Origin: an uncultured Bacteroidales bacterium
GTDB taxonomy: Bacteria; Bacteroidota; Bacteroidia; Bacteroidales; CAIWKO01
DNA length: 27,433 bases
Direction of reading: 5' to 3'
Assembly (NCBI GenBank): GCA_964473775.1
Contig: CAYYQJ010000001.1
Span: 1-27,433 of the forward strand
Shown here: in pieces, positions 1 to 27,433 of the stretch
How positions within the stretch are numbered: the first letter of the stretch is position 1
How the letters are laid out: each line of letters opens with the position of its first letter
The notes under the pieces: generated by a model
Seen by the model: only the letters and a program-made list of their open reading frames with translations
Database searches by the model: none
Told to the model about the DNA's origin: nothing
Position numbers and translations under genes: made by a program

Positions 1-283
1 CCTATCATTATTTGCAGGTTTTTATGCGATAAAGGTACAAATTCCCGTATTAGAAAACAGCAAATAAAAATTACAATATATTAACTGTCTTGTGTTTATA
101 TCTTTTTTAAGGAACAACTAAATAGTTTAATACCAATAGCGATAAGAGTTTTTCAACAGACACTAAATAAAACCATTTGAAACTTTACTCAATTTACTTG
201 TGTTTTTCAACAGATAACAATAGCGTTGAAAAAGCATATAACCATAAGCTTGTTCGTAGATTTATCAAGTTGACTTGCAATAA

Positions 284-952
284 TCATTTTTCCCAACTCA
301 CATTAGTTCGTAAAACTTTAGCAGGAATTCCGCCTAATAATAAACCAGCTTCTTCAAATGATTTTGTAACAATTGAACCATTTGCAACAACAGTATTATT
401 AGGTAATTTTACACCTTTATTAACTATTACCCGACTACCAATCCATGTGTGTTTCCCCACAATAATAGACGGATCTCTATCACTCAAGCTATGGTTATAT
501 AAAACTTTATGAAAATCGGTATCCATAATTTGTATTTGCCATGATAACAGAACATCATCACCAAAAATAATTTTATTATCACAAACAATGGTTGATTCCG
601 CCGTAATAGTAAAATTGTTTCCAAAAGTCAAATTTCCTCCACAACCGATTTTTGAACCATGACCAATATCGGCTTTTCCCTTGAAAACTATTTCCCCCGA
701 AATATTCATAACTGTTCTGCTATATTTACTGTCAAATATGGGGACATCCCCAAAACCAATTCTTATCATTCCGATTGAAATCTTTTCAGAATCAATAATA
801 ATAATTCCTTTCAACTTAGAAAACCGTGTTCTTCTCGAAATAAATACCGGTAATTTTTTTGCAATCTTAAAAGGAAAGTAATTAAAATTAAAACGCATCG
901 TTTTCCAAAATGATATGCGCTTAACAAATAAAAGCAATTTGCTAATCTGCAC
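284..952 (-). CDS. Left-handed beta-helix (hexapeptide repeat) O-acyltransferase of the polysaccharide locus
   Basis: 222-aa ORF with hexapeptide repeats and the maltose/galactoside acetyltransferase-type C-terminus (IIVGKHTWIGSRVIVNKGVKLPNNTVVANGSIV...GGIPAKVLR). It overlaps the wzx stop by 11 nt. The exact start is uncertain. Confidence 0.85.
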   Translation of the reverse strand: MQISKLLLFVKRISFWKTMRFNFNYFPFKIAKKLPVFISRRTRFSKLKGIIIIDSEKISIGMIRIGFGDVPIFDSKYSRTVMNISGEIVFKGKADIGHGSKIGCGGNLTFGNNFTITAESTIVCDNKIIFGDDVLLSWQIQIMDTDFHKVLYNHSLSDRDPSIIVGKHTWIGSRVIVNKGVKLPNNTVVANGSIVTKSFEEAGLLLGGIPAKVLRTNVSWEK

Positions 953-2402
953 TGTTTTTTTTCAAAAATATTTTTGGGAAAAAAGGTATTGCTAATAACA
1001 AAAACTCTTTATATATAGTAAACCCAAAAAATTTCATAAGTAAGAAATATATGCCTGCCTGAAAAATTGTATTAACAAAAAGCAACCAAAAATAACTGGA
1101 AATCAAATTCGCCGAAACATAGTATATTAATATCGACGGCAATATGCAGATAATAACATGAAACATCTTATAGTACTTCTCTATTGAAAAAAAACCATTG
1201 TTATACATTATCACTTCATAAATAATAAAATAAAAATAGTATGCTAACAGCCATCCAATAATTATTGTAGAAATCCCTTTATTAAAAGTTATTATCAAAG
1301 CAATACCAATAAACAGTTTTTGCAAAATATCCATTGTCAAAAAAAGTTTTGGTTTATTTGCGGACAAAATGGTAGTAGAATTAAAAAAAGCCAGTAAAAA
1401 AATAAACCCTGCAATAAAATATAAATGCATGTAGGGAACTGCACCAATCCATTTATCAGTTAGCAGAATTCTCACAATCGGCTCAGAAAGCAAAAATAAA
1501 TATAAACTTAATGGTGCTACAAAAAAAAATAATAAACCATAAGTTTTAATATACATGATTTTATGTGCCTCTATTTCATCAGTTTTATTTACCATTGATG
1601 GATATAAAACCTTATTGAAGGACACTCCTGTTTGAATGATAAATAAATCGTAAAACTTTTGCCCTCTAGAATAATTCCCTAACGCCTCCGTTTTATAAGT
1701 CCTCCCAATTACTAATGAATGAATTTCTCTAAAAATATTTTCCAGAAGACCTTGAACAAATACCTTAGAACCAAATTTGAACTGCTCCTTAAATGAAGTC
1801 CAACTGAATTTAAACTCAGGAACCCACTTAAAAATATACCAGATGCCGAGCATCCTCAATATATTACCACTAAGTGTCTGAATGATTAATGCCCAATAAT
1901 TACAACCCATTAAAGCCATGACAAAACCTATTATCCCACTAATTATCGAGGTTGTAAGATTAACTATCGCCAGTTTTTTGAACTGTATAGCCTTAATCAA
2001 CTTAATATTATGTATATAGCAAAGTCCATTTATAATAAGGTTTATACTAGTAATTCTCATTATTTTTTCAAGAGCCGGCTCATTAAAATAATCAGCAATA
2101 TAGGATGCTGAAAAGAAATACAAGAAAAAGAAAAAAAGACTTATTACTATGTTAAACAAATAACCTGTAGAGAAATCAATATTAGTTACGTTTTTTTTCT
2201 GAATAAGAGACGTTCCAAACCCCCAATCGGATAGCCATATAGCCACACCAAGAAATAGTCCCATATAGGCAACCAGACCATAATCATGCGGGGTAAGAAT
2301 ACGGGTAATCGCAATTGCAAATATAAATTTCAAAGCAAAACCTGTATAGGTATCCAATAAACTCCAAATCGTTGCTTTTGCTGTTGCGTTTTTCAATGCC
2401 AT
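942..2402 (-). CDS. wzx: Wzx-type oligosaccharide flippase (MOP/PST family)
   Basis: 486-aa multi-TM protein with ITRILTPHDYGLVA, DWGFGTSLIQKK and LGNYSRG motifs typical of WzxC-like flippases; lies in a capsule locus. Confidence 0.9.
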   Translation of the reverse strand: MALKNATAKATIWSLLDTYTGFALKFIFAIAITRILTPHDYGLVAYMGLFLGVAIWLSDWGFGTSLIQKKNVTNIDFSTGYLFNIVISLFFFFLYFFSASYIADYFNEPALEKIMRITSINLIINGLCYIHNIKLIKAIQFKKLAIVNLTTSIISGIIGFVMALMGCNYWALIIQTLSGNILRMLGIWYIFKWVPEFKFSWTSFKEQFKFGSKVFVQGLLENIFREIHSLVIGRTYKTEALGNYSRGQKFYDLFIIQTGVSFNKVLYPSMVNKTDEIEAHKIMYIKTYGLLFFFVAPLSLYLFLLSEPIVRILLTDKWIGAVPYMHLYFIAGFIFLLAFFNSTTILSANKPKLFLTMDILQKLFIGIALIITFNKGISTIIIGWLLAYYFYFIIYEVIMYNNGFFSIEKYYKMFHVIICILPSILIYYVSANLISSYFWLLFVNTIFQAGIYFLLMKFFGFTIYKEFLLLAIPFFPKIFLKKNSAD

Positions 2403-2532
2403 TATTAAAAATCTTGTTTAAATCTCTATCAACTTAATTCCAGTTGTTAGCAATTTAAAAATAGCAATTTTTTTTAAGTTATTAATCATAGGACTAAAAC
2501 ACATTCCCACAAATTACCAATCAAAAATTACA

Positions 2533-3057
2533 TTATTTAGCAAATTTCGCCATCCTAATGACGTTGTGCCAAGCTCCATTATAATAGAAATGATGTATAA
2601 ATTTACCTTCCTGAAGGAAGTCTAGATTACTGTAAAGTCTAATTGCATTAACATTACTCTCTAAAACATCCAAAGAAATTTTTTGTAAGCCCAACATATT
2701 GAAACCATAATCCAATCCAAGGTTCATAACTTCTTTACCCAATCCTAGTCCTCTTAAGTTTTTATTCCCTATTACTATACCTAAAAAGGCATGATTGTGT
2801 AGTTGATTAATTTCTCTTAGTTGAAAATAGCCAAAAAACTCTTTTGCTTCATTTAGTACAGCAGCAAAAATAATATTAGTATTATCTGTATTATTCAAGA
2901 TTTTATTGAGCCAATTTCGGTCTTGTTCCATTGTTACCAGATAGGGATGTGTAAGTGCCAAAAGCCTTAAATTCTTATCATTTCGCCATCCATGTATTAA
3001 ATCCAAATCCTCTAAAATCAGAGGTCTTAGATAAATTTTATCAGAATTCAGAACCAT
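2533..3057 (-). CDS. GNAT N-acyltransferase (RimJ/RimL, PseH-like)
   Basis: YLRPLILEDLDLIHGWRND N-terminus, acyl-CoA binding motif RGLGLGKE, and NVNAIRLYSNLDF. Confidence 0.85.
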   Translation of the reverse strand: MVLNSDKIYLRPLILEDLDLIHGWRNDKNLRLLALTHPYLVTMEQDRNWLNKILNNTDNTNIIFAAVLNEAKEFFGYFQLREINQLHNHAFLGIVIGNKNLRGLGLGKEVMNLGLDYGFNMLGLQKISLDVLESNVNAIRLYSNLDFLQEGKFIHHFYYNGAWHNVIRMAKFAK

Positions 3058-3058
3058 A

Positions 3059-4264
3059 CTATTCAGTTTTAATGTATTTTGATTTTATCAGACAGCTGAC
3101 CATTTCCGCTCTTTCTTTCACTTGCTCCAAATTTTCGCCAGATATTATTATGCACGCAGGTCTTTGACCACTATGTACAATCTCCTTTATTACATCGCCT
3201 GGTTTAATGAAAATATGAGCAAATATTATATCTCTTTCCAGTAACAAATCATTTATTGGCAATACTTCTATAACTTTTTTTCCTACAGGCAAATCGACAT
3301 ATTTGATGAAGGCATATTGCTTTTTGTCAGTATAGATATCTGGTTTAATACCTAAAGCAATTTGAACAGCAGCCTTATCCATATTAACTCCAGTAGATGT
3401 TTTTGTTAAATAGGATGATATAAAATCGCCCCCTAAACGAGCCCCAATTTCAACCACTTTAATAGAATCATTGGTGATTTTTAGTTCAGTATGAGTAGCG
3501 GTGTTATCTATTCCTAATGCATTAATTGCTTTTTTGGCAATCACTTCCATCTCATCTTTTTCTTTATTAGTAAGATTAGCTGGTTGTATATGACCCATTT
3601 CTACAGCTCTCGGATATGGAGTAATAATTTTTTCAGTAAATTGGACGATATGTGTATCCCCCTGAAAAGTAATTGCTTCAACGCTAAATTCACGACCATC
3701 AAGAAATTCTTCTATCAAACAATCTCTATTTGAAGAATAAACTGCGGTTTCTTTTGTATGTGAAATCAAATCTTCTAGTTTCTCTATCTTATAAACGCCT
3801 CTACTTGAATGGGAATCTATTGGTTTTATTATTAAAGGAAAAGATAATTTACTAGCCTGCAAAAACGCAGAATCAATAGTCACGAATTCATTAATTACCA
3901 CCCCGTGAGCACACGGCACCGCATTTTTAATAAACGCTTGCTTCATTAAGAATTTATTCCGACTTTTTGCAATAATCTCAGATGAATTAAAAATGCATCC
4001 TATTTCTTCAGCCAATCGTGCCATTAAATGAAGAGGATTCTCCATTTGAGCTGTGACAATCCCACCTACATTATGAGCATTAGCTATTCTCTTAGTAGAA
4101 TCATAATCATTACCCTCCACCTGATAATAGTAATCCGCATATTTTTTTCCTGGAGGATTAATCATTGGGTCGATAACAACGGTAACAACATTCAATTCTT
4201 TTGCAGCTTTTATTAGTTCCAATTGATTGATTCCAGCTCCAAATATCAAAATAGTCTTTCTCAT
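3059..4264 (-). CDS. ATP-grasp domain protein (putative amide-bond ligase)
   Basis: N-terminal ILIFGAG, then SRNKFLMKQAF, FPLIIKPIDSHSSRGV, LIEEFLDGREFSVE and VVEIGARLGG ATP-grasp motifs. Separated by 1 nt from the GNAT gene. Confidence 0.85.
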   Translation of the reverse strand: MRKTILIFGAGINQLELIKAAKELNVVTVVIDPMINPPGKKYADYYYQVEGNDYDSTKRIANAHNVGGIVTAQMENPLHLMARLAEEIGCIFNSSEIIAKSRNKFLMKQAFIKNAVPCAHGVVINEFVTIDSAFLQASKLSFPLIIKPIDSHSSRGVYKIEKLEDLISHTKETAVYSSNRDCLIEEFLDGREFSVEAITFQGDTHIVQFTEKIITPYPRAVEMGHIQPANLTNKEKDEMEVIAKKAINALGIDNTATHTELKITNDSIKVVEIGARLGGDFISSYLTKTSTGVNMDKAAVQIALGIKPDIYTDKKQYAFIKYVDLPVGKKVIEVLPINDLLLERDIIFAHIFIKPGDVIKEIVHSGQRPACIIISGENLEQVKERAEMVSCLIKSKYIKTE

Positions 4265-4368
4265 AAAACAAAAGGGTTCCTCTTACCTAGAATCACAACT
4301 TTTTCATAATGAATATTAAAAAAAAATTGTCATGAAACTGAAGTCTCTGAAGTTCCAGATTCAAAATA

Positions 4369-5556
4369 TTAATCAGGTTTGCTATATATTTTTTTAACGG
4401 CATCAATAACATCATCTGTTCCCTTTTTATTTAAGGAAGGATAAATAGGAAGCCTTAACAATCGGTTAAAAAAATTCATTGAACCAGGCATTTGATCATC
4501 AGTCGAAAGTTTCTCATAGAATTTGTTTCTATGTAAAGGTGTATAATGAACATTACTTAATACACCTTCAGCACGTAAAGCATCCATTATCCAATATTTA
4601 TCTTCTGGAGAAACTAAAATCCCAAAAAGATGCCAATTGTGTTGGCTATTTGAAGTTATTCGTAAAAAATCAAGTCCATCAATATTTGACAATCCCTTGA
4701 TATACTTTTCAGCAATATTATTTCTAGTTTTATTCATCCAATCCAACTTTAGGAGTTGTGTAACCCCCATAGCACCATTAATATTTGATTGTACATAAGA
4801 GTTGCCAATATCCACATATTCATAGTATCCTCTGGTTTTGTTGTCAGTAAGAAAAGAATACTTATCGGTTCCTTTTTCACGCAAAATTTTTACTCTTTCA
4901 GCAATTGCATCATTATTTGTTACTAAGGCACCTCCTTCACCAGTTGTCAGATTTTTTGTTCCATGAAAACTGAATGTAGAAATGTCTCCCTGACAACCGG
5001 TTTTCTTTCCTTTATAAAACGACCCAATTGACTGAGCTGTATCATGTACAACATATAAATTATATTTTTCGGCAATTGCCAATATTTCGTCCATTTCAGC
5101 AGGAATTCCTCCATAATCTACTGCGGCTATTGCAACAGTCTTAGAAGTAATATAACTTTCGAGTTTACTAACATCAAGGCTTCCATTATCCGGATAAACA
5201 TCAGCCAAAACTACATTAAGATTGTTATACATAGCAGCAATTGCTGTAGACGTATAAGTAAAATCAGGGCATATTACTTCACTTCCCACAGCAAAGTTCT
5301 TTACTCTAAAAGCAAGTTCTAATGCACTAGTGGCTGAGTTTACAAACAAAACGTGTTTCACTCCCAGATACTCTCCAAGCAGTTTTTCAAACAACCGACA
5401 CTCTGGGCCATCGCCTGAAAGGAAAGTACTTCTCATTGCTTTATCAACAGCAGCAAAATCACTTTCATCAAGATAGGGTTTATGAATGAGTATTGGTTCA
5501 ACTGAAACAGGTCTCCCTCCATTGATAGCAAGTGAAGGATTGTTTTTATTAAGCAT
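4369..5556 (-). CDS. DegT/DnrJ/EryC1/StrS PLP-dependent NDP-sugar aminotransferase, WecE/RffA-like
   Basis: VNSATSALE, VVHDTAQSIG, FSFHGTKNLTTGEGGAL (PLP lysine) and the REKGT..DIGNSY segment characteristic of WecE-like C4 aminotransferases. Confidence 0.9.
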   Translation of the reverse strand: MLNKNNPSLAINGGRPVSVEPILIHKPYLDESDFAAVDKAMRSTFLSGDGPECRLFEKLLGEYLGVKHVLFVNSATSALELAFRVKNFAVGSEVICPDFTYTSTAIAAMYNNLNVVLADVYPDNGSLDVSKLESYITSKTVAIAAVDYGGIPAEMDEILAIAEKYNLYVVHDTAQSIGSFYKGKKTGCQGDISTFSFHGTKNLTTGEGGALVTNNDAIAERVKILREKGTDKYSFLTDNKTRGYYEYVDIGNSYVQSNINGAMGVTQLLKLDWMNKTRNNIAEKYIKGLSNIDGLDFLRITSNSQHNWHLFGILVSPEDKYWIMDALRAEGVLSNVHYTPLHRNKFYEKLSTDDQMPGSMNFFNRLLRLPIYPSLNKKGTDDVIDAVKKIYSKPD

Positions 5557-5623
5557 TATTTTTTTTTGAAAATTTGTTAGCTATAGTTTATTTAAGAAAA
5601 TTTGAAGGATATAAACCGTAGGG

Positions 5624-6154
5624 TTATTTAATATCTCTCGCCTGCAAAATTGGATCTGAACATGGCCAGTTTATCCCTAGTTCTTTGTCATTCCACATAA
5701 TGGTCATTTGTTCGCCAGCATCCATATAATTGCCATCATAGGCAAGTTTGTAATGGAATACTGCAAAATCAGTTTCAACATAGTACCCATTAACAAAGCC
5801 AGGTGGAATAAGAACCTGTGAATATTCGTCAGAAGAAAGAACAAGGCTATCCCATTTTTTAAATGTGGGTGAATCGGGTCGCATATCGGCAACTACTTCA
5901 AAAAGTCGTCCCCATACACAGGAAACTAGTTTCCAAGTTTTATGATCGCCATGTAACCCTCGCAACACATTATACTTTGATTGTGCAAATTTATCATGCT
6001 TAAAATCCAGCTCTTTAGGAAGATTACTTTTATAGAAATCTTTATTGAAAGAAGAGTATATATTGCCTCTTAAATCCCAGGACACAGAAGGTTTAATAAT
6101 CAGTACCTCAGGGAAAACTAATGAAGCAGAAACTTCAATATCTTTATATGACAT
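5624..6154 (-). CDS. RmlC-fold (cupin) NDP-4-keto-6-deoxy-sugar 3(,5)-epimerase, resembling the Campylobacter Cj1430/MlghB/DdahB subgroup
   Basis: DLRG, NVLRGLHGD, VADMRPDSPTF and WND...GINWP...PIL motifs. FKHDKF, HGDxKTxKLV and an Asn (GFVNGY) where RmlC has His (GFAHGF) match my recollection of the GDP-sugar subgroup. Confidence 0.85.
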   Translation of the reverse strand: MSYKDIEVSASLVFPEVLIIKPSVSWDLRGNIYSSFNKDFYKSNLPKELDFKHDKFAQSKYNVLRGLHGDHKTWKLVSCVWGRLFEVVADMRPDSPTFKKWDSLVLSSDEYSQVLIPPGFVNGYYVETDFAVFHYKLAYDGNYMDAGEQMTIMWNDKELGINWPCSDPILQARDIK

Positions 6155-6180
6155 GAGTAATAAAATTTAAACATTAATAG

Positions 6181-7329
6181 TTATAACACATCTTCCATTT
6201 GTTGCCTAACATCAAACCCACCATCTCTTAAATAGGCTTCTCTTTTCATTAGATGAATATCGTTTTTTATCATTTCATTTATAAGCATTTCAAGATTATA
6301 ACGTGGTTTCCATCCTAATTTTGTATTTGCCTTGGATGCATCACCTATAAGAAGATCTACTTCAGTAGGTCGAAAAAAGAATGGGTCTACAATAATGATT
6401 GTCTCTCCAGCCCTAAGATGTAATGATTGTTTGCCAATCTTTTCTTCAAACAGAGCATGATCAATTTCATCAATAATGCCAACTTCATCTTTTCCATACC
6501 CCTTGAAAGCAAGCTTAATTCCAAAATACGAGAACGTTTTATAACAAAAATCTCTGACGCTGGTTGTAACACCTGTAGCAATTACAAAATCTTCAGGAAT
6601 GTTCTGCTGTAACATTAACCACATTGCCTCTACATAATCTTTTGCATGACCCCAATCTCTTTTTGCACCAAGATTTCCAAGTAACAAATGCTTTTGATAA
6701 CCCAGAGCCATATTTGCAGCTGCTCTAGTAATCTTTCTGGTTACAAAAGTCTCACCTCTAACAGGCGACTCATGGTTAAATAAAATTCCATTGCAGGCAA
6801 ACATATTATAAGCTTCACGGTAATTTACAGTTATCCAATAGGCATAAAGTTTGGCTACTGCATAAGGACTGCGTGGATAAAAAGGAGTGTTTTCCCTTTG
6901 CGGTATTTCTTGCACTTTTCCATACAACTCTGAAGTTGAAGCCTGATAAAATTTAGTTTTATTTTCAAGGCCAAGAATACGTATCGCTTCTAGCATTCTT
7001 AAGGTTCCTAATCCATCAGCATTCCCGGTATATTCCGGAGTATCAAAACTAACCTTAACATGGCTCATAGCAGCAAGATTATAAATTTCATCAGGTTGTA
7101 TTTCCTGAATCAAGCGAATAATACTGGTTGCATCAGTTAAATCGGTATAGGAATAATGAAATTTTGTTGGTATATCTTTATCTCTTTCAAATAAATGATC
7201 TATACGTCCGGTATTGAAAAGTGAAGATCTTCTTTTTAATCCATAAACTGCATACCCTTTTTTTAAAAGTAGTTCTGTTAAATATGCTCCATCTTGTCCA
7301 GTTACTCCTGTTACAATTGCTTTTTTCAT
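6181..7329 (-). CDS. gmd: GDP-mannose 4,6-dehydratase
   Basis: Highly diagnostic motifs: [63 protein letters not shown] and [10 protein letters not shown]. Confidence 0.97.
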
Positions 7330-7383
7330 TTAATTAAGTATAAAGTTACCGTCATGAATATTTTTCATTTTTTTAGTTCCATT

Positions 7384-8313
7384 TTAATCAGAGGCAATCA
7401 ACTTCGTTAACCCCTCCTTAAAATTTGTAGTTACCTTAAAATTTAAGTTTTTCTTTGCCTTATCAATAGAGGCGAGAGAGTGCTTCACATCACCCAAACC
7501 AGGACTTTCGAATTGAGGCTGAATATTTTTACCCAACAATTCATTAATAATTTCCACCAGCTCAATTAAAGTATATCGTTCACCATAAGCAATGTTAAAT
7601 ATTTCGCCTGCTACTCCGGGAATGGTACATGCAAGTAAATTGGCTTGAACATTATTAGTAACATAAGTAAAATCACGACTTTGAAACCCATCGCCATATA
7701 TTATCGGTTTACGATCTTCTTTCATTTGCTTAATAAATTTGGGTATCACAGCACTGTATTGCGATGCAGGATCCTGATTAGGACCAAAAACATTAAAATA
7801 GCGTAGTATTACCGTTTCGACTCCATAAAGCTTATAAAATAGCTGACAATAACGTTCTCCAGCATATTTAGTTAACGCATAAGGAGAGAGAGGGGCAACC
7901 TGCATACCTTCTTCTTTAGGCAGAACCTCAGAATTGCCATAAACAGATGAACTGCTTGCAAAAACCAGTCGTTTTATATTAAACTCACGTGAAGCTTCCA
8001 AAACATTGAGAGTTCCATTTATATTTACCTCATTGGTAGTTATTGGGTCAATTACACTCCTTTGCACAGAGGGTAATGCCCCTTGATGAAGTATATAATC
8101 TACTCCTTTTACAGAATCGCGCACAATATGAAAAGATCTTAAGTCGCCTTCTATTATTTCTACATCTGGATGCTCGATATAGGTTGATAGATTTTTTCGG
8201 TTACCGGTAGAGAAATTATCAAGAACTCTTACTTTCTGGCCACGTGAAATCAACTCTTTTACAATATTCGAGCCAATAAACCCCCCCCCCCCAGTGACTA
8301 AATATAATGACAT
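7384..8313 (-). CDS. Extended-SDR NAD-dependent epimerase, probably a UDP-Glc/GlcNAc 4-epimerase (WbpP/TviC-like)
   Basis: LVTGGGGFIGS Rossmann motif, HQGALPSV, SSSSVYG, YxxxK (PYALTKY) and LRYFNVFGP. The start is placed at the ATG at 8313 (MSLYLVTG) because homologues begin just before the Rossmann strand; the ORF track's extra 19 aa are likely spurious. Confidence 0.88.
   Translation of the reverse strand: MSLYLVTGGGGFIGSNIVKELISRGQKVRVLDNFSTGNRKNLSTYIEHPDVEIIEGDLRSFHIVRDSVKGVDYILHQGALPSVQRSVIDPITTNEVNINGTLNVLEASREFNIKRLVFASSSSVYGNSEVLPKEEGMQVAPLSPYALTKYAGERYCQLFYKLYGVETVILRYFNVFGPNQDPASQYSAVIPKFIKQMKEDRKPIIYGDGFQSRDFTYVTNNVQANLLACTIPGVAGEIFNIAYGERYTLIELVEIINELLGKNIQPQFESPGLGDVKHSLASIDKAKKNLNFKVTTNFKEGLTKLIASD
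8281..8292 (-). repeat. G12 homopolymer (C12 on +) near the 5' end of the epimerase CDS
   Basis: Twelve consecutive C at 8281-8292, read as GGG GGG GGG GGG (Gly4) on the minus strand. Confidence 0.97.
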
Positions 8314-8377
8314 TTTTTCGATAATTTTTATTAGTAAAATGCGAGTTGTTTTTTGATAAGCTAATATCAAAAATCAG

Positions 8378-10873
8378 TTATTTTTTAATTTTTAACCACT
8401 TGCCTATAATGCCAAAACGATACTTCTGTTTTTTTTCGTCATCCGACTCATAAGCATAACCGTAGCCATAACCATAACCATAACCATAGCCATAACCATA
8501 GCCATAACCATAAGCATTTCGTAGTGGAACATCATTTATTATAATTACCGGCTGAGGTATGTGCCTGAATTGAATTCGGGATAAAAGATCCATAAATACA
8601 TTTTTACGGGTTTTTTTGATTCTTACGATGAATACATTCATATCACATTTTGACATCAAGATATTTGCATCAGTAACACTAATAGCCGGTGGAGAATCCA
8701 CAATAATTATGCTGAATCTTTCGCGTAAAATCGAGAGAAGATTGTCCATCATTTCCGAATCCAATAATTCAGAAGGATTGGGAGGTACAGTGCCGGAAGG
8801 TAAAACAAACAAATCAGGATTATCAGTTGGTGAAATCACCTCATCCAAAGTAGCTCGACTGGCAAGATATTCGCTAAGACCAGGTTTCTGCGACACATCA
8901 ATTATTTTATGAACCCTCCCCCTACGCATATCTGCTCCAATGATAATAGTTTTACGTCCTGCCATTGCAAAAGTGTATGCAATATTTACAGAAACAAAAG
9001 TTTTGCCACTTTCAGGCATATCGGAAGTTACCTGAATAATGTAAGACTTTTTGTTTCCAATAAAGAAACTGAGATTCGTTCGCAAATTTCTGAAACTTTC
9101 GCCAACTGATGAACGCGAAGATGTTAAAAATACTTTTTCCTCTTTCTCTTCATTATGCATGATATATCCTGCAATTGGGAAAGGAGCAATATCTTCCACT
9201 TCTCTGGAAAAGGTATAAGTATTCTTTAAGTACGAAGGCAGAAAAACAATGGCAATAGCTAATAAAAAGGCTAAAATTATTGCACTCATCATAATCACAC
9301 CCTTTTTAGGTGCAATTTGTACAATATTTTCAGATCTGCATGGATCGATAACCTGATTGTCGGGCATATTGGTAGCTGCCGTAATCTGAGATTCAGCTTT
9401 TTTCTGAAGAAGGAATATATAAAGCTGATTGTATAAATTATAGTCTCTTTCGAAATCAAGTAATTTTCTTTGATTGGTTGGAAGAGATGAAATTCTAGAG
9501 TTAACAGTATTGGCTCGATCCGTAATTTCATCAATAGCCATGTTACTTAATTTGATATTATTTTGAGAGTTTTCTAATATGCTTTTTCTGAGCTGCTCTA
9601 TTTGTGCATCCAGATATTGTAACGCAGGATTTCGGACAGTTGCGCTTTGACTTAATGAATTTCGTTCACCGTTTAGTTTTGCCAGATCGGCAATTAATCC
9701 CGTGGTAGCAGGATCTTCAATACCCATTGCAGAAGGAGATATAATGTAAAGAGGATCTTTATGTTTATCTAAATAATCTTTAAGATAAGCGTAGTACTTG
9801 TTTTTTAACTGTAATTGAGCTTTATTATTATCCAGATCTTTTATATGATCGAATACTCTCTGGGCCTCATCATCCAAATTAATAAATTTATTATCCTTGC
9901 GATATGATTCCAAATCGGATTCGGCACTGGTGAGTTGTTGGATTATATCCCCAAGTTCTTTATCAATAAAACTTATCGTACGATAGGCTACTTCGTTTTT
10001 TGTTTTTAAACCGGATTCTATATATTCAGAGGTCAAAGCATTTAAAAAGTCTTGTAATATATCGGGTTGATTATATCTGAAGGTAACTTTTAATACAGAG
10101 GAGGTTTTGCTGGTTGGTTCAACTGAAATGCCCGATTGAAATGAATTTACGAGCTGACTGAGGTTATTGAGTTTGAAACTTAGTTTTGAATTTTTGTAAG
10201 AATCAAGGTTGTCAGGTCCTTTAAATATTGTAAAAGTGAAATTTGGGGTAGTTATTACATCACCAAACTTATGCTCTTGTTCGTAAACAAAATTTGGAAC
10301 ATCAATAAGCTCATCAGCTTTTTTAAGATATCGATTGGTAGAGTATTTATACAAATAGCCACCATTTACCTCCGACTTAAGTTTGAATTTTTCAGGTCCT
10401 GTGAAATCAATAAAGAAAGTTGCTCCCGGTACCTGAGGTTTTGTGGTATCAATAACTACAATAAAGGGGCCATTAGTATAACTATTGTTGGTGCGCAACC
10501 GACCTTTTGCATAGTAAGAAACCTGCCAGGGAATACGTTTTAAAGCATTATAAGTTAAAGTGGCCGATTGCAATATGATTTGCTCATTTTCTACAGGCGA
10601 CTGGGTCTTGCCCATATTTAATCCTATCAGTGCCTGTGCATCCAGCACATTTTTTGATTTAGGATCTTTAAGCAAAATGGTGGTGCTGCCTTCGTAAATT
10701 CGGTCGGCTTTTTTCAGATAAACCCATGTTACAACTCCTGAAAGCATAAAAGCAAAGATAAGCACATACCATTTGGTTAGTAGTACAGCTAATAAAAGCC
10801 TGTAATCAAGGTTTTTGTTTTTCTGTGCTTTGCTATAATTATTTTGTGAGGAATGCTCGTTTGAAGAATCCAT
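8378..10873 (-). CDS. wzc: Polysaccharide co-polymerase / BY-kinase (Wzc)
   Basis: Two TM segments flanking a periplasmic coiled coil, ESFRNLRTNL, Walker A (PESGKT), A' (GADMRR), B (IIVDSPP), PPNPSELL and a C-terminal Tyr cluster. Confidence 0.95.
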   Translation of the reverse strand: MDSSNEHSSQNNYSKAQKNKNLDYRLLLAVLLTKWYVLIFAFMLSGVVTWVYLKKADRIYEGSTTILLKDPKSKNVLDAQALIGLNMGKTQSPVENEQIILQSATLTYNALKRIPWQVSYYAKGRLRTNNSYTNGPFIVVIDTTKPQVPGATFFIDFTGPEKFKLKSEVNGGYLYKYSTNRYLKKADELIDVPNFVYEQEHKFGDVITTPNFTFTIFKGPDNLDSYKNSKLSFKLNNLSQLVNSFQSGISVEPTSKTSSVLKVTFRYNQPDILQDFLNALTSEYIESGLKTKNEVAYRTISFIDKELGDIIQQLTSAESDLESYRKDNKFINLDDEAQRVFDHIKDLDNNKAQLQLKNKYYAYLKDYLDKHKDPLYIISPSAMGIEDPATTGLIADLAKLNGERNSLSQSATVRNPALQYLDAQIEQLRKSILENSQNNIKLSNMAIDEITDRANTVNSRISSLPTNQRKLLDFERDYNLYNQLYIFLLQKKAESQITAATNMPDNQVIDPCRSENIVQIAPKKGVIMMSAIILAFLLAIAIVFLPSYLKNTYTFSREVEDIAPFPIAGYIMHNEEKEEKVFLTSSRSSVGESFRNLRTNLSFFIGNKKSYIIQVTSDMPESGKTFVSVNIAYTFAMAGRKTIIIGADMRRGRVHKIIDVSQKPGLSEYLASRATLDEVISPTDNPDLFVLPSGTVPPNPSELLDSEMMDNLLSILRERFSIIIVDSPPAISVTDANILMSKCDMNVFIVRIKKTRKNVFMDLLSRIQFRHIPQPVIIINDVPLRNAYGYGYGYGYGYGYGYGYGYAYESDDEKKQKYRFGIIGKWLKIKK
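8450..8512 (-). repeat. Hexanucleotide repeat encoding (YG)9-YAY, the Wzc tyrosine cluster
   Basis: TAT/TAC-GGT/GGC repeated nine times, then TAT GCT TAT; 11 Tyr counted from the DNA. Confidence 0.95.
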
Positions 10874-10885
10874 ATAAATGATTGA

Positions 10886-11680
10886 TTATTTTTTAAATAT
10901 AGAATAAATAAGCATAATGGTACTTAAAGTTGATAACAACAAAGCATAAGGGAAGGTATTAAATCCATACTTTTTTACTTTTAAAGGCTCAATATAAATT
11001 TGATCGTTTGGACGCAGATAATAATAAGCTGAGGAAACAATTTTGGGGGATGTTAAGTCAATACGTTCCACCTGAATGCGATTATCGATGCCCTGTCGGG
11101 TGATTACAACATTGGTAGCGTTATAATATTCGGTAGGTTTTGCAAGTGCTATGGCTTCGAAAATAGTTACCCTTGAATGATAAAATAAAAATGTTCCGGA
11201 GTTCATCACTTCGCCTAAAACACATACTCTGAAACTTGCAAGTTTTACTGTTACTAGAGCATCTTTTATAAACGGAGTCAGGCTGTCGGTCAACATGCGG
11301 GCTATTTGATTGGTTGTCATCCCAACCACGTTTAAACTGTCTAAATAGGGTAAATGTATGGAGCCAAAGTTATTGACTTCATATCCATTGTAGAAAAGAT
11401 TTTGTTCTGATTGAATAACCATATATTGGTTTTGCATTTTTGCTGCACCTTCAATAAATGCTGATGCTTTTACATCCAATGACTGTACTTTAATATCAAG
11501 CACATCGCCGGTTTGAATGAGATAATCGGCAGGTATTTTTACATCTATGAGGCTATCTTTGCTTACATTTTGAAACAGTATGGTTTTTTTACGGGATACA
11601 CATCCTGTAATCATAATAACTATTAATAATGATAACAGTAAGGGTAATGAAAAAGCTTTAATGATTTTGTGTTGTGTCAT
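10886..11680 (-). CDS. wza: Polysaccharide export lipoprotein (Wza/OPX family)
   Basis: Lipobox (ITG|C), YLIQTGDVLDIKV, the PES-type GSIHLPYLDSL segment, SLBB-type VLGEV...GTF and YYLRPNDQIYIEP; directly upstream of wzc. Confidence 0.92.
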   Translation of the reverse strand: MTQHKIIKAFSLPLLLSLLIVIMITGCVSRKKTILFQNVSKDSLIDVKIPADYLIQTGDVLDIKVQSLDVKASAFIEGAAKMQNQYMVIQSEQNLFYNGYEVNNFGSIHLPYLDSLNVVGMTTNQIARMLTDSLTPFIKDALVTVKLASFRVCVLGEVMNSGTFLFYHSRVTIFEAIALAKPTEYYNATNVVITRQGIDNRIQVERIDLTSPKIVSSAYYYLRPNDQIYIEPLKVKKYGFNTFPYALLLSTLSTIMLIYSIFKK

Positions 11681-11740
11681 TTATTTCCAATAATTGTGTT
11701 GTAAATGCATAATAAACCGGTAGTAAAATTAGCTATTATT

Positions 11741-11776
11741 TACAGCTTCGCCGCGTCACTCACAGCGGGGACTGTA
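11741..11776 (-). promoter_or_regulatory. GC-rich imperfect hairpin between upxY and wza containing GGCGAAGC (possible pause/antitermination element)
   Basis: The minus strand reads TACAG-TCCCCGCTGTGAGTGACGCGGCGAAG-CTGTA, with an outer TACAG/CTGTA stem and an inner CCGC/GCGG stem in otherwise AT-rich DNA. Function is inferred. Confidence 0.4.
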
Positions 11777-11808
11777 GAAACAATGTTTGGTTAACCTAAG
11801 GATTCGCT

Positions 11809-12324
11809 TTATTCGGAAGTAATAATATACGGCAGGCTGATGTATTTGCCCCATTCTTTTACTTCCAACACAAAGTGAGTGTTTCCTTTTAGTCTTAAAA
11901 TTTCGCCTTCAATGCCTTTTAAAGGGCCTGAAGGTATTATATATTTTTCGCCGGGACTTGGTTTGCAATCACAAAGTTCGGCCATTTCATCCGTTTCAAG
12001 TATTCGGCGGATGTGCAACATGGTTTTTTCGTTTAATACAGCCGGCATTCCTCCAAAATAGATATATCGCACCATGCCCGGCTGATTGATAGCTGTATGA
12101 TATTCGGTTTGATCAACATTTACAAAAATATAGGATGGAAATGCGGGGACACTTACCTTCTTTTTCCTGTCGGACCATTGACGATAAACTATGCGAAGCG
12201 GCAAATAATAAGTAATGCCAATGGTTTCAAGTCGCTGAGCCACTTTTATTTCGGCACGCGGTGCAGTATAAGCCACATACCAGTTCCGATTGTTATTTTT
12301 TATATTGTTTGTATTGGCTACCAA
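11809..12324 (-). CDS. upxY: UpxY family (NusG/RfaH paralogue) transcription antiterminator
   Basis: NGN domain WYVAYTAPRAEIKVA...VPAFPSYIFV and a KOW motif (IIPSGPLKGIEGEI); first gene of the capsule operon; TTG start. Confidence 0.92.
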   Translation of the reverse strand: MVANTNNIKNNNRNWYVAYTAPRAEIKVAQRLETIGITYYLPLRIVYRQWSDRKKKVSVPAFPSYIFVNVDQTEYHTAINQPGMVRYIYFGGMPAVLNEKTMLHIRRILETDEMAELCDCKPSPGEKYIIPSGPLKGIEGEILRLKGNTHFVLEVKEWGKYISLPYIITSE

Positions 12325-12340
12325 ATGATAAATCCCTCCG

Positions 12341-12488
12341 CTAATACGTTTTGATATTGTTTTAAAACCACAAAATTACTAAATATTGCTTAGATAATCA
12401 CAAATTATCAAAAATACATTTCAAGAAAAATTATGCTGCATATTGGGTAACTGTTGATTTTGGCAAAAATCAATATCGAAACGCTTAG
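12341..12488. repeat. Imperfect inverted repeats (12347-12363 and 12467-12483) flanking the capsule promoter
   Basis: CGTTTTGATATTGTTTT versus the reverse complement of the right arm CGTTTCGATATTGATTT (15/17). The match extends by CTAA across a mismatch and a 1-nt indel. Confidence 0.5.
12371..12404 (-). promoter_or_regulatory. Bacteroidota sigma-A-type promoter of the upxY-capsule operon
   Basis: On the minus strand, TAATTTTG (TAnnTTTG, -7 box) at 12378-12371 and TTTG (-33 box) at 12404-12401. The 22-nt spacing is slightly long. Confidence 0.55.
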
Positions 12489-12589
12489 TTCAAACTAAGT
12501 TCAAAAGACATAGAATTAAATTATCATGCTTGGATTTTAACAATTTCATTTAACAAAGTGAAACAGAGTAATGATATAAAATCCAATAA

Positions 12590-12919
12590 TCACCTGTTTT
12601 GTAATCCCATAAAGGCAAGCAGGTAGCATGCAAAATCGCCTATTACTTTTCTATCGTTTTTTAATATTTCGGCCCATGATGTGTCTTCGTTGGCAGTGCG
12701 CATATTGCGGGCCATGATATTACAAGCGTCAATAAATCTATTGTGTGCTGCCGTTCGTTCAAAATCGTTTTCAGCTTTTTGTTCAGTATCCATAAAACTC
12801 CATTCGGCGCGAAGGTTGGCGTAGCGAATGGCGGCTTTGAATAATTGATTCTTAAGTTCAATTAGTTTACTATTGTTGATGCTTTTGTAGCTCAAATAAG
12901 CGGTTTCGTATTTCAACAT
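12590..12919 (-). CDS. Small helical hypothetical protein, possibly DUF3232-like
   Basis: 109-aa ORF; RTAAHNRFIDACN and DRKVIGDFACY resemble my recollection of DUF3232 (not verified). Confidence 0.6.
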   Translation of the reverse strand: MLKYETAYLSYKSINNSKLIELKNQLFKAAIRYANLRAEWSFMDTEQKAENDFERTAAHNRFIDACNIMARNMRTANEDTSWAEILKNDRKVIGDFACYLLAFMGLQNR

Positions 12920-12946
12920 AATTCTTTTAGATTGGTCTGTTTATAA

Positions 12947-13405
12947 TCATATTGGCACTAAAATTTTAACCTTTCTCCCCACTTCTACAGGTTCTATTGG
13001 GGTTTCGTCATCATCGTCATCGTCGTCTGATATATACTTTAGTATTACCATGCCGTCGGATATTTTATTATCGGTTATTAATAATAAACCTTCTCCTGCA
13101 TTTTCCGGAACTCCAGATTCTATCCCATAAGTGATATTGAGCCCACCGTGTATTTCCATTGCTATATTTTCTTCAAGACTTAAATCGCTATCCATACCAA
13201 ATTCTTCGTCTTCATCAGTCAGAAAACAGCTTTTAAGTAATTCCATGGTCGAAAAGTTGGCAACAAAGCAATTGGCGAAAAAAGGAAAAAACTCTTTGTG
13301 AAATTCGGTTTCCCAAACGGCAACAATGTCGTTAAAAGCATCGCCTTGTTGATTGAATCCCTTGGTGTTGAAATCGGATTTGCGGAATTTGTAGTATTGT
13401 TGCAT
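12947..13405 (-). CDS. Acidic hypothetical protein
   Basis: 152-aa ORF with short spacers to both neighbours on the same strand and a poly-Asp tract near the C-terminus; no family recognised. Confidence 0.7.
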   Translation of the reverse strand: MQQYYKFRKSDFNTKGFNQQGDAFNDIVAVWETEFHKEFFPFFANCFVANFSTMELLKSCFLTDEDEEFGMDSDLSLEENIAMEIHGGLNITYGIESGVPENAGEGLLLITDNKISDGMVILKYISDDDDDDDETPIEPVEVGRKVKILVPI

Positions 13406-13430
13406 AGGGGGTTAGTTAATTGTTGTTGAG

Positions 13431-14984
13431 TTATTGGTTATTGGATTGATTGTGTTGGTGTTTTAATTTGCGTTTTTCGTTTATATTGTGAGATACAGAT
13501 TTTATACGTTTTTCTAGAAAATGATGAAGTGGCTTGATTGTAGATGCCAATGTGATATTAAACAACATAAAAAGATAAGGACTCCCATGTATGAAAGGAT
13601 ATATCTTTGGATGAATGGCGGCTTCGAGAAACTGAAAAAACAACAACATTCCTATAAAGCTTATAAAATCAATAACTTTGCGAGAAATATTCATGCGACT
13701 TACAATAAAAAGTAAGCTAAATACAAATACAATTAAACAAAAAACTCCCAGATATTCCATCTGCTCTTTATGTTCAAAAGCTTTTTCTTCGCGTTCAGCT
13801 TCTGCCTTTTCTTCTGCTTCCTTTTTTTCAAATTCGTATTGCAATTTCAAATTATTAATCTTCTTAATACTCTCTTCATTTACTAGCTTTTCACGAGTGG
13901 CTATATACAGTTTATAGTTTGTAAATGCCCCGGCATAGTCGCCTAGTGCACTATCTATTGTCGAAATAGTACTATAACTCCCTTTTATGCCTTCAAGGCT
14001 GCCAATTTCTTTTGCTTGCGACAATGCTTTTTTCACATATTCGGAGGCTTCTTTGTATTTTTTTTGAAAAAGATAGACAAGGCTAATGTTTAGATTTGTT
14101 GTAGAAACCCCATTTTTGTCGCCTATTTCATCTTTTATTTTTAAAGCGGCCATTTGGTTTTTAAGAGCATCAGCATAATTTTGTTGGTTTTTATTAATTA
14201 TTCCGATATTGCCATAAGCATTTCCAATGCTTTGTTTATCGCCAATTTCTTCGCCAATTTTTAATGCAGTATTATAGCTATTTATTGCTTGGGGATAATT
14301 TAATTGTTCGGCATAGTTATTTCCAATGTTGAGACAAACAATAGCAATACCATGTTTATCATCCATTGCTTTACGGATTTTTAAGGCCTGATTCATATTC
14401 GTCAATGCTTCAGAATAATTGCCTTGTATTTCGTATACAATGCCTATGTTAAGAAAAGCTGAGGCACTTCCTATTTTATAATCAATTTCCTCATCAATTT
14501 TTAAACATGCAAAAAAATTTTTTAAAGCTTCGGGATAATTACCCTGCAAACGGAATAAATCACCCATATTGTTGTACGAACCTGCTATCCCCCTTTTATA
14601 GCCTATTTCTTGTCGTAGTTTTAAGGCTTTTTTATGAAATTCCAATGCTTTAAGGTAATCTCCAATTTCCTGATTTATCCACCCCAAACTGTTATAGGCG
14701 TTTCCCATACCTTTTTTATAACCTATTTTCTCGGATAGTTGAAGACATTGATTGGCATAATCTATGCCTTTTTGAGGGTTGTTGCCCCAATATTCTGTAG
14801 AAATTTCGTACAATACATCCGCTGTCATCGAATCTGCAATACCAGTTTTATTGTTTCTTAATTTAACTTTTTCGTTATCGAGTTTTTGCAAGCTATCAGT
14901 TAATTTTTTTATATAGGGCAAGTTTTGTGCGCTTGATGAAGACAATAAAAAGCCTAATGCTATTAGAAAAATAAGTTTTTTCAT
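13431..14984 (-). CDS. Signal peptide + TPR-repeat periplasmic domain + C-terminal multi-TM anchor
   Basis: Signal peptide MKKLIFLIALGFLLSSSSA|Q, ~40-aa TPR repeats (GIAGSYNNMGDLFRLQGNYPEALKNF and similar), a coiled coil, then about three hydrophobic segments; no enzymatic output domain. Confidence 0.88.
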   Translation of the reverse strand: MKKLIFLIALGFLLSSSSAQNLPYIKKLTDSLQKLDNEKVKLRNNKTGIADSMTADVLYEISTEYWGNNPQKGIDYANQCLQLSEKIGYKKGMGNAYNSLGWINQEIGDYLKALEFHKKALKLRQEIGYKRGIAGSYNNMGDLFRLQGNYPEALKNFFACLKIDEEIDYKIGSASAFLNIGIVYEIQGNYSEALTNMNQALKIRKAMDDKHGIAIVCLNIGNNYAEQLNYPQAINSYNTALKIGEEIGDKQSIGNAYGNIGIINKNQQNYADALKNQMAALKIKDEIGDKNGVSTTNLNISLVYLFQKKYKEASEYVKKALSQAKEIGSLEGIKGSYSTISTIDSALGDYAGAFTNYKLYIATREKLVNEESIKKINNLKLQYEFEKKEAEEKAEAEREEKAFEHKEQMEYLGVFCLIVFVFSLLFIVSRMNISRKVIDFISFIGMLLFFQFLEAAIHPKIYPFIHGSPYLFMLFNITLASTIKPLHHFLEKRIKSVSHNINEKRKLKHQHNQSNNQ

Positions 14985-15141
14985 ATTTTGGTTTGTATTG
15001 ATTACTATTGTTTTATTTTTAAATCTTTATATTAATTGATGCAATTATTATAAAATCGGAAGTAAATTTATAAAAAATTTTAATGTTACAATAAAAAAAT
15101 AATGTCCTTATCGTAATTTGTTATTGTGTTTTTAGGTTGTT

Positions 15142-15188
15142 GGGTTAATTGAGTTGATTAAGTCGATTAAGGTAATTGGGTAATTGGG
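15142..15188. repeat. Short degenerate 8-9-bp tandem repeat
   Basis: GGGTTAATT GAGTTGATT AAGTCGATT AAGGTAATT GGGTAATT GGG. Confidence 0.6.
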
Positions 15189-15206
15189 AACTATGACTTG
15201 CGGCTA

Positions 15207-15398
15207 TTATTGGTGTGTAAAGATATCCATTTTTTTGTTGCCCGAATTCATTTGTTTAAGATTTTTATTAAAAAATGGATTTGTTAAAATCTTACATACA
15301 TATACAACAAAAATCACTAGCATATAAATTGTGCCATTTTTTTCCTTATTAATGATACTAAAAAGATGATTTTTCAGCAAACCACTTAGTTTTTTCAT
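15207..15398 (-). CDS. Possible small hypothetical protein with one hydrophobic stretch
   Basis: 63-aa ORF with an MKK start and the hydrophobic segment IYMLVIFVVYVC; no homology recognised, so it may be spurious. Confidence 0.25.
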   Translation of the reverse strand: MKKLSGLLKNHLFSIINKEKNGTIYMLVIFVVYVCKILTNPFFNKNLKQMNSGNKKMDIFTHQ

Positions 15399-15520
15399 TA
15401 TTTTTATGCAATTTTACAGTATGCTTTATGTTGTTACAATTCATAGCTTTATAAATTTCTCTGATCGTTCAGCATGCTGAATGCTCGCGTAGAAAATTTG
15501 AACGATCGCTTTGAGAATAC

Positions 15521-15751
15521 CTAGGCTACCCTAGTGGGTAACTAAGCTAACCTAGAGGTTGACCAGGCTACCCTAGATGGTGACTAAGCTACCCTAGTTG
15601 GCGACTAAGCTACCCTAGAGGTTGACTAAGCTACCCTAGTGGGTGACTAAGCTGCCCTAGTGGGTGACTAAGCTGCCCTAGAGGTTGACCAAGCTAACCT
15701 AGTGGGTGACTAAGCTACCCTAGTACGTGACTAAGCTACCCTGGTGAGTAA
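15521..15751. repeat. 21-bp tandem array, 11 units plus a degenerate 12th (consensus CTAAGCTACCCTAGTGGGTGA)
   Basis: Units start at 15521, 15542, 15563 ... 15731 with an exact 21-bp period; the first 14 nt are well conserved and the next 5 nt vary. Confidence 0.97.
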
Positions 15752-15935
15752 CTAGGCGAGCCTAATTTCAAGGATAAATTTTGATGAACAAATGAATTAA
15801 CTGTTAATATTTCCTCATCATAATCCAACCTGCAATAACATTATAGATTCTTAATAAACCACCTGATTCAATAAATAATTTTCCGTAAAATTTTATTTAT
15901 TTCTAAATAATAATACGCGGTAACCGAAAAACACA

Positions 15936-15943
15936 TATATTTG
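15936..15943 (+). promoter_or_regulatory. Candidate -7 box (TATATTTG) upstream of the CheB/CheR fusion
   Basis: Matches TAnnTTTG about 110 nt before the ATG; no clear -33 TTTG. Confidence 0.35.
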
Positions 15944-16054
15944 TAACTTTATTCGCAAACCTTTATTTCTTAATATGCTATTGAAAAAAAAGGCTTCGAA
16001 AAATTTTTATTGAACAGATAAATTAATAATTAACCTTTGTAAACCACCATTCCC

Positions 16055-18694
16055 ATGAAAGCAAAAACAAATACCAATGATGATTCAAACCCTTTAAAAC
16101 CCGACACCACTCATTTTCCCATAGTAGGCATAGGCGCTTCGGCCGGCGGATTGGAAGCTTTGGAGTTGTTTTTCGAAAATATGCCTTCCAACAGTGGGAT
16201 GGCTTTTGTGGTAATACAACATCTCGACCCAACGCATCCGGGCATCATGCCTGAGCTTATGCAGCGCATCACCTCTATGAAAGTATATCAGGCCGCCGAT
16301 GCACTTAAAGTAAAGCCCAATTGCGTATATGTGATACCTCCCAACCGCAGCCTCTCTATATTAAATGGCGCCCTTCAATTGTTCGAACCCATCGAAATGC
16401 GCGGGCTGCGTCTGCCTGTGGATATCTTTTTTAAATCTCTGGCCGAAGATTGTCGCGAAAAAAGCATAGGCATCATACTTTCGGGCATGGGCTCTGATGG
16501 CAGCCTGGGGCTAAAGGCAATTAAAGAACAAAACGGCATAGTGTTGGTGCAAGACCCTAAAACAGCTAAATTTGATAGCATGCCACGCAATGCCAAAGAT
16601 GCTGTGATACCCGATATAGTGGCTGCCGCCGAAGCTTTACCGGCCAAGTTGCTCGATTTTTTAAAATATGTTCCTGTAAGAAAAACAGAAATAGAACTCG
16701 ATAGCAAAACCAAAAGCAATCTCGACAAGATTATCATTTTAATAAGAGAAAAAACCGGACACGACTTTTCTCTTTACAAAAAGAATACCCTGTTTCGCCG
16801 AATAGATAGGCGCAAAGGAGTGCATCAAATAGATAAGATACAAAACTACGTAAGGTTTTTGCAAGAAAACCCCAAAGAACTCGACATACTGTTTAAAGAA
16901 CTGCTGATAGGCGTAACCAGTTTTTTTCGCGATGCAGCCGTGTGGAACTATTTTAAAGAACAAATTTTTCCGCAAATGATATCCGAAATGCCCGATGGAA
17001 GTTTATTACGTGCATGGATACCCGCCTGCTCAACAGGCGAAGAAGCCTATACCCTGGCTATTATTTTTGTTGAAATGATAGAAGCAGAAAAAAAGCGCAA
17101 AAACCTAAGTTTACAGATATTTGCAACCGACATAGACCTCGATGCCATCGAAAAAGCCCGACGTGGGATGTTTGCTGCAAACATAGCTGCCGATGTTTTG
17201 CCCGAACGACTCAGCCGTTTTTTTACTTCCGATGGCGAAGGCTATCGCATCAACAATATCATACGCGAAATGGTGGTGTTTGCACCGCAAAATGTGATAA
17301 AAGACCCGCCGTTTACCAAACTCGATATATTATCATGCCGCAATATGCTTATTTATATGGAGCCCGAATTGCAAAAAAAACTGATGGCATTGTTTAACTA
17401 TAGCCTCAATCCTGGAGGCATCATGCTGCTCGGAACCGCCGAAACTCTTGGAACCAACAAAATAGGGTTTACAGAACTTGATAGCAAACTAAAATTTTAC
17501 ATGCGTTCAGAAAAAGCGCTTCCGGCCGAAATGATTGATTTCCCCAGCTCGTTTTATAATCGCAAAACCGACACCACGGCCACCAAAATATCAACAAAAA
17601 TTTTCGAGAACATACAAAACATCACCGACAATATGTTGCTACAGCGTTATGCTCCCGCCAGTGTGTTGGTGAATGATAAAGGCGACATTGTATATATCAC
17701 AGGCCGTACCGGAAAATACCTCGAACCCGTAGCAGGCAAAGCCAACTGGAATATATACTCTATGGCTCGCGAAGGCCTGCGACACGAACTTCCCGGAGCT
17801 TTTCGCAAGGTGATGCAAAATTTCGAACCCGTAAATCTGTATAATCTGAAAATAGGCACCAACGGCGGAACACAATATATTGATGTTACTTTACAACGGC
17901 TCGATAGTCCTATCACAATTAAAGGGATGATAATAGTAGTGTTTAAAGATGCCTCACCAGCTTCTGAACATGATTTGCCAGATGGAAGCCGCCAAAAACG
18001 AATCTCAACCGCCCAGCAGAAAGTGATGGAAATAGATTTGCAGCGTCACAAAGAAGAAATACAATCCATACGCGAAGAAATGCAAACCTCGCAAGAGGAA
18101 CTTAAATCAACCAACGAAGAACTACAATCAACCAACGAAGAACTGCAATCAACCAACGAAGAACTCACCACCTCTAAAGAAGAAATGCAAAGTCTGAACG
18201 AAGAACTACAAACGGTTAACCTCGAATTGCAAAGCAAAGTAAACGATTTTGTACAGGCCAATAACGATATGAAAAACCTGCTCAACAGCACCGAAATCGC
18301 AACTCTTTTCCTCGATAGAGATATGAACATACGGCGCTTTACTGATTCGGTAACCATGTTGTTTAAGCTCCGCAATACCGACATCGGCCGCCCGATTACC
18401 GATTTGGTAACCGATTTGCAATACCCCGACATAGATGACCATGCACGCAGAGTTCTTAAAACTCTGATTTCGGTTGAAACAGAAATAACCACCAAAAACA
18501 ATTTGTGGTTTACCATTCGAATCATGCCCTACCGCACCCACGACGACCGCATAGATGGCCTTGTGATTACATTTAACGATATTACCAAATATAAAAAACT
18601 GGAAAACGAACTCACCAAAGCAAACGAAGCCCTGAAGGCAGCAAAAGCAGAACACGACCTCACACATATTATTAAAAATAAAAAGGAAAAATAA
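16055..18694 (+). CDS. CheB methylesterase-CheR methyltransferase-PAS-coiled coil-PAS fusion
   Basis: CheB triad motifs GIGASAGG (Ser), IQHLDP (His) and SGMGSDG (Asp); CheR motifs WIPACSTGEEAYT, FATDID and SCRNMLIY; ELQSTNEE coiled coil; C-terminal PAS. No receiver or kinase domain. Confidence 0.93.
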   Translation: MKAKTNTNDDSNPLKPDTTHFPIVGIGASAGGLEALELFFENMPSNSGMAFVVIQHLDPTHPGIMPELMQRITSMKVYQAADALKVKPNCVYVIPPNRSLSILNGALQLFEPIEMRGLRLPVDIFFKSLAEDCREKSIGIILSGMGSDGSLGLKAIKEQNGIVLVQDPKTAKFDSMPRNAKDAVIPDIVAAAEALPAKLLDFLKYVPVRKTEIELDSKTKSNLDKIIILIREKTGHDFSLYKKNTLFRRIDRRKGVHQIDKIQNYVRFLQENPKELDILFKELLIGVTSFFRDAAVWNYFKEQIFPQMISEMPDGSLLRAWIPACSTGEEAYTLAIIFVEMIEAEKKRKNLSLQIFATDIDLDAIEKARRGMFAANIAADVLPERLSRFFTSDGEGYRINNIIREMVVFAPQNVIKDPPFTKLDILSCRNMLIYMEPELQKKLMALFNYSLNPGGIMLLGTAETLGTNKIGFTELDSKLKFYMRSEKALPAEMIDFPSSFYNRKTDTTATKISTKIFENIQNITDNMLLQRYAPASVLVNDKGDIVYITGRTGKYLEPVAGKANWNIYSMAREGLRHELPGAFRKVMQNFEPVNLYNLKIGTNGGTQYIDVTLQRLDSPITIKGMIIVVFKDASPASEHDLPDGSRQKRISTAQQKVMEIDLQRHKEEIQSIREEMQTSQEELKSTNEELQSTNEELQSTNEELTTSKEEMQSLNEELQTVNLELQSKVNDFVQANNDMKNLLNSTEIATLFLDRDMNIRRFTDSVTMLFKLRNTDIGRPITDLVTDLQYPDIDDHARRVLKTLISVETEITTKNNLWFTIRIMPYRTHDDRIDGLVITFNDITKYKKLENELTKANEALKAAKAEHDLTHIIKNKKEK
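18105..18165 (+). repeat. Coding 21-bp tandem repeat (x3) giving the (L-K/Q-STNEE)n heptads
   Basis: AATCAACCAACGAAGAACT is identical at 18105, 18126 and 18147. Confidence 0.95.
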
Positions 18695-18743
18695 AACCTA
18701 AACTGCCTGCCGCAGGAAAACAGACAGGCTTAAAAAGGGGCTG

Positions 18744-18776
18744 TTAACCCCAACCCCTTAAAAAGGGGCTATAACA
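18744..18776 (+). repeat. Left inverted repeat with an internal hairpin
   Basis: TTAACCCCAACCCCTTAAAAAGGGGCTATAACA, containing the hairpin CCCCTT-AAA-AAGGGG. Confidence 0.95.
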
Positions 18777-18801
18777 GATTGTAACAATTTATTAAAAAAA
18801 G

Positions 18802-19164
18802 ATGACAACTCAATTTTATAACTTACCGTACTTAAAAGATAAACGCATCAGTTTACGCAAAAATATGACTGAGGCTGAACTTGTATTATGGGAAGTATTA
18901 AAAGACAAGAAGCTTTGTGGGAGGAAATTTAGAAGGCAACATAGTATAGGACATTATATCGCAGATTTCTATTGTTCTTCTGAAAAGCTAATAATAGAAT
19001 TAGACGGGCAGCATCACTATCTGCCTGAAGGAATTGAAAAAGATAGGGAACGAGATACCCAACTTGCGTTAATGGGTAAAAAAGTTTTAAGATTTAAAAA
19101 CAAACAAGTATTGAATAATCTTACAGAAGTATTACAACAAATAAAAGCAGAATTTATCAAATAA
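18802..19164 (+). CDS. DUF559 (Vsr-like, PD-(D/E)XK) endonuclease domain protein
   Basis: LRKNMTEAELVLW, FRRQHSIGHYIADFYC, LIIELDGQHH, DRERD...G.KVLRF: the typical DUF559 motif set. Confidence 0.93.
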   Translation: MTTQFYNLPYLKDKRISLRKNMTEAELVLWEVLKDKKLCGRKFRRQHSIGHYIADFYCSSEKLIIELDGQHHYLPEGIEKDRERDTQLALMGKKVLRFKNKQVLNNLTEVLQQIKAEFIK

Positions 19165-19173
19165 ACGACACCG

Positions 19174-19206
19174 TGTTATAGCCCCTTTTTAAGGGGTTGG
19201 GGTTAA
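19174..19206 (-). repeat. Right inverted repeat
   Basis: TGTTATAGCCCCTTTTTAAGGGGTTGGGGTTAA, the exact reverse complement of 18744-18776. Confidence 0.95.
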
Positions 19207-19223
19207 AACCTTAAATCCTTCTC

Positions 19224-21332
19224 ATGAAAAAGAAAACCGTCACTCCTGCCCAACATCTTCGTAAGCAAGCCGAAGAAAAGCTGAAAACAAAGCAGCAAGG
19301 TACCCATGTGCAACTTTCGGAAGCCGAAATGCTGAAGCTTATACACGAGTTGCAAGTACATCAGATAGAACTAGAGCTGCAAAACGATGAGCTTATTCAG
19401 GCCAAAGAACAAATTGAAACTGCCGCAGAGAAATATACCGATTTGTACGACTTTGCCCCTACAGGATATTTTACTTTAAATACCGAAGACGAAATTATTG
19501 ATTTGAATCTGGCCGGAGCCGGCTTGTTGGGCAAAACTCGCTCGCAATTACGCAACAAACACTTTGCACTATATGTGTCTCACGAAACCAAACCTGATTT
19601 CCATCTTTTCATTGAAAAAACATATAATAGCACAACCACTCAATCGTGTGAGATCGCTTTATTGACAGAAACAGAATGGCTAATCTATGTTTATCTTACT
19701 GGAATTATTACCGAAAACGGACAACATTGCCTGCTCACAGCCATAGATATATCTGCGAGAAAACAAGCCGAAAAAGAAACCCTACTGGCCAAACAAAAAA
19801 TCGAAATAAGCGAAAACAGGTTTAAACTGGCTGTGGCAGCCGGCCTCTTAGGCATATGGGATTGGGATGTCGTAAATAATGAAATGATTTGGGACGACAG
19901 AATGTTTGAGTTGTATGGAATAACAAAAGATGTTTTTCCTAATAATATTGATGCCTGGACCAATGGACTGCACCCTGATGACAAACAATTAGCCCTCGAC
20001 GAATGCAATGCGGCTTTATCTGGGCATAAGGATTTCAACACAACATTTCGCGTAATACATCCTGATGGCAAAGTATTACACATCCGTGCCAATGGACTTG
20101 TAATCAGAAACAATGATGGGATTCCGCTTCGTATGCTAGGCATAAACAAAGATATAACAGAAAGCAAACTATTGCAGGAGCAACTTATTGTAGCCAAAGA
20201 AAAAGCCGAAGAAAGCGACCGTTTAAAAACCGCTTTTCTGCACAACATGAGCCACGAAATACGCACGCCTATGAATGCCATCTCAGGCTTCTCGCAATTG
20301 TTGATGAGAGATTATGGACAAGAAGAAAAACTCGCCAAATACATAAAAATAATAGACGAAGGCAGCAACGATTTACTCCATATTATAGATGATATACTCG
20401 ATATTTCCAGATTAGATTCAGGGCAGTTATCGTTTAAAATGGCAGAATGTGATTTATCGGTTTTGTTTGAAGAGATTACCAGCCAATTCAGCGAATATCA
20501 GCAGCGGGTCAACAAAACACACATTAGCTTTTCGATGAAAACCCTTTGTGGTAATAAGAATCCTATAATCATAACCGACAAGCGGAAATTGAAACAAATA
20601 TTCGTCAATCTGATTACCAATGCATTTAAATTTACCAATCAGGGTAGCATTGAGGGCGGTTGTAAACTGGAAAATAACACCCTGATGTTTTTTGTATCCG
20701 ACACCGGCATAGGCATCCCTGCCGACAAACAAAATTTTGTTTTCGAACGCTTTGCACAGTTAAAGCAAGACAAAACCCAAACCATCCCTGGCACAGGATT
20801 GGGGCTCTCAATTACCAAAGGTCTGCTAAGATTGCTTGGTGGAGAAATATACCTTGAATCAGTACCCGATAAAGGCAGTACTTTTTCGTTCACCATCCCT
20901 GGTAAACTAAAATATACTTTACCTAAAAAATCTTTTGATTCAGAAGAACAAACTGTATTTCAATTTTCAGGAAAAACCATACTCATAGTGGAAGATGAAC
21001 TGAACAGTGCTAAATATTTAAAAGCACTGCTACAAAATACCGGAGCAATAATATTAATGGCTGATAACGGAAAAGATGCTATCAGTTTAGCAAAAAACCA
21101 ACCAGTAGATCTAGTATTACTTGACATACAACTACCGGATATGGATGGTTACGAAACTCTGAAACAAATACGACAACAGAAACCGGATTGCAAAATTATT
21201 GCTCAAACAGCATTTGCAACTATGGGTGATAAGCAAAAAGCATTCGAATCAGGGTTCAATGATTATATTAGCAAACCGATTATGGCAAACTTATTGTTTC
21301 AAATGATTAATAAACACCTAACTCTGAATTAA
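19224..21332 (+). CDS. Cytoplasmic hybrid sensor histidine kinase (coiled coil-PAS-PAS-HisKA-HATPase-REC)
   Basis: N-terminal ELQVHQIELELQNDEL, two PAS domains, H-box NMSHEIRTPMN, N-box NLITNAFKFT, G boxes DTGIGI and GTGLGL, receiver LVLLDIQLPDMDG; no TM segment. Confidence 0.95.
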   Translation: MKKKTVTPAQHLRKQAEEKLKTKQQGTHVQLSEAEMLKLIHELQVHQIELELQNDELIQAKEQIETAAEKYTDLYDFAPTGYFTLNTEDEIIDLNLAGAGLLGKTRSQLRNKHFALYVSHETKPDFHLFIEKTYNSTTTQSCEIALLTETEWLIYVYLTGIITENGQHCLLTAIDISARKQAEKETLLAKQKIEISENRFKLAVAAGLLGIWDWDVVNNEMIWDDRMFELYGITKDVFPNNIDAWTNGLHPDDKQLALDECNAALSGHKDFNTTFRVIHPDGKVLHIRANGLVIRNNDGIPLRMLGINKDITESKLLQEQLIVAKEKAEESDRLKTAFLHNMSHEIRTPMNAISGFSQLLMRDYGQEEKLAKYIKIIDEGSNDLLHIIDDILDISRLDSGQLSFKMAECDLSVLFEEITSQFSEYQQRVNKTHISFSMKTLCGNKNPIIITDKRKLKQIFVNLITNAFKFTNQGSIEGGCKLENNTLMFFVSDTGIGIPADKQNFVFERFAQLKQDKTQTIPGTGLGLSITKGLLRLLGGEIYLESVPDKGSTFSFTIPGKLKYTLPKKSFDSEEQTVFQFSGKTILIVEDELNSAKYLKALLQNTGAIILMADNGKDAISLAKNQPVDLVLLDIQLPDMDGYETLKQIRQQKPDCKIIAQTAFATMGDKQKAFESGFNDYISKPIMANLLFQMINKHLTLN

Positions 21333-21412
21333 ATAAATGGGATAGATTTTAGTATTTCTGTTTATTAGTAGTATTTACATGGAAAGTTAATAAAAAAATA
21401 ATACTGTCTTAT

Positions 21413-21442
21413 CTTGACCTTTTAGTATTTTTACTACCTTTG
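21413..21442 (+). promoter_or_regulatory. Candidate Bacteroidota promoter for the surface-protein genes
   Basis: TACCTTTG at 21435-21442 (TAnnTTTG) and CTTG at 21413-21416 as a near -33 box. Confidence 0.5.
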
Positions 21443-21552
21443 GTCAAAATATTTTGGACAAAAAAACATAGCAACATGATTTTTACTTAATGATTTTGAA
21501 TTATTTATAAAACTTATTAATAATACACACTCAATTTAACAAGAAGATTTTT

Positions 21553-24500
21553 ATGAAAAAACTATTTATTTTAATTTTTGCTTTGCTCTTAAGCAGCTAC
21601 GGTTGGGGGCAAACGCTTTATGAAGGCTTTGACTACACAGTTGGTCCAAGTATTGGTGGAAACACAGCTACTACGGGAGGTCCGGTTAATAACTGGTACA
21701 CCCATAATAATACTAAAGTTGGATCTATTGATATTACAGCAGGCAACCTTAGTTATGCTGGTTTACAAACATCAGTAGGCAATAAAGTAAGACTTCCGGG
21801 AGATAATATTACTGTTCCGCGGGATGTTAACAGACCAATTACCGGAACAGGTGCTACTGTTGCCTACTTTTCTGCTTTAATAAACATTGTAGATGTTACT
21901 CAGTTATCTGCTGCTGGAGATTACTTTATGCATTTTGGTGCAACGTCAGGAATTACTAATACATCATTTGGTGGTCGTTTAGGGGCAAAATCAGTAAATT
22001 CTGGTTCTAATTTCCGTTTTATTATTCAAAACACATCTACAGGCACTCTAACATTTACTGAATTCGCTACTGATATGGTTTTTGGAACAACATATTTGGT
22101 AGTTGTAAAATATGATAAAAGTGCTTCGCCAACGGTTGCATCTTTATGGGTAAACCCTGTAAATCTTGGAGGAACAGAACCTGCAGGTTCTGTTCAAAAT
22201 AACTCTGGGACCGCTACTTTTGCAGCATTTGGTTCAATCTGTTTAAGAAATACTGCTAATACACCAAAAGCGGATATTGACGAAATAAGAGTTGGAACCA
22301 CCTGGGCATCAGTAACGCCGTTAAATGCCTCTACCCCTATAATATCTGTGCCTTCTCCTACTTCCTTAAGTGGTTTTTTAACCACCTCAGGCACCCCATC
22401 CACTGCACAAACTTTTACAGTTAGTGGCACAAGTATACAAGACTTTTTGGTAGTTACTGCACCTTCCAATTACGAATTAAGAGAAAGCGGAGTGGGTTCT
22501 TATGGCTCCTCTGTTTCATTTGCCCAAACTTCAGGAATAGTTTCTTCAAAAACTATAGAAGTTAGAATTGCTGCTTCTGCTGCTGTAGGTACACCATCTG
22601 GTAATGTGGTTTGCTCATCAACTAATGCTACCTCACAAAATGTGGCTGTAAGCGGCAATGTAACCTCCCCATTAATTTCAACTATTCTAGCTTTACCAAC
22701 TTCTTTCACCGGATTTACTTATGTTCAGGGCAGCGGACCTTCGGCATCTCAAACCTATAATCTTAGTGGCAGCAATTTAACTCCTGCCTCTGGAAATCTG
22801 ACATTAACAGGAAGCACCAATTATGAAGTTTCAACAGATAATACTAGTTTTTCAGTTAGTGCAACTGTGGCCTATACCTCAGGAACACTTGCTTCTACAC
22901 CTGTTTATATTCGTTTGAAATCAGGATTATCTGGTGGAAATTACAATAGCGAAAACATAGTTAATTCCGGTGGAGGAGCTACCTCAGTAAATGTAACCTG
23001 CAGTGGCAATATTACCATTCCTGTATCGGCAATAACTATTACCGGAGCATTAACTACTTTTGGGAATCAAGTTGTAAATACAATTTCTACTGAAAAAACT
23101 TATACTGTATCAGGTGTAAATCTCACAGATAATATTGTTATAACTCCTCCATCAGGATTTGAAATTTCAACTACAACAGGTTCGGGTTTTGCTTCAACAC
23201 CAATAACTCTTACTCGCACAGGCGGTGTTGTGGCAACTACAAGTATTTATGTGCGTTTTGCACCTATTGCTGTTCAAGCCTATTCAGGCAATATAACACA
23301 TGTTAGTTCCGGTGCAACAACACAAAATGTTGTAGTTAGTGGAACCGGTGTTTGCATTGCTGCTTCTTTACCTTTTGTAGAAGATTTTAATTATTCTGTA
23401 GGCGCATTATTAACTAATAATTGCTGGAATGCTCATAGTGCTGGAGGAACGAATCCTATTACAATTGTAACAAATTCAATATCCTATCCTAGTTATTTAT
23501 CATCTGAAATTGGTAATGAAACAAGCTTACCCAATACAGGAGAAGATGACAGCAGGATATTTGCCTCTCAAACTTCCGGGAACATTTATGCTTCATTTTT
23601 AGTAAATATTTCGGCCGCAACTACTACTGGAGATTATTTCTTACACTTAGGTCCTAGTAATATAAGTACTACCTTTAGAGGAAGAGTTTTTGTTAAAAAA
23701 GATAACAACAATAATGTTTTCTTCGGTATAGCTCAAAGTGGTACTGCAGCTTATTCGGCTACTCCTTACGCATTGGCAACTACTTATTTAATTGTATTAA
23801 AATACTCAATTGTTGCTGGAACAAACAATGATGTTGCCTCGATTTTTATAAATCCAACCTTAAATGCTGTTGAACCTATCAGTGGGTGGACTGTTAATAC
23901 GGATGCTACGACGGATATTGCTGATATCGGTACAATTGCTCTTCGACAATCCTCCGCTACAACCGCGCTCAAAATTGATGGTATCAGGGTTTCAACCGTA
24001 TGGTCAGATATTGTAGGTGCAATAAGCAGTACTCCTGAGTTAGCGGTTACACCAACTTCATTAACAGGATTTACTTATGTTCAGGGCAACGGGCCATCAG
24101 CAGAACAATCTGTTTCTGTTAGCGGACAATACCTTACAAATAATCTTACAATAACTCCTCCTGCAAATTATGAAATTTCTACAGGAACAGGTGCTGCATT
24201 TGTGGCAACCAGTCCAATCACATTAACTCCAACTTCAGGTACTGTTGCTGCAACACCTATCTATGTACGCTTGAAAGCCGGTTTAGCTTCAGCATCTTAT
24301 AATGGGGAGATTATTACAATATCATCAACAAGTGCTACTGATAAAACGGTAAGTTGTGATGGAACAGTGGATGCTGTTCCGGATCCTACTATCACGGTTG
24401 CTCCTACTTCACTATCTGGTTTTTCAGCCATAAGCGGAACTCCATCCTTATCTCAAAGTTATACTGTTTCAGGCTCTAATCTGGTTGACGATGTTACCAT

Positions 24501-26256
24501 TTTAGCACCTGCCAATTATGAACTCTCGACTGATAACGTTAATTTTACCGGAAGCTTATTATTAAATCATTCTGCTGGAATTATTACAGGTCAACCAATT
24601 ACAGTTTATGTACGTATTGCAACTTCTGCAACTGTAGGTGTTGCTAATGGAAATATTACTCATACCAGTCTTAATTTAACCACTGTTAATCTGGCCTTAA
24701 CAGGAAATGTTTATTATCCTGAACCAAGCAATCATGTTTCTAATTTTACTGCTGTAGCTCCAAATTATTCGTCGGTTACCGTTACATGGTCAGATAACGA
24801 TGGTGCACAAGCGGCTACAGGATATATGATTCTTGCCAATACTACCGGTGTATTTACACCACCAGTGGATGGAATTGCACCAACTATTGATGCAAATCTT
24901 ACCGATGGCACTAGTGTAGTAACTGTTAATCATGGAACTCAAACTTATACCTGGAATGGACTCATTAGCTCTTCACATTATTATTTTACAATTTATCCTT
25001 TTACAAATACCGGAATAAATATTAATTATAAAACCACACCTACAGCACCAACTGCTGATGTTACTACTCAGGTTTATGTTCAGCCTTTGGCCGCATGGAC
25101 TTTTGATGATCTACCAGTGACAGATGCAACAACAACTACTCCTACCTCTGTTGCTGCTAACGTAGGTATTGAAGCTGCTACTGCAATGTTATATGCTAAT
25201 GGAACTAACGGCTCTTCAACATGGTTGCCAAGTATATCCAATACTGAATTAAATTCTTTTTCAGGAACAACATTAAACGACCCAAGAGAAGGAAGTGCAA
25301 TTATAGCAGGGCAAGCCTATAGTCCAAATGGCGGGGCTTCACTGTCAGCTAACGGTAAAAGTATGGTTATAAAATTTTCAATGGCCAATTATAAGGATCC
25401 AATTTTAACTTATGCTACAAGAGGAACCACTTCTGGATTTACTTCTCAACAATGGGCCTGGAGTACTGATAACATTACATATACTAATTTTACAAACGTA
25501 ACCGGAATAACAACCTCTTTTGTGACAAAGACTATGGATATGAGTGGTATTGACCAACTTGACCAGGCTACTGATGTTTATCTCAGAGTTACTTTTACAG
25601 GTGCTACTAATTCAACCGGAAATAACAGGCTGGACAATCTTGTAATAAATGCAACAGAAGTTCCTTTAACAAAATCATTACAAGTCAAATTATTTTTGCA
25701 AGGCTTATATGACGCTACTACCAGTCAAATGAAAGAAGCAAAAGACATTTCTTTGAATCCAAAATGGGGTACTGGCATTGCAGATTTAGTAACAGTTGAA
25801 CTTCATGATGCTGTTGATTACACAAATGTTTTATATAGTTCAGGTAATATTTACCTAACTACTGATGGAATATCCACTGTTAGTGATATTCCTAATAATC
25901 TCAGTGATTCGTATTATATTACTATTTTACATCGAAACAGTATTGAAACAACATGTGCTACGCCAATTTCATTTATAGGACAATCTGTAGATTATGATTT
26001 TACAGCCTCTGCCAGCATGGCATTTGGCAATAATCTAAAGTATGAATCAACTGGTGTTTATTCAATTTATGGTGGTGATGCCAATCATGATGGAATAGTT
26101 GATGGTTCAGATATGGCTGCAATTGACAATGCCAGTACCTTATTATTATTAGGTTATAATACCGAAGATGTGAATGGTGACGGAATAGTTGATGGTTCAG
26201 ACATGGCTATTATTGACAACAATTCAACTTCAATTGTTACAAAACAAACACCATAA
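21553..26256 (+). CDS. Large secreted modular surface protein with a C-terminal dockerin-like module
   Basis: Signal peptide cleaved before Gln; two homologous beta-sandwich domains; five ~110-aa Ig-like repeats (TSL.GF...G.PS..Q...VSG.NL); an Fn3-like domain; a further beta-rich domain; a C-terminal paired Ca-binding repeat DANHDGIVDGSD / DVNGDGIVDGSD. No catalytic motif recognised. Confidence 0.9.
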   Translation: MKKLFILIFALLLSSYGWGQTLYEGFDYTVGPSIGGNTATTGGPVNNWYTHNNTKVGSIDITAGNLSYAGLQTSVGNKVRLPGDNITVPRDVNRPITGTGATVAYFSALINIVDVTQLSAAGDYFMHFGATSGITNTSFGGRLGAKSVNSGSNFRFIIQNTSTGTLTFTEFATDMVFGTTYLVVVKYDKSASPTVASLWVNPVNLGGTEPAGSVQNNSGTATFAAFGSICLRNTANTPKADIDEIRVGTTWASVTPLNASTPIISVPSPTSLSGFLTTSGTPSTAQTFTVSGTSIQDFLVVTAPSNYELRESGVGSYGSSVSFAQTSGIVSSKTIEVRIAASAAVGTPSGNVVCSSTNATSQNVAVSGNVTSPLISTILALPTSFTGFTYVQGSGPSASQTYNLSGSNLTPASGNLTLTGSTNYEVSTDNTSFSVSATVAYTSGTLASTPVYIRLKSGLSGGNYNSENIVNSGGGATSVNVTCSGNITIPVSAITITGALTTFGNQVVNTISTEKTYTVSGVNLTDNIVITPPSGFEISTTTGSGFASTPITLTRTGGVVATTSIYVRFAPIAVQAYSGNITHVSSGATTQNVVVSGTGVCIAASLPFVEDFNYSVGALLTNNCWNAHSAGGTNPITIVTNSISYPSYLSSEIGNETSLPNTGEDDSRIFASQTSGNIYASFLVNISAATTTGDYFLHLGPSNISTTFRGRVFVKKDNNNNVFFGIAQSGTAAYSATPYALATTYLIVLKYSIVAGTNNDVASIFINPTLNAVEPISGWTVNTDATTDIADIGTIALRQSSATTALKIDGIRVSTVWSDIVGAISSTPELAVTPTSLTGFTYVQGNGPSAEQSVSVSGQYLTNNLTITPPANYEISTGTGAAFVATSPITLTPTSGTVAATPIYVRLKAGLASASYNGEIITISSTSATDKTVSCDGTVDAVPDPTITVAPTSLSGFSAISGTPSLSQSYTVSGSNLVDDVTILAPANYELSTDNVNFTGSLLLNHSAGIITGQPITVYVRIATSATVGVANGNITHTSLNLTTVNLALTGNVYYPEPSNHVSNFTAVAPNYSSVTVTWSDNDGAQAATGYMILANTTGVFTPPVDGIAPTIDANLTDGTSVVTVNHGTQTYTWNGLISSSHYYFTIYPFTNTGININYKTTPTAPTADVTTQVYVQPLAAWTFDDLPVTDATTTTPTSVAANVGIEAATAMLYANGTNGSSTWLPSISNTELNSFSGTTLNDPREGSAIIAGQAYSPNGGASLSANGKSMVIKFSMANYKDPILTYATRGTTSGFTSQQWAWSTDNITYTNFTNVTGITTSFVTKTMDMSGIDQLDQATDVYLRVTFTGATNSTGNNRLDNLVINATEVPLTKSLQVKLFLQGLYDATTSQMKEAKDISLNPKWGTGIADLVTVELHDAVDYTNVLYSSGNIYLTTDGISTVSDIPNNLSDSYYITILHRNSIETTCATPISFIGQSVDYDFTASASMAFGNNLKYESTGVYSIYGGDANHDGIVDGSDMAAIDNASTLLLLGYNTEDVNGDGIVDGSDMAIIDNNSTSIVTKQTP

Positions 26257-26351
26257 GCTAAAAATGTTTTATTTTTGCACATTATTCAATTTATATTAAT
26301 CATCAAAAAACAACTAATTTAATCTATATTTTTAATTAAATCTTTAATATT

Positions 26352-27433
26352 ATGAAAAAAACAAAAAGAGAACTACTTTTCTTTATAGGAACATTAATAA
26401 TGCTTTTCTCTACACTAAGTAGTCATGCTCAAAATCCAACTTATGTTTGTAGAATATTTAATCTTACACAAGTTTCCTGTAATATTTTCGAATTCGACAT
26501 ATATCTTCAGCGTACAGGTACTACTGTTTTTAAATTAGCAGCAATTCAAGCCGGAATAAATATTAATCCAGCCATAAAAAATGGAGGAACCCTTACTATA
26601 ATTCCTGTTCCGGGGTCATCTACCTTGTCTAACCCATCGCAGATGCCTGGTAACGATAGATTTACATTCAACAATACCCTCAATTGTATAAATGTGACTC
26701 CAGTTTCACCTCCAGGATATGCAAATGGATCAACTATTGCTACTTCTAGTCCTGGAACGAAATATGTTAGAGTTAGGGTTATTAATTCTGTTCCTTTCGC
26801 ATTAGTTTCACCAAGTCTTACATGGAGTTTTTCAATGTTAAATGGTTATCAAACTAAAGTTTTTGCTTATGTCGGCACTACCAATACGGATATTACAGTT
26901 CAAACAAGCCATACACTTCCAGCACAATCTTCATTTACAAACTCATTTGGAAGTCCAATTGCACAAACTGTTACTGGCGGTGGAGATTATTGTAATCTAA
27001 GTGGTAGTACAGGAGTAGCTATTGGTCTAGCTAGTTCTCAGGTTGGGTTCTCTTACGATTTATTCAAAGATGGTCAACCTGTTACAGGAGCTGTTATTTC
27101 CGGAACCGGTTCAGCAATTGACTTCCAAGGACAATCAGCAGCTGGTGTCTATACGATTCAGAGTCCTTCATGCTCAACACCCGTAGATATGATAGGCAAT
27201 GCTACAATATCGATAGTAGAACCACTTAATGCTAGCGTTTCTATTACTGCCTTACCTGGAACAACAGTAGCTCCAGGCACTTCAGTAACTTATACTGCCA
27301 CTTCTGTTAATGAAGGAACTATTCCTACTTACCAATGGTACGTAAATGGTGTTCCTGATGGAGTAAATGGACTATTATCGACTTATACTTATACCCCTGC
27401 TGATGGAGATGCAATTTATTGCGAATTAACATC
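26352..27433 (+). CDS. Secreted modular surface protein, 5' part only (runs off the window)
   Basis: Absent from the ORF track; my translation from the ATG at 26352 is open for 360 codons to the window end. Signal peptide MKKTKRELLFFIGTLIMLFSTLSSHA|Q, an N-terminal beta domain, then TVTGGGDYC...GVYTI and SVTYTATSVNEGTIPTYQWYVNG Ig-like modules. Confidence 0.88.
   Translation, partial: MKKTKRELLFFIGTLIMLFSTLSSHAQNPTYVCRIFNLTQVSCNIFEFDIYLQRTGTTVFKLAAIQAGININPAIKNGGTLTIIPVPGSSTLSNPSQMPGNDRFTFNNTLNCINVTPVSPPGYANGSTIATSSPGTKYVRVRVINSVPFALVSPSLTWSFSMLNGYQTKVFAYVGTTNTDITVQTSHTLPAQSSFTNSFGSPIAQTVTGGGDYCNLSGSTGVAIGLASSQVGFSYDLFKDGQPVTGAVISGTGSAIDFQGQSAAGVYTIQSPSCSTPVDMIGNATISIVEPLNASVSITALPGTTVAPGTSVTYTATSVNEGTIPTYQWYVNGVPDGVNGLLSTYTYTPADGDAIYCELT

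Follow-up and report, generated by a model that had tools for sequence, protein, structure and literature searches.

What can an array of eleven contiguous 21-bp units, closed to translation in every reading frame, be doing between two divergent genes of an uncultured Bacteroidales bacterium, and is it the sequence of the units or their length that matters? The stretch of DNA analysed here, called the window below, is a whole 27,433-bp contig of a freshwater metagenome assembly with a GC content of about 34%, and its best protein homologues carry names that point to Bacteroidota. Our view of the organism's own genome is this 27-kb contig, and it contains one array. A capsule-type polysaccharide locus lies on the minus strand of the window, with a flippase, sugar-modifying enzymes, a Wzz/BY-kinase, Wza and a NusG-like gene; three more genes come after it, the last of which encodes a 517-aa TPR membrane protein. 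The plus strand has genes for a CheB-CheR-PAS fusion protein, a DUF559 protein, a PAS hybrid histidine kinase and a protein of 1567 aa without any family match. The TPR and CheB-CheR-PAS genes are divergent, and the 1,070 bp that separate them, the only long intergenic gap of the window, contain the array. The original prediction had placed the array between divergent signalling genes, and it does lie between a TPR membrane protein gene to the left (minus strand) and a CheB-CheR-PAS gene to the right (plus strand). The features of the locus are as follows.

13431..14984, minus strand: gene for a TPR-repeat protein of 517 aa with a C-terminal membrane segment (Pfam); its ATG lies 536 bp from the array.
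15207..15398, minus strand: 63-aa ORF predicted by the gene caller of the source, located between the array and the TPR gene; AT-rich, no family match (NCBIfam), and probably not a gene.
15463..15507, no strand assigned: hairpin element immediately to the left of the array; its 9-bp stem GATCGTTCA / TGAACGATC surrounds the palindrome GTTCAGCATGCTGAA (15467-15481).
15521..15751, no strand assigned: 21-bp tandem array of eleven units, consensus CTAAGCTACCCTAGTGGGTGA, in strict register and with 63-bp blocks (TRF, core search, unit table).
15752..15772, no strand assigned: putative twelfth, decayed unit CTAGGCGAGCCTAATTTCAAG, matching 11/21 consensus positions in register.
15936..15943, plus strand: candidate Bacteroidota -7-type box TATATTTG, a match to the consensus TAnnTTTG only.
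16055..18694, plus strand: gene for the CheB methylesterase - CheR methyltransferase - PAS fusion, 879 aa (Pfam, homologues); its ATG lies 300 bp from the array.
18073..18211, plus strand: coding 21-bp repeat (EELQSTN heptads) within the CheB-CheR-PAS gene (TRF, translation).

No close orthologue of the TPR protein was found in the protein database, where the best match has 49% identity. The TATATTTG box is the only one of its kind in the intergenic region; 182 bp separate it from the array upstream and 112 bp from the CheB-CheR-PAS ATG downstream, and, judged by its consensus match and position, it is a candidate promoter of that gene. The EELQSTN coding repeat occurs in all CheB-CheR-PAS homologues and is unrelated in sequence to the intergenic array. 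To the left, the segment 15483-15519 has a second, diverged copy elsewhere in the same organism, found on a contig of equal depth in the sequencing runs X1, X2 and X3 with 5 differences; the sequence around this second copy continues differently and no array follows it. No leader or flank is conserved across the arrays of different species, and no terminal inverted repeats bracket the window array, the best pairs being AT-rich chance matches. Searches with Pfam and NCBIfam revealed no Rep, Par, Cas, LytTR or other recognisable DNA-binding gene in the 27-kb window, and DnaA-box-like sites are fewer than chance there and not clustered. The array had been suggested to be iteron-like; with no initiator gene, no DnaA-box cluster, a chromosomal-looking gene content and no recognisable DNA-binding gene nearby, we found nothing in the window that would bear this out.

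The array itself is sharply defined. TRF places it at 15521-15754 with a period of 21, 11.1 copies, 83% matches, 0% indels and a score of 300, and detects a higher-order period of 63 bp (3 units) with 88% matches. Compared with the consensus the array carries 24 substitutions and 0 indels. The unit divergence is 17%, and the GC content is 51% vs 27% in the flanks. The 14-nt core CTAAGCTACCCTAG has 11 matches at up to 2 mismatches in the window, all of them in register within the array (0.11 expected by chance). Both edges are sharp and show no polarity with the TRF boundaries. An apparent sharp distal end and decayed proximal end (towards the CheB-CheR-PAS gene) turned out to be an artefact of the choice of register and disappeared with these boundaries. 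Hairpins within units are present in a few units only and are broken in most, without compensating changes.

The consensus CTAAGCTACCCTAGTGGGTGA has a stop codon in 6/6 frames, and across the array each frame contains 9-12 stops, whereas only 0.06-0.18% of random 21-mers of matching composition are closed in six frames. The closure arises because CTA occurs at unit positions 1, 6 and 11, which places TAG in the three minus frames, and because the plus strand carries TAA, TAG and TGA. These CTA positions form a 5-nt sub-period of the unit; there is no 7-nt sub-period, and the strongest harmonics are at about 4-5 nt. CTAG is found in 10/11 units, so that 11/43 of the CTAG sites of the window fall inside the array, and the remaining window has 32 vs about 89 expected from base composition (about 2.8-fold under-represented). 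Most of what the original prediction had read from the repeat was thus reproduced: TRF and frame counts agree on a 21-bp tandem array with stops in all six consensus frames, CTAG is present in ten of the 11 units, and the six variants listed for a 5-nt block all occur in the array. The proposed layout, in which a 14-nt core is conserved while a 5-nt block varies, held in part. Columns 15-19 do contain 13/24 of the mismatches, a clustering with a permutation p=0.02 when mismatches are counted; when distinct mutational events are counted instead, p is only 0.22, because 3-unit blocks were duplicated.

We then asked if the array is real and if it is found elsewhere. Logan contigs assembled independently from the source run X1 contain its sequence with 0 differences. 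In X3, from a second study, the segment 15490-15849, including the whole array, has 0 differences, and in X5, from a third study, 15607-15794, covering part of the array, also has 0 differences. The array is not an assembly artefact, because it is identical in independent assemblies from three studies. No difference in copy number was seen among X1, X3 and X5, as read from assembler contigs at a depth of 3-8x from which assembly drops rare variants. Further copies were found neither in genomes, metagenomes, viral contigs or plasmids nor in the source run or the window. A degenerate pattern of two units had no match in 185,579 species-representative genomes (GTDB), JGI metagenomes or IMG/VR viral contigs; blastn of the array and its flanks against PLSDB plasmids gave no match; no other contig of the source run matched the array at 80% or more; and the 27-kb window holds no second copy. 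The array sequence is private to its locus and single-copy within the data searched.

While the sequence is private, its period is not. We collected 80 CheB-CheR-PAS loci (1.27 Mb) from GTDB representative genomes, mostly MAGs of uncultured freshwater Bacteroidales, and ran TRF on all of them, leaving the coding EELQSTN heptad repeat out of the counts of non-coding arrays. Already the first three homologue loci yielded two further non-coding arrays with a 21-bp unit and a 42/63-bp higher order, each with its own sequence. In the full set, the independent non-coding arrays that reach 100 bp or more include 10 with unrelated units and a period of 21, 42 or 63; about 10 arrays have any other long period. 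The excess of 21/42/63 corresponds to a binomial p ~1e-8 against uniform periods of 12-70 bp. The 10 arrays are those of the window, L002, L003, L009, L011, L015, L023, two in L049, and L075; L064 has an additional, shorter array of the same 21/42/63 type. Arrays in the relatives and the window contain about 5-14 units, with about 21 in an array split by an insertion, and most have no indels (TRF). The split array is that of L003, which lies directly upstream of the CheB-CheR-PAS gene and persists on both sides of an IS3-like insertion; the array of L002 lies elsewhere in its locus and not directly upstream of that gene. In L049 two unrelated arrays are found within 4 kb. The original prediction had taken the two-helical-turn period to be meaningful, and the comparison supports this: the 21-bp step recurs in unrelated non-coding arrays of relatives, several of them upstream of the CheB-CheR-PAS gene. 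The idea of a translation-proof spacer did not extend to the class. Most sister arrays have one to five open frames, and six-frame closure is therefore peculiar to the window array.

With respect to position, 5 of about 74 have an array within 1 kb upstream of the CheB-CheR-PAS gene, or six arrays with the window array included (Fisher p=0.007; p=0.02 without the window; a modest enrichment that rests on crude ORF calls). We regard this positional signal as weak. The remaining arrays flank PAS histidine kinase genes. Array-bearing loci are somewhat lower in GC than the others (median 39% vs 42%). In the closest CheB-CheR-PAS relatives (75-77% identity) the gene has other neighbours upstream and no 21-bp array on that side, and synteny on the TPR side is not conserved in relatives. 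Two other loci of the set, L006 and L085, have heptamer arrays beside their CheB-CheR-PAS genes. The original prediction had been set against the case of a unique minisatellite missing from the orthologous position in relatives; the sequence is indeed unique, but some relatives carry a different 21-bp array at that position. The window array, with a sequence of its own, belongs to a class of period-locked minisatellites in uncultured freshwater Bacteroidota, namely non-coding arrays with a 21-bp step, often in 42- or 63-bp blocks, with locus-specific sequences and located in long, promoter-bearing intergenic regions. In the literature searched, we found no description of a 21-bp period rule or of such a class of arrays.

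One pair of loci, L011 and L015, is syntenic and offers a view of how an array changes over time. Their flanks have a DNA identity of 79% on the left and 88-91% on the right, and both contain an orthologous divergent gene of 257/260 aa (56% aa identity, no family match). A 21-bp array is present at both loci, and in each case it starts exactly 90 nt ahead of the ATG of this gene. The 90-nt segments between array and ATG can still be aligned, whereas the units cannot, being CTGCCTTAAGGC plus nine variable bases in L011 and GAAAAAGTACTTTCGCTGAGA in L015. The rest of the intergenic region is equally unalignable, and replacement of the array sequence therefore need not have outpaced ordinary non-coding divergence. 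The array, its position and its period persisted while its sequence was replaced, and what is conserved is the step.

We also looked for properties encoded in the sequences that the 10 arrays might share. Intrinsic curvature gave no signal in a Bolshoy-Trifonov wedge model: natural units bend no more than shuffled ones (mean percentile 0.55), and arrays of 21-mers are generally more coherently curved than arrays of 17-, 20- or 22-mers, as geometry predicts. Neither dyad symmetry (combined p=0.87) nor a nucleosome-like 10.5-bp AT/GC harmonic (combined p=0.16) was enriched. A layout of core plus spacer was seen in L011 (p=0.0004), in the right half of the L003 array (p=0.003) and at a significant level in the first L049 array, with p=0.06 for the window; across arrays the combined value is p=1e-4, a statistic that block duplication inflates. 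Among the features examined, the period alone is common to the class.

The recurrence of a 21-bp step in unrelated arrays favours a reading at the level of DNA that depends on helical phase. We tentatively prefer, while giving it somewhat less than an even chance, that the array is a same-face DNA scaffold in a divergent promoter region for a protein that reads spacing. The 63-bp blocks suggest that the array grew and was homogenized by in-register unequal exchange. The 21-bp step would be held by selection on helical phase, and the array would work as DNA: units two turns apart would present equivalent sites on one face of the helix, and on this scaffold a protein much more sensitive to spacing than to sequence could bind cooperatively or wrap the DNA. 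Such a scaffold may organise or insulate the divergent promoters of the TPR gene on the left and of the CheB-CheR-PAS operon on the right. Supporting this proposal are the concentration of arrays in promoter regions, their persistence at an orthologous site and the stability of a GC-rich array in AT-rich DNA. Unequal exchange would spread 20- or 22-bp units equally and none were seen, which suggests either selection on phase or the continual production of arrays by a process measuring 21 nt. Against the scaffold, no candidate binding protein was found near the array and no sequence-encoded feature is enriched in the 10 arrays. A bolder proposal, which we think rather unlikely, is that the clade possesses a dedicated "two-turn ruler", either an enzyme duplicating arbitrary DNA in 21-nt quanta or an abundant architectural protein that coats DNA with a 21-bp footprint. 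A ruler of this kind would create and maintain arrays of any sequence in promoter-bearing intergenic regions, with the window array as one product, and its signature would be the "same site, same period, new sequence" of L011/L015.

The main rival to the scaffold is a mutational process that measures length, and it explains the locking of the period equally well. According to this reading, a lineage-specific duplication process in replication, repair or integration makes the arrays and the window array is functionless at its locus; possible routes are fill-in at cuts with a 21-nt stagger or slippage whose footprint is fixed, after which unequal exchange would expand the product. That the units are unrelated and have only the period in common, that no curvature, dyad or 10.5-bp phasing is shared, that L049 has two unrelated arrays so close together and that the L003 array outlasted an insertion sequence inside it all speak for such a process. 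We nevertheless consider it fairly unlikely. We know of no enzyme that duplicates DNA in 21-nt quanta and no candidate was found, and a process free of phase selection should let 20- or 22-bp units spread, although most arrays lack indels (TRF). It would also have to accommodate arrays kept at one site in the sole syntenic pair, a window array identical across three samples and studies, the persistence of GC-rich repeats in AT-rich DNA and the concentration of arrays in promoter regions. If instead the array were a one-off slippage VNTR whose 21-bp unit is coincidental and unconnected with the arrays of relatives, one would expect a sequence found at one locus only, closest CheB-CheR-PAS relatives that have no array on the orthologous side and a TPR side without conserved synteny, all of which is the case. 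The sharing of 21/42/63 by 10 of about 20 long-period non-coding arrays (p ~1e-8) speaks against coincidence, as do the lack of copy-number variation in three samples and a register kept strictly despite 17% unit divergence, and we judge this reading quite improbable.

In a sequence-specific operator array, comparable to LytTR operators, plasmid iterons or ParR/omega-type centromere-operators, a dedicated regulator would bind direct repeats 21 bp apart and control the TPR gene, the CheB-CheR-PAS operon or both; the conserved 14-nt core with its variable 5-nt block, the similar layout in some sister arrays (L011, right half of L003), a 21-bp spacing equal to the 9+12 layout of LytTR operators and the location at divergent promoters all fit. 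Such a regulator is nonetheless improbable in our view, given that the 27 kb around the array contain no DNA-binding gene, that the window has not one copy of the core outside the array and that eleven sites far exceed known operators of this kind. In addition, the clustering statistics are inflated by block duplication (p=0.22 for the window on distinct events), dyads are not enriched, and many unrelated arrays per genome would call for many regulators. An array acting as a transcribed repeat RNA, either as a sponge for an RNA-binding protein or as a structured leader, could account for the stable fold of the minus strand of 15440-15800 (z = -5.9 vs shuffles, with z = -1.6 for the plus strand) and for a hairpin at the array end where a minus-strand transcript would have its 3' terminus. 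But tandem repeats with partial palindromes fold well by construction, the unit hairpins are mostly broken without compensating changes, no minus-strand promoter motif faces the array and no structure is common to the sister arrays. Rfam gave no match, the sole hit being a chance one to an miRNA model (E=0.82, 20 bits vs a gathering score of 71), and three metatranscriptomes from the source sample (about 55-58 million letters each) contain no coverage of the organism and speak neither for nor against transcription; we hold a repeat RNA to be very improbable. Finally, the array could encode heptads if TAA and TAG were read as glutamine (Q): frame +2 would then give heptads of the type QATLVGD, and T/C changes do turn TAA/TAG into CAA/CAG in two units. 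This is untenable because the flanking genes of the window use both codons as stops: 15/16 Pfam-supported or long genes end in TAA (13) or TAG (2) at full family length. Moreover the frame spans only 133 codons from TGA to TGA, a T-to-C change in 2/11 units is an ordinary transition and the sister arrays have no such pattern. The array is non-coding.

A single bacterial minisatellite would be unremarkable. The point of interest is a two-turn length rule that holds across unrelated sequences, loci and species, and we know of nothing in bacterial genome biology that would predict it. Should the rule reflect selection, as the phase scaffold would imply, it would define an unrecognised promoter-region architecture built from spacing alone; should it reflect mutation, it would point to an undescribed DNA transaction that measures length. 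The window is a clean case of the class, GC-rich in AT-rich DNA, with all frames closed, in a single copy and stable across samples, and the L011/L015 pair shows that an array can stay at its site while its sequence is replaced.

How does the array compare with known systems? In the iterons of R6K, pSC101, RK2 and P1, direct repeats about 17-22 bp long follow each other at roughly two helical turns, and one protein binds them cooperatively. The contiguous 21-bp units of the window resemble these repeats in type, length and phasing, but there is no initiator gene, DnaA-box cluster, plasmid or phage context; eleven contiguous units without spacers are also more than usual, and relatives have the same period at many unrelated chromosomal loci. 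Bacterial VNTRs, for example the mycobacterial MIRU loci, are intergenic non-coding repeats of 10-100 bp that evolve by unequal exchange or slippage, and the VNTR loci of one genome have assorted unit lengths and copy numbers that vary between strains. The window array is likewise a non-coding intergenic tandem repeat, whereas the unit length here is fixed across unrelated loci and genomes.

Operators of the LytTR type (AgrA, ComE, PlnC) consist of 9-bp direct repeats with 12 bp between them, of which two or three are known per operator. The centre-to-centre spacing of 21 bp, the core with a variable spacer and the promoter-proximal location near signalling genes are similar, but the window has eleven units rather than two or three and no LytTR domain. 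In the centromere/operator arrays bound by ribbon-helix-helix proteins of the ParR, ParG and omega type, repeats with a sequence private to each system are cooperatively coated, and an adjacent small DNA-binding gene and a partition ATPase are required. Tandem direct repeats immediately upstream of an operon are common to these arrays and ours, and the window contains neither of the two genes. CRISPR arrays differ by their unique spacers of about 26-72 bp, in contrast to contiguous units with a 5-nt variable block, and no cas domains are found in the window.

Heptanucleotide direct repeats, such as the cyanobacterial STRR and the TAACTGA of Beggiatoaceae (PMC4679880), have a 7-nt unit of which one sequence recurs genome-wide. 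They are like the arrays of the relatives in being abundant, intergenic and fixed in unit length within a lineage, but the window unit has 21 bp and is not built on a 7-nt sub-period. The closest published element to the window array is BrickBuilt of Porphyromonas gingivalis, a 23-nt minisatellite-MITE present in 19 copies per genome, with leader and tail subunits that have inverted-repeat ends (Klein et al. 2015, PMC4596501). BrickBuilt is always intergenic, tens to hundreds of bp from genes and near promoters, and has promoter activity (PMC4596501). Both belong to Bacteroidota and consist of intergenic tandem units of about 22 nt without spacers. BrickBuilt is one multi-copy family, unlike the private single copy of the window, and its inverted-repeat ends are absent from the window array. 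The BrickBuilt family is held together by a common sequence, whereas the window array and its sisters share only their period.

The window array is bordered directly on its left by a hairpin-bearing flank, and a diverged second copy of this flank, with 5 differences over 37 nt, was found among Logan contigs elsewhere in the same organism. The second copy lies on a contig of its own, at equal depth and with differing continuations, in the source metagenome run (X1), a further run (X2) and a run of another study (X3). Together the two copies may constitute a small dispersed hairpin repeat.

Repeats and element parts in the window and in relatives' loci (L-numbers) anchored on CheB-CheR-PAS homologues
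Window 15463-15519: hairpin-bearing flank; stem GATCGTTCA/TGAACGATC, inner palindrome GTTCAGCATGCTGAA
Window 18073-18211: coding 21-bp repeat, EELQSTN heptads, inside the CheB-CheR-PAS gene
L003 3860-4234: orfA of an IS3-like element
L003 4249-5142: orfB of the same element, with rve domain
L003, element termini: inverted repeats TGTCTTATACTGAAATAGCTTGACA and TGTCAAGTTATTTCAGGAAGGGACA
L003 8780-8868 and 9244-9432: 46/47-bp hairpin repeats, up to 4 tandem copies, 97% identity
L006 9942-10041: heptanucleotide TTCAAGG, 13 copies
L085 2960-3172: heptanucleotides AGGCAAT and GCCTAAT

In L003 the IS3-like element (3822-5552) interrupts the 21-bp array on the upstream side of the CheB-CheR-PAS gene, and the array is in register on either side of it (3664-3821 and 5543-5842). 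In the syntenic pair L011 and L015 the distance from the array start to the ATG of an orthologous gene is exactly 90 nt in both loci (8999-9088 and 2171-2260, respectively). The products of this gene, of 257 and 260 aa, share 56% overall identity, conservation being high in the C-terminal third, and have no family match in Pfam or NCBIfam. The upstream regions of L090 (201-1379) and L091 (196-523), two among the loci with the CheB-CheR-PAS proteins most similar to that of the window (77% identity), lack a 21-bp array and carry 128-129-bp tandem repeats in 2.6-3.6 copies.

Repeats are also found within coding sequence. The EELQSTN heptads are present in all CheB-CheR-PAS homologues, between the CheR and PAS domains, in 3-8 copies whose number varies from species to species. 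At window 8449-8517 the hexamer CATAAC, repeated 11.5 times, codes for a YG dipeptide run (YGYGYGYGYGYGYGYGY) at the C-terminus of a Wzz/GNVR/AAA_31 protein. This run constitutes a BY-kinase tyrosine cluster, and the number of phosphorylatable tyrosines could thus vary via repeat slippage.

In L003 the 46/47-bp hairpin repeats flank a DUF559 gene located downstream of CheB-CheR-PAS, a pairing also described for the window at 18744-19206. The heptanucleotide arrays of L006 and L085 are similar to STRR-type repeats and make up the lineage's second class of repeats; they are located at the 3' end of CheB-CheR-PAS or just past it.

Follow-up and report, generated by a model that had tools for sequence, protein, structure and literature searches.

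The DNA analyzed is a single stretch of 27,433 nt (27.4 kb) from an uncultured Bacteroidales bacterium, which is called the window throughout. It corresponds to contig NODE_1067 in ENA assembly ERZ4223863. On its (+) strand, a gene at positions 16055-18694 encodes an 879-aa fusion of CheB methylesterase, CheR methyltransferase and PAS domains (Pfam CheB_methylest, CheR_N, CheR and PAS_10; hereafter CheBR). A kinase gene normally comes directly after CheBR in relatives. In the window, the gene of a 702-aa PAS/HisKA/HATPase/receiver hybrid histidine kinase (19224-21332, (+) strand; assigned with Pfam and by synteny with loci L010, L016, L110 and L112) follows a short cassette made of a left arm (18744-18776, (+) strand), a 120-aa DUF559 (Vsr-like PD-(D/E)XK) nuclease gene (18802-19164, (+) strand) and a right arm (19174-19206, (-) strand). 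Between the right arm and the start codon of the kinase there are 17 nt. As the original prediction stated, the two arms are exact reverse complements: a repeat search of the window returned a perfect 33-nt inverted repeat, 100% complementary, with a spacing of 397 nt. The 23-nt arm core occurs at only two sites in the window with ≤3 mismatches, and gave 0 matches in 100 shuffles. The remaining window holds a polysaccharide-biosynthesis cluster, a TPR protein and a 1567-aa ORF without Pfam match, and no recombinase, invertase or transposase gene was found in the 27 kb with Pfam profiles and further searches. A 559-bp contig from a second sample (L009) carries the identical locus in the same orientation; it was rejected as a second context of the identical DUF559 protein, being the same locus from another sample.

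The left arm is in the C-strand orientation, and its unit reads AACCCC-AA-CCCCTT-AAA-AAGGGG-CTATAAC at 18746-18775. The palindromic core of this arm, CCCCTTAAAAAGGGG (18754-18768), corresponds to the CCCCTT-AAA-AAGGGG hairpin that had been predicted for each arm and is found in both; as ssDNA it forms a modest hairpin with a 6-bp stem and a 3-nt loop (∼-5.3 kcal/mol). In the right arm (unit at 19175-19204), the (+) strand reads the G strand, GTTATAG-CCCCTT-TTT-AAGGGG-TT-GGGGTT. On this strand the unit (CCCCTT-TTT-AAGGGG-TT-GGGGTT) consists of a pyrimidine block, its purine complement and a mirror G/T block. The third block, which reads AACCCC on the C strand and GGGGTT on the G strand, repeats the stem in mirror image and is outermost, away from the DUF559 gene, in the left and right arms alike. 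By its sequence the right arm is a purine-type three-block triplex motif.

An extra unit, degenerate and 5′-truncated, lies to the left of the left arm (18703-18743, (+) strand). It comprises a CCTGC-C-GCAGG hairpin followed by GGCTTAAAAAGGGGCTG; at 18729-18742, CTTAAAAAGGGGCT forms a direct repeat with 18757-18770 and marks a truncated third copy of the unit. Compared by eye, the 18703-18743 segment resembles the inner portion of the 52-nt long-form arm of locus L023. The truncated unit at 18729-18742, the third mirror block and the arms' lack of terminator-like character had all been overlooked in the original prediction. PIT elements are likewise devoid of terminator activity in E. coli (literature summarized in PMC4666352). 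In the window, intrinsic terminators were rejected, since neither arm scores as one on the (+) strand, and a known RNA family was rejected as well, the best Rfam match being a chance-level SAM-II (E=1.2).

DUF559 is among the commonest uncharacterised nuclease domains in bacteria. The gene at 18802-19164 is the sole long ORF between the arms, which enclose nothing else, as predicted; its product matches Pfam PF04480 with 118.9 bits vs. a gathering cut-off of 20.6 (E=1.2e-34). Among solved structures, an uncharacterised protein of N. gonorrhoeae comes nearest (PDB 3HRL, E=8e-17), and the YcjD equivalog model matches the window protein with a score below the model cut-off. In an alignment of 78 homologues that includes YcjD and 3HRL, residues E26, W30, Q46, I53, D55, C58, E66, D68, G69, H72 and R97 do not vary, and conservation of D81 is 99%. 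The active-site pattern D...E-x-D-G-x-x-H is intact in the window protein, a predicted nuclease.

The palindrome had been proposed to belong to a family, and further copies exist: the exact 33-mer is present at seven further loci in ∼5 other MAGs, mostly of Bacteroidota, often as inverted doublets. No DUF559 gene is encoded near these seven loci within the available flanking DNA. Because its loci in other MAGs encode no DUF559 within that DNA, the 33-mer is a dispersed repeat. When a 30-nt unit, AACCCCAACCCCTT-N-AAGGGGCTATAAC, was mapped across all retrieved loci, it was often found in gene-free inverted doublets in which the AACCCC ends face outward and the spacer measures 65-115 nt (loci L002, L003, L006, L022, L024 and L027). 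The arms are conserved from one genome to another, whereas similarity among doublet spacers is confined to single genomes (in L027, for example, it is 87% over 54 nt). In some MAGs the unit is one module within larger composite repeats. The lengths of the G or C runs co-vary among the three blocks (4/4/4 in the window, 5/5/5 in L033 and L035, 3/3/3 in one L024 unit), and compensatory stem variants occur (CCCATT...AATGGG in L024, CCCCCTT...AAGGGGG in L033). The neighbors of the gene-free units are ordinary genes, with no Y1 transposase or RAYT gene beside them. An IS4-type DDE gene ∼390 nt from the L002 doublet was judged coincidental. The doublets were rejected as MITEs derived from the DUF559 gene, given that their spacers show no similarity to it, and a phage origin of the unit was rejected, as the unit had no match among 2.9 million viral contigs.

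A metagenome scan yielded 80 loci with DUF559 relatives of 41-86% identity; the loci were picked via a few peptide patterns, and some are near-duplicates, of which the obvious ones were removed. Each gene was given the score of the best gap-free inverted repeat that pairs its upstream with its downstream flank (200 nt each), with other genes within the same DUF559 loci as control ORFs (n=105). Inverted repeats with a score of ≥14 flank 36 of 69 DUF559 genes and none of the 105 control ORFs (Fisher p=2e-18); at a score of ≥20 they still flank 25 of the 69. About half of the DUF559 loci are without flanking repeat at the thresholds used. Close homologues (64-86% identity) carry the unit of the window, and in this close family its density is 64-fold higher within 200 nt of DUF559 than in the rest of the same loci. 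Distant homologues (41-57% identity) have quite different arms, 23 to ∼168 nt long, most of them with the three-block design (e.g., CCCTCTCCC-TCT-GGGAGAGGG-TA-GGGGTGAGGG in L053, and further three-block arms in L059, L060, L068 and L081). Within 3-kb flanks these arms occur almost exclusively beside the DUF559 gene. The expectation that DUF559 homologues carry lineage-specific flanking inverted palindromes is upheld by these counts.

A sequence-blind motif finder, which requires three exact 6-nt blocks, was applied as well. Of 75 DUF559 genes, 36 have the three-block motif within 250 nt; its density there is 19-fold that of the remaining 249 kb (p=2e-36), and its third block faces away from the gene in 41 cases vs. 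16 (p=0.0013). The motifs at five distant DUF559 loci (L053, L060, L063, L064 and L075) resemble TMECO, the E. coli triplex motif considered below. Viral contigs yielded only 12 DUF559 relatives, of the more distant kind, and flanking repeats were seen in 2 of 11. Because viral relatives are few and mostly repeat-free, and the unit is absent there, the association belongs to chromosomal DUF559 genes.

In Milman et al. (2023; PMC9881135), DUF559 is one of the genes with the strongest enrichment for flanking inverted repeats (odds ratio 14) and one of the predicted targets of programmed inversion, a prediction made from inverted repeats alone. Their enrichment reads as the same signal, interpreted differently there, and a link between DUF559 and the repeats, if it holds, would explain why screens for inverted repeats return DUF559 as a false "programmed inversion" target. 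No paper linking DUF559, PF04480 or ycjD to flanking repeats was found in the openly searchable full-text literature. The association between DUF559 genes and flanking repeats is general and highly specific.

Catalogues of the BoxC/PIT/triplex-motif class of repeats go back to the early 1990s; the repeats occur in hundreds of bacterial genomes and are linked to genome rearrangement. The original prediction did not recognize this class, of which the repeat at the locus is a local Bacteroidota version. The only DUF559 gene of E. coli K-12, ycjD, adjoins fabI, and a canonical BoxC/TMECO copy lies ∼150-170 nt downstream of it, oriented to ycjD as the right arm is to the DUF559 gene of the window. 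A degenerate BoxC copy overlaps the ycjD 3′-end, beside a duplicate of the last ∼38 nt of the gene; in E. coli the motifs are on one side of ycjD only. With 18 TMECO regions and ∼4300 genes, adjacency of TMECO and ycjD is expected by chance at ∼0.8%. Holder et al. placed TMECO number 9 between fabI and ycjD, with no comment (PMC4666352 supplement), and counted 23 TMECO copies in MG1655, five of them as inverted pairs (PMC4666352). The systematic link to DUF559 is undescribed in the BoxC/TMECO literature.

Across 5426 complete E. coli genomes, a 73-nt BoxC segment matches a median of 15 times per genome, and ycjD is present in 3378, nearly always as a single copy; at that site it is reported to alternate with the eefRABCD operon (PMC12817139). 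BoxC and ycjD were compared in a 60-row sample spread over the ranking (59 chromosomes), with no phylogenetic correction. Genomes with the ycjD-adjacent locus (37) have 12-26 BoxC matches (median 18), when compared with 1-15 (median 5.5) in the 22 chromosomes without it. This copy-number difference fits a role of ycjD, although it is confounded by phylogroup and counts as a lead only. E. coli genomes without ycjD still retain some BoxC copies.

The order CheBR, DUF559 and PAS kinase is kept in L010/L011 (DUF559 86% identical to that of the window), L016 (80%) and L113 (85%). One further contig carries both P0003 and P0308, a co-occurrence on the contig only. In full-length comparisons DUF559 is 85-86% identical, vs. 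67-73% for the neighboring CheBR; the gene is more conserved than CheBR and is therefore under purifying selection. Around it the units change. From left to right, the window has a partial (+) unit, a (+) unit, DUF559 and a (-) unit; L010 has a (+) unit, DUF559, a partial (-) unit and a (-) unit; and L016 has a (+) and a (-) unit, DUF559, a (-) unit and a partial (-) unit. In L113, two (-) units lie upstream and four perfect tandem 47-nt (-) units downstream, all of them direct, so that no bracket is formed. Among these orthologous loci the number and orientation of the units vary while DUF559 stays 80-86% identical, and the arms are therefore not fixed transposon ends that were inherited passively. 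Elsewhere, DUF559 has a full doublet on both sides in L024 and L027, and where the arms are long and idiosyncratic (52 nt in L023, ∼168 nt in L076) both sides are identical or differ at two positions. Units are repeatedly created, duplicated, inverted and homogenized beside the DUF559 gene.

We favor the view that the locus is a resident cassette in which the DUF559 nuclease is the partner enzyme of a BoxC/PIT/triplex-motif repeat, much as in RAYT-REPIN systems, and we put the probability of this reading at about 0.5. From the distribution and turnover of the units we infer that DUF559 binds or cuts the motif and thereby generates or maintains the repeats. By analogy with Vsr, DUF559 would recognize the motif in a folded or extruded form and nick there or alongside. 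Host repair, recombination or template switching could then duplicate, invert and homogenize the units, and occasionally disperse them. The effect of DUF559 is proposed to be strongest in cis, beside its own gene, as with many cis-working DNA enzymes, which would be why units pile up on both flanks and the arms stay identical. The gene, which has no obvious promoter of its own, would ride on the transcript of the cheBR-kinase operon, and it would be inherited vertically under purifying selection, as are RAYT genes in RAYT-REPIN systems. A hydrolytic PD-(D/E)XK nuclease cannot rejoin DNA, so some host pathway, left unspecified here, would have to carry units to new sites; of the steps in the model, this one is the weakest.

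A passive or regulatory association, which we regard as rather unlikely, would have the repeats spread by some other process and DUF559 do an unrelated job, such as Vsr-like repair or defense. A repeat doublet could have been the original insertion site of the cassette, or the DUF559 gene itself could be served by the paired arms. In the regulatory form, a 33-bp RNA panhandle would be cut by RNase III, or would mask translation, and so insulate the operon from the nuclease gene, a process likened to the excision of intervening sequences from 23S rRNA. The predicted RNA fold of 18735-19215 is in line with this, as the arms pair over their entire length around the ORF (z=-7.3). DUF559 is also co-oriented with its upstream gene at 28 of 32 loci, in several contexts 13-19 nt separate the downstream arm's outer end from the start codon that follows, and in L111 the same CheBR|kinase junction holds a different small gene, of the 23S rRNA IVS protein family (PF05635), with repeat arrays of its own. 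An unrelated job is suggested by the Caulobacter DUF559 protein VsrA, interpreted as a T:G mismatch repair enzyme (PMC12907096), so that members of the family may have unrelated functions; the PADLOC matches are weak only (to DpdF and a methyl-directed REase). A passive or regulatory origin, however, leaves unexplained why the same three-block design recurs around DUF559 in unrelated lineages when none of the 105 neighboring ORFs is so flanked. No panhandle is possible in L113, where the units on both sides are direct tandems, and the one-sided motifs of E. coli are unexplained by it as well.

The original prediction, partly borne out above, had proposed a minimal selfish mobile element, in which the arms would be terminal inverted repeats, DUF559 the mobilizing or homing nuclease, and the gene-free doublets MITE-like deletion derivatives or empty target sites. 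The perfect arms and the compact cassette (382-444 nt between the arms at 10 loci) would suit such an element, and the Vsr/DUF559 clan includes the homing endonuclease I-Bth0305I (PMC3424549). Close homologues occupy at least three unrelated junctions (cheBR|kinase in the window, and sufD|sufS and hsdS|HTH, other operon junctions, for other members of the close family). The predicted empty cheBR-kinase junction does exist in relatives. L110, L111 and L112, which form one clade (85-89% identity among themselves), have a CheBR 75-77% identical to that of the window and lack the cassette; in L110 and L112 a conserved CheBR|kinase junction of 51-52 nt is empty and without unit, and in the more distant L091 the CheBR and kinase genes overlap by 4 nt. 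The presence/absence polymorphism at a conserved site by which homing endonucleases are recognized is thus found at CheBR|kinase. These comparisons use CheBR relatives because no close kinase orthologue was available for a strict empty-site test, the best match having 62% identity over 56% of the protein.

One ancient gain and one loss of the cassette would fit the presence/absence pattern, DUF559 is more conserved than CheBR rather than less, and synteny is kept in four relatives. No direct repeats, as expected of a target-site duplication, flank the arms at 12 loci. The TTAA at the window cassette's ends is palindromic and absent at other loci. Each of the identical proteins checked (the window protein and two homologues) has one context only across many samples, and no two contexts were seen to share an identical or near-identical copy. 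These data bear on vertical inheritance at the level of loci, and diverged paralogues may coexist in a genome. In addition, arm orientation differs among orthologous loci, up to the direct tandems of L113; the doublet spacers are unrelated to the DUF559 gene and the unit is absent from the viral contigs searched. An IS or MITE is further opposed by the lack of a recognized DDE, HUH, serine or tyrosine transposase (Pfam). The cassette is not a recent insertion and has not been recently mobile, and an autonomous mobile element is improbable as an account of it.

Programmed DNA inversion, with the arms as crossover sites that flip the DUF559 gene, would match the enrichment of DUF559 among predicted inversion targets, which comes from inverted repeats alone (PMC9881135), but it is hardly credible at a locus whose 27-kb window encodes neither a recombinase nor an invertase and which keeps the same orientation in the second sample (L009) and in all four orthologous loci (L010, L016 and L113 included), the more so as some loci have direct-orientation units only.

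If the resident-cassette reading is right, a persistent partnership of nuclease and repeat, so far represented by RAYT-REPIN only, would extend to another protein fold and another DNA structure. Beyond the window, we tentatively propose, as a conjecture at less than even odds, that DUF559 proteins are the missing partner enzymes of BoxC/PIT/triplex-motif repeats throughout bacteria, including E. coli BoxC via ycjD. Were this true, it would be a second, independently evolved gene-repeat symbiosis of the REP-RAYT kind, built on a Vsr-like PD-(D/E)XK nicking enzyme, and recognition of folded three-block DNA by DUF559 would account for the origin, homogeneity and instability of the repeats. The link offers each partner a testable function, and E. 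coli K-12, with ycjD and its 23 mapped motifs, suits such tests.

Four kinds of known system resemble the locus in part. The first is Vsr and its relatives. The window protein has its fold and catalytic core in common with Vsr and with the DUF559 proteins YcjD of E. coli, 3HRL of N. gonorrhoeae and VsrA of Caulobacter. Vsr recognizes a distorted site and nicks beside it (PMC3424549). In contrast to Vsr, the window protein lacks the Vsr N-terminal part and the window has no adjacent cytosine methyltransferase, and a flanking-repeat context is unreported for Vsr.

The second is the REP/REPIN-RAYT system (Nunvar 2010, PMC2817692; Ton-Hoang 2012, PMC3333891; Bertels and Rainey). Both it and the locus have a short dispersed hairpin repeat, often as inverted doublets, with one associated gene that is flanked by repeat copies; as for RAYT genes, the copies that flank the DUF559 gene are of a repeat dispersed elsewhere. 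In both, the gene is conserved and at a stable locus and the repeat is lineage-specific; the DUF559 gene is probably inherited vertically, as RAYT genes are. The analogy with RAYTs drawn in the original prediction stands for persistent, vertically inherited RAYT-REPIN systems and fails for an active insertion sequence. Unlike a RAYT, which is an HUH Y1 transposase, the window protein is a hydrolytic PD-(D/E)XK nuclease of ∼120 aa (its only Pfam domain is DUF559). The window unit differs from REP in that it starts with AACCCCAACCCC, without a GTAG or CGTC tag, has a third mirror block and forms doublets with long spacers (65-115 nt).

Mosaic intergenic arrays may resemble those of the window in a more general way. 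In Neisseria intergenic mosaic elements (dRS3 flanking RS segments) and in enterobacterial BIMEs, hairpin inverted repeats bracket variable segments of 50-150 bp. These arrays differ from those of the window in the sequence of the repeat and in the partner enzyme, which is an IS110-like recombinase or a RAYT.

The closest counterpart of the repeat itself is BoxC/PIT/TMECO (Bergler 1992; Hoyne and Maher 2000; Holder et al. 2015, PMC4666352), which is likewise short, intergenic and multi-copy. An exact-match finder set to the ITxF definition (blocks of ≥6 nt, loops of 1-6 nt; PMC4666352) returned both arms. Formation of a triplex in vivo is undemonstrated even for TMECO, and no transposase or integrase has ever been found near triplex motifs (PMC4666352). 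The window unit is AT-richer and shorter than TMECO, with 6-nt blocks (CCCCTT/AAGGGG/GGGGTT) vs. 9-nt blocks (CCCTCNCCC/GGGNGAGGG/GGGNGAGGG), and its conserved tail, GCTATAAC, is not part of the triplex. The unit fails to match the TMECO consensus CCCTCNCCC-N3-6-GGGNGAGGG-N3-GGGNGAGGG; it is a repeat of shared design and not a TMECO copy. In both repeats, pyrimidine, purine and mirror purine/T blocks are separated by short loops; both occur frequently as close inverted pairs with no associated transposase; and both mark loci that are prone to rearrangement. Finally, one E. coli BoxC copy adjoins the DUF559 gene ycjD, as the repeat of the window adjoins its DUF559 gene.

Close homologues of the window DUF559 protein also occupy operon junctions other than that between the CheBR (CheB/CheR-PAS) and hybrid kinase genes. 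The sufD|sufS junction of an otherwise conserved suf operon holds one such homologue, with one doublet (inverted pair of 30-nt hairpin units) on either side (comparison loci L103/L024:2468-3269), and another lies between type I restriction hsdS and an HTH/M78 peptidase pair (locus L093). At an orthologous CheBR-DUF559-kinase locus (L113:3411-4045), two tandem units precede DUF559 and four perfect tandem 47-nt units follow it; the units on both sides share one orientation, and the inverted bracket is absent. This tandem array looks like a recent local amplification.

In some metagenome-assembled genomes the 30-nt unit is a single module within larger composite repeats. A composite of roughly 300 bp is tandemly duplicated at L001:6790-7400 and recurs with 91% identity at L005:30-400, while at L004:1240-1440 and L007:6060-6260 a further structured and conserved segment comes after the unit (GCCCTCCTTT.TAAGGAAC...GGGAGGT). 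A perfect Bacteroidota-type doublet was also found adjoining an IS4-type DDE transposase gene on a 3.3-kb contig (L002, CAYXTQ010000104.1) that is binned as 'uncultured Methanosarcinales archaeon' and is probably a mis-binned bacterial contig.

In a relative whose CheBR is 77% identical to that of the window, the CheBR|kinase junction is occupied by a different small gene, PF05635 (23S_rRNA_IVP), instead of DUF559 (L111:2958-3565). Its product is a four-helix-bundle protein of 127 aa. Inverted arrays of AGGCAGT/TGCCTAA-type repeats, private to this gene, lie upstream of it (arms of 50-60 nt, 77-81% complementary), and one more copy lies downstream. This arrangement suggests that operon junctions in Bacteroidota harbour a wider class of small genes, each flanked by repeats of its own.

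Within the window CheBR gene, a periodic 21-nt repeat occurs six times (18050-18234). It encodes (S)TNEELQ heptads, which form a coiled-coil linker joining the CheR domain to the PAS domain, and is not a mobile repeat. The kinase gene is directly followed by a 1567-aa ORF (21553-26256), for which a Pfam search gave no match at E<=1e-5.

In the published enrichment table of predicted programmed-inversion targets, DUF559 has an odds ratio of 14.3, 'endonuclease domain-containing protein', a label that some source annotations give to DUF559 homologues, 9.6, and CheB 12.0 (Milman et al., PMC9881135). The CheB enrichment might be due in part to DUF559 cassettes adjoining CheB/CheR fusion genes, as in the window.

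In E. coli K-12, a degenerate BoxC-like hairpin interrupts the 3' end of ycjD, the sole DUF559 gene of this strain (L090:11190-11450; NC_000913.3, about 1351189-1351449). After the hairpin, the last ~38 nt of ycjD are present once more, and next comes canonical TMECO number 9, one of the triplex-motif/BoxC copies of Holder et al. Across a spread sample of genomes, BoxC matches are ∼3 times more numerous in E. coli with ycjD than in those without it (medians 18 vs. 5.5).
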